From positions 1,321,481 through 1,385,480 of the forward strand of contig MU004232.1 of assembly GCA_010405405.1 (NCBI GenBank): a stretch of 64,000 nt of DNA, given 5' to 3'. Source of the DNA: Microthyrium microscopicum (lineage: Eukaryota). The position numbers were made by a program, and so were the translations under genes. Shown here piece by piece: positions 1 through 64,000 of the stretch; the first letter of the stretch is position 1, and every line of letters begins with the position of its first letter. Below the pieces are notes generated by a model. It saw nothing but the letters and a program-made list of their open reading frames with translations. It ran no database searches and was not told the origin of the DNA.

Positions 1-120
1 CATCAACAATGAAAGAGACCTTACTTGACTCGATATTAATCTTTCGGTTGTCGAACTTACCTTCAGCTCTCCAGCTAGCTTCTGACATTGTACTCGCGAC
101 ATATCCAGTCAAAGACTAAG

Positions 121-3100
121 ATGGCAACCAATAATCCACCACCAATCACTCCACCGAATCCCGGAGATTATCGAGTTCGATATTCCCAAGCCGAGAACAG
201 TCCAGGACAACCAGGGACGTTCTGGACCCAGCTGGTACCACAGACTGACGTTGCGTACAATCGCATAGTAGGCTGAGCCATCAATTGATAATTTGACTTT
301 GCTAACTCCTGTTCCAGAGAAGGGATTTGCCCAATAACTGGGCAGCTCTAGGGGCCCCGTCTCCTATAGGACTACGAAACAATAGAGTGTGGTGCTATTT
401 AAATGCGTCGTTGCAGCCTTGGGTAAGCGATAATCTGGCAAAACTTGATATACAATACTGGGAACTGACTGCTTCAGCTACTCGTGAATCCGAGAGTCGC
501 GCACTTTATCAACTCCCATGATGTAGAGTCCTGTGCGGTATATCGAAGAGGAAAGGAGCTTTTGCTCGATGTGGCTCATTTCAACGATAAGCCGAAAATC
601 AAGCCAAAAGATATGAGCGAGTGCCCCATCTGTATTCTCAAAAACTTGCTCGATTTTGCGCGTGACCCGACTCGCGCATCGAGTGCTGACTATCCGGCTT
701 GGAGTCTTCAACGTCGTTTACTGGTATGGTGGCTTGCTGGAGCTTTCCAGTTCTGGGGTTGGACTTCTCACTATGTGCCTCAACAGTGCGACACTGAGGA
801 ATTTCTCACTGCTCTACACAACGAGATTGAAGAGCTTCTCACTGACACTGACACAAGAGCTGTAACAAATTGGTAAGGAGCGCGATGCCTTTGCGTCTAA
901 GTGGTAGACCTCGGTAGCTGACTTTCTTATAGTAACCGCAGTAACTTTGAAGCACTATTCAGGCATCATTATCAGGATCATCACAAATGCAAGAGTTGCG
1001 GTCAAACAAAGGTTGAGCATGGCCAGACTTTCCTGTTCCACACCTTCGTACGAAAAGCCAGGGACGGCGATTTCTCAAGATTCACCCCATTCCACTCTTA
1101 TCTGTATCGCAACCTCTGTGTACCACATAATTTGAATCCCGGCTATGGATGTAGTGGATCCCTCGGTGGATCCCTCGACAGCTGCGCGCAGAAGGCTGGG
1201 CTTGTTGACCGCGCTGTTGAGGACCAGAACGCAGACGAGGGCCGGGTTCTCATTCATACTCCTGATCTTGTAGTCTTCCAAGTTGCTCTCTTTCAAACCA
1301 GGCAATTGGAGGATAACACATTTGGGTCTCACAAGGAATTGTGTAATCCAGTGCCACCGGTAAGATTCCCTGGGTTGTAAATCACACATTTTTAGGACAT
1401 TCCATGAAGCCAAAAATATCGTAACTCCCCTTGCATTCGGTGGCATCCATAGCTTTCAATTAGGAAAGTATTTCATGGCAGCAATCGAGTGTGATGGGCG
1501 TTGAAAGGTTTTAGTCTTTTCAGCGCGTGTTGACATTGATCGCAATCTTATACTAACGACTTTCTAGCTTTGGCTGCACTTGGACGAGTATATCCCTCGC
1601 GATCTACGCGAATCACGAGCGTACGATGCAGGACAATGGCGTTACAAATTTGCTGGTGTGTTATATCACATGGGGGGAAGCGTAGAAAGGGGGCATTATG
1701 TTTCGAACTTTCATGTCCCTGCCAAGAATGGACAACCAAGCCGCATGGTATACTTTAACGATCTGGAAACACCAGTAGTCCAGTCTCAGGCTACACCCAC
1801 ATCACATATTCTGAGGGGCTCGCCATCGGGAACCAAGACCTATAAAAACATCAATCCGTATCTCTTTTACTATGTTCGAGCACCCTTGGAAAGCTTGCCA
1901 TTTGAGAAGGCCAAGGAGAAGAAGGAAAAGAAGACTGAGGCAAAGAAGCAGAAGGAAGCCAAAAAGCAAGCCCGAATCGAGAAAGAAGCTCAAAAGAGGG
2001 CTCAGCTTGAGAAGGAAGCTAACAAGTCCTCGCGTGCAAACGATCAGTTCCCAACTCGTACCGACTCGGCATTTGGACTCAATGATCCTGAAGCTTCGCA
2101 TTCTCAAATAAATGCCCAAGGCAAAAGGATAAGGGAGCGACCGCATACCCCTGAGGAAGATGAGGAATGGGACAGCTTGATTGCTCGGTATTCTCTTGAT
2201 TATCACCTCGCGACACGGAACGAGCTCGGAGCAGACGTACCATTCAATAGAAAGGCCTTCCAAGAATGGTATAACCAGAAGCAACTGGCTGGAGAATTGC
2301 CTCGTCGATCTCATCGGAGTCCTAAAAGACCAAGAACAGCAAATAGCAGGTAAATACCCCTTTTTGATTTTGAAACCTGAATGACTAATTGCTCAGCTAG
2401 GACTACCCCTAGTGGGCCTCTGGTTGACCAGCGTGATGTTCCAATACAGTCTATAGAGAACAGTGATATCAACCCCACTAGCCCAGCCTTATTCAACAAG
2501 TCACCCTCAACGCCCTTTGTAAATGATAACTCGAATGACGACCTCGATGATGACCTCTTTGGAGATTCTCCAGCTACAAACGATGAGTTCGATGCCACCG
2601 GTCTAGCTGGCATCTACAATGACAACCTAGTTTCCTCACCAGGGGACGCACCTAGCGATACTTTAGATGCCGCCCTAGTCACGATCACCCAAGACTCCTC
2701 ATCTGGAGGCCGGGGACTGAGCGATACCGATGTTCTAGAACTCTTTGATGCAGTCTACCCTCCTCCAGATGAGCCCTTCCCCGACTCAGTCGACAACAAC
2801 TCCCCAGACAACACCACTGGATCCGCACCAGAAGATTTCCCCAACGACCCCGACTCCCCATCGAACCAAAATGAAAAGAGCGCCTCCCCAGACTTGCTAG
2901 CCGCCGCCATGCTAGACGCATTCAACAAAAGCCCATCCCCCACTCGTACAGAAAGCACCGAAGTATACAGCCCAAGTCCCTCATCCTCTCCAGAATCCGT
3001 CGTCAAAGCCGCTATACAAGCCGGAATCATAAAGTATAAACCATACGCAGCCAACGCCTTTGACGCAGAGATTCAGCGTTTACAACTGAGGAAGCGGGTG

Positions 3101-3463
3101 GAGGAGTTTTTGGCGCAAAAGGCCGCACAGGCTAGGAAAATAGCAATGGTGGCAGAGCAGAAGGATGCGAAGTTTTTGAGGGAGCAGGCGAGAAGGGCAG
3201 AAAGAGCGGGAAGGGCGAAGGGTGGTTATCAGCCGGTGAGAAGGTCTGGCTTGAGTCAGATGATGAGGCCGGATAAGACTCCGTCTCCTAAACGAGCTAG
3301 GAGTAGTAAAAGTAGGTCCAAATCCCCGACGAAGTCCCCGAAGACGCCTAAGAGGCGGAGTGCGACTACATCTCCGCCAAGGACGCCCGACAGACAGATT
3401 ACAAAGGCGAAGAGTTATTCTCCGCCAAGAATGCCATGGCAGAGTGGTGGGAGCGATAGTTAG
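121..3463 (+). CDS. Ubiquitin-specific protease (peptidase C19/USP family) with long disordered C-terminal tail; 6 exons
   Basis: Exons 121-267, 318-422, 478-872, 933-1360, 1568-2349 and 2401-3463 join in frame across GT..CTRAY..AG introns. Cys box GLRNNRVWCYLNASLQ, QQCDTEEFL, CKSC finger, His box YKFAGVLYHMGGSVERGHYV, YFND and PYLFYYVR are present. Confidence 0.8.
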
Positions 3464-4309
3464 TGGTTGGTTTTTGTTGATGTTGTTAGCTGGATGGGTT
3501 GGTTCATGTCTCCATGTCCTTAATTTTCTTTCTGTTGTTTGGTTGGATTTGAGTACTTTTTGCGGTTTCAGTCGATTTGTTTATGTTGTTTTAATATCTT
3601 TTCCACCGTCTGCGTTGCTATGTTTCCTGTAATATTTGATTGTTGATACTGTTGGAGTCGGCACTACCGTAGAGTCAAACGTCAGAGAATGAGTCCCTGT
3701 ATTTGCTATTAGTGTATATAGTCTATGAGTTTGGGCGATCATATGAAATCCATCTTCCATTATGTGATGCCTCGATAGGATAACAGTCAGCCTCATGAAT
3801 GCTTTGTACCGCAGCAAGTATTTTCTCTCCCCTCGAGTGCTCTGCCTCCCATCAAGTGCTATCCCCGAACTAAGACTCGTGTTCTCAGCATTGCTTCATC
3901 ACCCAATGGCCACAAACTAGACAAACGTTAAAATGCAATGAGTAGCAACGTATATTTCAGACGTGGTGGCCCCGTGGCATAAAAATCGCCATCAGAGATT
4001 GAGGGATGAAGTTGGGATTCGAGAGCACGATAAGCCAAATCCACGAACCGAGAATCAAAGACTCCGCTTCGCCTTCAGCAAGGCAAATCAAGCCTTCAAC
4101 TATCGCATTCCTGATTTACTTGGATGATCAGCATTTTTAAATCGTTGTAATATCAAGCTCTCCTGCACGTGGTGTTGCTTGGAGTTGAAGTTGTTGTCGG
4201 CTTGGAAAAAGTGGCCGTGCGTATCATCCTCACCACCAGCAGCAGGCCATGCTTCGACCCTTGCACCCTTGGAATCTTGCCAGGCCGGTTTCGTTGCGGT
4301 GACATACGC

Positions 4310-4393
4310 ATGAGCTTTCAACAACCAACACCAACCCGAGACCTCTGGTCATCCATACCCTCTCTTCCCTGCCGGATCCACCTAGGCCATTGA
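4310..4393 (+). other. Candidate upstream ORF (27 aa) before the sugar transporter
   Basis: ATG at 4310 to TGA at 4391-4393. It is the last ATG in any + frame before the transporter ATG at 4914. Whether it lies inside the mRNA is unknown. Confidence 0.3.
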
Positions 4394-4913
4394 ACTCGTG
4401 CTTCTTCCTTCCCAAACATAAATAGCCTACTTCTCGCTCTCCGGTGCTTATAATTCTCCTTTGGCTATCAAGGCCTAGTGGAGTCTCGTGGCTGCTCCAA
4501 GCTAGCCCGCTATCATCACGATTCCTCCCTTCAGCAACTCGAGGAGGCCTGCCAACATACCCCTCCACACCCTCTCCTCCCAATCCCAATCCCAGTCCCA
4601 GAGCAGCGAGAAAGAACGCCTCCGCCGCCGCTCCTCCTCCATCCACTCTGACGACGCATCCGACTTTTCCAGCTGGTCTGATACAGGCGACCTCGTCGAC
4701 CAGCTCGCCGAGCAGGAAGATCCACTCTCCATACGACTCGAAGAGAACCTACCAAAGAGAGCTCGTCAAGGAAAGCGCGTACACTATCAGTCGGACGAGT
4801 ACGATTCAAGCAACGAGAAGCAGTCTGGCGTCGTCAAGAGGAAGGAGGATATTCCTATACCTAACCCGCCACCAAGGAGAATCTCGCCTGGCGAGAGGTT
4901 TCTTGTGCGGATA

Positions 4914-6854
4914 ATGGCTCCTAATGATGGGCCGTCAAGGCTCCATGGGCTTCATGGGAAGAAGTTGATGTATGAGGAGCTTTTGGTCCTTATCGAAGCT
5001 GTTGGCTGACTTGATATAGTTACTTTACAACGGTATTTGTATCTTTGGGCGTTTTTCTGTTTGGCTATGATCAAGGCGTTATGTCAGGTATAATTACGTA
5101 GGTTGACTGATATCGCGATTACTTTTCAGAGCTGACACATTACAGAGGCACATATTTCAAAGATTACTTCAACCATCCCTCCGCAGCAGAAATCGGTACA
5201 ATGGTCGCCATCCTAGAAATCGGCGCTTTTATATCATCCTTAATGGTTGGAAAAGTTGGTGACATAATTGGAAGAAGAAAAACCATCATGTATGGATCTA
5301 TAATATTTGTTGTCGGCGGTGCGCTACAATCATTCTCCAACGGCATGCCAATGATGATGCTGGGACGTATCATTGCCGGTTTTGGTGTTGGTATGCTCTC
5401 GACTATCGTGCCAGTCTACCAATCCGAAATTTCACCTCCCCATAATCGTGGAAAGCTGGCATGCATCGAATTTTCTGGAAATATTGCTGGCTATGCCACA
5501 AGCGTTTGGGTGGACTACTTTTGTAGTTACATCAAAAGCGACTATTCTTGGAGAATTCCCTTGTTTATGCAGGTTTTCATGGGTAGTCTGCTTGCTGTCG
5601 GCAGTTTACTCATTCTCGAATCACCAAGGTATGTTGAAGAGGAGCTGTAGTGTTTGAGATGAACTAATTCTAATCAGATGGCTGCTTGACAACGATCACG
5701 ACGAGGAAGGGATCGTTGTGATCGCCAATCTCTACGGCAAGGGCGACATTCACAATCAAAAAGCCAGAGACGAATACCGCGAAATCAAGATGAACGTCCT
5801 CCTCGGACGTCAAGAAGGCGAGCGATCCTACTCCGACATGTTTACAAGATACCGCAAGCGAGTATTCATTGCCATGTCAGCACAAGCGCTCGCTCAACTC
5901 AACGGTATCAACGTCATTTCATACTACGCTCCTTTGGTCTTTGAATCAGCTGGCTGGAGAGGCCGGCAAGCCATTTTGATGACGGGTATCAATGGTATCA
6001 CATATCTCCTCGCAACAATTCCTCCTTGGTACGTGGTCGATAAATGGGGCCGTCGACCGATTCTGCTCTCTGGCGCTGTCACTATGATGCTCTCTCTTTC
6101 CGCTATCGCATACTTTATCTTTTTGGATGTCAATCTCACGCCTACTATGACCGTTGTATTTGTCATGATATATAATGCCGCCTTTGGTGCATCATGGGGA
6201 CCAATCCCTTGGTTATATCCACCGGAGATCTTACCACTCAGTATTCGAGCAAAGGGCGCAAGTCTTAGCACTGCCACGAATTGGGCATTTAATTGGCTGG
6301 TTGGAGAACTCACACCGATTCTGCAAGAGTGGATACAATGGCGCTTGTATCTGCTGCACGCATTTTTCTGCGCTGTATCCTTTGTCGTTGGTAAGTTTAC
6401 ATACGCGCATGACACCCAAAGTGCCTACTAATAATGCAATCTAGTATGGTTCATCTATCCTGAGACAGCAAATGTCCGCCTAGAAGACATGAACTCCCTC
6501 TTCGGCGACGCAACATCCGTTATGCCAACGCCCGAAACTCTCGCCGAGGCCGAATCACTCTTTGGCTCTCAACGCTCACCGGTGCCATCGCTAAACATTG
6601 GTGCCGGCCAGTCTGGCATCACCGCCGACCACGCGATTCCTGGTCTGGACATTGACCCACCAGGTCAAGTATCGAATGACGCAATCAACCGAGGGAGCGC
6701 AACGGTCAGACCAGCTGTCGATAGAACACATAGTAGTGGCTCAAGACAGGAGGGCCTTGGAGGATGGATTTCGAACATGGTGGGGCGCAACAGAGGAAAC
6801 TCGGACGAGGCGAAGGGCGACTATTCACGAGTTGGGCAGGACGATAGAGAGTAG
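4914..6854 (+). CDS. MFS sugar porter family monosaccharide transporter (true start probably upstream at non-AUG codon 4518)
   Basis: Motifs FLFGYDQGVMSG, GDIIGRRK, GRIIAGFGVG, VPVYQSEISPPHNRG, QLNGINVISYY, VDKWGRR, WLYPPEI and YPET. Introns at about 4970-5019, 5098-5145, 5629-5678 and 6391-6444. Confidence 0.92.
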
Positions 6855-7484
6855 AGTAGACAGATCTTTTGCCATCGTATGGGATCTTTTCTTCTTTTTG
6901 GTTCGGCCCATTGAGGCATGTGTGATTATTACTAGTATCTAGACACGATTAGTGTGACCAGACAATTTTATGACATATTCTAGAGTCGATTATATGGAAT
7001 GACAGCGTCCTTTCTGATCAGCGCAAAGCTGTGGATATAAAATGCAAGTGCTGTATATATTTTGATATACATGTATGCATCAAAATTCAGGAGAAGGCTG
7101 AGCAAGGGGAGACAAGGATTGGTACAACAACATATTCGTGGTCTGTGCACCGAATCCTTAGAGTCGTTCTGAAGTTCTGGCCTTAGAGCCTCCACCAACA
7201 TCCCATTGACATGTCGAGTTGCTAATCTTAGCTGCAAGGCACTCTCCCTTCTTTCTGATTTCAACAACGCCAGCTGGCCAGAAGTCAAGTCATCCTCTGG
7301 CTTTCTTCTCTTTCTCTTCTACAACCTATTTTCTCGCGCATCTCTCCTTGTTGCAGAGGACGCGGCCTCTCCTTCGTTTCCCTTCATTTTGCTTCTTCAC
7401 CATCTCCCATAATTTCACCATCCTTTCGACTGTCGTTTTTCTCATTTCCGAGCAGTGGGAATACTGCTAGGCCTATAAATCACC

Positions 7485-9880
7485 ATGGCCGCTAATCGCC
7501 AGGCCTCGCAAGGCTTTGCGACGGGGTCAAGTAACCAGGCTGAAGAGCTCAGGAGAAGACAAGTATCCGGACCACCAACGACTTCTACGCCAATCAACCA
7601 ATTACGAGAGCAAGAAAAACTAAAGATCAAGGTACATACATCCTCTCATTAATGCAATTGCTCAAATTACTAACTGTACTACTTCCTAGAAATCAAAGTC
7701 CTTCGCTCAAACCTTCGATGAATGGGAATTCATCTTCGCACCCATCCTCTTCACCATCCTCGCCTTCTTCACCCGCAACTGGAAAATCGGCCTCTCGCCC
7801 ATCGTAACCTGGGATGAAGCCCATTTTGGCAAATTCGGCTCCCACTACCTCAAGCGCGAATTCTACTTTGACGTGCATCCGCCGCTCGGCAAAATGCTCG
7901 TCGGTCTCTCTGGCTATCTAGCCGGCTACAATGGTTCTTTCGAGTTCAAGTCTGGTGAACGGTACCCAGAGGAGCTAAACTATACGTTTATGCGCGTCTT
8001 TAATTCGACGTTTGGCGCACTCTGTGTGCCTGTTGCGTACTGGACGGCCAAGGAGCTGCATTTTCGCAAGATGACGGTCTGGTTTGTGACTATGATGGTA
8101 CTATTTGAGAACTCGTATACGACGATTAGCCGGTTTATTTTGCTGGATTCTATGTTGTTGTTCTTTACGTTTACGACGGTGTTGTGTATGGTCAAGTTCC
8201 ATAATGAGCGCCATGATCCTTTCTCGCCGGAGTGGGGTCTTTGGTTGATGTTTACTGGTATTTCCATTGGCTGTGTTTGCAGTGTCAAGTGGGTGGGCTT
8301 GTTCTGCACGGCTTTGGTTGGATTGTATACGATTGAGGATCTCTGGAACAAGTTTGGTGATGTCAAAATGCCAAAGGTAAGGAGCATATTCGTGGTATTG
8401 GGAGGATCAGGCTGACAATATACAGGTTGAACTGGCCCAACACGTTGGTTTCCGGGTCTTTGGTCTCATTGTGATCCCAATGGCTGTCTACATGTTCTCC
8501 TTCTACCTTCATTTCCTCATTCTCGAAAACAGTGGACCAGGTGATGCGCAGATGAGCTCTTTGTTCCAAGCGAATCTCCGCGGTACGGAGGTTGGTAAAG
8601 ACAGTCCACTTGAAGTTGCATACGGATCTCGCGCGACCATCAAAAACATGGGCTACGGTGGTGGTCTACTCCATTCTCACGTTCAGACATATCCAGAAGG
8701 CTCTCAACAGCAACAAATTACTTGCTACCATCACAAAGATGCCAACAACGACTGGTTCTTCTATCCAAACCGTACAGCGCCAGAATATAACGCAGAAGCC
8801 GAGCCACGCCTCATTCAAAACGGCGACACTATCCGCCTTCTCCATGCTCAGACTGGCCGAAATCTCCATTCTCATCCTATTGCCGCTCCAGTATCCAAGA
8901 GCGATTGGGAAGTTTCCTGCTATGGCAACTTGACAATTGGCGACACCAAGGACCACTGGACGCTCGAAGTCGTTGACGATGCGGGCTCCCGTGACTGGTC
9001 TAAGATCCGGACTTTGACCAGTGCTGTCCGCTTCAAGCACCCTGATCTGGGCTGCTACCTTCGCGCTGGCAACGTCAATCTCCCCCAGTGGGGTTTCAAG
9101 CAGATTGAAGTGACCTGCGTCAAGTCCAACAATCCTCGCGACAAGTACACCTGGTGGAACATTGAGTCTCACTGGAACGACAAGCGTAAGTCTCTCACAA
9201 TCTCCCCATCCTATATACGCTAATCCATCACAGTCCCACCCGGAAACGCCGCCGCCTACCGCTCCCCCTTCCTCCGCGACTTCATCCACCTCAACGTCGC
9301 CATGATGACCTCCAACAACGCCCTCGTCCCAGATCCAGACAAACAAGACGACCTAGCCTCCAAATTCTGGCAATGGCCCCTTCTCAACGTCGGTCTCCGC
9401 ATGTGCTCCTGGGACGACAACACAGTGAAATACTTCCTCCTCGGCAACCCACTGGTCTATTGGGGTTCCACCGCCTCTCTCGGCATCTTCGCCCTCCTCA
9501 CCGCCTGGTACACGCTCCGCTGGCAGCGTGGATACGTTGATTTCAAGAATATCCGCGAACTTGACCAGATTCACTACTCTGGATTATACCCAGTTATTGG
9601 CTGGTTCTTGCACTATTTGCCATTCATCCTAATGGGTCGTGTCACGTATGTGCATCATTACTATCCTGCTCTGTGGTTTGCGATTATTGTATTTGGTTTC
9701 TGCGTGGATTGGACGACAAGAAGTCTACCGAGGGCGGTGCAGTGGACTGTGTATTCAGTGTTGTATGTTAGTGTGATTGGACTCTTTGTCTTGTTCAAGG
9801 ACATTTCGTTTGGTATGCAAGGAAGTGCTGAGCAGTGGCGGTATCTTAAGTGGTTTGAGAGCTGGCGTATCACTGACTAG
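7485..9880 (+). CDS. PMT2: Dolichyl-phosphate-mannose--protein O-mannosyltransferase, PMT2 subfamily
   Basis: Start ATG in CACCATGG context. Motifs [24 protein letters not shown] and [11 protein letters not shown]-domain loop ([17 protein letters not shown]), C-terminal [13 protein letters not shown]. Three introns. Confidence 0.93.
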
Positions 9881-10250
9881 GCTTGCTATGGGAAAGCGAT
9901 ATAGAGATATCAGTTGTTGTTTGGCGTTTTGGAACATCTTGTTGTTTCCAGGTGCTGGTGTTTCTCGATGGCGGGAGAAGACAAAAATTCACTCTTGTAT
10001 TACTCGCTCGAACTAGTAATGATTGGTCTGGCGTTGGGATTCTTGTGGATGTAGCATATTTAGGGAAATCTTGAGGGTGTCGCGTGTAATATCAATTTTG
10101 CATTGACATTCTTCTCTACGTATCGAGAGTAGTAGACAGTTGAAAGTGCCTAACGAAACTATCCTCATCACACTGTCTTATCTCAGCCGTTGAAGGCCAT
10201 TTGCTCTAGTCTATCAAGTATCAAGCGTCATAAACCATCACGCATCACAT

Positions 10251-12883
10251 TCACTTCCTCCGTCCCGGAAACCTCTCATTCATCTCCCTCTCCATCTTCA
10301 CCAGCCTCCCATACTTCTCCCGTTGCTCCTTCGTCCAGTCCTCTCTATCCCCCTTCTCCGCTTTCAAACCAAACGCGCCCAGCGTACTATTCAACTTACC
10401 CAACATCTCCGCATACTCGTCCTCCGCCTCACTCTGCACCGTAATCGCCCCTCCCGCACCCACCGTCCACACATCCCCTTCCTCCGTACTATCCCCATCC
10501 CAGCGACAAGCAGTCCTTATCACCACGCTGAAATCCCCTCCACCTCCAACATCCAGATATCCCAGCACGCCGGAGTATATCCCTCTTGGCCCATCTTCCA
10601 GCATAGAGAGGATCTCGCATGACCTTCGTTTCGGTGCACCGGTCATGGAACCTGGTGGCAGAGAAGATGCTAACACATCGATGCCTGTTTGACCACTGTC
10701 CTGTGGAAGTGCACCCTCGATGACGGAGACGAGTTGGTAGACGGTCGCATATTCTTCTATCTGCATTAACTTACTCACCCTAACATTGCCTGGCCCCGCG
10801 ACACCGTGTAAGTCATGGCGTATTAGATCTGTGATCATCAGATTTTCGGCGCGCTCTTTTGAGCTGTTTAAGATTGTTTCTGCGTCGGCGCGGGATATAC
10901 CTGGCCCTTTGCGGACGGTGCCTTTTATGGGGCGAAACTGGCATGTACTGGGCTTTGTGGTGGGGCGGGACCAGGAGAGGAAGCGTTCTGGTGAGGAGGA
11001 GGCGATTGTTATGGCGTCGTTGGGGGTGTGGATGCGGAGAAAGGCGGAGAATGGGGCAGAGTTTGTGTGGGAGAGGGATTTGAAGAGGGTCAGGCCGGAG
11101 GATAGGGGAGTGGTGTGGGTGGAGGGAGTGTGGATGGGGGTGGTGGATGTTAGGCAGAGTTCGTAGGATGAGCCAGTGCGGATGGCGGATTCACAGGCGA
11201 GGATTTTGGTGGTATATGATATCCAGTCAGGGGTTATTGTTTGTGGTAATGGGCTGGAGTGATTGGGTTTGTTCGTGATGCTGTTGGTGTTGGGCTTTTT
11301 GAAGCTATTCGATATACCATTCGTGTGGCCATTTGTATGGCCGTTCGTGAGGCTACTCGTCGGCTCATTCCTGAGACCATTCGTGTGGCCATTCGTCGAA
11401 CCGTTCGTGAAGTCATTGGAGTGAGGGGCACAGTCTAGATGATGGCGTAGCTGATGAATCGTGTGTTGAATCCATTCGTCATCCTCAGGTCGTATTGATT
11501 GCACATAGACTGTGTCGGTGAAGTGATCTATGACAACGCTGCGCTGTACGAGTACGAGGTTCACGTCCGGTCGAACAAATCGTCCTCTTGTGCTAGACTC
11601 CATGGTACAATCGGGATGAGTGTTGATAGTCCTGAGACCAGCTTCGTAAGATATAAATCCTGCCAATCCGCCCCAAAATGGTGATTCGGAGGCGCCTTGA
11701 TTGGAATGGATATGCGCCATGAATTCCTCCAGATAGGCAAATACATCAACGTTGTGTGCTGCCTGCCGAACAACATCTCGAGTTTTTCTACTAAATATGT
11801 TGACTTGTTGCGAGTGGACGGAGAACTGGATATGCAAAGCGTCTTGATCAACAATGCCTACTATACTGAACCTTCCTAGCTCTTCATTAAATAGTTTCCC
11901 GTCCGCTTGTTTACCAGATCTTAAAATGATGGCTTCATCATCAGACAGATTCAGTGCTTGATATAGTTCGATAGCAGTCAATTCTGGTAGCTGTAAAATT
12001 TGCCCTTGAACTGTCTTTGTACTTTTCAGAGCCTCAACGGCTTTGAGCTGATCTATATGTGATGCTGCAAGGCGAGAGCTCATATGCTGATACTCATCAA
12101 GCTTTCGTTGGTTCCATGACCTTGGAACGGGTTTTCGATTCACTCGTCGTGGGTTCTGGTTAAGCCATTGCATTGCTGACTTCCACCACGATGAGATAAT
12201 TCTATTTCCTACATCATCCGTGCAGATAGATTCCGGATGGTATTGGACGCCCCAGAAAGGCTTCTCCGTATGCCGAGCGGCCAGTAGGACAGGCCCATTT
12301 CTCGAGTCTTTGAAATCCCAAGCCAGAGGTCGAACTTGCGGGCACGACTGTCTTATGCTCCAAGGGTCCAGATCAGCAGCGCTACATGGATTATCCATCT
12401 TGATGTGTAACGAATGATAGTTGGTGACTGTGAACTTTGGAAAGCCTTGAAAGATGTCCATATTGGCTGGTTGTACCTCACTGACCACACCGTGTCTAGG
12501 CATATCCAGTCTCACCACCTTTGCTAATTAGTACGACGCTTCTATAAACAAGACCTTCGTACCTTTGCGCCAAAAGCCTGACACATATCTTGAAATCCAA
12601 GACATATTCCTAAAACTGGCAATATATCTTCGCCTTGAAGCCGCCATAAGTACCGTATTGAGCCAACATCTTCTGCACAGTTTGGATCACCCGGTCCAGG
12701 TCCAGCTACTACCGCATCGAAATATCCGAGATATTGGTGAAATTCATCTTCGCGGCTTGTATATTCGTCATGACTGATGACTTCGACGTCGATATCCAAA
12801 GAAGTTTTGAGAAGGGCGATGATGTTGTTGGCAAAAGAGTCGTATGCGTCGATATACAATATTCTTTTTCTTATAATGTCCAT
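10251..12883 (-). CDS. ABZ1: Aminodeoxychorismate synthase (PabA glutaminase + PabB chorismate-binding fusion)
   Basis: GATase motifs IDAYDSF, GPGPG, LGICLG and QYHPES. Chorismate-binding motifs SSPERF, RPIKGT, KERAENLMITDLIRHDL, PPGSMTGAPK and GAGGAIT. Intron 12519-12562. Confidence 0.93.
11317..11410 (-). repeat. Degenerate 12-nt coding repeat (NGHT-like units) inside ABZ1
   Basis: ccattcgtgtggccatt occurs at 11317 and 11377. Translation: NGSTNGHTNG...TNGHTNGHTNGISN. Confidence 0.75.
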
Positions 12884-12970
12884 AATCTTGCGCCATGGAA
12901 ATAGTTGTAAAATAAATTTAAAGGAAGAAGAAGGGAGAAGTTTTGGACGCGGTTAGGATCGGAGATTTTG

Positions 12971-12988
12971 TGACTCGAGTCTAGACTC
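12971..12988. promoter_or_regulatory. Possible Gcn4/CpcA-type site (TGACTC) within overlapping palindromes in the ABZ1/MTQ1 divergent promoter
   Basis: TGACTCGAGTCTAGACTC about 90 nt upstream of the ABZ1 ATG. Only the 6-mer core matches, not the full TGACTCA. Confidence 0.25.
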
Positions 12989-13325
12989 TGGACCCTGACT
13001 TGATCTGGTACAAATCTTGGTACCGCAACATCAAACGTTGTTTTCTCTCATGTCACATTTTATATACAACTACAGAAGGTCAATCATCCATGTTCTTATT
13101 TTGAATACCTCGGAGCACTCGGCCCTACCCAATCTGATCGGCGACTTGTAGTCAGTGATGGCAGGAAGGGTGGGAGAGACAAGAAAAGGGGTCATTTGAG
13201 CATCTGCGTGGCGGAAACCTCCTACTTTCTATTCTACCTACTTCATCTATTTCACTCTTTCATGACAGTTCAATGCCTTCCGTTACCTGTATATACGAAC
13301 GAGCGGCCATTGTCTGATAATTGAG

Positions 13326-14681
13326 ATGAGGTTGGGAAGAACGCTAGGCAGTTTGCGTCGCGCCATCTTCAGCCAGAGTTTGCCGTCTACGCCAAGTGCT
13401 CATTCCAGCGCGCGTTTTGCTCTCTTCAATCATCATTTAGCAAGAGCTAGGAATACAGGAAGCAGAGTTCGATGTATTCACACTATCCCCAAGCCGCGCA
13501 ATCGTCTCCAAGAGTTGGAAAGCGACCTACTCACGCAGGCTGGCAGTGCCGAGACAGCGAAACTGGAACTGAAATGGCTCAGAGAGCATGCAGAAGAAGA
13601 ACACAGAAATCAACCACCTGGTCCGGAAAGAGACCAGTGTGTAGCTGATTGCTTAAAGCAGCTCTGCGAGGAACGAGCGAAAGGAACCCCTATCCAGCTC
13701 CTCATTGGCAACACATACTTTGGGGACTTGCTTCTGCATTGTGCGCCGGACGTCTTGATACCTAGACAAGATACCGCTACCCAAATGGAATGGTTTTTTA
13801 GAAGACTGAATATCGACGAGACATCATTTCCATCAAATCCGCGCGTTTTGGATCTTTGTTGCGGCTCAGGGTGCATGTCATTGCTTTTCGCCCATAAGTT
13901 CGGTCAAGTTGCAGGCAACAAGCGATCAGCCAGTTTGACAGGCGTTGACATTTCGGCCAAGGCATTAGAGCTGGCAGAAAGGAATCGACAACACCTTCTT
14001 TCTCAAAATAGCAGCAGGAGCACCATGGAAACACTGAAAAGCCTCAAGTATATTAAAGCCAACATACTCGACAAGGAGCACTATTCGGATGCTGGCAACC
14101 CAGAACTATCCACAGCTCCTCTCATCTATGATGTCTTGCAAGACCAGACTTTTGATATAGTTTTATCGAATCCTCCATACATCGACCCTCGAACTGAGCT
14201 AGATCCTCAGGTGAGGAATTTTGAGCCAAGCCTGGCACTTTTTCCGCCCAAGTCGTTGAACTCCAACATCCATGCTGGAGATACGTTTTATCCGAGGCTG
14301 CTTGAGGTCGCAAAAGCTGTCAAGGCAAAGTTTCTCTTTATGGAGGTGGGCAATATGGAACAAGCAGAAAGAGTAGCAGACCTAGCATCCAGACAGTCAT
14401 ATTGGACAGGTCGTGGGTCGTGTGGTGTACAAATATGGAGAGATGTTCTGCCCACTGGTTCAAGTGTAGACCTTAGGGAGGTATGCAGGCCGTTGAAGCT
14501 TGATCATAACGACGAAGACGTAGATTTTGCCGATCTAGTGCCTGTTTTTGGTGCCGGAGAAGCCCGCACTGTGGTATGTTGGACTCGAGAGGCATGTTCA
14601 TGGCTGGACATTTTCGAGCTAGGGATTACTTTATCAGGTATCCAGATAATAGGACATAAAGAGAAGCGTCGCTGCTCCTGA
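13326..14681 (+). CDS. MTQ1: HemK/PrmC-family release-factor glutamine methyltransferase, probably mitochondrial
   Basis: GTPIQLLIG, VLIPRQDT, SAM motif VLDLCCGSGC, GVDIS and SNPPYI. The Arg/Ser/Leu-rich N-terminus resembles a mitochondrial presequence. Single ORF. Confidence 0.82.
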   Translation: MRLGRTLGSLRRAIFSQSLPSTPSAHSSARFALFNHHLARARNTGSRVRCIHTIPKPRNRLQELESDLLTQAGSAETAKLELKWLREHAEEEHRNQPPGPERDQCVADCLKQLCEERAKGTPIQLLIGNTYFGDLLLHCAPDVLIPRQDTATQMEWFFRRLNIDETSFPSNPRVLDLCCGSGCMSLLFAHKFGQVAGNKRSASLTGVDISAKALELAERNRQHLLSQNSSRSTMETLKSLKYIKANILDKEHYSDAGNPELSTAPLIYDVLQDQTFDIVLSNPPYIDPRTELDPQVRNFEPSLALFPPKSLNSNIHAGDTFYPRLLEVAKAVKAKFLFMEVGNMEQAERVADLASRQSYWTGRGSCGVQIWRDVLPTGSSVDLREVCRPLKLDHNDEDVDFADLVPVFGAGEARTVVCWTREACSWLDIFELGITLSGIQIIGHKEKRRCS

Positions 14682-14812
14682 GAGAGCCAAAACAAAGACT
14701 AAAACCGATGTTCAGTTATAAGCTCTTATTCAATATACTACAGTAGGATTCATCTTTGTCATTCCAATACCACATTCCCGAATTATGCAGCGTCAGACTA
14801 TCTAGACCAGTC

Positions 14813-15463
14813 TCACCACCAGAACCGCCACAGGAAGAAGAAGAATATGATCGATCCGAGCGCTGCAAACGGGCCGTATTGCTTTAGGAGTAGTTCCCAA
14901 TTGATCCGTACCGCGGCCTTCTTGTACTTGCGACTATCTTCCCGCAGCCTGCTGCTCATATCACCCATTCGCTCCAGACTGTCTCCTCGATATAGCAGAT
15001 CTTCGATATTCTTCGTCATCACCTTGGTCACATCCTTAAGCTCGTCATGAATCTTGTCCAAATTCTGGCTCGCCCTCGCATCTTGATACGACTTTTTCGT
15101 CTTCTGGATGAATGTGTCAAACTCGACAAACGCATACGGTCGACATATAGCGCTGTTGTATTGTTGTGCTGGGTATGTGTTTATGAATTCTTGAGAGAGG
15201 TCGGAAAGGTATGTAAAGGCGAGTTTGCGTGGGTAGGATTGGTCGCAGATGCAGAGGAAGACGATGGAGTCTTGGATGGTGTAGTGGATGTTGTATTGGC
15301 CGCTTTCGATGCTGGCTTGGGGTTCGGAGTTGCGGTTTATGCGCTTGGTGAGTTGACGGACTTTGTTTTTGATGTCTGCTAGTTCGGATTCGGATTGTTC
15401 GTCGTCGACAGAGGCTGCGAGGATTAGACCGTCCAGGCGGATGAGTTGTGTTGAGCGGATCAT
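14813..15463 (-). CDS. SEC22: R-SNARE Sec22 (longin + SNARE + transmembrane), 216 aa, intronless
   Basis: MIRSTQLIRLDGLILAASVDD, YPRKLAFTYL, RPYAFVEFD, NIEDLLYRGDSL and a C-terminal hydrophobic anchor. Confidence 0.95.
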   Translation of the reverse strand: MIRSTQLIRLDGLILAASVDDEQSESELADIKNKVRQLTKRINRNSEPQASIESGQYNIHYTIQDSIVFLCICDQSYPRKLAFTYLSDLSQEFINTYPAQQYNSAICRPYAFVEFDTFIQKTKKSYQDARASQNLDKIHDELKDVTKVMTKNIEDLLYRGDSLERMGDMSSRLREDSRKYKKAAVRINWELLLKQYGPFAALGSIIFFFFLWRFWW

Positions 15464-16046
15464 GTTTGCTGTAGGAGAGAAGGTCTGTTTGGCGCAGAAG
15501 AGTGGTTGGGACGATGATGGGTTGGTTTCAGGGTTTAGCTTAGCACACGTTGGCTTTGCAAACAAGGAATTGGGGCAGTGATGGGAAGTGGAATAGAAGA
15601 GATGTTTGGATAGTTGTCCGCAAGTTTGAAGCCAGATGTCCAAATTAAGCGCAGGTGAATCGCAAACAATAAACGCGATAAGCGCTGTATATATTTCGTA
15701 CTCTGACTTCCAGATCTGATCCTTCAATTGCAACACTTTTTCCCTAGCACGCCAAGCGATCACAGCTTTTGAATAGGAACCCCAAAGAGCCTGGAGGGGG
15801 TCAGTTTTGAGTTTAACATTGTATGCGATGCTGCAATGCTCACATGCGACAACGTATTGTCGAGCTCGCGACAATACAGTTGAGCCTTGTGAGCTTTCAC
15901 AATAAGCTTTCAATAGCAATCAACTTTCATTGTCTCACCAAACATAAAACATCTACTCCTGGCCCATAACATATTTTGGTTAACTTCATCTCGACACTAA
16001 CGAAATTTCTGCCAACCTCCTTGAAAAACACTTTACGGTCATCACC

Positions 16047-17687
16047 ATGTCTTCCGAGAAGGCAACACCAGTTCCCGAGAAGCGCTCAACTCGCAATAAG
16101 CGCAAAATCGACTATGCAGAATTGGATTCCCCAAAATCACCAGACTCACCACCTAAAAAGCCCAAAAAGGAGGCGACCACTCCATCCAAAAAGCCACGAG
16201 CCAGACCCAAAAAGGAGCCGAGCAGAAATGCCAAACCTAAAAGTCGCAAGAAGGCAGCCTCTGTCGAAACTGTCGCGCCACCACATGAGACCACTGTCTC
16301 CACTCCAGCTGCCCTAGCGGAACCTTCAGAGGCGGCAGATGTACCAGCCCCAGCGGAGACTTCAGAGGAGACGGATGCACCAGCACTACCACAGTCTACA
16401 GACGAAACAACTACACCAGCACCACCAGAGTCTTCAAAAAAGTCAGATGTGCCTAAACTACCAAAGGTCTCAGAAGGGACAGCTGCGCTAGCATCGGCAG
16501 AATCTCCAATCCAGACAGAGGAAGAGCCTGTGGCAGCAAAGACACCAGCCAAAAAGCGCGCTCCAGCCAAGAAACCCACCTCATCCAAAAAGCCAACTCC
16601 CGCAAAAAGACCTGCCCGTTACACTAAGAAATGGGATCCCAAGCTCGTAGTCACCGATCCCAAATCCATACTCACCAAAGGCACCCTCCAGACCCTGCTA
16701 ATAAAAGACGAGGCCTGGAATCTCCTCACCCCGGCGCAACAGCGCGAGCTGCTCACCTTCATGCCGCCTGCAGCAACTGACTCCTTACGTGAGAGTGAGC
16801 AGGCGCTAGTGGACAGCACGCCGGATGATCAACCACTGCCCAACATCGTACGCGATCGGCTTCGGAACAGCTCGGCGTTCAAGTCTGATTTGCGCCAGTT
16901 TCAGGTTGATTTGGCTGCGGGCAAGTTGGAGCCTGAGTGGGTGGAGATGGCCACCGCGGCGAGCATAAGAAGAGCGAATGGCGATTTCGATGAGTGGAAG
17001 GTCAAAGAACGCGAGGATAATTGGGGCATGAATGTCGATGAAGACGGTGAGGAGGAAGAGGAGCTGGAGAATGGCCATGGCGAAGAGATTGAAGCTGAAA
17101 AACCTGAAATTGAAGAGCCGGAGAACGACGAAGCGAAGGGTTTTGGGTTGGAGCCTGACGGCAAGCAAGTGGAGACATCCAAGCAAGCTGATATGTCTGA
17201 GCACATTGATTTCTCTGAGCACATGAGTGAAACTGAGCTCATGGAGGCATTTGAGCAGTCCGACACGTCTGAGCAAGTTGATGTTTCAGAGAACTTTGAA
17301 GAGTTCGAGCAGATTGAAGCACCCGAACACGTCGAGAATTCTGAGCACATTGAAGCTTCTGCGCATATCGAAACATCACATATTGAGGCATCGCACGTCG
17401 AGATATCCAAGCAAATTCAAACTTCTGAGCATATCGAAGCGCCGGATCAGGCCAACACATCTGAGAGAGCTAATCGATCCGAGAGCGACGTTATCAGCAC
17501 TGCCAACGTCGACGAGTCTGACACAGCTGTTGACGTTGTCGAAGTTGATAAGATCGAGACAGCCAAGAAAGTCGACGGCAGTCATCAGCATGAGGAGATG
17601 CATGGTCTCGCAGAACCCAAGCTCAAGCAGAACGACGAAAGCCTTGGTGAGACTGACTTGGATGACGAAGTGAGCCTTCTCGAATAG
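16047..17687 (+). CDS. ASX-homology (DEUBAD/ASXH) domain protein with basic N-terminus and acidic repeat tail
   Basis: Central segment DPKSIL..LL..EAWNLLTPAQQRELL...FKSDLRQFQVDLAAGKLEPEW...RRANGDFDEWK..EDNWG resembles fungal ASXH domains. Confidence 0.75.
   Translation: MSSEKATPVPEKRSTRNKRKIDYAELDSPKSPDSPPKKPKKEATTPSKKPRARPKKEPSRNAKPKSRKKAASVETVAPPHETTVSTPAALAEPSEAADVPAPAETSEETDAPALPQSTDETTTPAPPESSKKSDVPKLPKVSEGTAALASAESPIQTEEEPVAAKTPAKKRAPAKKPTSSKKPTPAKRPARYTKKWDPKLVVTDPKSILTKGTLQTLLIKDEAWNLLTPAQQRELLTFMPPAATDSLRESEQALVDSTPDDQPLPNIVRDRLRNSSAFKSDLRQFQVDLAAGKLEPEWVEMATAASIRRANGDFDEWKVKEREDNWGMNVDEDGEEEEELENGHGEEIEAEKPEIEEPENDEAKGFGLEPDGKQVETSKQADMSEHIDFSEHMSETELMEAFEQSDTSEQVDVSENFEEFEQIEAPEHVENSEHIEASAHIETSHIEASHVEISKQIQTSEHIEAPDQANTSERANRSESDVISTANVDESDTAVDVVEVDKIETAKKVDGSHQHEEMHGLAEPKLKQNDESLGETDLDDEVSLLE
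17190..17480 (+). repeat. Degenerate coding repeats (SEHIE/SHIE-like units)
   Basis: SEHIDFSEHM, PEHVENSEHIEASAHIETSHIEASHVEI and SEHIEAP; tctgagcac recurs in the DNA. Confidence 0.65.
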
Positions 17688-18419
17688 CGCTATCGTTCTC
17701 ATGGCTCTATACGACACGGGTCATCAGTATGAGGTGCGAAGGTGCCCATCGCTACTAATGGGAGTTTGCATTTCTTCTTGCCGCTGTTGTATAGCGTTCT
17801 ATTTCACCCCTGAGGCTCATGTCCCCTAACTCGATTGCATAATGGCCACCGAGGCCACTGATCAAGTACTGGTAGACTCGAAGTAACAGACATGTCAGGT
17901 TACGGGTTTTTGAGTAGTTACTCTCCATTGACTGTATAGATTATTTCGTATGATACCCAATTGCGCAGGCTAGGCGTTAATGCATACTCTTTGCCACAAG
18001 CGGTCCCTTTTCTTTGTTCTGTGATTTAAAAATGAAGAAATAGTAACGCGACCACGCTGCAATGTGCGCCTGCGAGGAAGCCGACGAAATATTGGCACTA
18101 ATCCCCTTGTGTGAGTTGCTGGCCGCCGGTGACGCTTTGATACCGACGGCGTTTTTCCCATCGAATGCGCTGCGGATTGCTAACGTTCTATTCGGAGACT
18201 CTTTGGTGTCTGTCAAGTAATAGAGTACATCACGAGATTCTGGCAGATCGAAGCAATGAAACAGCAGAGAAACCAATTCTTGATGAAGAAAGTAGTAGTT
18301 TATAAGATCAAAACGCTTTCCCGGTTACTGCACCTACGAAAGGATATGCCATGACCCGACCTGGAGCACTGCATTTTGAAAGGAACCCAGAACCCGAGCT
18401 TGTTCCTTGTGACATATTA

Positions 18420-19703
18420 TCACTTGCGGCTTTTACCTGCCTGTACTTTCTTCAGGCGTCTCACATACGCATCACCAGCAGCTCCAGCCTGTTTGGTCGC
18501 TCTACCCTGGGCTACGTTATTTGTGGGAGTGATAGAGAAAACGCCGGCACCCTCAACACGAGTACGATTAGGAAGTTGGACACCATCCGCACCCCTATTG
18601 TCAAGTTAGCTTTGACCATCGTACTTTGGGTAGATAGAACATACATCTCGTTAGCCGTGGTGGCTCGGGCTCTTCTATAGTCGTTCGCAGGCTTGAGTAG
18701 AGATGTCCACCTGGTAACAAGTCTCTCAGCTTGATTTTTGATGGCTGTTTCAGTTTTGATGCTCTTGGTGTAAAATAGCACAACTTTTCCGATTCCACTC
18801 GCAATTAGCGCTTCTTTTGTTATAGGGAGCTTGGCGAGAGTGGAGAAGAGTTCCTTTTGGATGTCGTACGCTGGCAAGCTGCCGTCATTAAGCGGCTCCA
18901 AGAAGAACCGGACTGATTCTAAGATGTTGATATCAGGATCCACAATCGGGCCTCGAACATTGCTACGGTTGAGCAACGACACAACCTCTGGAAGCATAGC
19001 CAACTTGTGGCTAGCTGGGAGACCTTTTGCACGAGCATCCGTATCTGCCTCTGCAGCTTTGGCCATACGGCTCCGCATATCTTCGAGCTCCTGATCGTAC
19101 ATCTGGTCCAAATCAATGCCATCCTTCTTGCGTCCACGACGCTGATTCGTGCCTCGCAACGCTGCATCCAACTTCATATCTAGAGCACGCTTCCGACCTG
19201 TACCAGATTAGCATCATCCAGAGCAGCCACCTGGAACAAAACTCACGCTCATCTGGCGTCAAACTCTCCTCATCCAACTTTGGCTTTCGAACACGCTCCA
19301 CACCACCACCTTCCTTGCTCCCGCTACCTGCGCCCTTACGTACACGCTTGCCATCAATCTCCTCGCCGCCGCTAAATGGCTCAGAGCCATCACGACGTTT
19401 GCGCGAACGCTTTGGCTTTTCGCGTCGTCCTTCCTTCTTCTTCTTGCGGGCCTCCTCTTCTTCACCTTCGGTGCGCTTGCGCTTGTGAACTCCGACTTGT
19501 TTTAAGGTGGACTCGTCGATGGCAATAGGTTGACGCTCTGGAAGGGTCGCGTTGGCATCGAATTCGTCGAACTGAGCCTCGTCGATATCGGAAAGCTCAG
19601 AGTCGAGATCAGAGGCAACGGATGCGGCATCATCATCGTCATTCTCGATGGCAGGGCTTATGGGCTCGGCGTTGGAAAGTGGTGTTGCTGCGTCGTCGGA
19701 CAT
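18420..19703 (-). CDS. IWS1: Transcription elongation factor Iws1/Spn1 (TFIIS N-terminal domain)
   Basis: Acidic/basic N-terminus, then KLAMLPEV, FFLEPLNDGSLPAYDIQKELF and SGIGKVVLFY. Introns at about 19198-19247 and 18595-18644. Stop at 18420-18422. Confidence 0.92.
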
Positions 19704-20126
19704 TGTGGGAGTGTGGAATGCTCAGGTGTTCAGGAACGGAGGGTGAGGGTTTGTTGGAGAAGCTTAGAGAGATTTGGCTGCTTGGCTTTTAGTTGCAGAC
19801 GTAATGCGTGCCAGTTACTTGTCAGTTCCGAGTATTGAAGGCTTGAGAGATGCCAAAAAGGTAAGTAGCGAGGATGAGAGAGAAAGTGTGGCAGAAGGTG
19901 ACTGATTGAAGGGAGTTATATCAGCAAGCGCGCGCTACTAACTCTTAAGCGCCTTCCCTGTACAAAAAGTTCAACAGTATCGTCACCATAGCTCCCATAC
20001 TCGCCTTGTATGTACAGTTCCATTAGTTGAAGTTTCCACAGCGTTTTGAAGCTTTCCTGTTCCATATTTTACTCCAAGCATTCGTCGGAAGCGTTACCGT
20101 TCAAACTCCCAAACCGATCATCCATC

Positions 20127-20437
20127 ATGTACGGAGGACCTCGTACGTCTCCATCGCAAACTATTTCTCTATTGAATTGGCAGTCGGCTAACAAATCATA
20201 AAGCTGAGCAGTCTCCAGCCGAGATTAAGGCACGCGTTCATTCTTTTAGTCCTCTTCAACCCAAATAATAACCACGTCACCAGGCTCAAGAACTCGAGGC
20301 TTCCACCACGATCCAATTCACACTCACAACTTGCGTTCTGCTGTACCTTTGTATGTCTACGGTCGATTGAGAGGTGGGCAGGGACTGACTGAACAATAGC
20401 ACCCTTTGCCGTTGACTATGTACAAAAGCTCTTCTAG
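20127..20437 (+). CDS. TOM5: Mitochondrial outer-membrane translocase small subunit Tom5 (48 aa, 4 exons)
   Basis: Exons 20127-20142, 20204-20229, 20284-20350 and 20400-20437 give MYGGPPEQSPAEIKAQELEASTTIQFTLTTCVLLYLSPFAVDYVQKLF. The LYLSPF tail-anchor motif is typical of fungal Tom5. Confidence 0.88.
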
Positions 20438-20701
20438 TCGATACCTTCACGCATCCTGCGCTTTACATTTCATATGACACTGGGAACTTGAGCATCGGGA
20501 CAGCTCAGGATGTACAATATACGGGAGCGGTGGGCATCCTCATCACTCTATGCATAAGGGCGCTGTACAACATAGACGCGGATAGACATTTCGTCTTGTA
20601 TAGATAATTAAAATTGCATTATCTCGTTGATACGCTTCAAACATTTTTATCCCAACACCGGGCTATGCAACAACAGACATTCAAACCAAACCGATCTAGT
20701 T

Positions 20702-22103
20702 CTATCGCTTAGCGTGCGAAACGGGAGGGTTAATCTTCTCCCATTCAGCAAAGTCGTTCTCTGCTGATTCTCTCTCCTTTTTGAGCTGGACCAGTTGGGC
20801 CTCGTAATTACTCAAGATCTAGAACGAGTTAGTCGACTTGATGATCAAACACTGGCAAGTAACATACCTTTTCGACCTTCTTCATCTGATCCTCATCAAG
20901 CGGTCCATTCTGGTTGGATTCCACGGTTTGCACCAACTTGTCAGACTCTGACTTGAGCTGCTCTGCACGATCCCTGAGCACACTCATACGCGCCCATATC
21001 TCCTCCTGGCGACCACTCATCATGGGCTCGAAAGCCTCTTTCTCTAGCTTGCTCAACTTCGCTTTCAACGCCTCCTCCAGTGTGTCCAGTGTAAATCCAC
21101 GGTTGCGCAACATCTGAACCTTGGTGGCCAAAGTCAAGCATCGACGGCTTAGTGCTATATGGCGTCGCCGAGCTTCGGCAGCACGCACAGAGTAAAGAAG
21201 ATCGTGTGCCTGTAATCGCTTTGTCAACGCGTCATTAATCTCATGTAAGCGTGTTTGAATCCCTTGGGCTGCCTGAGCCTGCATTTCGAGTCGCTTGCCG
21301 AGCGCCATGGCGCCGGAGGCAAGAACAGGTATTGATCCGGACGTTGGCTTGTTTTTGAGTGCTTCTTCCCACTTCTTCGGGTCCTCATTGGGACCAGGCG
21401 CGTAGTATGGCGCTTGTTCTTCGGGGACTTGGTTATAGAAGTAGTGCTGGAAATTGCAGTTTGGAGAATCAGGGTTATATTTGGTGTAGATGACTTCCAT
21501 TTGCTCAGCAACAGATTTTTCGCCTGGACAATGTTAGTATACGCGTAAGATAAAAAGAGGCTGTTACATACGGGGCACTAATCCAGGACCTGGTGTCCAT
21601 ACTTGGGATGCGCCCATTGATTGACCTAGACCTTGCTGTCCTTGCTGTTGCGCCTGAGGCTGAGCTTGAGTATTGCCAAACAATGAAGTATTCGCCTGCT
21701 GTGCTGAGCTTCCTAGAGGAGCTGCATTGAACAAAGATGGCTTTTGTGTCGCGCCGAACAGATTGTTCGCTGGCTGCTGCTGTTGCTGTTGCTGCTGTGC
21801 GCCTCCAAACAGCCCTCCTCCAGTATTCGCATTCTGAGCATTATTGTTGTTATTTGTGGATGCGAATAGACTCAGCGCCGGCTTCTGAGCTGTGGAAGCT
21901 CCAAATAGGCCTGGCGCGGCGGCTGTTGTTGGTTGAGTATTCCCAAAGAGATTTGGCTTGGCTGCTGCAGGCTGTGAATTACCGAATAGTGTTGATTGTG
22001 CGGGAGCCGTTTGACCAAAGAGTGTGGAACCTGTCTGGGCAGGTGGATTTGTATTCAAAGACCCGAAAAGGTTGGGCTTCTGTGCTTGGCTATTACCAAA
22101 CAT
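20702..22103 (-). CDS. NUP57: FG-repeat nucleoporin Nup57/Nup54
   Basis: LFG repeats and polyQ at the N-terminus, then FQHYFYN, KKWEEAL and LATKVQMLRNRG in the coiled-coil region. Two introns. Stop at 20702-20704. Confidence 0.9.
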
Positions 22104-22441
22104 GGTTGCGATAATGTGGTGAAGAGAAAGGGAAAGGCGAGGTTGGAGAGGAACTTAGGGCGAGGATAAAGAGGTAGGAAGAAGGAGTTAGCGACAAAAG
22201 ATAGATGACCAGATGGGTCAAAGGAGTTATGTTTGCGAAAGTCAAAAAGTCAACGCGCCGTTTCTCGTGTTGTAGAAAGTTGAAGCTCTTTATGTTGTTG
22301 TTGGCTGGATTTTGAGGATGTCGCGCGTTTATTAGCCGGTTTAAGCGCGCAACTTGACGACACCTGAAGCTCTCCAACATCAAGTCAATCCTCCACCAAG
22401 TAATGCTTCGATAGCTCGCTATCTGAACCTCAATCTTCATT

Positions 22442-23273
22442 ATGGCGGCCACCCAACGAGAGCCTAGGTACTGTCCCACGCAATTGATCTCTCAGCACTC
22501 CCATGGCCCGCTAACTCCTGCTACAGGCTCGCTACGAAAGAACTCTTCGATCTCACTCCCATGCCCGATCACATCCCTAAAGTCACAGAAATCGGTTCCA
22601 CATCTGGTCCTCTTATGAGCGCAGCGTTTTTTATCGGTGCAAGATGTCGTCCGTTCAACGACGACTACATGAAGTGCAAGGAAGATGCTCAGGGTCGTGG
22701 AGAACTCGAATGCATGAAGGAGGGACGAAAGGTCACACGATGCGCTCAGAGCGTGTACGTTATCCTTCCTGTCAGGATTTATGGAATGACATGCTAATTT
22801 GGGATCCTAGCCTCAAAGATGTCACTACACACTGCTTGGAACAATTCCGATCACATTGGCAATGTCTAGAAAACAATAACCACCACTATTACGACTGTCG
22901 AGCACCAGAATGGGCACTAAACAAATGTGTCTACGAAAAACTCCCTGACGTGAGTGTGACATCTATAAAAATTGGTGTGTCGCTGACAAGCATCTAGAAA
23001 CTCGTAAAGAGCATTCCTGGAGCTCCTGAAGATGAGGTACCAATTTACCTCCGAAACAAACACATTCACGCCAAGGTTCCCTGGTCTCAAGGGACACCTT
23101 GGGTACATCCAGGATCAAAGTGGGAAGAGAAGGAACCAGAGCGAAAACCAATGCCAGAGAAGCCGAAACTAGAAGGGCTTTCATATTCGCAAAGATTTTG
23201 GGCCATCAGAAGGTATTATTTGGATGTGGAAGCAACAAAGCCCAAGAAGAAGTGGGAGAACCCATTGCTGTAA
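22442..23273 (+). CDS. NDUFA8: NADH:ubiquinone oxidoreductase 20.8 kDa subunit (twin CX9C, NDUFA8)
   Basis: PKVTEIGSTSGPLMSAAFFIGARC..NDDYMKC..C.KEGRKVTRCA..HC..QF..HWQCL..C..LNKCV. Three introns, all in frame. Confidence 0.92.
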
Positions 23274-23310
23274 ATAGGCGAATGTGAAACAACTTGATTA
23301 TCATCCTAGA

Positions 23311-24109
23311 TTATTGTGGTCCGAGTTGATTCTCAACCCTTTGATCGCAACGGCGAGCTATTGCCCACCAGTTATCTTTTTCGTACCCCGATTCGACTAT
23401 CTCGCCTCCTACCTCTCGGATATCCTCTTCAAGCTCGCCCTTGCGATATAAATGGTAGTACCTTTCAACAATCTTGTCCGGCTGTTCCGATGTCTTGCTG
23501 CCTTTCTTGACCCAAGGAACCATTACATCTTGCTCCCCACCTTCATCCCATCCACGCCTGCTGTTCTTCTGTTCCAGCGCCCACACGTATATCAGGGCGG
23601 TCGCATCTTTGTCTGATTTTGCGGTGGAGTTCCTTTGCTTCAGGAGTGACAAGACCGCCCCGACAGCCTGGACACGCCGCTCCCGAGTGGAGAGATGGTG
23701 AACTACAGCAATGCATATTGCAAAGTCAAACTGACCCAAAGGATGTGGTAAGTCTAGAATGTCTCCAACAACCGTATCATGGGACTTCTTGTCTGCTGCT
23801 ATTTTGACTAGAGATTCTGATCTATCTGAACCAATGATGAAAATGTTGGAATTGACCGTCATATTCTTGCCATTGCCGCATCCGACGTCGACTCCAACAC
23901 TACCCGATGGTATTGACTGGAGATATTTCGCGATTATAGGCCATGGCTGTGCCTTATGATTAGACGTTTTGCTCTCGGAGTAACCTTTACTACTAGGAAT
24001 ATTAACTTACCTTGTATCTTGTGGCAGAAAAATGGTGTGCGATTTCTTCGTAGACTTGATGGACGTGCTGAGATTCGTATTCCTCTGCTTTTGCTGCCCC
24101 GTCCGCCAT
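23311..24109 (-). CDS. TRM9: tRNA wobble-uridine (mcm5U) methyltransferase Trm9
   Basis: [59 protein letters not shown] and DNWWAI. One intron near 23950-24010. Confidence 0.92.
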
Positions 24110-24734
24110 AGCGGGTCTGTTGATTGCTAGACTTCTTTTGGTACTTTCGGTACTTTTTGGTCTTATGTAGTTCAGAAGGAGTCGAAGTATCAACCAGCCT
24201 TTCGGCGACTGAGGTAAAGAACTGTACTTGGTTTTTGGGTTCGAAGTGTGGCGAATCTCAGAAGTTTACCATGAATTTCAAAGTAGCGCAGTAGGCGAAT
24301 TCAAAATAACATTTCCTAACAATGCCTCCAAAAATACAACTTTGAGATGCCTGTCTTGAGAAAGTCGAGAGACCTGGTTTCCTTAATAGAGACGGTAATG
24401 ATTGAACCTTGACAGGCGGTACCCCCACCTATCCCGTTCTATCTGAGAATTTGGTTCCTTCGCCATCCCTTCCATGACACTAATGCAATGTGATTTGCGC
24501 CCAGGTTCATTGCGCTTAATTTCGAAGTTGCGGATGAGATGGACTTGGAGATGCGCCATCAATCGTAGTGCAGAATATCGACGCCTAACATCGACCGCGT
24601 CCGCCCCTATCAACTGATACCATCGTTGGAGGTGTTCGCTACCATCACCACTGTGTCTGCATATGTCCTTTGCCATTTGTTTGCCGATACAATTTGGTCT
24701 GCTCGTCAGTTTGAACTTCTTTGAGACAACCAAG

Positions 24735-27700
24735 ATGCCAGGTTCATCAGGGAATTATGATCCTGAAGGTACTTTGTCATCACCCTCGTCCATCCCTATT
24801 CTAGTCATCTCGGATTTTGATTGAAAACAGATCTGGCAATAAGCGAGATGTCCATGGAAGAAGATGAGGATGCTCCAAACACCACTCCAGGCTATAATTC
24901 CCACGAAGGGCGCCAAATTGCTCCCACCATGGCTCCTCGGCCCATTCAACCGCGAATCTCAAATGCTATGTCGGACATGAATTCAGGAAACTCTAGAAAC
25001 ACGCCCATACGTGGCGCTGGGCACATGGCTTTTGATAAATACACGGTTGATATCACTCGTCAGGTCGCTACATGGTCAAGAGGTAGGTGCCTCTATTGCG
25101 AAAACATTGCTCAATCATACGGGCTTTATCTATGCCGTTACACGAGAGACACCAGAAGAGACTACAATATTGACGAGCAATAGGCATACCAAGTGGCCAT
25201 CTGAAAACCGTACCGGACTTTGACCTATTCGAATCGGTCAGTGCCATCGAGATAGGAGATCCAAAGATGGACAGTGGCGCTCCCCAGAATCAAAACGATC
25301 TTGACACAACATACGATACAAGCACGCGGCTTAGTAACTCGGAAATTATTTGGATCTTGGATATGCACCTGGGATGTTTGATGAACTGGAACCGTGGATT
25401 TCCCCTGGCTCAAACTCTCTTCACATCCGTTTACGTTGAGAAGCTACTATCTCCAGATCCAAAGCATCCAACTGTGCCTAAAACGATTGATGACATCAAA
25501 TCATTCTTTTCCCATCAGGAGCCGACTGGCGGAGACGCTGATATAAAAAACTTACAACATCCTTTATCGTTCCAAACGCTGACTATCAACCTGTTTGTCG
25601 TCATGGTCATCAAATGCTGTGGTGGGTTATGTCTTGTTATGTTGATGCCGTCTCTCTTGTGTCGACTCTAACGCTTCACTGAAATTCGATACTGATGACA
25701 TACAGGCCTAGCGATAGACTCTATAATCGAAAGTCAAGTACCAATCTATGAAGAAGAGGATATATCACTTCATACGTTAGGCCGTGGTAAGATTCCTTAA
25801 GTCAAATCACACTCGAATTCTATGATCTTCTGCTTTCTGGTCCTTCTTCTTTGCAGGCCGGCAAAGTCAGCATATCACTTGACCATATCAACGTGCGGCT
25901 CACAACACCCTTCGAATTGTATGCTAAATGGCTCAGATCTACTTCCAGCGATCAAACTTGGGCACATCGAGATGTTCTTTAGGGATTTTCTCTCTCAGGC
26001 AGAACGTTGGGATATTACAACACAAAGTGTCGACTCACCGAAGCGATCCCCATTAGCGGGAATCGTTCTACGAATGCAGTTTCTACACAAGCTTCTTGTA
26101 GCAATGGAGCGAGACATCTCTCCATCTGAACGGATTTCCTCACTTACAAGTGCTCAGTCCAAACTTGCGGATATAAAAAAGCTGGGGTCAGAAATATCGC
26201 CAGTTGATGGAGTCTTCGATCCACAGCTTCAACGTCGTCTGGCCAGTACATCTCCACTACGCCCTTTAGTGCTGAATTCCCCGAGCGATGCCTTATCACA
26301 TGCATCAGATTTCATAGAAGGGTTGCGCACGGCTGATTGGACTTTGCGGTGGGGAGAATGGGAGAATCCCAGTCTAACATTCAGAGTAAGTAGCATCCAA
26401 ATTGCCTGACGTGCTAGTCACTGATAGGTGGACAGAGAAGCTGCCAGCAATTTGCTTTCAACGAGAGTAAGAAGCTACCCCTTGTGCGAGCATACTCATT
26501 TCACAGCATTTGGCGCTCGCCGAACGAATCTTTTGAATTCCTAATGGTGCAGGATATTCTTAGTACAGTCCGCTGCTGGCCAGCACGCGATTTGTACCAC
26601 AGGGCATATGGGAACTTCCCCCAAGTAATGTCATATCCTCATCCTGATGAGCCTTCATCATATCGGGCAGTTTTGGATTTCTGTCAACGCGCTGTCGAAA
26701 TGGGAGGAGTAGGTTGACCGTTGATCTAAATATTATCTATGCTGACTCGATATAGGGTTACATAGACGTGCTGCGAGCATTCTGCTCTAACTCGTGCCGG
26801 CTTCGACGAACATTATGTCGATGTGTAAAGGCATTCGAAGAATTAGAACAATGCGAGGTACTGGCTTCTATGAGAACATCATACACAGAGTGCATGCTAA
26901 CTTGGCTTTGTTTTTGCATAGGCAGTAGAAGCCGACAACATACTCTCTGCAGACAACCGCTATCATGACGAGACGGCATCAAGGCCCATGACTACATGGA
27001 GCAGGACCCTAAAGCTAGAAATCATGCAAACTATCATTGAGATGGGTTTCCATCTTGACATGTACGCCTTGTCAGAGATGGTTTATATATATTCGTAGGT
27101 GTCCATCCCTGAGATGCTTGTACGTTGTTCTAACACTACTAGATATCTGGCAATGGTCTACAATGCTCGCATAGATCTCATTAGGTTCCAAAAACAGAAA
27201 CTGAACGAGAACCTGTCATCGTTTTCAATTGATGGCTTTGGCGTCAAACTTGACAGCCAACTTAGGATTAATACCGAGGAATTGAATGTTATCGAGGCCA
27301 TGCTTCGCGTACGTATGCCTAACTTTCTTCATATACAAACTGACAGCTTCGTAGCTTCATCGAGTGCTTCACTGGTTGGATATCGTTCCTGGTCTGAAGT
27401 TTTCCGAGAATCAAAACATAAAGCGCTGGGATTTGCGGATGAAACCATTCTGGCCCGTTCGCGAACCAGCTCCACCAACATGGCAAGAAGTCAGCGGATA
27501 TTGCGAATTAGGTAAGAACTTTACTTTCAAGCCGTTATTGGAAGCCATTCTGAATTCTTCCAGATTGGCCCAGGATAGAGAAAGGCCACGAGGTTGAGAG
27601 TGATCATCCAGTCCTATTATTTCTGGGAGAGATACATCGAGAGCTGGAAACGGCCAGCATCCAATACCAGGCTCAGCTGAGACACTTCCATAAATCTCAG

Positions 27701-27944
27701 TATATCGAGATCGAGGCTGAAGAGGTAATCTGATGATGGCCTCTTGTAAGTTGTTGTTACTAATTGATTATAGAAATTACTGCTTGCGAAGCATACAACA
27801 ACAATGCACATCATCTCCCAGTTGGAGACCTTAATCACATGCTTGAAGACTGGGGAAAAATTCAATCTTCTATGGGAGACGCAGCCTACCAAGAGTTACG
27901 ACTGGTACAACGTTTTCCATACTCCTGATATTGTCAAGGCATAG
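24735..27944 (+). CDS. MAK10: NatC N-terminal acetyltransferase auxiliary subunit Mak10/Naa35 (about 12 introns; divergent)
   Basis: After splicing: FDLFESVSAIEIGDPKMDSG, W.RGFPLAQTLFTSVY, YEEED, QRRLASTSPLRP, NSCRLRRTLC and MGFHLDMY. The exact 3' exon structure is less certain. Confidence 0.8.
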
Positions 27945-28090
27945 ATGAAGTCACAAACATCAATATGACATCGTACCATCTTTCATTAGGTTGAATACGA
28001 ACACAGAATATACTAGCACTGCCGAGCAAAGTCGAGCTCGGCATCGATTAGTGTTACATTAATTGACACACTTACATATAGAACTTGCGT

Positions 28091-29458
28091 TCAAAGTTTT
28101 GGTAAAACAGGCGGGATTCCTCCTGCTCCTCTCGAGCCAAAGCCAAATAGAAATGCCGCAACCTTTCTCATTTGAATCTCTTCACTTCCTTCTGTAATTC
28201 TATATCGACGATGATGTCTCCAGATATGCTCAAAAGGAAGTTCTCGACTATATCCATTGCCGCCATGTACTTGAATGGCTCGATCAGCCGCCTCGCAACA
28301 AAGCCGATTCGAATAGTAGTTACACATGGAGATTTCCATACCCAATTTAGTGTCAACTTCCTTATGCGGTATCTTGTCCATCTCGGAGGCGGTCTTTCTT
28401 ATGAGCTGGCGTAACATAGTCGCTTGCGTTGCCAGCTCTACGAGTGGGAACTGAATTCCTTGGTTGTGAGAAAGGGGCGTTCCAAATGGCTTCCTCTTAT
28501 TGGCATATTTGACACTTTCGTTTATGCAGAATACTGCGGCTCCTAGTGAAGAAGCGGCTTGTCGAATGCGATTCTCATGAACAAAAGCCTGCGCTATAGC
28601 CAATCCGCCATGAAGAGGACCTAAGACACCGCTGTCCGGCACGAATACATCCTGAAGGCTAATAGTCGCATGATCCGTTGGCATATTCAGCGTCCTGTTT
28701 GTAAATTAGCCAGCAACACTTCATCTCGATCATGCTTTATACCATTCATAGCTCTCCACCTTGAACCCATCACTCTTCGGATCAACCACAAAGCACGTAA
28801 TCCCCTTCGCCTGTCCATCCTTTCCATCCGTCCGCGCAAACACAAAACAATGCGTCGCACGATGCATTCCCGTCTGCCACTTCTTCTTCCCCGTCACAAA
28901 CCACCCCTTGACTCCATCCTTCTCGCCCCTCCGACCCTTAGTCTCCATATGCGTCGCATCGCTCCCATGCTCCGGCTCCGTCAACCCAAATGTCACTCTC
29001 ACCTGCCTCTTCAACCGCCCTCCTATGAACTCCCGCTTCTGCTCCTCCGTGCCGAACTCACTGACCATGAGCACATCCGGAAAGTTACCAACCACACTGT
29101 GCTCCGTCTGCAGATCATTTTCTAGTCCTAGACCACGACTTGCCAGATGCTCACGCACGACAGCCATCCAGACGTTGCCGCCGCGTCCACTGCCATCCCG
29201 CTGGCCGCCAAATTGTGCGGGTAGAGCGAGGCGGTAGAAGCCAGCTTCGTCAGCGCGGGCGACGGCTGCGTGGAGAAGATCTTCCCATTCAGGACTTGGG
29301 AGTCCGCCAGCGTCCCAGTCGGTGCGGGCGTGTTCCCGGCGGTGGTCGAAAAAGCGGTTGTTATCGTCAGTATGTTGGAGAGGTGTGATTGATCTGTCTA
29401 TGAAGGTGTCGAGGTCGCGGAGGAATTGGATGAGATCTGGTGGGAGAGAAAAGTCCAT
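28091..29458 (-). CDS. Acyl-CoA dehydrogenase family protein
   Basis: FGLTEPEHGSDA, GKKKW, RIRQAA, RKPFG, QGIQFPL, AIQVHGGNGY and RITEGSEEIQ. One intron near 28697-28740. Confidence 0.92.
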
Positions 29459-30063
29459 GATCGCGAACTGGAATAGAGTAACTTATGTAAGATTTATGGT
29501 AGCGTGTTGTTGACAAGCCGGTATCACATCTGAAGGAATTATACTGGGCCCGAATCCTAGCTCTTTCTTTATCGTCCTTTCTTGGGCACAACTTGTAGTA
29601 CACTAATACTCCAGGCTCCTGGCTCGAAAGATTTATTCTTAAAGCAACTTACGAAGTTACGATAACGTACAGAGTCAAATGCTGATCATTCGACATCCGA
29701 GGCGATCTCACGGCCCCCGCAGATCTCCACTCCCTTGATGCATGCTTTATGTACCCCAGTCTTTAGCGTATTGTGGAGACGCCTATATATACCCCTTTTG
29801 GTGTAGCAATATATACAATGGAAGTTTTGAATATCGAAGCTCATTCCAATATTATTCAAAACAATTATTTTGAAGCATTTACAATGTCATTCAGGAATAT
29901 TCACGATACTAGGTAGTTATGATAGCAATTTTGAACATCTTGACTCTGGAGAAAATTAGTTCGTGCTCTATATATTCAAAAATATAAAAATTCCTTCTCA
30001 TAACTAACATGGGCCATGGGTCTCCAAGTTGTCCCAATGCCCCTTTCTCGTTCGTTTCAATTC

Positions 30064-30862
30064 CTAATACTCCCATGATACGTCTTTGTAATCGACATCA
30101 CGAATTGGGGCGCCGCAAAGCTTCAGCATGAAATCCTGCAAGGTATCCTCAGCGCCCCAGGTGTCCCTCATGAACGCTGCCATGAGATCAAGACCATTGA
30201 GGAGAGTTCCACTAGTCCAGAGCTTTCCATCTCGGACCCAGCGCTTTTCTACCCAATTGGCATTAGGAGCAGCTTTCTTGAGGTCGGCAAGCAGAGGGCG
30301 TGGAGATGTTACGGTTTTCCCATCGAAGATACCAGCTTGTAGTGGAGCCATAAAGCCACCACAGATGGTAATGAAGGCAGCAGATTCTTCATAAGCCTTG
30401 CGAATGAATTCAAGTTCGGCCTCGGAGGGAGCATAGCCCAATTGATGTGCACCCATGAGAGCAATATCGAGGGATGGGCAAGTGCCAAACGAGTGCTATG
30501 GCGAATTTTCAGCATTTACTATTTCAAGTACTCTATTGACTTACTGTTGGCAAAAGTTTGATTCCGCTCGTCAGTTTGCACGGAGCTTCTATGTTTTCAG
30601 CGACCCAAATGAATTCAAAGTCCACTGCCTGCTTCTTCAATTCAGGGGAGAGCATATTGTCCGGACATTCTTGAACAAACTTCTTAGAACTTCCATGGAG
30701 CAAGTCAATGGCTCCGACATCTAGGATCTCGGTTTCCCTATCAACATTGTTAGTCAACCACACTCATCTATTGAAGGGCTCTCTTGATGCTCACGAATTG
30801 AGAAGGATAACACCCACCCTGATTGGGCGATCGGGGATGTTGAGATCAATGGAAGGCGGCAT
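30064..30862 (-). CDS. DJ-1/PfpI (ThiJ) family protein
   Basis: IRVGVIL, ETEILD, nucleophile elbow ITICGG, AGIFDGKTVT and KRWVRDGKLWTSG. Two introns. Confidence 0.85.
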
Positions 30863-31626
30863 AGTTTAAAGAGATTGAGCCTTGGTTCTCTTGTAACTTC
30901 TTGGGTACTATATGTCTGGATATGCGACGAGGCATGACATATTTATATCCCCAGAATTGCAACTCAGCATCCCTCATCGCGTATCATCTTCGAGCGCATT
31001 TTAGGCAACTATCAAATGCAAAACGCGCCTGATATAGTGACACTAATGTGTGGAAAGAAACCATACTCAGATGATTTATCGTAGAATGAAGAATGCGCTC
31101 AACTTGGTACAGTAACGCGGCCGTTGCTATCACTTGTCCCAGGCTCGCGTACTCTTGCCTGCCATTCATTTGCTAGGCCTCGCGAGCTTCGCCTCCAACT
31201 GCCATCCGAAATTGAGAGAATAGCATCCCGCATTGCCCCTGTGCCCCTATTTTCCTTACATTTCTCAGCACCAAGGAAATACGTTAACACCACCACGAAG
31301 TTTTCAGATGATACGAGTCGGTCAGTACGAGGACCCAGAGGTTGTTTGCAAACTCCAATTGCTGGAAAATCCGCTAGATCGTAGCTCTGTTACCCTCGCG
31401 ATGTGAGTCTAAAGGAACCGAGAATATTATTCAAATTGACAAATCGCATTATTCTCAAATCGGGTTTACAAAATGGCCACGAAAGGGTATCAACGCCTAC
31501 ACTTTCTCGGCCCAAAAACCTGGAAGACTTCATCGCTTCCACACTCAACTAGCCAACCCTCAATCCCCTGCTCTCCGGCATTCTTCTGAAAACAGATCAA
31601 TCACTAACTGGCAAACCATGGTCCGA

Positions 31627-33420
31627 TCAACAATTACTATTAGTTCCGGGCTCTGTCACTGGAAAGAAGTTTACCTCCAATCCATCCGCGGGTCGAGTCG
31701 AAAGATAGCCTGTTCGCTTTGGCTCATCATCCGCGTTCACCAAGGCAATAGTATATCGCCTATACCAAGCCGCAACCACGCACAAGATTTCGGATCGCGC
31801 AAAGTCCTTGCCAATACAGCCTCGAGGACCGTGGATGAATGTCATGTTCGCATAGTTGCTTACGGCGCCACCAGAGTTTGATGCCTCACCATGTTCGTTA
31901 AGCCAGCGCTCTGGCTTAAATTCCATACTATCATCGCCCCAAAGATCCTTGTTGGTGTTCATGCCATTGACGGACATCATAACAGTAGTTCCTTTTGGAA
32001 TCATGGTGCCGCAAATTTCGACATCGTTTTGGGCAACGCGGATGATTTTTGGCACAGCAGGTTCGAAGCGTAGTATCTCGTTGACAACTGCGTTGAGGTA
32101 TGGGAGTCTGTCAAGCTCAAGAGGATCGAATTCCTTGTTATAGTCCGGAAGAGCGACGTTGCGCTCCACGAGACGTGAAAGGCGCTCAACTTTGGTAAAT
32201 GACTTGCCATTACGCGGAATAACGGTCTGAAGCTCGCGGCATAGCTTGCGCTGGATATCGAGATTCTTGCCCAAGTGATATACGAGCCAAGTCAGTGCTA
32301 CAGCAGTGGTCTCATGTCCAGCGGCGAGAAATGTCATCATTTGATTTACCAACTCGTCGTTTGTGAAGCCACCTGATTTCATGGCCACAGAGAGGATGTC
32401 AGAACCAAATTGGCCGTCCTTGTTCTTCTCATCAATAAGGTCGCGCGCGACATCCCGTAGCACCTTGGCAGCGTCTCGAGTCTGCTTTTTGGAAGCTAGA
32501 GGGATGGGCAGTTTGAAGAACCAGTATATCGGGACGTAAAAGCCCAATGCCATCCATCTGAAGAATGGACGCTCCTTGACCAAGATTTTGTGTGTTTTGA
32601 AGAGCTCGTTGCCTGGGTCCTGAATAGAATTGAAGTCGTGTCCCATTCCTGCGAGTCCGATGATGTCCAAGCTCACGCGTGCTGTCCAGTCGCTTGCGAA
32701 TTGAGGAGTCTTAGATCCAGGTAGTTTGCAACCTTCCGAATAAATACAATCGACAGACTCTAGCGCTTTGGACCAGAACACCGGATATAGGTCTTTGATG
32801 TGACGGTATTGGAAGGCAGGTTGCATAATCTTCTTTTGTCGCTACAATTACGTCAATTAACAATCAGTCAGGTCATTTTGAAATGGCTTACCTTGTGCTC
32901 CTCGCCAGACGCCAGAAGCAGTCCATTGCCCAAAATCTCTCGGACCAAGGAATTGCTCTGAAAGTCTTTGTCGAAGTCGTAGCACTTGGTGACTAACACC
33001 TCTCGAACAGCTGCTGGACTACTTAAGAGAATGCGCTCTTGGTTGAGCAAGACTCGGAAACGAATGAGACCGTCGTTGGGGATCGAGTTGACCCAGTGCT
33101 TGTACGCCTCGCCATTTGCAACTTTCCCAAGTATTGCAGCATGCGCCCATGGGAATTTGCCGCCCTAACGACGTTAGTTGGGTAGAAACAGTAGGCGAGT
33201 CAGTATATGGACGTACTTGAGGCTCTGGTAAGTGGCGCAGCGGGCTGAAGTAGAAGGGATAGACGAATATCTGGTAAATATGCCCGCAAACGAGCGCAGC
33301 CAGACTTATCAATATCGCGTTCGTATACGTGTCCTCTAGCGAGATTAAAACAAGTCCTGCGGAAACTGCAAAGAGCACGAATTTGAGCGCAAAGACGTAT
33401 GTAGGTCGTGGGATGGACAT
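31627..33420 (-). CDS. Cytochrome P450 monooxygenase
   Basis: N-terminal transmembrane segment and SPLRHLPEP, then AAGHETT, EILR, FKPERW and heme motif FIHGPRGCIG. Two introns. Confidence 0.95.
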
Positions 33421-34179
33421 TATGGAATCAGATCAATCGTTGATGGTGTAGAAGTTTTGGAACTTAAGTAAGGGCTGGTAGGTCCGCAGGTTCGAAATCA
33501 AAAAGGTTGAAGTGGCTAGCAAAGTACCAGGCAAATTAAATGAGTAGGTTCTCAGCCTATTGTAATATGAGAATGTGAGAGTGACTGAATGTTGGCGGTG
33601 TTGACGGTGTTGTTGCCCGAGGGAGAAGGTGAGATTCGCTGGCAAAGTGAAAACGAGGCGAAAGATACGCACCTAGGAAGGCTCAACAATGGTACCGAAT
33701 CTAGGTAGTGCTCTTACCGCGCTTGGTAGGAGGTATCGCTAAGCTCCCTTATATGAGGTTAACTTTCTGATGATCATATTGGAGCTTGACTTACTGAAGT
33801 CACTATACGACCAGTGTCTTGCAAAATACACACTTAGGTACATAGCAAGCTATGAACCATCGCTTTCGCGTTTAATTACCCCCCTATGGACGTACTTGGG
33901 TGTATTATGAGAAGGAAGGGTTAGTTTTGAGAAGAAAAGGATTGTATAAGGCTGAACAAAGCTGGACAAGGCTGAGAGAATATCCAGCCCTGGCTGCTTG
34001 AAACCACCCGCCAGCTTGCTAATAATACTTAATAGCATAACATATAGCACGTAAATTAGTCCGCTCTATACATTTATCATTCTCTAAACTAGCGTCCCAA
34101 AATTAAAACTATAGATCATCAACACCTACAGAATGATCTGCAAAGATTCAGTCAGTCTCTCACCACCCTGTCGTTCATT

Positions 34180-35586
34180 ATGCAGTCGTTTGCTTTAAGT
34201 CTGGTGTCAAGTTTGGCATTCCTCTGGAGCTTAGCTCTAGCCAGTCCTGATCAGCAGCTTCAAATCAACACCGTTGGCGATGTCAAAGAATGCACAGTGA
34301 CCCCAGCTGGGCCTGGCAAAGACGATGTTCCCGCTATTCTCAAAGCATTCAAAGAGTGCAATTATGGCGGGCGCGTTTTGTTCCCAAAAGGCCAGAGATA
34401 CTGGATCGCTACCAAGCTCAACCCTGTAGTTGATACGATTGAGATAGACTGGCAAGGAGAATGGAAGGCAAGTTCTACGGCGCATAGTTTTAGCGATGGT
34501 GGTGTACTAACAGCGTCTGCTAGTTTTCCGATAATCTCGAATACTGGCGCAAGAACTCCTACCCTATCGAATTCCAAAATCACGCAGCGGGCTTCATCCT
34601 CGGAGGCAAGAACATCAAGATAGACGGCCACGGTACCGGCGGCATCCACGGCAACGGCGACGTATGGTACAACGATGAAGAAGCGAAGACTCGACCTGGT
34701 CGTCCCATGCCATTCGTGCTGGTGAACGTGACGGATGTGGTGGTCAAGAACTTTTATGTGATTCAACCACAATTATGGGCAATAAACATAATGGGCGGCA
34801 AGAACCTGGAGTTTGAGAATATCTACGTGAATGCGACGGCTACAAGAGCGCCTTGGGGCAAAAATTGGGTGCAAAATACTGACGGATTCGATACGATGGA
34901 TGCGAAGGATGTGAAGTTAACAAATTTTGTGTACCAGGGAGGTGATGATTGCATTGCGATCAAGCCAAGGAGTTATAATATTGAAGTTAGGAATGCGACG
35001 TGTCGAGGAGGAAATGGTATGGCTATTGGGAGTCTTGGTCAGTACCAGGAAGATTCGACGGTGGAAAACGTACTTGTCAAAGATGTCAAGGTGAGTAATG
35101 CCAATGTCGCTTCTATTCCGCCCTGACAGCTGGCAGATTATCCGCTATAATGAGGACATGCACAACTGCGCTTATATCAAAACCTGGATCGGAGAATCAG
35201 TTGAGCAGAAAGGATACGAGTCAGCTGGCAAACCACGAGGCGGCGGATGGGGAATCGTCCGAAACATTACGTTTTCTAATTTTGACATTGATGGAGCTGA
35301 CGGAGCACCATCTATCAATCAAGATAATGGCAATAACGGCAAGCATGCGGGCTCAAGCAAGATGGAGGTTTCGCAGATTGTGTTTGAGAACTTTAGAGGG
35401 CATCTCAATGGGCGATCGTCAGTAACATCAAGCATCAACTGCTCGAAAGTCAAGCCATGCTTTGATATTGAATACCGCAACTTCAAGTTGAGGCCCAAGA
35501 AGGGCGCGGAGGGATTCGGCACTGGAAAATGTAAGAACATCAAGCCTGGCAGCGTGAAGGGGCTTGCGGGTGAGGGGTGTAGTTGA
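34180..35586 (+). CDS. Secreted GH28 pectin-degrading enzyme (exo-rhamnogalacturonase/exo-polygalacturonase type)
   Basis: Signal peptide, DDVPAI..AF..C, NTDGFD, GGDDCIAIK, GMAIGSLG and YIKTW. Introns 34468-34523 (GC-AG) and about 35091-35136. Confidence 0.9.
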
Positions 35587-35659
35587 TGCTCAGTCAGTTC
35601 ATAGTCACTAATTAACAATGAACGTGTTCTCCAACAATGAATTCTGATTATTGACCATG

Positions 35660-36469
35660 TTATCTTTTGATGCGCTGCTGAGTATCCGACTTGGAGTCAC
35701 CACCGCTTGCGGTATCGGTTTTCTTGCCAGCCATCCATGAGGCAAAGTCGCCAGCCAGATCCATATTCTGTATGTTCGACGTCGTGGCGGTCGCGCCGGT
35801 TCCCGACTTTTGCATCGCTTCGAATTCGGCTTTCATTTCGGGATCCACTGCTTGATATTAGACATGCTCTGTGACATAAGCGAGAGTACTCACTGTTGTC
35901 CATAATGTATGGAATTCCAACAACCATCGCAAGACTGAAGATGGCGATGAGTATCATAGGACTTTTGAGGATTGAAGTGGCCGAAACTGGATTGAATGAT
36001 TAGCTTATGGCAACGTTGGATGATCAACGCTCTTACATGACGGTCGGTCATAGTAGTACTCTCTCTTTGCAACAGCGCGGACTTGGATGTTAGCCTGAGT
36101 ATCCGCAGCTTCACATCCCCCTCGTTGTTCTCCTGTGTTGGTCCATTCATTTCCGCGATATGTCTGCCATGATGCGACCTCTCCGCTTGGCTCCACGTCG
36201 ATGCGCAAGTTCTCAAATGTCACATCTCGAGAGTAGACGCTAAGTAGGTGGGACCCAGGGGGAACATCTGCGAAGACGAAGTTGTTGTGTCGAGATATTG
36301 GAGCGATCAAAGGGCTGCCATTTGATGATAGGACGGCTTTCGTGTCGGATGGAAGAGTTGCAGGATTGGCGAGAATATGCGTGGCGGGAACGTCGATTTG
36401 TATGCGTACGGAGGACACGAGAAGGGGAAGGGCTAGTATCAGCAGGGCTGAGTTTTTCAAGGGCCACAT
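35660..36469 (-). CDS. EMC7: ER membrane protein complex subunit 7-like (DUF2012)
   Basis: Signal peptide, NPATLP, FVFADVPPGSHLL, WQTYRGNEW, EYY..R, LKSPMIL..transmembrane..PYIMDNMDPE. Two introns. Confidence 0.8.
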
Positions 36470-36853
36470 CTTAGGTATTTCTGAGGTTCAAGAGCTGTGA
36501 TGGGGATGGGGATGGATGCGGTTTGAGGAAGTTGAAGTTCTGAACGCGGATGCCATGTGGTTCGAAACGGCTAGCGTCAAATATTGATCCTAGCCCCAAG
36601 CGTGGCGAGCAGAATGCGCTTTCTATTGGATGAAATTAACTACGACAAGGCTGAAATTGAGCAAAGTGTTTATATTTGTGTTCTTCATGTTTCAATGATG
36701 GCAATGACTAAGTACAAAATACAATCAAGGTTGTAACCGCATTTATTGGCGATCACGAGTATCTATAGAATAAGGCCACTGCAACTGTCCTCATCACACC
36801 TTTCGCAGAAAAAACCAAACTCGTCAAATGGCTGAAAGGCCCCCACAATTAGC

Positions 36854-37451
36854 CTAGATCTCGATGCTAGGGCGGACCTTCTTGAATCGTTGAACCAGGA
36901 TCTTCATTGCGCGAAGGGGAGTGTCCATAGGCTCCTGCTTGATCTTGACATCGCCATCAGAGGACCCTCCGGATAAGGTGACACTGGAAGTCAGAGCTGG
37001 CGTAGTGTCCTGGGATGGCAAGCGGCTCATTGGTGTCAGCTGTATTTTGCGAGTGCTGCCATGAGACTGTCGATGATGGATCTTGCGCTGGCGTCGTTCG
37101 AGCTTTCCAAGCTCTTTCGACACAGACTGGCGGAATTCGGCACCAATGGGTAGCTTGCTTGGTGGAGTGCGAACCGACTTTACGGATTTGGGCTGTCCGT
37201 TCTCGAACTTGATGCGAAGAATTGGTTCTATTGAAAGGTTAGTATGGCAGGAGGGAGAAACCGCTAGGGAAGATCTTACTGCAGTATTTGCGGTTCCATT
37301 TGGCAAGGGCTTTCTTCTGAGCCTCCTTGTGCAGTGAGCTGGGTTCGTCCATTATGGATTCGGCGAAAGGTTCGGCTTGCTGGTTCAGGAAGTTGCGGGC
37401 TTGCTTATGAAGCATGAAGGCTTTGGCACTGTGGGCACAGTAGATAGACAT
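36854..37451 (-). CDS. Hypothetical basic protein (~180 aa, 2 exons)
   Basis: ORFs 37451-37239 and 37306-36854 join in frame across a GTAAGA..TACTAAC..TAG intron (about 37229-37280). No family recognised; contains VKIKQEP. Confidence 0.5.
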
Positions 37452-38025
37452 TTTGGCAGAGAAGCGGAATGTCTGGGTACTGAAGGCAAGTTAGGTAGTA
37501 AGTGAGTAGTAAAGTCACGCTGCAGAAAGAGTAAGTGTTTGCTGGCAAAGATGCAGATGGTAACTGCGCAAGTGGGAACTTACTGAGATCTGTAGTGTCT
37601 GGAATAGACGTTGTAGACAGTCAGATGTAGAAATGGTTGGGTTTGCTATAAGCTGATAAAGCGACAATGTAGGCCGATTTGCTGTAGCTGAATTGTGATT
37701 TGATCGTGATATATGATGTCGAATTTGAAACGTGATGGAGGGATCGAAGAAGTCTGAGATCAAGTTGGCGAGCAGCTGGTTTTGTAGAAACCGTATTGTA
37801 TTGTCAGCCGCTTAGATCTATTGTGCAGATGTCAGATGCCATATTTTCCACTCTAGATCCCCCAGATTGCCGAATTGGGAAAGGGCACCTACTCCAACCA
37901 TATGTTCTCGCAAGACGCAATTGGTTAAACACCTGGATATAGGCAGCATCAATAGATAGCAAATAAACATTGTTCTTGAATAGTGAAATTCTATTCATGT
38001 CATTGTCCCAATTTCAAATCTGCGA

Positions 38026-39225
38026 TCATGTGGGCGGCGTCCAGTCCATCTCCTTTTTCAAGAAGGCTTTTACCGCAGGCTTGATCTTTCCTGTTACCTT
38101 GTTCCATTTGGTCCTGTCCGTAAATGGTTTGGCTTCATAAATCTGGGATCCACGCTTGACATAATCACCCAGCAATACGATCCTGCCTTTCTTATCCGAA
38201 CTAGATGAACGGAAATTAACCAGCAGTTCCCTTAGTCTTATCAGATTGATTTGCTGGGCTAAAGTGAAGACGATGATGAAGTCATTGGTAGTGAAAAGAT
38301 CCTTGGGCAGACCTCGCGCCTTCCGCTGGGAGATACTGGTTCTAACCTGATGCTTGAAAGGAAAGTCCAGCAACTTATTGTCGAACAGTGAGTCCATTGC
38401 TACGAAATTTGGTGTCTCCGCTCCCGGCTTGAGTGCTAAGTTTAGTTGAGCCAACTCTTTTTGAGGTCCGGCGGTGTTTGATACAGCCCATCCATGAGAG
38501 TTGATCGATGCAATTCTCCAAGTGAGCTTCTTTCGTAGCGTTGACTCTCCGAGCAGCTTCATATAGCCTTCAGCGATGCGACTTCGCCCAACGTTATCTC
38601 CGTCGACAAATGTGATGGTGCAGTTCGACATTACTACTGGCGATGGAGATGGGCTACGAGCCGCCGGGATAGCGGGAACAGTTAGTGGAGCCGGAGATGG
38701 GCTCTTGCCTACCTTCTTCTCCTTCTTCTTGCCCGGTGCCTTTGACTGTGCGGCTTTCTGCTGCATTGCCGCGTTGTGTGCAAACGCAGACAGCAACACG
38801 ACAAAGCGGTTGATATCAATCAAATGTGCCTCAATGCTCTCCCCAAGAGCTTGCAGCTTATCTGGACTCGAGCCCAGAACGTAGACCAGGTGCGCCACCC
38901 AGTCGAATCGAAAGATGACGCCGCCAGGACCTTGATTCTCCTTCCAACGACGCAGCAGATCATACACGTCTTTGGCGTCGTCCTTGACTGCGCCAATGAG
39001 GTCGTTGAGTCGCCGGACTTGTGTTGCGCGCAAGCTAGCTATGCCGCCGGGGTTTTTTCGAGTGTCGAGTAATTCCTGGAGTTCCTCTAGATAGTCGCGC
39101 AGGCGAGGCATGCGCTTGCCTATCTTTTCTATTTGCTCTGTGTAGTCTTTGACTTCCTTATAGAGGTCAATAGCTTTTTTAATTAGAGCGATAACTTCGC
39201 CTGGAGAGACTGGTGATCCGGCCAT
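38026..39225 (-). CDS. Intronless 399-aa protein: SesA/HeLo-like N-terminal helical domain + LMW phosphotyrosine-phosphatase-like fold lacking catalytic residues
   Basis: Start in AAAATCATGG context. N-terminus SPGEVIALIKKAIDLYKEVKD..EQI..L..L. C-terminal region ITFVDGDNVGRSRIAEG, RKARGL...DFIIVF and IVLLGDY parallels LMW-PTP motifs. Confidence 0.7.
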   Translation of the reverse strand: MAGSPVSPGEVIALIKKAIDLYKEVKDYTEQIEKIGKRMPRLRDYLEELQELLDTRKNPGGIASLRATQVRRLNDLIGAVKDDAKDVYDLLRRWKENQGPGGVIFRFDWVAHLVYVLGSSPDKLQALGESIEAHLIDINRFVVLLSAFAHNAAMQQKAAQSKAPGKKKEKKVGKSPSPAPLTVPAIPAARSPSPSPVVMSNCTITFVDGDNVGRSRIAEGYMKLLGESTLRKKLTWRIASINSHGWAVSNTAGPQKELAQLNLALKPGAETPNFVAMDSLFDNKLLDFPFKHQVRTSISQRKARGLPKDLFTTNDFIIVFTLAQQINLIRLRELLVNFRSSSSDKKGRIVLLGDYVKRGSQIYEAKPFTDRTKWNKVTGKIKPAVKAFLKKEMDWTPPT

Positions 39226-40193
39226 GATTTTGGGAGACGAGAGTCCTCTACCTATTCATTTTCACAGAGGTATGGTCATGAAAAGGGATGCTCGTTAACG
39301 GTTGTACCTGGTAGTTGAGTTTAGCATGCGCTAGTAATGGCTAAAAATAGAAATGCTACAGCCTCGTTCACACATCAATGTCAGCAATCATACTTGCGCA
39401 ATGTTTTATGAAGAGCGAGATATCATCAAGTTCAAGGAAGGCTTTTCATCCAGAGATTATAAAGACGACCGGTGCTTATAAACGAATGGTTTCATTTCAA
39501 CAAGGAAATCACAGTCCGCCTTTTTACACTTATACATCTCATCTACTGGTAACCACACGACCCGAAAACAGTGTACTCTGCAGCGCATCAGAAGCCAACA
39601 ATTCTTCAAATCTCCGCATCCTTTTCACAGGACCCTAACATTTCCAGCCAGGCAGGGAGATCAACAGAAGAATTGTGACAAGAATTGCTCACAAAAGCCA
39701 CGAACCATTGCCACACACACTGCTTGACACACTACTATTGCGCTGTCAATCATTCCATGCACCAACCACCATGTGCCTCAGTTCGCCAATAATAAACTCG
39801 TTTCCTCTTTCTCCAACCTCCGTGGTGAATGCATCGGGACTTGCAATTCCTGGTAATCATAAGTGTTCAAGCTTTGTAAGCAAGGGGTTAATCCAAGGCA
39901 AAGCAGAAAGGTAATGACAGTAGGTGTAAATGTCTGGGCCAAAAGAATGTATGTTGTTGCTGATTAACGAGACAGCCCAGAACAATATGAGGCTGAGAGA
40001 CATGCAGAATAAGATGAGTTCATATCCCATGACTACTTGGGATAAGTAGCGAAACACAAACATTACAATCCTTTGAGCACTTTATGAAGGCTCAATCGGG
40101 GTGTGAAGAGTTTTTAGTAACCACAACAAATGGGTTACGTCGAAGGAATCTTAACTTCCGATGCGAAAACAAGCGCAATGATATGGTTCATTG

Positions 40194-43100
40194 CTAATGA
40201 ACATATGCTTGAACTTGTGCAGCGTCCGAATTGTGTTGTGCCTGAGCATGTGCAGCTTTTAGTTCTTGTGCATGTCGCTTGGTATTCCACATGCGGGTCA
40301 AGATAGAACCATCTGGATGTCCAGAGCGCTGGGAAAATCCTGCTACAGCTTGATCAATGCGGTTGGTGATGACATCCATGATACGTGGTAGCACGGAGCG
40401 GTATTCCTCGTTCTAGGCAACATTAGCAGATTGCTCCGAGAGCGTATGGAGTGATACATACCAGTGGGTCTAGGACGTTAAGGGCATAGTCGAGCCAGTC
40501 AAGTCGATCTTTAAGATTCGTAGCGAGTGTAAAGCTCACAGCTGCTGTAATCGAAAGGATAACAAGCAAGCCAGCATTCTCCATAGATTGAGGACCAAGA
40601 TAAAGGAAAATTTGATCAAATATCAAGCCTTGTCTATTGGAATGGAGCCACTAATACACGTTAGAAAAAGGATGCCTTTGATGGATGATGGTAACTTACT
40701 TGGACGAAAGCTTCATCAAGGTTTCCACCATGAATCAACCGAGCGATGGTTTGGAGTTCTTCTTGCTCCTCCGAGAGCTGTGGAGTTTGTTTACGGACAG
40801 CGGGTGTAAATTGTTGAGCCACTTGTCCAGTAGGAACTGCACGAGAAAGATCTTCTGACTGGCCTCGAGTATGGCTACCAGAAGCCTTCAATACCTTGAC
40901 AGAAGAAGCTGGCGAAGAGTGCTCCATGAGCGCTCGCATGTCGGTCTGGAACTTTTGTTGTTCAGAGGCCATTGATCGGGTCACCGCAACAAGCGCCTGG
41001 ACCTGAGAGGTAAGTTCGTCGATCTTGGTACGGTCCTGCTGATGACGAGCTTCATAGGAGCGAAGCTGATCACTAACGCGTTGTTCAACTTCCTGGGTCA
41101 TGTGCTGAACCGATGCAGCTGTGTTGTTCTGTAGCAATGGAACCACTTCCTTGAAAGCAACAGGGAGAGACTTTGTCAACAAGTCACCCACCTGCTTCGA
41201 TACGGTGTTGGAGATGCCACGAATTAATGCTCCATCATTAAGGATTTTGCCTAAGCTGGCCTCGATAGTCTTCTCCATTTCGCGAGGAAGCGAAGTTTTG
41301 AAGGCATTAGAAAGTGTGGACGTAATGCTGCGATCGATAGTGCCATTGACAGAGTCCTTGACGGTTTTCATCTCCATTTTCATGGCATCATGAACCATTC
41401 GTGTAGCATGATTCTCAAAGTTGTCATTCAAGGATTTGGTAACTCCGCGCAGAATGGCGTCCTGCTTGGCCTGACCAAGGGCATCCCCAGTTCGTTTGTC
41501 GTCTGCCATGCGGCGATAGAGGATGTTGAACTGGTCAGTGAGAATGCGAGTAAACTCGGAAGACATAGACATCTCCAAATGTTTAACAGCATCGGAAACC
41601 GACGTATTTTCAACGAGGGGTGCTTTGTTCCTTGAAGAAGGTGTTTGAAGAACGGCGACGGATGGCTCGAGTCCTTTCTCAGCTTCAGCACCGGCTTTCG
41701 ACGGGCTGTGTTGAACAGAAACTGCCTTCGCTATCGCACTTGCCGAACTCTTAGATCCAGCATTCTCTCCCTTCTTCTTTTTCTTCTTCAAGCTCTCCTT
41801 CTCTGGTGCCTTTTCTTTTTCTGACACTTTTTCTTTCTCCTTCTCGAAAAGAGCTGGCGGCGGGATGAGGCGCACTCTATTGCCCTCGGTGTCCTGCTTT
41901 ACACTGCTCAAAGGAGTAGGCGGTGATTTGATGGATACGTCCTGCTTGGAGGCCTTGCCAGGGCTATCAGTCTTAGTTTTAGCTGACAGGCTCTCTTGAT
42001 TGACAGTTGGTTCATCCTGTTCTGGTTGTTTTAAAGGCGTCATCTCGAAGGCATCCAGCTCGATCGCGTGGATCTTGGTCATGCCATCTTTGGTAACGCT
42101 GAATATCTTTGCGTCTTTATCCAGCTCGAGTCCGTAGCCCATCATCTCACGAGTCAGACTGAATTCGAATATTCCTTTTGAGTGCATGCAAATGGCCGTA
42201 ACGATAGCTCCAATGGGGGCATTATTAGTGTCCTCTGAAGATGCTGGCTGTGAGCTCACAGCGTCGGCTTGCACATCCAGGCTCCGAAGTTCTCCACGCT
42301 GTCCCAAACGAAATTCTCGGATGTTTGCGAAGATCAAGGTCGAAGCAACCGGATTGAGGTTCTTGTTTTTCTCAGCGCACATAGAAACAAACTTGGCTTG
42401 TGTAAGAGCAGATGGGTGGGTGTAAACCGGCATCGATACATTAATAATGTAAATCGAATTACGGGTTGGGTGACCGACTGCTAGAATCATGGATCGTGGA
42501 TTGTAAGCCAAGGTGCAGATGGCATCCGATTCATCACCGTGCGGGAAGTTGAGCTCCTGTACAACTTTACCGAGCTGAATATCCCAGAGCTGGATGGTAT
42601 GGTTTTGCTTGAGACCAATGATGAGGTAGCGGAGAGCTAATCCTCTATTCATTGGCTTCTCTCGATCAATGAACATCACCGAAGTTGGCCAGGATTTCTC
42701 CGTAGGCAAAGTCGTGTTCATCGTCATAATTGGAGTGACAACCTCCGCAACTTCTCCCTTGCGAGTCTCCTTCTTGAAATGGTCTTTAGTCAAAGGACGC
42801 ACGTCCCAAAACTTGAGCTTTCCAGCCTTGTCAAGCGAAGCGATGACAGTGTCATCCGCGCTCCAAGCAAAATCTTTCGCGGCCTTTCCAGTGCAAATTT
42901 TGAGATCGTCGTCTTGAAGGTATTTCGCGCTGTCACAGATATCGGTTTTGGGATCTGTGTATGCGCTTGAGCGGGCAAGTAGAGGATAAATGATGTGGAT
43001 GTTTTTTCCACGTCCATATGCAAAGAATTCATGCGATCGATTGCTCGGTTTGATCCGAGTTTTGAGCTGCCCACTAGAAGTCTGTTCATCCAGAGATTCG

Positions 43101-44855
43101 ACGGCTGGGAATACAAAACCTCGCTCATCATCAGTGGTACCAGAAGGACCATTTAGGCTGTTCAAAGGAGACCAATAGACGCTGCCTTTAACGCCAGTTC
43201 CCAGGACAAGTTCTACCACTGCATGGCCTGTCGCAGTACGGGTTCGACCGATAGCCAGATTAAAGACTCGATCACCAGAATTAGCGTACAACTGCTTGAA
43301 TTTACCAGAGTCTTGACGTATAATGCGAAATCCGCCACCCTTTAGCACATAAACAATAAATCGTGCGGTACAGGCGACTAAAGTTCGATCCAACTGGTCA
43401 AAATCTTTGCGCATACGAGCAACATTGGTGATTTTCGAATCTTTGATAAGAACCGGCTCCGGATATTTGCTACCATATTGATATGAAACAAACGGTAAGA
43501 GAGGTAACCACATGACAACTGGCGGTGGCTCATCTCGCTCTTCAACCTCATCTTCCCAATCTGCGGCAACAGAGGATGAACCGATAGATTTAGGAGGAGA
43601 GGGCAGGTCCTTGGTGACAGCAGGTCGTACAGCAACAATAATTTCTGCAGGGTTGATATCGATTGGGGCGGCTTTTGCCGACAATTGCTCGAGCTTTTCC
43701 TCAACTTGCTTGTCTGCTTGTTCCCCAACAATATCGACAGCTTCGGCCACAGTTTCGCGCTGACGAGCTAATGGGGTCAGGGTTTTTGGTGAATCACCTG
43801 GGCCAATCTTTCGAGACTTTGGATTTGGTACTGGTGGGGACTCGTTGCTCTGTGCGCGAGAATGCTTCAATGCTTCGATCTTTGGAGTTGCAGCTCGGCT
43901 GGTTGGCTTGGATCCTTTCAGAGGCGATGCAGCCGATAATTGCTCAAATGGATTGACATAGGTGAATGGCGCTTTAGTTTGAGGCGGATTGAAGTCCAAA
44001 GATTGCTCCTGAGATTGACCAAAGACGCGGGCAGCATTAACGGGGGATTGGGGCACAATGGCTTGTGCTGGCTCTGAAGCGAACAATGTTGCGGTTGTGA
44101 TTTGAGTCATCTGCTCTTGTTGCGGCGAGTTTGAAGTCGTCACATCGGCAGATGCACGCATAAAGCCAGGAAGGGGTGTATTCCCAAGTTGCGGAGCAAA
44201 TGGGCTGACAGCAGGAGGTGTAAAACTCATGGGAAGAGAGTTGTTTGCAGAATCTCCGAAAGATACAACAGGGGGCTTCTCTGGTTTTGACTGATTAAGC
44301 AACTTAAGCAGAAAGTCCTGTGGATTTCCAGATGATGATAATGCTTCTCCTCTCAAATCTGGACGACTGGCTGAAGGCGCGACGACAGATGGTGGAGCAA
44401 CAGAGCGAGGCATGATGGAGGGGCGAGAAAACCCAGCGACTAAATCGGCAGCGGACACTGGACGATTTGCGGTCGATGTAACGTTTGCGGGAGTTGTTCG
44501 TTGGTCTATAGGAGCTGGTCTGGATGGTTGATGATTGACCTGACTAGAGCGTAAGAGTCCAAGCAAGTCGGTTTGATTGATTGGAAGGGAGGGACCGTTC
44601 GATGGCTCATGTGAAGGTGTGCTAGTATTTGGGCTCTACGTGGATATTAATGGCGACAATACTCAGTCAAGTTCTTAAACATACCATGATATCGCCTGGG
44701 TGGCGGGGCGGTGGACCAGAAGGTGCTGGCGAGTATATTGGAGAAGACACACTCGGCTGATGGTACTGATTATGAGGCGCCGCATTGGAAGGCGACGAGG
44801 TGGTCTCGGATGAGGTGGACTTCAGCCGAGCTAGAAGACTTGAAAAGTCGCTCAT
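40194..44855 (-). CDS. EDC4/Ge-1/Pdc1-like mRNA decapping scaffold (WD40 propeller + coiled coil + C-terminal domain)
   Basis: Low-complexity N-terminus, FTYVNPFEQL, WD40-like segments (GKAAKDFAWSADD..DKAGKLKFWDV, GLKQNHTIQLWD, VGHPTRNSIY) and a helical C-terminus (LLVILSITAAV..RLDWL). Four introns. Confidence 0.8.
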
Positions 44856-46339
44856 GTTGATGGAATATTAAGCTCTCAGGTTTCAAGCCAAAAGAGAAGC
44901 GCGTCAATTACGCCCCGAATACAGGGCCGAAGATCGACCCTGCAGTGGAAGACAGAGGGTAACGCTAATCAGCAAGCAAGACGAGCAGCGAATAAGAGAA
45001 AAGCGGAATGGAATTAATGGCGACGAGAGAGAGGGAGAGAGAGCTGGAGAAAGAAAGAGAGGTTGGTTGGTGTCATGGTGGTAGACTCCAGTCTGCTTGA
45101 ATTGACAAACGATCCCTGGTCTTGGCGCTGTCTGTTACTAACCTGGAATGGTCTAGCGTTCTCCATACAGGTGAAGTTTGAATTTTGCATATTGCTCTCT
45201 ACTTCTCATTTCATCTTTATGTACAAAGGTTAGTGATTTTTAATGACATTGACACTGCTTAATGGAAGAAATCAGGTCTAGTGATGTGTTAGGAACAGCA
45301 TAGTAGAAAGTACAAACTTATGAGAACGGTATCCGCTTGGTACCGCGAACAAGAGGATCAGAGCTTGAGTTACAGAATAGCTTGTGATATTTCTTCTGAG
45401 GTGTTGAGAACCCACACAGAATTGCAATCACCATTTGAGCATTGCGTGTCCGGTTGAAGCAAGCTTGCTTGATGCCTTCACGCCGTTGACACTTCAGCTG
45501 ATGGAGGCCTGGATGAGATACAACGAGGCAGAACCGATGTGCTGGCTGCTCTGGATTTGGAGACTTAAATGTTATTTTGAAGCGTTAGAAGAGCAGAAGA
45601 TCAAATCCAGGCCGCACAAATGACGAAACAATATCGCTATAGCAAAACTTTCTCTTTGGCCAGATATCTGTCAGAATATGCGGTACATACCAATGATGGA
45701 TAAAATGAATGGCGTATAACCACAATTGCTCTGGCATACATTTAATTTTGTACTAAAAGGTAGGCACACTCGATCTTCAGCTGAAGACAGAATCAAAGAT
45801 ATTCCAGAACAATGAGCCCAATGGTAATGTTCAGTCAAGGTGAGAGCCCTAGGTTCAGGACGATTCAGAGGCATAGTATACAACAACTTCTCAAATGCCC
45901 TGCTCATTGAGTTCTTGACAGATGTTGATTGCAATCAAGAGTCAGACAAAAGTGGCATGTAAATCGATCTAGGCTCTGTAATTGGTTATGCTATCATGCA
46001 AGGCTGAAACATCAGCCAATAAGGGCTGAGCCAACACATCAATTGCAATGGGAAATGCGGCACAGCCTAGGCAGCAAGCATAGCCAGGTTGTAATCCTTC
46101 GAGTCTCATCATGAATATGGTGGGGTTGAATTATAAATAACACGTTTGCCAAAGAGGCATGTAATATTTGTACTCTGTAATCCCTTTCCAATTCTCGTCT
46201 GCGTTGTTGATCTCGCTGGCATTGTTCAGGGGAATCTATTATTGCAATTTGAACTGAACATAGCAGAACCAATCTCCAGCTCAAACCAAGAACATCACTA
46301 TCCTCCTCTATAGAAAAGCCATAGACCAAAAACATCACG

Positions 46340-47347
46340 ATGACCACCATCCCACCATCGTCTGAAGACCCTCCAGGCTACACCAACCACCCACTATGGG
46401 TAAGTCTTTCCATACACCCACCACTACCATGGCATCAAAAGCCCGGGGATTATACCTCTCACTCGACCATTCCACTCCATATAACCCAGCACTAACAACC
46501 CAAGTCCCTCCGCAAAACCACCCTCCGCACCATCGCCATAGCTCTCCCCATAACCCTCCTCTTCCTCGACAGCGGCGGCCGCTCTCTCCCCTTTGATATC
46601 CCATCCACCATAATCCTCCTCATTCTCTCCACCATCCTTATCGCCACCGACCTATACCTCTACGTACACACACTACTCAAACACCTCTCTCTACAACTCA
46701 CGCAAGCACCCGCCGAACGCGACGAGCCAGCTGGAAAATGGCCACACTTCACAATCATGCGTCTTGATCTCGTGCTAACCGTACTATACGTTCTAACATT
46801 CATCGTCGGTGTGATTAGTTTAGTGGATAGTTACCGGTATGGCGACCCAGCTGTGATTGTGGCGAGGTCGTATGCGCTGTTGTTGAATCTGGCGGTCGGC
46901 TGGGGCCACTGGAAAGCGTTCAAGAAAGAGCGGGCAGCGTGGAAAGGACGGCGGGGGAAGTGTGGGCATTGTGGGAGCAACATAGGGACTAGGAGGGGTG
47001 TGTGGGCGGGGTTGAATGGTGGGGAGAACTCGTGGATGCCAATTGTGCCGTTTCTGGGGGGAGCGGGTGTTGAGCGTTGTGAAGATGGGGAGGATGGGCA
47101 GGGACATGGAGGCGAGAGTGAGGCGTTGCTGGCGACGCCGTCGGGCGATGAAGGGGAGGGGATGTATGGAAGTATGGGGAGCATGGGCAATGCGAGTGGT
47201 GAGACGGAGAATTTAGTGCGCAAGAAGAGTGTGAAGCGCGTTATTGGGGAAGGATGGATCGGTGGGCGCGCCAAGGGGAAGATGAAGGCCACTGATGATC
47301 ATGGCGAGGATGATGAGAGCGGTGGCATTGGGAAAATACACGTGTGA
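46340..47347 (+). CDS. Hypothetical multi-pass membrane protein with disordered Gly-rich tail
   Basis: Exon 46340-46399, intron 46400-46504 (GTAAGT..CTAAC..AAG), then an open frame continuous with ORF 46757-47347. About four hydrophobic segments and a CGHC motif. Confidence 0.65.
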
Positions 47348-47888
47348 TAGAGGCTAATCCGAGTAATCGACGAGTACTCATATGTGCCAAGTGCTTTGGA
47401 AGAAGAGGTCGACAGATAGAGTTAAATCGTAGTCACTGTCACAAATCAGCAAGAGAAGAGAAATTTCAACACGACGAAATCGTGATTTAGACATTACGAA
47501 AAACTGTCTACTGTGATATAACGGTCTATAGGCGTATAAATTCGTTCCATGCAATGTCGTGACAAAACAAACGGCTATGTTGCCCAACCCGTCACCATGT
47601 TTCGATGACATGAGCCTCCAGAAATCTAGACTGAAATGGTGGATCTGGCAGAAAACAAAACCCCGAGACGCCTTGCGATGCATTAGAGTGTTTTGAATAT
47701 GTGGTATCATAAAAAGTGCCGCCGTTGATACAAATGTACTGAATTGAAAGTTGGGTGAGGATGCGTATTACAAGGTTTTTGGAGAGCGGCGAGACGTGTT
47801 ATATGCTGTCGTGGTAATAGGTGCTCCAAGGGGGTTGTCAAATCCGGGAAGGGTGGTGTATTGACGTCTATACTTCAAAGAACAATCC

Positions 47889-50117
47889 CTAGTTGTTCAA
47901 GACAGTTTGACGTTGCAATTGGTAATCTGGAAGGTGGTCGAATCCAGAGGTACTCGGGTTGTATCGGTAAGCCTTGAAGTCGACTCCATATGGCTTGGGC
48001 TCCAAGCAATAGAGCATGCCAAGGGGACAATCCAGATCCGCGACTTCATCTCGACTCAGGCCGCGGAAGTAGGCCAGGAGTACACGAGCAACAGAACGAT
48101 GGGTAATGAGGACACAGTGATCCGTCATCCGCTCCAGTTCCACGATGACAGGTCTAAGACGATTAATAACGTCGAGATAGCCTTCACCACCGGGACCTGG
48201 ATAACGGTATGCCAGCTTGTCCTTCTTTCGTTGGGCATACTCATCGGCAAACTGTTCTTGGATTTGTTCATAGGTCATACCTTCCATGACTCCAGCGTAG
48301 AGCTCGTTGAGCATACGCATCTCCTTGACGTCGTAATCGTCGTCGTTGAAATACTTTGCTGTTTGAGCGCTACGCTTCAACATGCTGGTCCAGACACAGA
48401 AATTCTGTTCCTCTGCTCCTGCCGACACGTAAGGATTAGGAGGCGTGGTATCGCCAGGAAGCGGTGGGAAGTGGGTGTTCTGTGTCTTGGCGTGCTGATG
48501 GATGTCCCATTCATGTCGCTTTCCCGATACGAACTGTTCAAGCGCTTTGGCGTACTTGATGCCATTGCCCGATAGATCACTATCACCACCAATCTTGCCC
48601 AAGACATTGTCCACAGATTCGCCATGACGGGTGATCCAGATTTGCCGTGGAGCCAGGTTGAAGTTGAGCAGATAATACACTGCTGTTGAGGAAAGAAATC
48701 CCTTGATTTGATAGGAGATAACTTTGCGGCCGACATCAATCATCTTGACATACGGCATGTGGTTTTGCTCCTCATAATCTCCGAGCGGGACATAGCCTTT
48801 TTGGTATACGGCCACTCGCTTTTTGAAGTCCTGCAGGGAAGCGACAGGATCTTTGTCCTTGTAATCCGGACCAGAAAGCTTGAGCCGCATATTGGATTCA
48901 AGTAGGTTTTCGTCCTCACAGACACTTTCAATGAAGAGCACGTTGCAAGAGCTAGCCCGCTCTTTGATTCGCTCCATGATAAGCTTTCGACGAGCAAGAG
49001 TGCTGTTGGTAGCGTCGAGGATTCCAACTGCTCCACTGCCTTCCAGGATATAGTCGAAAAGATCATCCAAAGTATCGATGGCACACTGCTCACGGATTTG
49101 AGCAGCTTTGACGTTTGAAGGATCGAAGAAGTCGGCATTGTGCTCCATGTCGTCAGCTTCTACATCTCCGTTCATTTCGTGCTCTTCCGGTGGTTCCAAT
49201 GATTGATCAAGACCAGCAGCGTCTGGCAAATGCAGGCTCGGGATGTGAAGATCCTGTGAGGCCATCAGAGCTTTGGCCGCAGCTTGTGGTCCAGTAAGGT
49301 TCGGCAGATCTTTGTCTGGTCCATGGTGGGCAACTTTTCTTCGTCTTTCTCCAACGTTGAAAATCTTAGTATCGTGCTGAAGCCAATTCAGATATCGCGC
49401 CAGTTTTTTGGTGATATAGCTCTTTCCTCGAGCCGGCAAGCCAACCATAATAATGATGAGCTTGGATCCAACATCTCGTTTGGCGATACGTCCATCTGGA
49501 GAAACTTTAGACCGCGTCAAGCCAGGAATGTCCAGAGTAGTAGGCCGCATTCGTGGAGTGCTACCGGCACTGTTTGTACGAAGAAAAGGACTGTGAAAAT
49601 GTTAGAATCTGAAAATAAACAAGGAGCGTGGGGTGGCAAAACGTAGAAAAGCATATGAAAATTAAACTTACATTCGAGGGCTAGTGGGCTCTGAAGGGAG
49701 GGGTGTATCGGTAGCGGCTGGTCCTACTCCTCCATTGCGAGACAGGCGCTTAACCTGTAATGATTGGGGCATTTCGTTGTGCGCATTCATGATATCGCTG
49801 CTGCTTGAGCTCGAGCTTAGGAAACCACCATCATTTTCCTCGGTCGACTCCAGCGATGCAGGTTGTGCAGGTGGATAGCTAAACGCGTGGGATTCGCTGG
49901 GTATTTGTGGAACAGAGTCGTTTTCGTGCTTGTCTAGGCACTGACTAACAAGCAGGGCCTTTGCAATCTCTGAATGCTGACTCTGTCGTTTGGATGGGGC
50001 TGGTCGAAGTGGTAAATCAACCTTCTTTGTGATTATATGGCTTTTGACGGACGTGGAAGGTGTCAGAGAAGACAGTGTCCTAAAGGTCTCCTCTGTCGGA
50101 CTCTTCGGATGAGGCAT
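47889..50117 (-). CDS. PFK26: 6-phosphofructo-2-kinase / fructose-2,6-bisphosphatase
   Basis: P-loop MVGLPARGKS, FNVGERRR, DATNST, then a histidine-phosphatase domain with RHGES, LNELYAG and YRYPG. Intron at about 49591-49671. Confidence 0.92.
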
Positions 50118-51357
50118 TCTGATCTGATAAAATAGTGTCGGAGCTTGATATGTGACAGGGATCCTTCCTGATTAGGTCCGAGACAGGACCAGCGTCCAAT
50201 AATGCGTCGGGAAAGGTACAGAAAAGCCAAGTAGCAAGGCTGGCCTGGATAAGAGGCGAATAATAGCTGTCGGAATTCTGCGCCCTGCAGGAGAATATGC
50301 ACGGCGTCAAATGCTTATCGGAAAATTGAGTTGACGAGCGTGGAAGCTTTTAAGCTCGAGTAAAGTTCGGTGAGTCAATCGAAGCTTTGAGGGACAAGGC
50401 TGTGGATGGATAGAAGCTTGGACCTTGATGTGGTTGGTTCTGCGATTGCTTGCGGTTTGGCGAAACTTATATGGCGGTCAAAATATGTCCAAGGTTTGTG
50501 TGATGACAAAAAGGTGAAGAATAGGATTTCAGAGATCGTGAAGGAGGATTAAATAACTAGGCGGCGGGGGACAGTGACGGTGAAGGTGGCGAGGTTTGGT
50601 ACGAAGGTCGTAGTTAACTCTGGTTGAACTTGAAGTGAGGGATCTTGTGACTACTATATACAGTAATTGTCAGTCGCGACTACTGGCAAAAGCCATAGAA
50701 CAAACTGTTTGAGCCAGCAGTGGAAGGCAGCGGCCTGCCTGTAACCATGGATGGGTAAGATTTCAATAGGTGAGATAATTCCACGTTCAGAGTGCTTGAA
50801 CGGAATAAGGATTTTATGCCATCAACCATGGTACACACATGGCTTGGCTAGTAGCAAAAAGCTTCTACCGTAGCCACTAAGGACTGATAGAAAACTAGTA
50901 ATTATTCTTGCGGTACCTTGGACACCGTGCCTAGAACTTCCAAGACAACCTTCACCGATTCAACAGTCCCAAGTGGTGGAGCAAGGCTCCTTAGTTTGCA
51001 TCCGGCTCCCGCCAGCAATTCTCTTTCTTTGCGCTGTTTTCTTGTGTATTGAGGATCAGCAGGTATGCGATATCGCTCGCTTTGTCTTAATTGTTCTCCT
51101 TGCTTTGTCTCTACCAAAATGTCCGAAATCGATGGTAAACAGTTTCTTTCTTTCATTGTTGTATTATGATAGTACAGATCTGCAGCTTGGAAGCTTGGAA
51201 GGCAACCAGAGGCTCGGTGTTGCGCGACATCCCACCAAAGATAAGTATTCGCATGTACCTATATCTTGAGAGGCATTTGATATCATAATGATCAATAAAT
51301 ATTCTTGGAAACGAGCATAATCGCACTATCCAAATCATGGTCCGAAGCTTGCAGCTA

Positions 51358-51820
51358 TCATCCCAATCTAAATGTCAAAACAAGCAACGTGATATATGCG
51401 CTCACACTGAGCATAGTCAACCCCGTAACCACGTTCCCACTTGTTCTGAACTTGGTTCTACGCGTGCCTTCGTCATCCAGCTCCTGGAAGAATTGTCTGT
51501 TGCCTTGCTGCCGACGGAACAAACTAGTCACCAGTACGCCGGCACCATACACAGCAAACAGTGCTCCGATGCTGTAGAATTCCGAGGTGAAGATCTTGAG
51601 GACGATAAGCGCGAAGCTGAACTGCCCCAACGCTGTGCGCACATAAGCGCCTTCAAAGGTCCGTTGGGCGGCGCGAATTTCTACCAGTTCTTCTGAGGTG
51701 AGAACGATAGAGCTGGCACGGTGATGGCGCAGTCTATATCGTTTGGCGGCATTGATGCCCTGTGTAGTTGTTTGTAAGGTTGGAGAGCGGATGATTGGGT
51801 AGGCCACGTACCTCAAACAT
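51358..51820 (-). CDS. DUF202-family small membrane protein
   Basis: ATG TTT GAG micro-exon, then a GTACGT..CAG intron, then EELVEIRAAQRTFEGAYVRTAL and three hydrophobic helices. Confidence 0.75.
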
Positions 51821-52852
51821 GTTGACGGATGGCGATGGTTGTGGTGCTGTTACCGAGATCGCATTGCTCTTCCTTTCTTCTCTCCTTTTTGCCGCAAACT
51901 TTTCGAGAAGCAAGAAGCAGAAGAAGGTTGTCTAACATTGAAAGCTATGTCACGTCAGATGGTCTGCAAATTTGTGGTTGTCGTCAGGGGTCGTGGAGCC
52001 AGAAGGTGGGGCTATTTAGATCTAGACCCATTCTTTCACGGCAAATTGCAATAGAGGAGGCATTTGAGCGTTCTCGCATCAATATAATTGTTTGAGAAGT
52101 AGAGTATGCATGATAATGATTGAGAACCGTCTTGGGCGGGCAACGACAGCTCCATCTGCTATGTCCGCTATATCCCATCTCAGAAGCACCTTGCATCTGG
52201 ATTCTACTGCAATCGTAACTAATCCGTGGGTACAATACTGGCTGGATTGTGGTGTATTAACTGCCGCTTCCACTCGCAACTAATTCTACTCTTTCCCCTG
52301 CCTTGAGCTACATGACTTCATATGCGATTCGTAGTGGATCGAGCCTCTGGGTTTTGCCGTCTGCTTGAACTGCAGTCATAAGGAAAGTGACAAGGTACGA
52401 CGTTATGTTGATCCTCTCAATTGCCAGCGACCACTCATACCTACATTGCGAATTCGTCATATTTTGGACCAAGGGACGTCCTCCAAATAGGCCAGTGAAG
52501 TCTGCAAAGAGTGAAAAGTCCCATTTATTGTGTAGAATGGCCTATCGAATTCGACGGAGGTGCAGGATAGGCAAGGTTGAGGTATATAGAGATGATAGGG
52601 CTGAAAGTTGAATGCCAGTTTAGTATTCTGTGGGTATAATTCATCGCTTGGATGGTAAAACATACTATGAGGTGTCCCTGCAATCGATTTTGAGATGGAA
52701 AAATCGCCATTGGCACGTCGGATGGTGCCCATGCAATGAAGCTCGGCTTGCTCAGCTCCTTACGACGATATTCCTTCGCAAGCATTTCTTCTCTTGCTTC
52801 CAGAATTTGTGATGCGTATTGTTTTTTTCTGCTGTCTGCCTTCTACACTTCC

Positions 52853-53204
52853 TCACACGTGCTTCGTACCACCGATGACCTCTCCACGCACTCTTGTCCA
52901 GTCAATGCTTGCATCGAGCTCTTCATCCACAAGTCCACATATGACAACGTTCTCTCCTCGTATCAGGTATAGGCCATGTGGAGTCTGTGAGCTCGGTTCT
53001 GGATCTTCTACGGGTCGAATAACGCGCTCGATGGTTTCGGAGAGGACGACATTGGTGCTGTTGTCGAAAGCAACCATATTCCCAACTAGAGTACGGCCGT
53101 CACTAGTGATGATACACACGCGCTCTGCTTGCTGATTAGTTATGCAGCTATTGGTAAAGAGTATGTAGGTCAAGCATACTATTGACATAACTGCTGAGTG
53201 ACAT
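52853..53204 (-). CDS. LSM8: U6 snRNA-associated Sm-like protein Lsm8
   Basis: Spliced product MSLSSYVNKRVCIITSDGRTLVG..FDNSTNVVL..ER..GLYLIRGENV..CGLVDEELDASIDW. Confidence 0.93.
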
Positions 53205-54656
53205 GTTTGATCACGGCGGTGTAGATAGCCAACTTCGAGTGGAATGATTGCAAGGCTCTATATAGGCAAATCGCTGCTGAGTCGAAATTGTCCGGGATGT
53301 AAGAGGTAGCAGGCAAATATCAGTGCGATTGTGGGGAGTATTTTTGAGGAGTTGAAACTTGAGGTTGAGCAGCTGGAGGAGCTTGGGCAATTTTCTTCAT
53401 TCAAGACGCACTACCAGAAGTGAGGTTGAACCAATCAGCAGCCGACAACATCACGAGAACGCTACATACTGTAGGCCGCATAATTCCACACATCAAGATG
53501 TTGAACAAATTATGGTTGTGTTAGGAATAGACATGTTTCTCTATCGATATGTTTGCTTTATACCCAAGTCGAAAAAATGTACAAATGTCTGACTGAGATT
53601 CCGGAAAGATGAGTCCATCTGGCCAATTGGAGCAGAGCTAAGAATATCTCGACGCTAATCCCAGCTGAGATAACGGTTCCTGACCGTTGTCGAGTCTCGA
53701 TGATCTCTTTTGGACTAACTTTTACACTAAATCTGAACGCAACAACATCTCTCTCACCATTTCAGTCCATCTCAGATATCACGGGCATTAATCGAGATTG
53801 ATGTTTCATCGCTAAAAATTTGAGAAGTCGTGTGCTCGCCCCCAACACCCAACAAGCCACCAACAATCCCTTTCATCCTACGATATCTTGCACGTTTCGC
53901 TCACTTGTTGGCAGTTTGTTCCTGTTGTGCATTGATTCTGCCATGCTTAAAACCAACACTGCAATGATCTCTCACTCGAATTTCGTCTTAAGCGAGATGC
54001 CAATGAAGGGGTACCATCTGCTTTATGAAAGATTCGAGGATAGAAGAGCCTTATATGGGTTCGATTACCTCGTAATCGCCTCTCACTAGTAGCTGCATAC
54101 TTATGAGGCTGTGCCCGCAACAATCCTTACTCTGCAGGAGAATGGCAAAATACAACCAACAGCAACGAGGGTTGTGCCGTCCTACTGTCGATACCACCAT
54201 ACATGGCAGATTATTCCATACTTACTCTACCGATAGAGATCCTAGAATTTGCATTGTCCCTATACCCAGGCATGTGAGGCAAAGGAGTTGTTTAATGCAC
54301 TTCTCCCCCCATATAATAGGCCGAGTCTATTTTTTGCCTAGGAATCCTATCCAACACCAATCAGTCTCAGCCGCAGATGTGTACTGGCTCACGCCAGGCT
54401 GGGATCGGGATTGTAGAAGGCTTAGCCATGTTACAACGCGTTCGAAGATGTGCCGCTTGTTGCACACAGCCTTTCTAACGATTGTGGTGTCTCTCTTCTC
54501 TTCAGTCATATTCCTCTGATCTCACTTACACTTCCTATCCATACTAATGCTTTGTTTATCGCAACCAAATTGGAGCCTGGACCTTCAACAGTTTCTTCAA
54601 TCCTATTCCTTGTCGAAATGATTTTCAGTAAATCTGCTTTACAATAATACTTAATA

Positions 54657-56990
54657 ATGGACCACACTACAAGGAGCCGCAGTACTTCTTCCAGCGAGTT
54701 TGCATTTGAGCGTGCCTTACAGCTACTGGAAAGGGAAATCAATCTGGATCTTAGTCCTCCTCCCTCTATCGATCAAAATGGTTATAATGATTTTCCACAA
54801 CTCGTGAATCGCTTGCCCAGCCGACATTCTGTTCATGGAACACGACTGCCCTTGGAAACGACATCGACTGGGCAAATGACCAACGAACCTGAACAGCTCC
54901 TACAAGTTCGACCTTTATCTTTTACTCGCAATCAAAGAATCACTTCTCAACGTTTCTCGATAGATGGCGCCCAGCTGGAAACGCTATCGGATTGTCTGGG
55001 AGTAGAGAAGAGCTTCGGTATGGACAAGAGATATTCTTCTGCGCCAACATACCCCGGGGCCACAAACCCGCCAAACACTCTTCAGAGAAACAGATTCGCA
55101 AATTTTGGTCGTCGTAGGAAGGTAGGGAGTAGGTTCTCGCGATATTCCGAATTGAACTGTCCACCTCCGACTATTATCGAAAAGGAAATTGCAGAGAAGG
55201 AACCGTTGGAAGTGGAACTTTCTCCTGCTGCAAGCTCTCCGAAGACCCCGTTCCGTGCAACAATAAGGGAATTACCAAGATTACACATTCCTCCAAACAT
55301 GCGCCCTCTACCAGTATCACCACCATCCCCGCAGTCTCCACAATCCGAGAGTCCAGTGTCGCCAATGACTCCAGTTTCAAGTCTGGATACGCCAAGTAGC
55401 CCGCGCCAGCTGGAGCCATTAGAATCAATACCAAACTCACACTTGTGAGTATAATTTTCATCATCAGACCAAACTTACTAATATTATAAACCAGATCTCA
55501 ACAAATCGCCAGTGATCTTCAACAAAACACTAAAACTACTGGGACCAAAACCATCCTTTTGGCAACTGATCAACCAGATGTATCACCACTAATACCAAGC
55601 ACACAAGAAATAAGTGAACCAGAAAAATCGAAAGAACATGCTGTGACCATCGCTGATTACTGGGCCGACTCTGCCACCAACACTTCTTCCTACTACAATC
55701 GTCTCTTTCGTGTTGACTCTTCCGAATCAACAGCTTCATTGCACAACCAGACTGCTCCTAGTATTCCAGAAGGATCTATGACTCTCTTCAGTTCTATTTA
55801 CAAGATTCTTCGGAGTCCAAGCACTCGAAAACGAGAAAATGAGCTCCGCCGCGTTCATGCATCAAAGACCAGCAGATCTCCGTCGTCAGACACCACCGGT
55901 TCACCGACTCCCTCCCCCATCGCCTCTAAAGAATCACCCATCCTAGCAAACACCAACGCTTCACGCATCCATGTTCGCATGTCAGTAGTCGACGCTCCTG
56001 GTACTTGCGCAACACCACTCTTACCTCGTCACTTGACATAGATCCATGCACTACTGCAAAGTCTGCTGCCGCAGATTTCCCGTCTCCCCCGATACCACGC
56101 CGCCGAGCAGCACTTGCAAACATCCGGTATCAACCTGCTCGGACTGCCTCGACCAGTGGTTTAGCACGCTGCTGACGACCAACGCGCCCTCAAATATGAT
56201 CTGTCCCGATTGTACTGAACTTCTCAGCTACGCCGACATGCGCAAAGTCGTAGCGATAGACATCTTTGCCAAGTACGACATGCGTCTCACCCTATCTGCT
56301 GCTGGATTGCTTTCGCACCAGCCAATCAGCGTTGAAAAAACACAGTAGCTTCTCATCCTAACCATACCATTTCGTAGGTACGATCGCGCCCTCCTTCTCG
56401 ACCATTTGACGAAAGAGTCCTTTTACTGGTGTGCTTTCAAACGTTGCAAGAGTGGACAATTTCACACACCATATTATACAACCCGCTGTCCCAGAACGCG
56501 TATGAAGTGTGCAGCGTGTGGCTTTGACCAGTGCATAAAGCACGCTCAAGCATGGCACATTGGCCGAACCTGCGAAGCCTACGATACGGAAAAGCGCCTA
56601 GAAGTCATCGACCAGGAACGAAAAAGCCTGGGATATCTAAACAAAAAAGCAAAGCGATGTCCGAATCCGAAATGTGGAATATTGGTTCAAAAGCAAGGAG
56701 GATGCGATCATATGACATGTAAGTATTTTTCGTGCCCAATATCAAGTAAGAGTGACAATTGACCAGCTATAGGTAATAAATGTCAACATCAATTTTGCTG
56801 GAGGTGCTTGGCGAATTATGCGCTGATTCGAGACCACGGCAATAACTTCCATCGCCTAGATTGCAAATGGCATCCAAAACAGTTGGACAAGAAACCGGAT
56901 ATTTCTATCGACGCTGCCTTTGCAGCTGCTTTAGCAGCGGGAGAAGCTCAAGATCTACGGTTGATAGCTGCACAGTTTGGATTTCTGTAA
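54657..56990 (+). CDS. RBR-type (RING-IBR-RING) E3 ubiquitin ligase with long Ser/Pro-rich N-terminus
   Basis: In-frame splicing at 55445-55494 and 55981-56041 links the upstream ORFs to RING1 (CKVC..CKH..CSDC..CPDC), IBR (WC...C.SGQFH..C..C..C..H..WH..TC) and RING2 (KRCPNPKC..KQGGCDHMTC..C.HQFCWRC). Confidence 0.8.
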
Positions 56991-57495
56991 TGTTTTGATA
57001 CTCATACTGAGGTTCAGTTGCTATATCGCTGTTGTGGTGCCAATATGAAGGGTGTACGGAGTACTGTTATGACAGTTCGAAATGCATAGCCGAAATGTGT
57101 ATCAGCCTGGGTATGATCTATTCTTCTAATTTACTTGGAGAATTGGATACATGATTTGCAAAGACATGGTTTCAAAAATCCTTTCCTGTATGACACGTGG
57201 AAGACGTATGTTCCTAGAGTTGACCAAAGATTTGACAGCTCAGCACTAAACAGCTTGCTGCTTAGAAGACCTGTATATGTATACTATCAAGATCTCAATC
57301 TCACTCTACTCCATTCATAAATCTACTTTGACTCCTCTGACCTGGTAGGTTCCTCCTCTGGCTCGGAGCTTTACAACCTGCTTCATCCTTAGTCAACTGC
57401 ACTACCATAAGCTTATAAACAGGATTCATATTGTTGAAGAATCCAACGTGTATATCTACAAGCCCAATCGATCCAATCCCAAACTCACTGCCCGT

Positions 57496-58680
57496 CTACG
57501 CATCTCCCCAAACCTCCTTCGCAATCTCAACCTCCAACCTCACCTTCGCCCACTGCTGCTCCTCACTCAAATCATTACCCTCCTGCGTACTCGAGAACCC
57601 ACACTGATGACTCAAACAAAGCTGCTCCAATCCCTCTGGACAAAACTCCGCCGCCTCATGCAACCGCTTGATAATCGTCTCTTTATCATCCAACTCCGCC
57701 TTCTTACTACTCATCACGCCCAGCACCACAATCTTCCCCGGCGGCAAGAACCTCAGCGGACTAAAATCTCCCGACCTCGCATCATCATACTCCAGAAAGT
57801 ACACATCCACATCCAAATTCTGAAACAACACCTGCGCAACCGGCTCATAAGAACCACTCGCAAAATGCTTACTGCGATAATTACCGCGACACAAATGAAT
57901 ACCAACAACCAAATCCTTCGGCCGTTTCGAAATCGCCGCATTAATCAACTCCTACCCCATCATTAGCCACTTCCCCACATAACCATCTCATAATAAACAT
58001 ACCGCATATCTCAAAGGCAACAAATCCGGATCATCACCCCGTCCCTTAGCCTCCGCCCGCATAGTCTCATCACACAAATACGCCAAATTCGTATCATCCA
58101 ACTGCACAAACCTAACCCCGGCTTTATACAGACTATCCAATTCCTGCTGATACACGTGCGCCAAATCCTCAAAAAATGCGTCTAAGCTTGGATATGCGGA
58201 AACATCAATACTCGCCCTGCCGCCCCTAAAATGCACCATCGTCGGACTCGGCACACACACTTTCGCCATCACACCATTCTTCTCCGGATGTCTATCAATC
58301 TCGCCTTGCAGGTATTTATAATCGTCAACCTGCACATCCTTCTCATGCGTCAATTTGCCCGTGACTGCTAAACGCGGCGGTGACCAGCCTTCAGGCCCAA
58401 TAGAACTACTCTTAATCATGCCCTGCATTTCGACGCCGCCGAGCTGTTGGAGGAAGTCGAGATGGAAATATGCCCTCCTAAACTCTCCATCCGTGATGGA
58501 TTTTAGACCGTTTTCGAGCTGTTTGGCGACGATGGCGGCAATTTCGTCATCTTCGACTTTTCGTAGACCAGCCGCGTCGAGTTTCTGCGAAGCGACGGAG
58601 AGACGTGCGGACTTGATGGCGGCGGGACGGAGAAGGGAGCCGACGTGGTCGGCGCGGAAGACGCCTGGTGGGAGTGGCAT
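57496..58680 (-). CDS. Cobalamin-independent methionine-synthase-like (UROD/MetE fold, single barrel) protein
   Basis: FRADHVGSLLRP, TDGEFRR, VQLDD and Zn-ligand motifs HLCRGN, FLEYD and SHQCGF. One intron at about 57953-58001. Confidence 0.9.
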
Positions 58681-59808
58681 GGTTGGTATGACTGTGATGC
58701 TCGTGATGATAGGATGGGGAATAAGCTCGTGTAAATATTGGTGGTTTGAATGACGATGGAGTTGGGGAATTGTATGGGGGAGCTTGGGGGTATAAGAATG
58801 TGCGGAATATCCAAAAAGGAAACGAGAAGAAGCGGCTTCGGACAAGCGTTCAGTGCGAAATAGCTAGGATTAACTACCAACCGAACTTTGAGAAGTTCTA
58901 TATTGGCGTCGAAGGCTCAAAAGGTATCGAATGTAGTCATGCAACAGCCTTGCGCGAAGCTCTTGGGCCAATCAGAAAGACTTTCGGCAATTGAATTCGG
59001 ATCAATAACCGTTCGTAAAGGGCAAACGAACTCCTCCACGGAGTCTACCATGAAGGATCCAGGCCTGACTCGGCAAAGAGATTCGGTCTCTAATTTGTGG
59101 GGGGATGATACATCTAAAAAGGTGTCAGCAAAGTCAAGCAGACATGATATCACAGAGATATGAAAGAAACGTGTTTTTAAGCGGGTAAATCTGCATTTCT
59201 CATTCTGAAAATGATCTCCTCGTGGCCAATACATATCTTGAGCAAACTAGAATACAGTAACCAAGTTCCTAGTTTTATCAAAAATTCCTTCTTGTCCTTG
59301 TTTAGGCTCGCGAGGTCCTGAATACACAATACTACAGCCACGGGATCCAAACCCATAAGAGATGTAATCCATAGTGATGCTGAAAGTGAGCGTGTTTCCA
59401 AGCCCAGTGCTTGCTTCATCAAGTGCCAGTTGAAAATATCCATGCCCAAAATGTTCCACGCAGATGTGAGTTTCTATCACCCTGATGGCTACCATTGTCT
59501 GCCATTTTATTCTTCTTCTCTTCTCTTCCAACTTGCCCCGGCTGTGACAGTAAGAGGATAATCCAATACCGCACCAACACAGGAAAAAGTTCTAAAGATA
59601 CATAGGGAACCGATTCCCCAAAAGCTGCTTTTCGAGTATCTTCCTTTTTTTGTAATGCACAAAGACAACAAACCAGTCTTTTTTGACTTCCGTGATGGAA
59701 CAACGTTTGGTACAAAAATAAAAGTAAAAGAAATACAAGTACAGCGGGGAAGTTGGAAGAAAAGATCAGAGAATAAATGGCTCAAGCCATATTCTCTGAG
59801 AAGTGGGT

Positions 59809-61797
59809 TTAAAACACTCGATGTGGAGAGTCAGTTCTCCACACCCACTCAAAAGGACGGCCTCGATCGGCCTCCATTGCGCCGTGAAAGGATTTTTCGT
59901 GTCTCCAGTCTTTACTCTTGCTCCATTGTTTCTTGGTTTCAGGTGAAAAGGCACCGAGACCAGTGGTCAAGGTACGGGGTGCTGCTTGGCCCCAGAGATT
60001 CCAGTTGATACCTTTATGGGGAGGTGTTGGTCGAGAGCGTTTGTTAGGGGGAGTGGTGAGAGTTAGTGAGAATGCTTCTGTAGCATCACGGCTTTCTGCC
60101 TTGGTAGGAGTGTCTTTGAAAGGAGCGTCTGGAGCCCGTCGACGATCGCCCAAAGCCGACCATTTGTCCAAAATCGAGCGCTTCGAAGGTGGACTATATT
60201 TATCGGCCGACAATGGACCAGGTGTCTGGACTGCCATTGACTCGTTGAGGTCTTCAAAAAGGAAACCGGTGTGTTCGGAAACTTGGTTATCGGCGTTGTT
60301 GTGTTCTGGTGTGCGAACTCGAGAGTTGTTAACAGCTTCTGGATTCACCAATTCAGCGAGGCCGACGCGAGGGGTGTCTGATCCATTGCTTGAGCTGGCA
60401 AGCGAGTCCATAGAAGTGCGACGGAAGAAATCGTCAACATCTTGTTCTGCCTGAGCATGGGCTGCGTTCTCCTCCTCAAAGTCCTCGTCCCAAATGTCTG
60501 ACCAGCTCTTGGATTGATAATCACCCTTCTTGCCGAAGATAGCAGCAAGACTGGAGATTGGGCGGGCAGCAGTAGCAGGGAGCGAGCCGGAGATTGGTAC
60601 GGGCTTAGAGCCACCAGTCTTGACAGGATCCAAGCTCATATTGCTCGACTTGACTGACAGACCGAGCCCGGAATCTACGAAAGAAACCAGAGAGTTGTTC
60701 TGCTCGGTCGTGTAGACGGGCTTGGAAAGAGAAGAAGGGAAGATGGCATCATCAAACTCAATATCATCGAAGACAGTAGAGAGTTGACGAGCAGAGTCGG
60801 TCATAGCGAGGGCCTTGGCCCATGGGAAAGCACCACCCTGGTCGATCTGTGGTGACGAGATCGAAGGTGTTCGCAGTGGCTCCCTGTTGGCAGTGGCAAT
60901 GACGACTGGTGCAGCACAGAACTCGTCAAGAGACTCGTCATCAGTGGTAAAGCTGATGGCTCGCATGATGGCCTCTTTGGCAAGCTCGAGAGAACGGTTG
61001 GCAGGATCCATGGCCAAGCAGTGAACGAGAACGTCAAAGGTGTCTTGAGACATGTTGGGGAAGACATCAAAGAGGGTTTGTCTGTCGCTTGCAAAGTCGG
61101 CAAAGAGTGGATCAGAGAGGGTTGGTGTCGCGAATGGGTTGCGAGAGAACAGAATGTTCAACAAGCAAATTCCAATAGCCCAAACATCCGCCTTGGCAGG
61201 AGAGTAACCTCCTTCAGATGGATCCATTTGTTCTGGAGCCATATAACGGTCAGAACCAACAGCAGATTCGAAGGAAATGTCGTCTTTGGTAGCAAGTCCA
61301 AAGTCACCAAGCTTGACGGTTCCAGTCTGGGAAAGGAAGATGTTCTCAGGCTTAATGTCTCGGTGGTAGACGCCATTCTGATGCATATGTTCGACGGCAT
61401 CAATCAGCTGCAGCATGGACTCTCGGATGTTGTCGGTTTGGCCTGGGCCACGTCCAATGCGAATGGCTTCATAAAGGTCACCATTCTGGCAATATTCGAG
61501 GACAAGATAAACGTGATGCTCGGTTTCGAAATGATTAAGAAGGTTGACAATGTTTGGGTGGTTTCCAATGAGACGGTGGATAGCCAGCTCCTCCGATCGG
61601 TCGTCAACAGAGACGGATGATGCAACCTTGGCAGCGGCTGCTGGTTTGGTCAGGCACTTGAGAGCTACCTGATCGCCAGTAATGACGTCTTGAGCCTTGA
61701 AGACCAAGCCGAAAGATCCATGATTGAGAGGGCAGATAGTAGTATATCGTCCGTCTAGCAAAACACCGTCGGTAAAGTGATTTCGCATACAATCCAT
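59809..61797 (-). CDS. KSP1: Ser/Thr protein kinase, Ksp1/Ran1-like
   Basis: LNHGSFG, VALK, HRDIKPEN, DFG, GSDRYMAPE and DVWAIG, followed by a long Ser-rich tail containing SKSWSD.W. Intronless. Confidence 0.85.
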   Translation of the reverse strand: MDCMRNHFTDGVLLDGRYTTICPLNHGSFGLVFKAQDVITGDQVALKCLTKPAAAAKVASSVSVDDRSEELAIHRLIGNHPNIVNLLNHFETEHHVYLVLEYCQNGDLYEAIRIGRGPGQTDNIRESMLQLIDAVEHMHQNGVYHRDIKPENIFLSQTGTVKLGDFGLATKDDISFESAVGSDRYMAPEQMDPSEGGYSPAKADVWAIGICLLNILFSRNPFATPTLSDPLFADFASDRQTLFDVFPNMSQDTFDVLVHCLAMDPANRSLELAKEAIMRAISFTTDDESLDEFCAAPVVIATANREPLRTPSISSPQIDQGGAFPWAKALAMTDSARQLSTVFDDIEFDDAIFPSSLSKPVYTTEQNNSLVSFVDSGLGLSVKSSNMSLDPVKTGGSKPVPISGSLPATAARPISSLAAIFGKKGDYQSKSWSDIWDEDFEEENAAHAQAEQDVDDFFRRTSMDSLASSSNGSDTPRVGLAELVNPEAVNNSRVRTPEHNNADNQVSEHTGFLFEDLNESMAVQTPGPLSADKYSPPSKRSILDKWSALGDRRRAPDAPFKDTPTKAESRDATEAFSLTLTTPPNKRSRPTPPHKGINWNLWGQAAPRTLTTGLGAFSPETKKQWSKSKDWRHEKSFHGAMEADRGRPFEWVWRTDSPHRVF

Positions 61798-63470
61798 AGA
61801 GATTTAAGGTTGGAAAAGTGTAAATAGGCCGCCAAACCCAGGTATCCGCAAGAGAGCAGACAAAGCTGAATTAGGAGTACAGAGGATAGAACAAGGTCAA
61901 ACGCTAGACCAGCAATAGAAAAGACCAAAAAAGAACAACTTGAACTCGAAGGAGATTCGGGGTATAGATAAGCAAGTCGTGGAAGAGATGTTGCCGAGTA
62001 CAACGCCGGGATAGATCGTATGGATAATCGTGATAAAGCCGGTGGGTCCAAGGTTTGGTGAGATAGTAAACAAACAGCTGTCGTCAAAGAAACAATCTAT
62101 ACACAGTGGATTCGAAAGGAATCGAAGCTGAAGGATAGAAAAGAGGAGGCTAGAGAGTGCTCTGATCGTTCATGTAACAGATTAAGATTCCGTATACCGT
62201 AAGCTCGCGGGTAAAAGCACCCTAGTGGAGTAGCAGAAAGAATTGGTGGGGAAAAGAAAAGTGTCGTAGGGTGGACGACGGCCGGTAGTTGAGTTGGAAT
62301 AGTTCGTGAACGCTGAAAGAGAGTCGTAAGGCGTGGGAAAGGGTCGTGGCAATGGTAGGCGAGCAAAAGACAAAGAGTTGGAGACGAATGACCGCTGGAA
62401 CTTGGAAAATGGACAGTGAACAAAGACAAAGTAGCTGATTGAGTGAGGTCAGACTACATCAAATGAGCTTGTAGTGATGTAGTGGCAGGTGACAGCTTTT
62501 GAAGGATGTCTGGTTTGAGGCTATGGCATTCGAGGGCAAATGACGCAAGAACAGGCAGCAGAGTAGTGCTTAAGAGCAAGACTGTATTCTGAAGCTGTTG
62601 GCCGGGTTGAATGGAGTATTCGAAGCTCAATTGATGAGAGGCACAAGGAGCAGCAAATCGAGGATTAGCTGATGTAGGAGTAGTGGAAATAGGCTGGCGG
62701 ATAGTAGGTGGACTGATGATGAATGGTGGAGGATAGGCGGCAGCGGAGGAGAAGAGTTGAGGGAGGACGTGGAGTGGATCAAGCCTGCCTTGCTGTGCTC
62801 AAGAATTGAAAGTTGAGGGACTGATTGCTCTGGTAACAGCGAGAGGGTGAGTGAGGAATGTTGAGTCGTAGGCTTGGTAAGAAAGCTGGACTGATTGGGG
62901 AAGGGAACGTGAGAGAGCAACAATGACAACAACAAGGACACAGCAACAAAGAGCGAGAAGTATGGGGGGTGAGTGAGAAAGGTTGAAGGCGTGTATGTAT
63001 TATAGGAACATGACAAGTGTAGGCGGTGAAGAGTATGAAGCAAAAGTACAGAGTAGGAAGGTTGGGGATGTATGGATGATATGAACTAGTAAAGCAGAGT
63101 AGATGCAGGTGGGAGCGAAGGTGGTGGAGTAAGTAGTCGGGATTGGGGCCTTTGGGGGGGAACAGATGGGAAAGAATGGAGGGATAGGATGACAAGAGAC
63201 GAAAGCAAGAGCAAGGTCATTATTCAGAGCCTGGTCCAAGCGTCGAAAGCAGCAGAAAGATCTGGCAGCTCTCAGCAGGTTCAACAACAATAATGAACAG
63301 CAGCAGCAGAAGCAGCAGACACAGTCCACACCACCCACAAGGCAGCGGAGAAGAAGGCCCAGACGCCAAAAGAGCCACCCTAGCCAATTCTCTTCTGCAG
63401 GGCCACTAGTCTTTCATTGCCTCTTATTATTGCTCATGTATGACCCCCCTCCAGTACACTTGAATCCTGG

Positions 63471-63493
63471 CAGTAAAGCCCAGTAAAGCCCAG
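63471..63493. repeat. Short tandem repeat (CAGTAAAGCC x2.3)
   Basis: cagtaaagcc cagtaaagcc cag. Confidence 0.6.
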
Positions 63494-64000
63494 CTTGAAC
63501 CTGGCAAACCTAGCACCAAATCCTGGCACAAGACTCTTTCGAAGCACCTGCCCCCCCAAGCGCTTGCCCCAGCACTTCCCAGTCTTTCCAAAGATTGAAA
63601 GGTCAAAACAAGCTTGAGCAAGCAGGCCCAGCAGCAGCGGCACAAAGCAGCAAAGATCTCACCCAAAGAGCCTGCCAGACCTATGTCTCAAACAAGCTAG
63701 CCTCCTCATTAGCGTTGGCGCCAGTGGGGCTGCGCTTTCCTCTTGCTGGGTGCTGCAAAGTGCTCCTCCCCTGTCTTCCTTTGCCCAAACTCATGCAGCC
63801 ACCCAGGCTTGCCCTGGTCCTCCCAAATCCAGTAAGCTGTCCATTGTCCCACGTGTGCCAATCAGATGCATCTTCTGCTCTGACATGCCCGTAAGTTTAC
63901 ACGTAGCCCATTCGTTCGCTTCCTACTCTAGACTAGTCTGCCGCTGTCGTAAGCTGTTTAATGTTTTTGTTTACACAGCCAAAGCAGGACGCGGCAGAAG

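What the first reader, a model, noticed from the sequence alone, without database searches (positions are those of the whole stretch)
4506..4916. 132-codon in-frame N-terminal extension of the sugar porter with no AUG: probable ACG initiation
Seen: the transporter frame is open from the TAG at 4503-4505 to the first ATG at 4914, and no + frame has an ATG from 4313 to 4913. An in-frame ACG at 4518 sits in good fungal context (GCTATCATC-ACG, A at -3), flanked by near-cognate ATC and ATT codons. The peptide looks like real protein: ...RRRSSSIHSDDASDFSSWSDTGDLVDQLAEQEDPL...KRVHY...EDIPIPNPPPRRISPGERFLVRI-MAPNDGP. I see no CTRAY branch point before the AG at 4504-4505, so a missing upstream exon is unlikely. 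Inference: leaky scanning produces two isoforms, one with a cytosolic regulatory arm carrying a PKA-like RRxS site. From memory, unverified: conserved non-AUG extensions, including one on a glucose transporter, were reported in Neurospora, so this may be a conserved but usually mis-annotated mechanism.
Basis: partly seen in the sequence, partly recalled or inferred. Interest (0 to 1): 0.72.

Follow-up and report, generated by a model that had tools for sequence, protein, structure and literature searches.

The report
Sugar transporter extension starting at AUU
A fungal sugar-transporter gene carries a conserved 131-codon front extension with no AUG, which most likely starts at a conserved AUU codon, so the gene probably makes a long and a short protein and is routinely mis-annotated in related fungi.

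Summary
The transporter frame is open from 4506 to the first ATG at 4914, and 4310-4914 is the longest ATG-free stretch in the window.

The extension is real coding sequence. It is conserved in more than 100 fungal proteins and 57 distinct metagenomic loci, with median dN/dS of 0.18. No in-frame Met was found upstream in any of 68 loci.

A spliced transcript contig runs colinearly from 4304 to 4969, so no upstream ATG exon is spliced in. Three further taxa show the same arrangement.

The proposed ACG (4518) is not conserved. The next codon, ATT (4521), is ATT in 54 of 57 loci, with A at -3, and is always in frame with the downstream motif. Other invariant Ile codons vary freely.

Sequence upstream of the ATT is non-coding: a conserved hairpin motif sits 29-35 nt away in all three frames.

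Between the ATT and the conserved Met codon, 52 of 57 loci have no ATG in any frame. That Met codon has a strong context in all 44 loci examined. This pattern fits leaky scanning and two isoforms of 710 and 579 residues.

This is a new, well-supported member of a known kind. Translation itself has not been shown.

The parts
4304..6943 (+). Stretch covered by one spliced transcript contig. It is colinear over 4304-4969 and has four introns removed.
   Evidence: run X1 record 2 (2448 nt), 0 other letters. Contigs cannot show the true 5' end.
4310..4393 (+). [quoted passage not shown]
   Evidence: It lies inside the transcript contig. Its peptide is not conserved among orthologs.
4490..4507 (+). 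Conserved non-coding motif GGCUGCUCC-N4-YAGCC, a possible 5-6 bp hairpin. It starts 31 nt upstream of the ATT.
   Evidence: It is found once in the window (0.03 expected by chance).
4503..4505 (+). In-frame TAG that closes the frame upstream. It aligns with CAG in most orthologs and turns a G-C pair of the hairpin into G-U.
4518..4520 (+). It is a near-cognate codon with A at -3 but is not conserved.
4521..4523 (+). ATT, the predicted conserved AUU initiation codon (context CACG-AUU-CC).
4521..4913 (+). N-terminal extension of 131 codons. It is serine-, arginine-, proline- and acid-rich and contains no Met.
   Evidence: It matches no Pfam family.
4914..4916 (+). First AUG (context GGATA-AUG-GCU), the start of the short isoform.
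4914..4969 (+). Remainder of exon 1.
5020..5097 (+). Exon 2.
5146..5628 (+). Exon 3 (Sugar_tr).
5678..6390 (+). Exon 4 (Sugar_tr).
6445..6854 (+). Exon 5 with a long C-terminal tail and the stop codon.
   Evidence: The tail matches no Pfam family.

Best explanation
The gene encodes an MFS sugar porter whose mRNA leader is unspliced.

Proposed mechanism. Scanning 43S complexes first meet a weak, near-cognate AUU at 4521 in the preferred fungal context (C at -4, A at -3). In this species an in-frame ACG lies immediately before it. A minority of complexes initiate there and produce a 710-residue protein. This protein carries a 131-residue, probably disordered, cytosolic N-terminal arm with conserved short motifs: RRPANIPLHTLSS, SDFSxWSDTGDLVDQLAxxEDPL and RKEDIxIPxP.

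The remaining complexes scan on through about 390 nt that selection has kept free of AUG in every frame. They initiate at the strong-context AUG at 4914 and produce a 579-residue transporter without the arm.

What is shown here:
- The extension is under coding constraint.
- The ATT codon and its context are conserved.
- The sequence upstream of the ATT is non-coding.
- The transcript is colinear over this region.
- ATG is depleted between the ATT and the conserved Met.

What is inferred:
- That AUU is actually decoded as the start.
- The ratio of the two isoforms.
- That the arm controls trafficking or turnover of the transporter.
For: Family. Sugar_tr matches window exons 3 and 4 (E 5e-38 and 2e-50).

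The extension is conserved.
- 135 proteins match with E <= 0.01, and the best 120 show 42-61% identity.
- 149 clusters at 50% identity match.
- By the sources' names the matches span Dothideomycetes, Arthoniomycetes, Sareomycetes and Leotiomycetes.

It evolves as coding sequence (41 loci).
- Differences at codon positions 1, 2 and 3 are 0.34, 0.28 and 0.60.
- Median dN/dS is 0.18 over the 417 of 820 pairs that were unsaturated.
- 22 of 24 invariant residues use more than one codon.

No AUG can start it.
- 0 of 68 located loci (of 81 examined) have an in-frame Met between the nearest upstream in-frame stop and the conserved block.
- In-frame stops lie as close as 4-6 codons before the ATT in L005/L007, the window, L032 and L061.

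The start codon is conserved.
- ATT with A at -3 is present in 54 of 57 distinct loci.
- A frame-blind search finds A-N-N-ATT-[CT]C exactly once in each of those 54. It is always a multiple of 3 from the PANIPLH motif, at nine different distances from 9 to 48 nt.
- This Ile is ATT in 41 of 41 loci. Two other invariant Ile columns use ATC/ATA/ATT at 33/4/4 and 15/10/16.

Sequence upstream is non-coding. The GGCTGCTCC motif lies 29-35 nt upstream in 44 loci, spread over all three frames (12/21/11).

The mRNA is colinear.
- The spliced contig runs colinearly over 4304-4969.
- The same is seen for L034 versus L032, L061 versus L062, and L017/L019 versus L024.
- Seven spliced contigs carry 695-714-codon ORFs that begin at the ATT.

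Signature of leaky scanning.
- Only 4 ATGs occur in 18,588 nt across 44 loci, against 197 +/- 12 (mononucleotide shuffles) or 104 +/- 8 (codon shuffles) expected.
- One more ATG occurs in the other 13 loci.
- The conserved Met is present in all 57 loci. In the 44 loci checked for context, it has a purine at -3 and G at +4 in all 44.

Precedent. AUU and adjacent ACG-AUU starts are described in Cryptococcus ArgRS and LeuRS (PMC7049704, passages).
Against: - No direct evidence of translation was available: no ribosome profiling, peptides or reporter data.
- AUU is generally a weak initiator (recalled).
- 3 of 57 loci lack the ATT: L029 and L040 have ATA, and L020 has ATC.
- The transcript evidence comes from assembled contigs. 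These cannot show the true 5' end or whether shorter mRNAs starting downstream of 4521 predominate.
- TATA-like strings at about 4417-4424 and 4449-4453 would allow transcription starts closer to the ATT.
- The loci share ancestry, so the counts are not independent events, although median dS of 1.85 indicates near-saturation.
Confidence: 0.75

Rival explanations
1. In this organism ACG 4518, not AUU 4521, is the main start. The two products would differ by one residue.
For: - ACG has C at -4 and A at -3.
- ACG is generally a better near-cognate codon than AUU in fungi (recalled).
- Adjacent ACG-AUU is used in Cryptococcus LeuRS (PMC7049704, passages).
Against: - ACG is at this position in only 2 of 57 distinct loci, the window and L018.
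- 14 loci have AAA and 6 have AAC or AAT there, and these are not near-cognate codons.
- The family-wide constraint is therefore on the ATT.
Confidence: 0.12
2. The AUU start is real, but the long form is the only functional product. On this view the Met at 4914 is simply an internal residue.
For: The Met sits in a conserved block, I-M-A-P-x-D-G-P-S-R.
Against: - ATG is depleted in all frames, with 5 ATGs in 57 loci.
- The context of the AUG is conserved: purine at -3 and G at +4 in 44 of 44 loci.
- Both features are hard to explain unless ribosomes must reach that AUG.
- A weak AUU necessarily leaks.
Confidence: 0.07
3. A rarer transcript isoform supplies an AUG through an upstream exon or an alternative transcription start. 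Non-AUG initiation would then not be needed.
For: Many annotated orthologs are modelled this way, with differing upstream exons.
Against: - Those modelled N-termini share nothing with each other, and several fuse to neighbouring genes.
- The transcript contigs of the window and of three other genome-matched pairs are colinear.
- There is no branch point or donor consensus in 4300-4520.
- In-frame stops lie 4-6 codons before the ATT.
Confidence: 0.03
4. The region is an untranslated leader that is conserved as RNA or DNA, or codes on the opposite strand.
For: - Leaders are often depleted of AUG.
- A second + frame and long minus-strand frames are open over this stretch.
Against: - Third-position variation dominates and dN/dS is 0.18.
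- Invariant residues show synonymous codon variety.
- Length differences occur only in multiples of 3.
- RNAalifold finds no consensus structure.
Confidence: 0.03

Closest known systems
Conserved near-cognate-initiated N-terminal extensions of fungal cpc-1 (PMC5487733; abstract and passages read)
   Same: - The extension lies in frame and is under purifying selection.
- It has conserved near-cognate codons, including an AUU, in near-optimal context.
- Annotations do not resolve the start.
   Different: - cpc-1 has several candidate near-cognate codons and two AUG uORFs that gate the main ORF.
- Here there is a single conserved AUU, an AUG-free path to the main AUG, and the protein is a membrane transporter.
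Cryptococcus ArgRS (AUU) and LeuRS (adjacent ACG-AUU) dual-isoform starts (PMC7049704; passages read)
   Same: - AUU in a strong context, or an ACG-AUU tandem as in this window.
- Leaky scanning to a strong downstream AUG gives two proteoforms.
   Different: - Those extensions are mitochondrial targeting peptides supported by ribosome profiling.
- This arm is 131 residues, acidic and serine-rich, sits on a polytopic transporter, and has no translation data.
PTEN AUU-initiated proteoform (PMC4892431; search listing and abstract start only)
   Same: An AUU-initiated N-terminally extended proteoform detected by phylogenetic coding signal in the 5' leader.
   Different: It is a mammalian, soluble protein, and I did not read the details.
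START, structure-assisted non-AUG initiation (PMC11165317; abstract and passages read)
   Same: A conserved RNA structure lies next to a near-cognate start.
   Different: - START needs a stable structure downstream, optimally at +20 to +26.
- Here the hairpin is upstream, with its 3' end about 11-16 nt before the AUU.
- No consensus structure was predicted up to +62.
Solved sugar porters STP10, GlcP, GLUT3 and XylE
   Same: The core, residues 152-597 of ortholog L034, aligns with E values of 4e-50 to 3e-36.
   Different: None of the matches covers the N-terminal arm or the C-terminal tail.

Membership tests
Non-AUG (near-cognate) initiated conserved N-terminal extension with leaky scanning | An in-frame open extension upstream of the first AUG, with no in-frame AUG | tested here: met
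   for the window. 0 of 68 located loci have an in-frame Met.
Non-AUG (near-cognate) initiated conserved N-terminal extension with leaky scanning | Purifying selection on the extension in the main ORF frame | tested here: met
   median dN/dS 0.18, and position 3 is the most variable; length differences only in multiples of 3.
Non-AUG (near-cognate) initiated conserved N-terminal extension with leaky scanning | A conserved near-cognate codon in good context at the 5' limit of coding conservation | tested here: met
   ATT with A at -3 in 54 of 57 loci. ATT in 41 of 41 loci while other Ile codons vary. The upstream motif occurs in all frames.
Non-AUG (near-cognate) initiated conserved N-terminal extension with leaky scanning | The mRNA contains the start site, with no spliced-in AUG exon | tested here: met
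   These are contigs only, and the transcription start is not mapped.
Non-AUG (near-cognate) initiated conserved N-terminal extension with leaky scanning | No AUG in any frame between the near-cognate codon and the main AUG, and a strong context at the main AUG | tested here: met
Non-AUG (near-cognate) initiated conserved N-terminal extension with leaky scanning | Direct demonstration of initiation (footprints, peptides or reporters) | not testable with these tools
   Only one run was listed, and it is held as contigs.
Sugar porter family (Pfam PF00083, MFS) | A match above the Pfam gathering score | tested here: met
   (window exons 3 and 4: 131.7 and 172.4 bits against a cut-off of 22.3). 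(ortholog L034, 366.9 bits).
START (downstream-structure-assisted non-AUG initiation) | A stable structure about 14-26 nt downstream of the start codon | tested here: not met
   RNAalifold on -60..+62 of 38 sequences predicted 0 pairs.
Start-stop (AUG-stop) leader element | [quoted passage not shown] | tested here: not met
   The window has a 27-codon uORF instead. 18 of 57 distinct orthologous loci do have AUG-stop.

The most novel reading that the evidence does not exclude
The conserved hairpin, GGGCUG-CUCCNNNN-CAGCCC, is held 29-35 nt upstream of the AUU irrespective of reading frame. It may be a new kind of cis-element that boosts or regulates initiation at a weak near-cognate codon from the exit-channel side of the scanning 40S. 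It could do this by refolding behind the complex, or by binding eIF3 or another protein. This is the mirror image of downstream-structure (START) enhancement.

A second bold reading concerns the long isoform. It would expose a conserved N-terminal proline after Met removal (C at +4 in 52 of 57 loci). That proline could serve as a Pro/N-degron tying the isoform's stability to carbon status. This idea is recalled biology and was not tested.
Probability: 0.18. Interest if true: 0.8.

Novelty: new member of a known kind. Interest (0 to 1): 0.55.

Why it matters
- It gives a clear, comparative-genomics-grade example of an AUU-initiated proteoform on a membrane transporter. The example is conserved across at least four classes of Pezizomycotina.
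- It explains why more than 100 public gene models of this family carry unrelated invented N-termini or are fused to upstream genes. The correction is simple: start at the ATT.
- It suggests that the ratio of an arm-bearing to an arm-less sugar porter could be set by start-codon stringency. That would link translational control to nutrient-transporter regulation.
- The fixed-distance upstream hairpin offers a testable candidate for a new modifier of near-cognate initiation.

Tried and rejected
Tools that gave nothing or were unavailable:
- Whole genome of the window: none is held.
- RNA runs: no RNA holder is listed on record. The one run offered (X1, kind guessed) is held as contigs. It has no or low cover over about 4117-4303 and 6944-7211, and this says nothing.
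- Structure prediction of the full-length ortholog alignment A3: not accepted at four tries. The fold or disorder of the arm, and any docking on the transporter, remain untested.
- The listing of cluster members for the 'MP...' fragments: switched off.
- The DNA of P0137, P0143, P0167 and P0236 is not among the 80 loci. Whether their first codon is ATG, GTG or TTG at or next to the ATT position is therefore unknown.
- Earlier findings of this scan: none.

Searches that returned no match:
- Pfam on the arm and on the C-terminal tail: no family.
- ESM Atlas on the arm: best score 0.77, not informative.
- Rfam on 4250-5000: no match.
- RNAalifold on the leader: no consensus structure.

Ideas considered and dropped:
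- A GGAG...CUCC pairing that would make a pseudoknot with the hairpin. It was not tested because both segments hardly vary.
- A hairpin formed by CCUCC just after the AUU and the GGAGG of the Arg-Arg codons. It was dropped because lineages with CGC-AAG lose it.
- The CUG inside the hairpin as the start. It was rejected because it falls in all three frames.

Literature:
- Searches found no report of a non-AUG start on this transporter family or in Dothideomycetes.
- 'SNOG_01228' occurs in 0 papers.
- The 2013 Neurospora start-codon paper that I recall was not in the listings, so it was not read.
- Supplements of the papers were not opened.

Other: the second longest ATG-free gap (10049-10619) was read and not followed up.
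Full report
**Observation.**
- The window was read at 3600-7400 and its frames were listed.
- The transporter frame is open from 4506, just after TAG 4503-4505, to 5009. Its first ATG is at 4914.
- A script found no ATG on the + strand between 4310 and 4914. This 604-nt gap is the longest of the 1169 ATG-to-ATG gaps in the 64-kb window (mean 54.8).
- The in-frame codons ATC 4512, ATC 4515, ACG 4518 and ATT 4521 are as described. No CTRAY branch point or GTRNGY donor lies in 4300-4520.
- One caution: the stretch is T-poor (17.6%), and a second frame is also open across it. Openness alone therefore proves little.

**Gene and transcript.**
- The only run offered, X1 (kind guessed), was laid on 3700-7300.
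- One 2448-nt contig matches with no differences. It is colinear from 4304 to 4969 and then skips four GT..AG introns. After the stated cut shifts these are 4970-5019, 5098-5145, 5629-5677 and 6391-6444.
- The contig is therefore spliced RNA, and nothing is spliced into the leader or the extension.
- Joining the exons from the ATT gives 2133 nt, or 710 codons plus a stop, with the first Met at codon 132.
- Exons 3 and 4 match Pfam Sugar_tr at 131.7 and 172.4 bits.
- The contig cannot show the true 5' end.

**Conservation of the extension.**
- Translating 4506-4969 and searching for longer proteins gave 135 hits with E <= 0.01. The best 120 are listed, at 42-61% identity.
- Almost all are about 700-770-residue sugar porters named by their sources as Dothideomycetes.
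- A second search added Sarea (Sareomycetes) and Venustampulla (Leotiomycetes). Chrysothrix (Arthoniomycetes) was already among the hits. Classes were checked.
- The exhaustive representative search found 149 clusters with E <= 0.001.
- In 103 of the 120 listed proteins my pattern located the block RRPANIPLHTLSS.
- The residues modelled before that block differ from species to species. Several models are fused to upstream genes, with Pfam PF00443 or PF03641 at the front. No conserved Met is present.

**Orthologous DNA.**
- A metagenome scan returned 80 loci. The motif was located in 67 of them plus the window, so 68 of 81 sequences.
- In none of these 68 is there an in-frame Met between the nearest upstream in-frame stop and the motif.
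- After removing identical stretches, 57 distinct loci remain.
- A codon alignment of the 41 with a complete, typical extension shows coding evolution:
  - Mean pairwise differences at codon positions 1, 2 and 3 are 0.337, 0.284 and 0.597.
  - Median dN/dS is 0.18 over the 417 of 820 pairs that were unsaturated, and 0.27 for the 24 pairs that include the window.
  - 22 of 24 invariant residues use several codons.

**Which codon starts translation.**
Across the 57 distinct loci the preceding codon is AAG (18), AAA (14), ATT (6), ACC (6), AAT (3), AAC (3), ACG (2) and a few others.
- The next codon is Ile, and it is ATT with A at -3 in 54 of 57 loci. L029 and L040 have ATA at the homologous place, and L020 has ATC. 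My scoring picked a non-homologous ATT in L029 and L040, so I corrected the count.
- In a nucleotide alignment of 38 sequences, A(-3) and ATT are invariant and C(-4) and C(+4) are nearly so. This fits the CA[AC][AC]-start preference that I recall for filamentous fungi.
- Of the 24 invariant residues, only Trp and this Ile use a single codon. The Ile is ATT in 41 of 41 loci. The two other invariant Ile columns use ATC/ATA/ATT at 33/4/4 and 15/10/16.
- A frame-blind search for A-N-N-ATT-[CT]C finds exactly one hit in each of 54 of the 57 loci. Each hit is a multiple of 3 from the PANIPLH motif, at nine different distances between 9 and 48 nt.
- Upstream, the motif GGCTGCTCC lies 29-35 nt before the ATT in 44 loci, spread over all three frames (12/21/11).
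- In-frame stops sit as close as 4-6 codons before the ATT. In L005/L007 the sequence is TAA GCC GCC GCC AAA ATT, and ATT is the only near-cognate codon before the conserved residues.
- Coding constraint therefore begins at the ATT.

**Leaky scanning.**
- Between the ATT and the conserved Met codon, 44 distinct loci hold 4 ATGs in 18,588 nt. Mononucleotide shuffles give 197 +/- 12 and codon shuffles give 104 +/- 8.
- In the other 13 distinct loci the first ATG after the ATT is the conserved Met codon in 12. L023 has one out-of-frame ATG.
- The Met codon has a purine at -3 (A in 35, G in 9) and G at +4 in all 44 loci. In the window the context is GGATA-ATG-GCT.
- This is the expected signature if most ribosomes pass a weak upstream start and must reach the AUG.

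**Transcripts in other taxa.**
- Seven metagenome contigs of 2.4-2.7 kb carry uninterrupted ORFs of 695-714 codons from the ATT, with leaders of 121-306 nt.
- Three mRNA contigs match genomic loci colinearly through leader, extension and exon 1, and then lose four introns. The pairs are L034/L032 at 100%, L061/L062 at 99.7% and L017 and L019/L024 at about 97%.

**Upstream hairpin.**
- The motif can form GGGCUG/CAGCCC with an 8-nt loop that begins CUCC.
- On 38 sequences, 91.6% of cells pair, against 26-53% when the partner is slid. Four of six pairs show changes on both sides. Examples are GGGUUC/GAACCC in L018 and GGGCUA/UAGCCC in L043.
- The window's TAG 4503 replaces the usual CAG and keeps the pair as G-U.
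- Single-sequence folds of 12 leaders contain the hairpin in nearly all cases, but their z-scores are modest at -0.3 to -2.1.
- RNAalifold predicts no consensus structure, and Rfam has no match.
- I regard the hairpin as probable but not proven. Its function is unknown.

**The arm itself.**
- It matches no Pfam family, and the ESM Atlas search was not informative.
- It is rich in Ser, Arg, Pro, Glu and Asp, which suggests a disordered cytosolic tail carrying short linear motifs. This is inference.
- [RK][RK]xS is kept in 13 of 31 sequences and RxS in 30 of 31.
- A role in trafficking or turnover, by analogy with the N-terminal tails of yeast nutrient permeases, is inference from recalled biology.
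- Structure prediction could not be run.

**Leads not resolved.**
- Three ORF-called fragments (P0137, P0143, P0167) begin with 'MP' exactly in the column of Ile-Pro. P0236 begins 'MIP'.
- Their DNA could not be obtained, so it is unknown whether an ATG replaces or precedes the ATT there.

**Comparison with what is known.**
- Conserved near-cognate N-terminal extensions are established. Examples are fungal cpc-1, which includes a conserved AUU (PMC5487733; abstract and passages), Cryptococcus ArgRS (AUU) and LeuRS (adjacent ACG-AUU) (PMC7049704; passages), and PTEN (PMC4892431; listing only).
- My searches found no report for this transporter family or for Dothideomycetes.
PMC7049704 mentions the N. 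crassa sugar transporter rco-3/sor-4 as uORF-regulated.
- START requires a downstream structure (PMC11165317; passages), and none is predicted here.

**Verdict.**
- This is a new, unusually well-supported member of a known kind, with a possibly new upstream element.
- Direct proof of translation is missing.

Noticed in passing
window 4479-4508 (GGAG at 4482-4485; hairpin motif 4490-4507): A nucleotide-level conserved element, GGAG...GGGCUG-CUCCNNNN-CAGCCC, is held 29-35 nt upstream of the ATT in 44 of 57 distinct loci, in any reading frame. Some pairs show compensatory changes. There is no Rfam match.
   Followed up: partly
L003, L008, L012, L014, L016, L022, L026, L028, L030, L032, L039, L048, L051, L053, L061 and others, about 120-166 nt upstream of the ATT: In 18 of 57 distinct loci the nearest upstream ATG is followed directly by a stop (motif ATGTGA[CT]C). 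It lies inside three spliced mRNA contigs (L022, L034, L061). Such start-stop elements are described in 10.1101/2021.07.26.453809 and PMC13338717 (listings only). The window lacks the element and has a 27-codon uORF (4310-4393) instead.
   Followed up: partly
proteins P0005, P0013, P0032, P0096-P0115, P0028, P0265, P0269: Public gene models of this family are fused to upstream genes (Pfam PF00443, PF03641, PF08610, PF12271). Some carry unrelated names such as 'Ribulose bisphosphate carboxylase large chain'. This is probably a consequence of forcing an ATG start.
   Followed up: no
P0137, P0143, P0167, P0236: More distant ORF fragments begin with Met exactly at, or one codon before, the conserved Ile-Pro column.
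   Followed up: partly
window 6445-6851: The C-terminal tail of about 135 residues matches no Pfam family but is conserved. For example, a G-G-W-I-S-N block is nearly invariant in alignment A3.
   Followed up: no
window 4426-4914, frame +1: A second 162-codon frame is open over the same stretch. This is a by-product of the low T content (17.6%) and not evidence of dual coding.
   Followed up: partly
window 3700-4116: Another transcript contig of run X1 (6067 nt) ends at 4116 and is followed by adapter sequence. This is probably the end of the upstream gene's mRNA.
   Followed up: no
window 4417-4424 and 4449-4453: TATA-like strings (ATAAATAG and TATAA) lie between the uORF and the hairpin. They could drive shorter transcripts that lack the uORF.
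   Followed up: no

Follow-up and report, generated by a model that had tools for sequence, protein, structure and literature searches.

An LMW-PTP-fold domain with Asp in place of the nucleophilic Cys, joined to a probable SesA/HeLo-like helical domain in a small family of fungal proteins

In other proteins, such as HET-S, HELLP and MLKL, modules of the HeLo/4HB superfamily serve as effectors that target membranes or bring about cell death. Canonical LMW-PTPs are stand-alone proteins of ~160 aa. Among inactive relatives of phosphatases and similar enzymes, STYX is a pseudophosphatase, and Asp stands for Cys in inactive rhodanese modules. Receptor PTP D2 domains are also discussed as pseudophosphatases in the literature. 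A review of fungal cell death (PMC12881547) states that the MLKL pseudokinase frees its 4HB upon phosphorylation, and that some fungal HELL domains are fused to kinase or pseudokinase domains in a manner reminiscent of MLKL. In published accounts, the SesA and HeLo-like annotations are described as overlapping and as remotely related to HeLo, and SesA-type domains are credited with cell-death activity on grounds of homology.

The locus analysed here lies within a 64-kb window, by which we mean the whole stretch of DNA that was analysed. The first-pass annotation had placed an open reading frame at 38026..39225 (-), and the ORF list and translation agree that this is a complete, intronless CDS running from ATG to stop (stop codon 38026-38028) and encoding 399 aa. 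Homologues align end to end over ~97–100 % of the protein. A single RNA-derived contig (record 2, run X5), assembled from spliced RNA, spans the whole CDS with no joint and ends at 39248, 23 nt upstream of the ATG; the segment 39226..39248 (-) is therefore the 5′ untranslated end of that contig, the end of which is distinct from a mapped transcription start. The locus was at least 99 % identical in runs from two other studies, in which no allelic diversity was seen. An AlphaFold2 model built from a 38-sequence alignment (mean pLDDT 83.3, pTM 0.56) shows five helices within residues 8-161 at the N-terminus and an LMW-PTP-fold domain at the C-terminus (residues 199-399), connected by a disordered linker of Pro, Ser and Lys. 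A prediction of the complex between the two domains, in which alignments were unused, scored 0.03 (mark 0.34) and is neutral on docking.

Assignment of the C-terminal domain (residues 199-399; 38029..38631 (-)) to the LMW-PTP fold, as had been proposed on first inspection, is well supported. The family profile matched yeast LTP1 (1d1q, 1d1p and 1d2a; E 5e-5 to 7e-5) and human LMW-PTP (5kqg; E 6.5e-5), in each case over both halves. In the ESM Atlas the domain aligned to LMWPc clusters over 155 residues with TM scores of 0.67/0.80, which meets the bar for naming a family, and all 30 of its 30 feature neighbours carried LMWPc. The AlphaFold2 model, an alternation of strands and helices across residues 202-393, follows the secondary-structure order of the fold. 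The Pfam match of the query to LMWPc was sub-threshold (21.5 bits, cut-off 23.2; E 2.8e-4; residues 204-255), and the same family matched 47 of 103 members at E <= 0.01 (best E 1.1e-6). A single-sequence phmmer search with this domain returned no matches among PDB sequences.

The P-loop of this domain, residues 206-215 (38581..38610 (-)), reads FVDGDNVGRS in translation, as reported earlier, and has D-x5-R for C-x5-R. Neither LMW-PTP Cys is present, again in agreement with the earlier reading: D208 and G213 stand in their places, and N211, R214 and S215 are present. The loop sits at the junction of strand 202-208 and helix 214-231 (pLDDT 94-96), as it does in C-x5-R enzymes. A survey of homologues for the Cys-to-Asp change, suggested in the first-pass annotation, was carried out by alignment-anchored counting over 103 members. 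It found D in 100 members at the nucleophile column, E, S and G in one each and C in none, whilst the other P-loop columns held F in 98, N in 93, R in 97 and S in 90. On the family tree, all deep clades contained members with Asp in the nucleophile column. At the level of sequence, these data show a family-wide and ancestral change, and its near-fixation alongside retention of Asn, Arg and Ser in 90–97 members marks it as family-defining and not as decay. The P-loop is non-canonical beyond the Cys, such that phosphate binding may be absent: the +1 position is Pro in 60/103, which costs one backbone NH donor in those members, and the canonical Gly position is occupied by Tyr, His, Phe or Asp.

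The general-acid region was less uniform. In the query, the D-loop region (residues 362-368; 38122..38142 (-)) reads IYEAKPF, as first noted, and its Asp-Pro motif is altered to E364-A-K-P367, the Pro being set back by two extra residues. In the alignment of 103 members, column 364 holds D in 30, E in 16, A in 15, N in 8, T in 5 and others in the remainder; columns 365-366 are gaps in 94, and P367 is Pro in 73. Column 361 is acidic in 80 members (E 71, D 9) and is Gln in the query (Q361). Whole clades, for example the Coniochaeta group, retain an exact D-P. The earlier claim that the catalytic Asp has apparently been lost therefore stands for the altered Asp-Pro motif of the query, but not more broadly, since an acidic residue is kept at E364 and the family column is variable and not uniformly lost. 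The domain retains a phosphatase fold with its nucleophile replaced, as in pseudophosphatases, and its loss of activity is predicted; the term 'pseudophosphatase' is warranted only insofar as catalysis through a thiol-phosphate is impossible. To our knowledge, no natural D-x5-R phosphatase has been described, and a literature search for the motif recovered no paper. The C215D mutant of PTP1B has reportedly been characterized structurally and functionally, and is said to retain weak activity.

Residues 166-198 (38632..38730 (-)) form a disordered Lys/Pro/Ser linker (pLDDT <50 at 168-195), which includes the sequence ...GKKKEKKVGKSPSPAPLTVPAIPAARSPSPSP... and corresponds to the Lys/Pro linker with an SPSP motif described at first reading. 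Column entropy lies near 3 bits, falling only at the S-P positions (0.9 bits at P192, 0.3 at P194 and 1.1 at P196). Linkers rich in Ser and Pro occur frequently in the disordered regions of fungal proteins. Here, a conserved S-P-S-P cluster lies just upstream of the P-loop, and S175-P178 and S191-P196 (38638..38703 (-)) constitute a candidate site of proline-directed phosphorylation. The 35 residues before F206 contained at least one S/T-P in 82/103 members, at least two in 62/103 and [ST]P[ST]P in 52/103, and the mean S/T-P count was 2.16 versus 0.90 in composition-preserving shuffles, a 2.4-fold enrichment.

The N-terminal domain (residues 1-165; 38731..39225 (-)) is modelled as five helices spanning residues 8-24, 30-53, 67-95, 108-118 and 121-161, and is probably of SesA/HeLo-like type. 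The earlier assignment to this type is moderately supported. SesA recurs in 43/103 members at E <= 0.01 (best E 1.1e-5), and the model aligned with TM scores of 0.62/0.74 to an Atlas cluster with PF17111 in 77 % of its members, a match under the bar for naming a family; in the query itself the SesA match is below threshold (19.1 bits, cut-off 26.3; E 1.5e-3; residues 11-93). Atlas neighbours of the domain carry PF17111/PF17107, and the query had no direct Pfam match to PF17111. A phmmer search of PDB sequences with this domain gave 11 matches, all at E >= 0.42 and all to unrelated helical proteins, and the same search with the whole protein gave two at E ~2. The first helix is only moderately hydrophobic: its best 17-residue Kyte-Doolittle mean is 0.84 in the query, and the median of this value over the family is 1.18.

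An exhaustive search of 1.84 billion proteins yielded 120 family representatives, and column counts were made over 103 full-length representatives. Thirty-seven other proteins keep the two-domain architecture over their whole length, as do most of the 120. When the 103 were compared with the 24,736 families of Pfam, only LMWPc (47) and SesA (43) recurred, every other family matching a single member. These are the same two families that were named at first reading, and their recurrence exceeds what chance would give; NCBIfam gave no meaningful match to the three family members compared with it. The query was represented by 38 clusters, as opposed to at least 3970 for the neighbouring PFK2 with the same search tool, so it does not behave as a universal housekeeping orthologue, in line with the first-pass annotation. 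The named genomes apparently carry one copy of the gene each, with no paralogue expansion visible, and two metagenome scans recovered no relative. Within clades, the C-terminal domain was less conserved than the N-terminal domain in 11 of 11 pairs (78–87 % versus 89–94 % in Diaporthe pairs). Its variable stretches are two loops, 246-272 and 356-370, those that flank the pocket in LMW-PTPs. This pattern fits the coupling of a recognition module to a conserved output module. The best explanation of these data is a small, old Pezizomycotina family of two-module regulatory proteins.

The gene is surrounded by core or housekeeping genes, including EDC4-like, EMC7, PFK2, PMT and Nup54 genes amongst others. 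A single 1,509,668-bp contig is the source of both a relative (P0005) and a PFK2 relative (P0249), a hint of conserved linkage. It had been remarked at the outset that neither an NLR nor an amyloid partner was apparent, and the wider searches bore this out. None of the 44 long ORFs of the window encodes a NACHT, NB-ARC or NLR protein; no protein of 700-2000 aa with this N-terminal domain was found among 817 candidates, which is weak evidence; and the longest match in the exhaustive search was 610 aa, with no relative of NLR length. No amyloid motif was found in the protein, the C-terminus of which is a folded domain of 200 aa. Several of the signals expected of fungal non-self genes, namely NLR linkage, paralogue expansion and diversity, were missing at this locus, and its neighbourhood consists of core genes.

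By analogy with MLKL, we tentatively propose that the protein is a two-module switch in which the Cys-less phosphatase domain serves as a phospho-ligand receptor and controls the helical module, a reading to which we assign a probability of roughly 0.38. The SesA/HeLo-like bundle would be the output module. The C-terminal domain, incapable of Cys-based catalysis and with Asp fixed at the nucleophile site, would use its retained anion-binding cradle (Asn, Arg and Ser) to bind either a phosphorylated partner or the S-P-S-P linker of the same protein, the latter having been phosphorylated beforehand by a proline-directed kinase. Binding of the phospho-ligand would then toggle the helical module between restrained and released states. 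Phospho-ligand binding, linker phosphorylation, interdomain gating and a membrane or cell-death output are all steps that we infer. The immune or cell-death sensor-effector put forward at first reading, with a dead phosphatase that gates the helical domain, is likewise a proposed role. A narrower version of the switch, in which the domain reads phospho-Ser/Thr-Pro in its own linker or in a partner and docking frees a 4HB-type membrane-attacking domain with no NLR or amyloid relay, would make it a necroptosis-like fungal switch based on a phosphatase fold in place of a pseudokinase; this version seems unlikely.

Three other explanations were weighed. One, that the gene is decaying or mis-predicted, for instance through the chance fusion of a degenerate LTP1 paralogue with an upstream ORF, draws on the fact that both Pfam matches of the query are sub-threshold. 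This carries almost no weight with us: the full-length architecture is kept with an intact frame across deep clades, by which decay or mis-prediction is effectively refuted, the AlphaFold2 model is confident for both domains, and the CDS lies inside the RNA-derived contig that ends 23 nt upstream of the ATG. A more serious alternative is that of an ordinary adaptor in signalling, uninvolved in immunity or cell death, its Cys-less fold being a STYX-type scaffold and its N-terminal domain a generic helical oligomerizer. The core-gene neighbourhood, the hint of conserved linkage, the apparently single copy per named genome, the lack of diversity in the runs of two other studies and the lack of any NLR or amyloid link found would all suit such a protein, as would the homology-based nature of SesA-type cell-death activity in the accounts mentioned above. 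We nevertheless regard it as somewhat unlikely, because conservation of the anion cradle is stronger than would be expected of a pure scaffold, the sole recurring N-terminal Pfam match is SesA and not a generic coiled-coil family, and a core signalling component would not be expected to form so sparse a family.

The remaining alternative, for which Asp-nucleophile activity had already been raised at first reading, is that the C-terminal domain is an active enzyme in which Asp208 is the nucleophile and an acyl-phosphate is the intermediate, formed within a PTP-type P-loop. Its target would be a lipid head group or a phospho-substrate whose leaving group is good, and the N-terminal domain would only localize or oligomerize the protein. 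The nucleophile column speaks for this, being Asp in 100/103 members with one Glu and showing no drift to Gly, Ser or Ala, as do retention of the cradle Asn, Arg and Ser, the acidic residue before Pro in 46/103 members (D 30, E 16; an exact D-P in the Coniochaeta group), the second acidic column at 361 (E or D in 80/103) and the reported precedent of PTP1B C215D. Against these must be set a general-acid column that is unconserved (with A 15, N 8 and T 5, among others), a query that itself has Q361 and broken D-P spacing, the backbone NH donor lost to the +1 Pro in 60/103, and the fact that no natural D-x5-R phosphatase is known to us or was found in the literature search. On balance we consider an active enzyme unlikely, and the MLKL-like switch remains our preferred reading.

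The pairing of a SesA-like domain with a Cys-less LMW-PTP domain appears to be undescribed: literature searches found no paper that joined LMWPc with SesA or HeLo-like, none with both HeLo-like and tyrosine phosphatase, and nothing relevant on pseudophosphatase/CX5R or LMW pseudophosphatases. Three circumstances explain why the family has so far gone undescribed. Both domains fall just under Pfam thresholds; none of the model fungi in which pseudophosphatases were surveyed has the family; and length or NLR linkage served as a filter in screens for HeLo-type effectors. A 2026 fungal pseudophosphatome paper deals with model fungi only, describes a Cryptococcus Ltp1 without the motif altogether and leaves this family uncovered. 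A 2015 screen for HeLo/SesA-amyloid proteins kept only sequences of <= 310 aa, and a family of ~400 aa would therefore have been excluded. If the proposed switch is correct, it would add a second class of pseudoenzyme, with a phosphatase fold, to the MLKL principle of helical-killer control. It would also tie regulated cell death in fungi to proline-directed kinase signalling and offer a simple two-domain test system. A strictly conserved natural D-x5-R in an LMW-PTP fold is in itself relevant to the enzymology of phosphatases, either as a new phosphate reader or as a rare carboxylate nucleophile in a PTP-type cradle.

Set beside yeast Ltp1 and human ACP1 (PF01451), the C-terminal domain shares the fold, the order of motifs, the beta1/P-loop/alpha1 junction and the P-loop Asn, Arg and Ser. 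It also has a W-R...S-A-G stretch that aligns with human W-R-V-D-S-A-A-T-S-G, an F-D-Y-I-like strand and the C-terminal helix. Unlike these enzymes, it has Asp for the nucleophilic Cys, Gly or Ala for the second Cys, Pro or Gly plus a bulky residue for the loop Leu and Gly, an insertion of ~30 residues in the W-loop region, a variable D-loop and a fused N-terminal domain. By the usual marks of an LMW-PTP, the query therefore has the fold, but it falls below the Pfam threshold and has neither the C-x5-R(S/T) nucleophile nor the Asp-Pro general acid. It resembles STYX and receptor PTP D2 domains in keeping a phosphatase fold with the nucleophile replaced, for which a regulatory or binding role is proposed, and differs from them in its class II LMW-PTP fold, its conserved acidic substitute and a partner domain drawn from the fungal cell-death toolkit. 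With HET-S, HELLP, SesA-type proteins and SesA/HeLo-like NLRs it shares the N-terminal place, size and all-helical nature of that domain and a Pfam SesA match, which in the query is below threshold and comes with no NLR or amyloid association; it differs from HET-S, HELLP and SesA-type proteins in having no prion-forming tail, and no adjacent NLR and no relatives of NLR length were found. The comparison with MLKL and the HELL-kinase fusions differs in the fold of the C-terminal domain, which is that of a phosphatase (LMW-PTP) here and of a kinase there, no pseudokinase being present. Kinship of the N-terminal domain with the MLKL 4HB is suggested by the sub-threshold SesA matches and the Atlas match of the model, and the conserved S/T-P cluster is a candidate for phosphorylation. 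What these proteins have in common is an N-terminal helical bundle, in the present family probably of HeLo/4HB type, a long helix and linker, and, at the C-terminus, a domain of phospho-signalling-enzyme origin without the canonical catalytic residue.

The open reading frame at 38026-39225 on the minus strand runs from ATG to stop and encodes a protein of 399 aa. The P-loop and general-acid segments quoted in the first-pass annotation, FVDGDNVGRS and IYEAKPF, proved to be exact translations of 38581-38610 and 38122-38142, and the two domain families it had proposed were exactly those matched in Pfam, both below threshold (SesA, 19.1 bits against a cut-off of 26.3, residues 11-93; LMWPc, 21.5 bits against 23.2, residues 204-255). 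An AlphaFold2 model built on an alignment of 38 sequences was confident (mean pLDDT 83.3, pTM 0.56) and comprised N-terminal helices (residues 8-24, 30-53, 67-95, 108-118 and 121-161), a disordered linker (168-195) and a C-terminal domain of alternating strands and helices (202-393).

A word-indexed search with this protein recovered 37 further proteins, nearly all at 97-100 % query coverage. Named members came from Diaporthe (three species), Coniochaeta (three), Phialemonium, Seiridium and Diplogelasinospora, whilst the nearest relatives were JGI records at 44-56 % identity. Exhaustive phmmer comparison with 1.84 billion cluster representatives yielded 120 matches at E ≤ 1e-3 (92 at ≤ 1e-10, 45 at ≤ 1e-30), the longest being 610 aa. 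Matches shorter than about 250 aa broke off inside the linker or P-loop and were therefore regarded as truncated gene models rather than stand-alone domains; the 103 matches of at least 300 aa were aligned as the family. When these were scanned with 24,736 Pfam families, two recurred: LMWPc matched 47 members, with a best E of 1.1e-6, and SesA matched 43, with a best E of 1.1e-5. Any other family matched one member only. Judged by the neighbouring PFK2 protein, the source organism stands closest to Dothideomycetes (63-69 % identity to named members, 78 % to another record). As the named relatives of the query belong to Sordariomycetes, two or more classes carry the family. The family is sparse: one and the same tool returned 38 clusters at E ≤ 1e-3 for the query and no fewer than 3970 for PFK2 at E ≤ 1e-50.

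The C-terminal domain has an LMW-PTP fold. This assignment is sound because profile matches and ESM Atlas neighbours agreed: the family profile matched yeast LTP1 (1d1q, 1d1p, 1d2a; E 5e-5 to 7e-5) as well as human LMW-PTP (5kqg; E 6.5e-5) along segments from each half of the domain, placing the family W-R...S-A-G against the human W-R-V-D-S-A-A-T-S-G, whilst LMWPc was present in 30 of the 30 nearest Atlas clusters by language-model features and the structure search gave TM 0.67/0.80 over 155 residues (199-395), above the tool's naming bar. In the model the P-loop sits at the junction of strand 202-208 and helix 214-231 (pLDDT 94-96), the same strand-to-helix position as the C-x5-R loop of active LMW-PTPs described in PMC7772506. 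Across the 103 sequences the nucleophile column held Asp in 100, Glu, Ser and Gly in one each and Cys in none, and the second Cys position was Gly (61) or Ala (25). Thiol-phosphate catalysis is therefore impossible, and the anion cradle is conserved, with Asn211 retained in 93, Arg214 in 97 and Ser215 in 90. Pro occupied P-loop position +1 in 60, and the loop's Gly position was mostly Tyr, His or Phe. Since Asp was found in every deep clade of the family tree (FastTree, 103 rows, 398 columns, SH-like support only, midpoint root), it is ancestral to the family. The general-acid column, the residue preceding the conserved Pro, varied across the family (D 30, E 16, A 15, N 8, T 5, others). Exact D-P persisted in certain clades, the Coniochaeta group among them, and the three-member subclade of the query carried Glu with a two-residue insertion ahead of the Pro. 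A second acidic column (361) was Glu in 71 and Asp in nine of the 103; the query has Gln here, unique within its nine-member clade. Of the earlier description as a dead phosphatase, the loss of the Cys nucleophile and its chemistry stood, whilst catalytic death is only presumed.

Five members (P0104, P0105, P0113, P0115 and P0127) formed a well-supported subclade (support 100) in which the P-loop was further altered to F-[LV]-D-x-x-D-x-x-[RP]-A, with Asn211 replaced by Asp, Ser215 by Ala and, in P0105, Arg214 by Pro; this subclade may provide a naturally occurring comparison in studies of binding or activity. P0151 and P0154 were divergent, long-branch members with an additional C-terminal segment of about 90 residues, and long-branch effects may account for their grouping on the tree; P0151 also differed at its N-terminus, and its P-loop was degenerate (Gly in the Asp column, Asn in the Arg column). 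Members of the Coniochaeta group (P0021, P0025-P0028, P0030) carried Lys/Ala/Pro-rich C-terminal tails of 100-150 residues, and one member matched the histone H1-like HC2 family (E 0.0037). Nucleic acid or acidic membranes are possible ligands of these polybasic tails.

SesA was the sole recurring N-terminal Pfam match among the 103 members, and residues 11-93 of the query map to positions 4-82 of the 122-position profile. The nearest Atlas clusters by features scored 0.93-0.95, some with 13-26 % of members carrying PF17107 (SesA) or PF17111, named PigL_N in the Atlas and Helo_like_N in PMC9815663. In the best structural neighbour, 77 % of members carried PF17111 (TM 0.62/0.74 over 126 residues, below the tool's naming bar). 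Annotations of sesA and HeLo-like domains are described as strongly overlapping (PMC4986451; PMC12258605). According to PMC4518210 these domains are remotely related to the HET-S HeLo domain and occur as NLR N-termini or paired with C-terminal prion motifs beside an NLR gene, and PMC9815663 describes a four-helix core common to HeLo-like models and MLKL. Kinship of the N-terminal domain with this group is probable but not proven. Its first helix is amphipathic rather than transmembrane-like, with a best 17-residue Kyte-Doolittle mean of 0.84 (family median 1.18, maximum 1.82).

The linker is highly variable (about 3 bits per column) except for a short S-P-S-P-S-P-like motif just N-terminal to the C-terminal domain, where column entropies fell to 0.9 (P192), 0.3 (P194) and 1.1 bits (P196). 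In the 35 residues preceding F206, as anchored by the alignment, at least one S/T-P was present in 82/103 sequences, at least two in 62/103 and [ST]P[ST]P in 52/103; the mean count was 2.16, versus 0.90 in shuffles preserving the composition of each segment. By sequence pattern, these are candidate sites of proline-directed phosphorylation. In P0048, P0070, P0099, P0112 and P0122 the N-terminal domain and the motif are separated by 80-200 additional residues rich in Lys, Glu and Gln, which resemble coiled coil by eye. How far apart the two domains lie thus varies, but the S-P cluster keeps a constant distance from the P-loop.

Within clades the N-terminal domain was the more conserved in 11 of 11 pairs, an order that was reversed in three of five between-clade pairs; mean identity over 595 pairs was 42.9 % for the N-terminal and 47.6 % for the C-terminal domain. 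Variation in the latter lay at residues 246-272, 292-300 and 356-370, the first and last corresponding to the W-loop and D-loop regions, which flank the pocket in LMW-PTPs as defined in PMC7772506. Pocket-flanking loops evolve faster at short range. Allelic diversity was not evident in the thin sampling offered by three sequencing runs: X5 and X6, from two other studies, matched the window at ≥ 99 % identity over the parts they covered, and the only other-strain variation in the coding sequence came from one 221-nt contig of X8 (depth 3.5), with six differences. One of these, C>G at 38153, would by codon reading turn Arg358 of the variable D-loop into Pro.

When 44 long ORFs from the entire window were scanned with Pfam, no NACHT, NB-ARC or HET domain was detected. 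The gene lies between EMC7 (36005-36469, minus strand) and, upstream, a beta-propeller, EDC4-like pdc1 homologue (ORF 40661-44413, minus strand), with PFK2, GH28, a P450, PMT, Nup54, Mak10 and others farther away. The only non-housekeeping-looking content nearby was the P450 (31627-32841, minus strand) and the GH28 polygalacturonase (34093-35586, plus strand), the latter presumably interrupted by introns, since it occupies two or more reading frames (34524-35126 and 35095-35586). A 2360-nt contig from X5 spanned 39248, 23 nt upstream of the ATG, down to about 36698 and included the whole coding sequence without a joint. It lacked three short minus-strand introns with GT..AG ends (37818-37892, 37520-37583 and 37228-37279) that were all present in the DNA run X3, and hence derives from spliced RNA. 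All three follow the stop codon and fall within or ahead of a second, 181-aa ORF in the downstream region 36698-37990 (minus strand). One exon there, 37280-37451, gave a weak histone-fold match (CBFD_NFYB_HMF, E 0.026). Two same-strand neighbouring genes are probably merged in the contig; its continuity reflects either overlapping or read-through transcripts or an mRNA of the query gene with a long, intron-bearing 3' UTR. An RNA-derived contig of the EDC4-like gene extended to about 39515, implying a 3' UTR of about 1.1 kb and a gap of about 270 bp to the end of the X5 contig. The gene is real, conserved and transcribed, and its decay or mis-prediction is effectively excluded by the conservation data.

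Our preferred reading, with a probability of roughly 0.38, is an MLKL-like two-module switch. The Cys-less LMW-PTP domain would act as a phospho-ligand or anion receptor, recognizing a partner protein or the protein's own S-P linker in a putatively phosphorylated state, and binding would control a SesA/HeLo-like module with a possible membrane or cell-death output. An ordinary signalling adaptor with no link to cell death would fit the core-gene neighbourhood, a seemingly single-copy gene and the absence of any detected NLR link, and we hold it to be somewhat unlikely. An enzyme using Asp as its nucleophile seems more doubtful again: near-absolute fixation of the Asp and retention of D-P in some clades speak for it, but the variable general acid, the Pro within the P-loop and Q361 in the query itself speak against it.

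The protein joins known kinds of domain in an apparently undescribed fusion, its function being proposed only. In the openly available papers searched, neither a SesA/HeLo-like and LMW-PTP fusion nor an LMW-PTP with a natural D-x5-R loop was found described. A 2026 fungal pseudophosphatome paper covers only model fungi and a Cryptococcus Ltp1 without the motif, and a 2015 HeLo/SesA effector screen (PMC4518210) retained only proteins of ≤ 310 aa. The protein shares the fold of the LMW-PTP family but has neither nucleophilic Cys nor D-P general acid, and its Pfam score falls short of the threshold. Although similar to SesA/HeLo-like effectors, it is without their defining NLR or amyloid association. 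Closest in the proposed way of working are MLKL and the fungal HELL-kinase and pseudokinase fusions noted in a 2025 review (PMC12881547), a group to which the protein does not belong because its C-terminal domain has a phosphatase fold.
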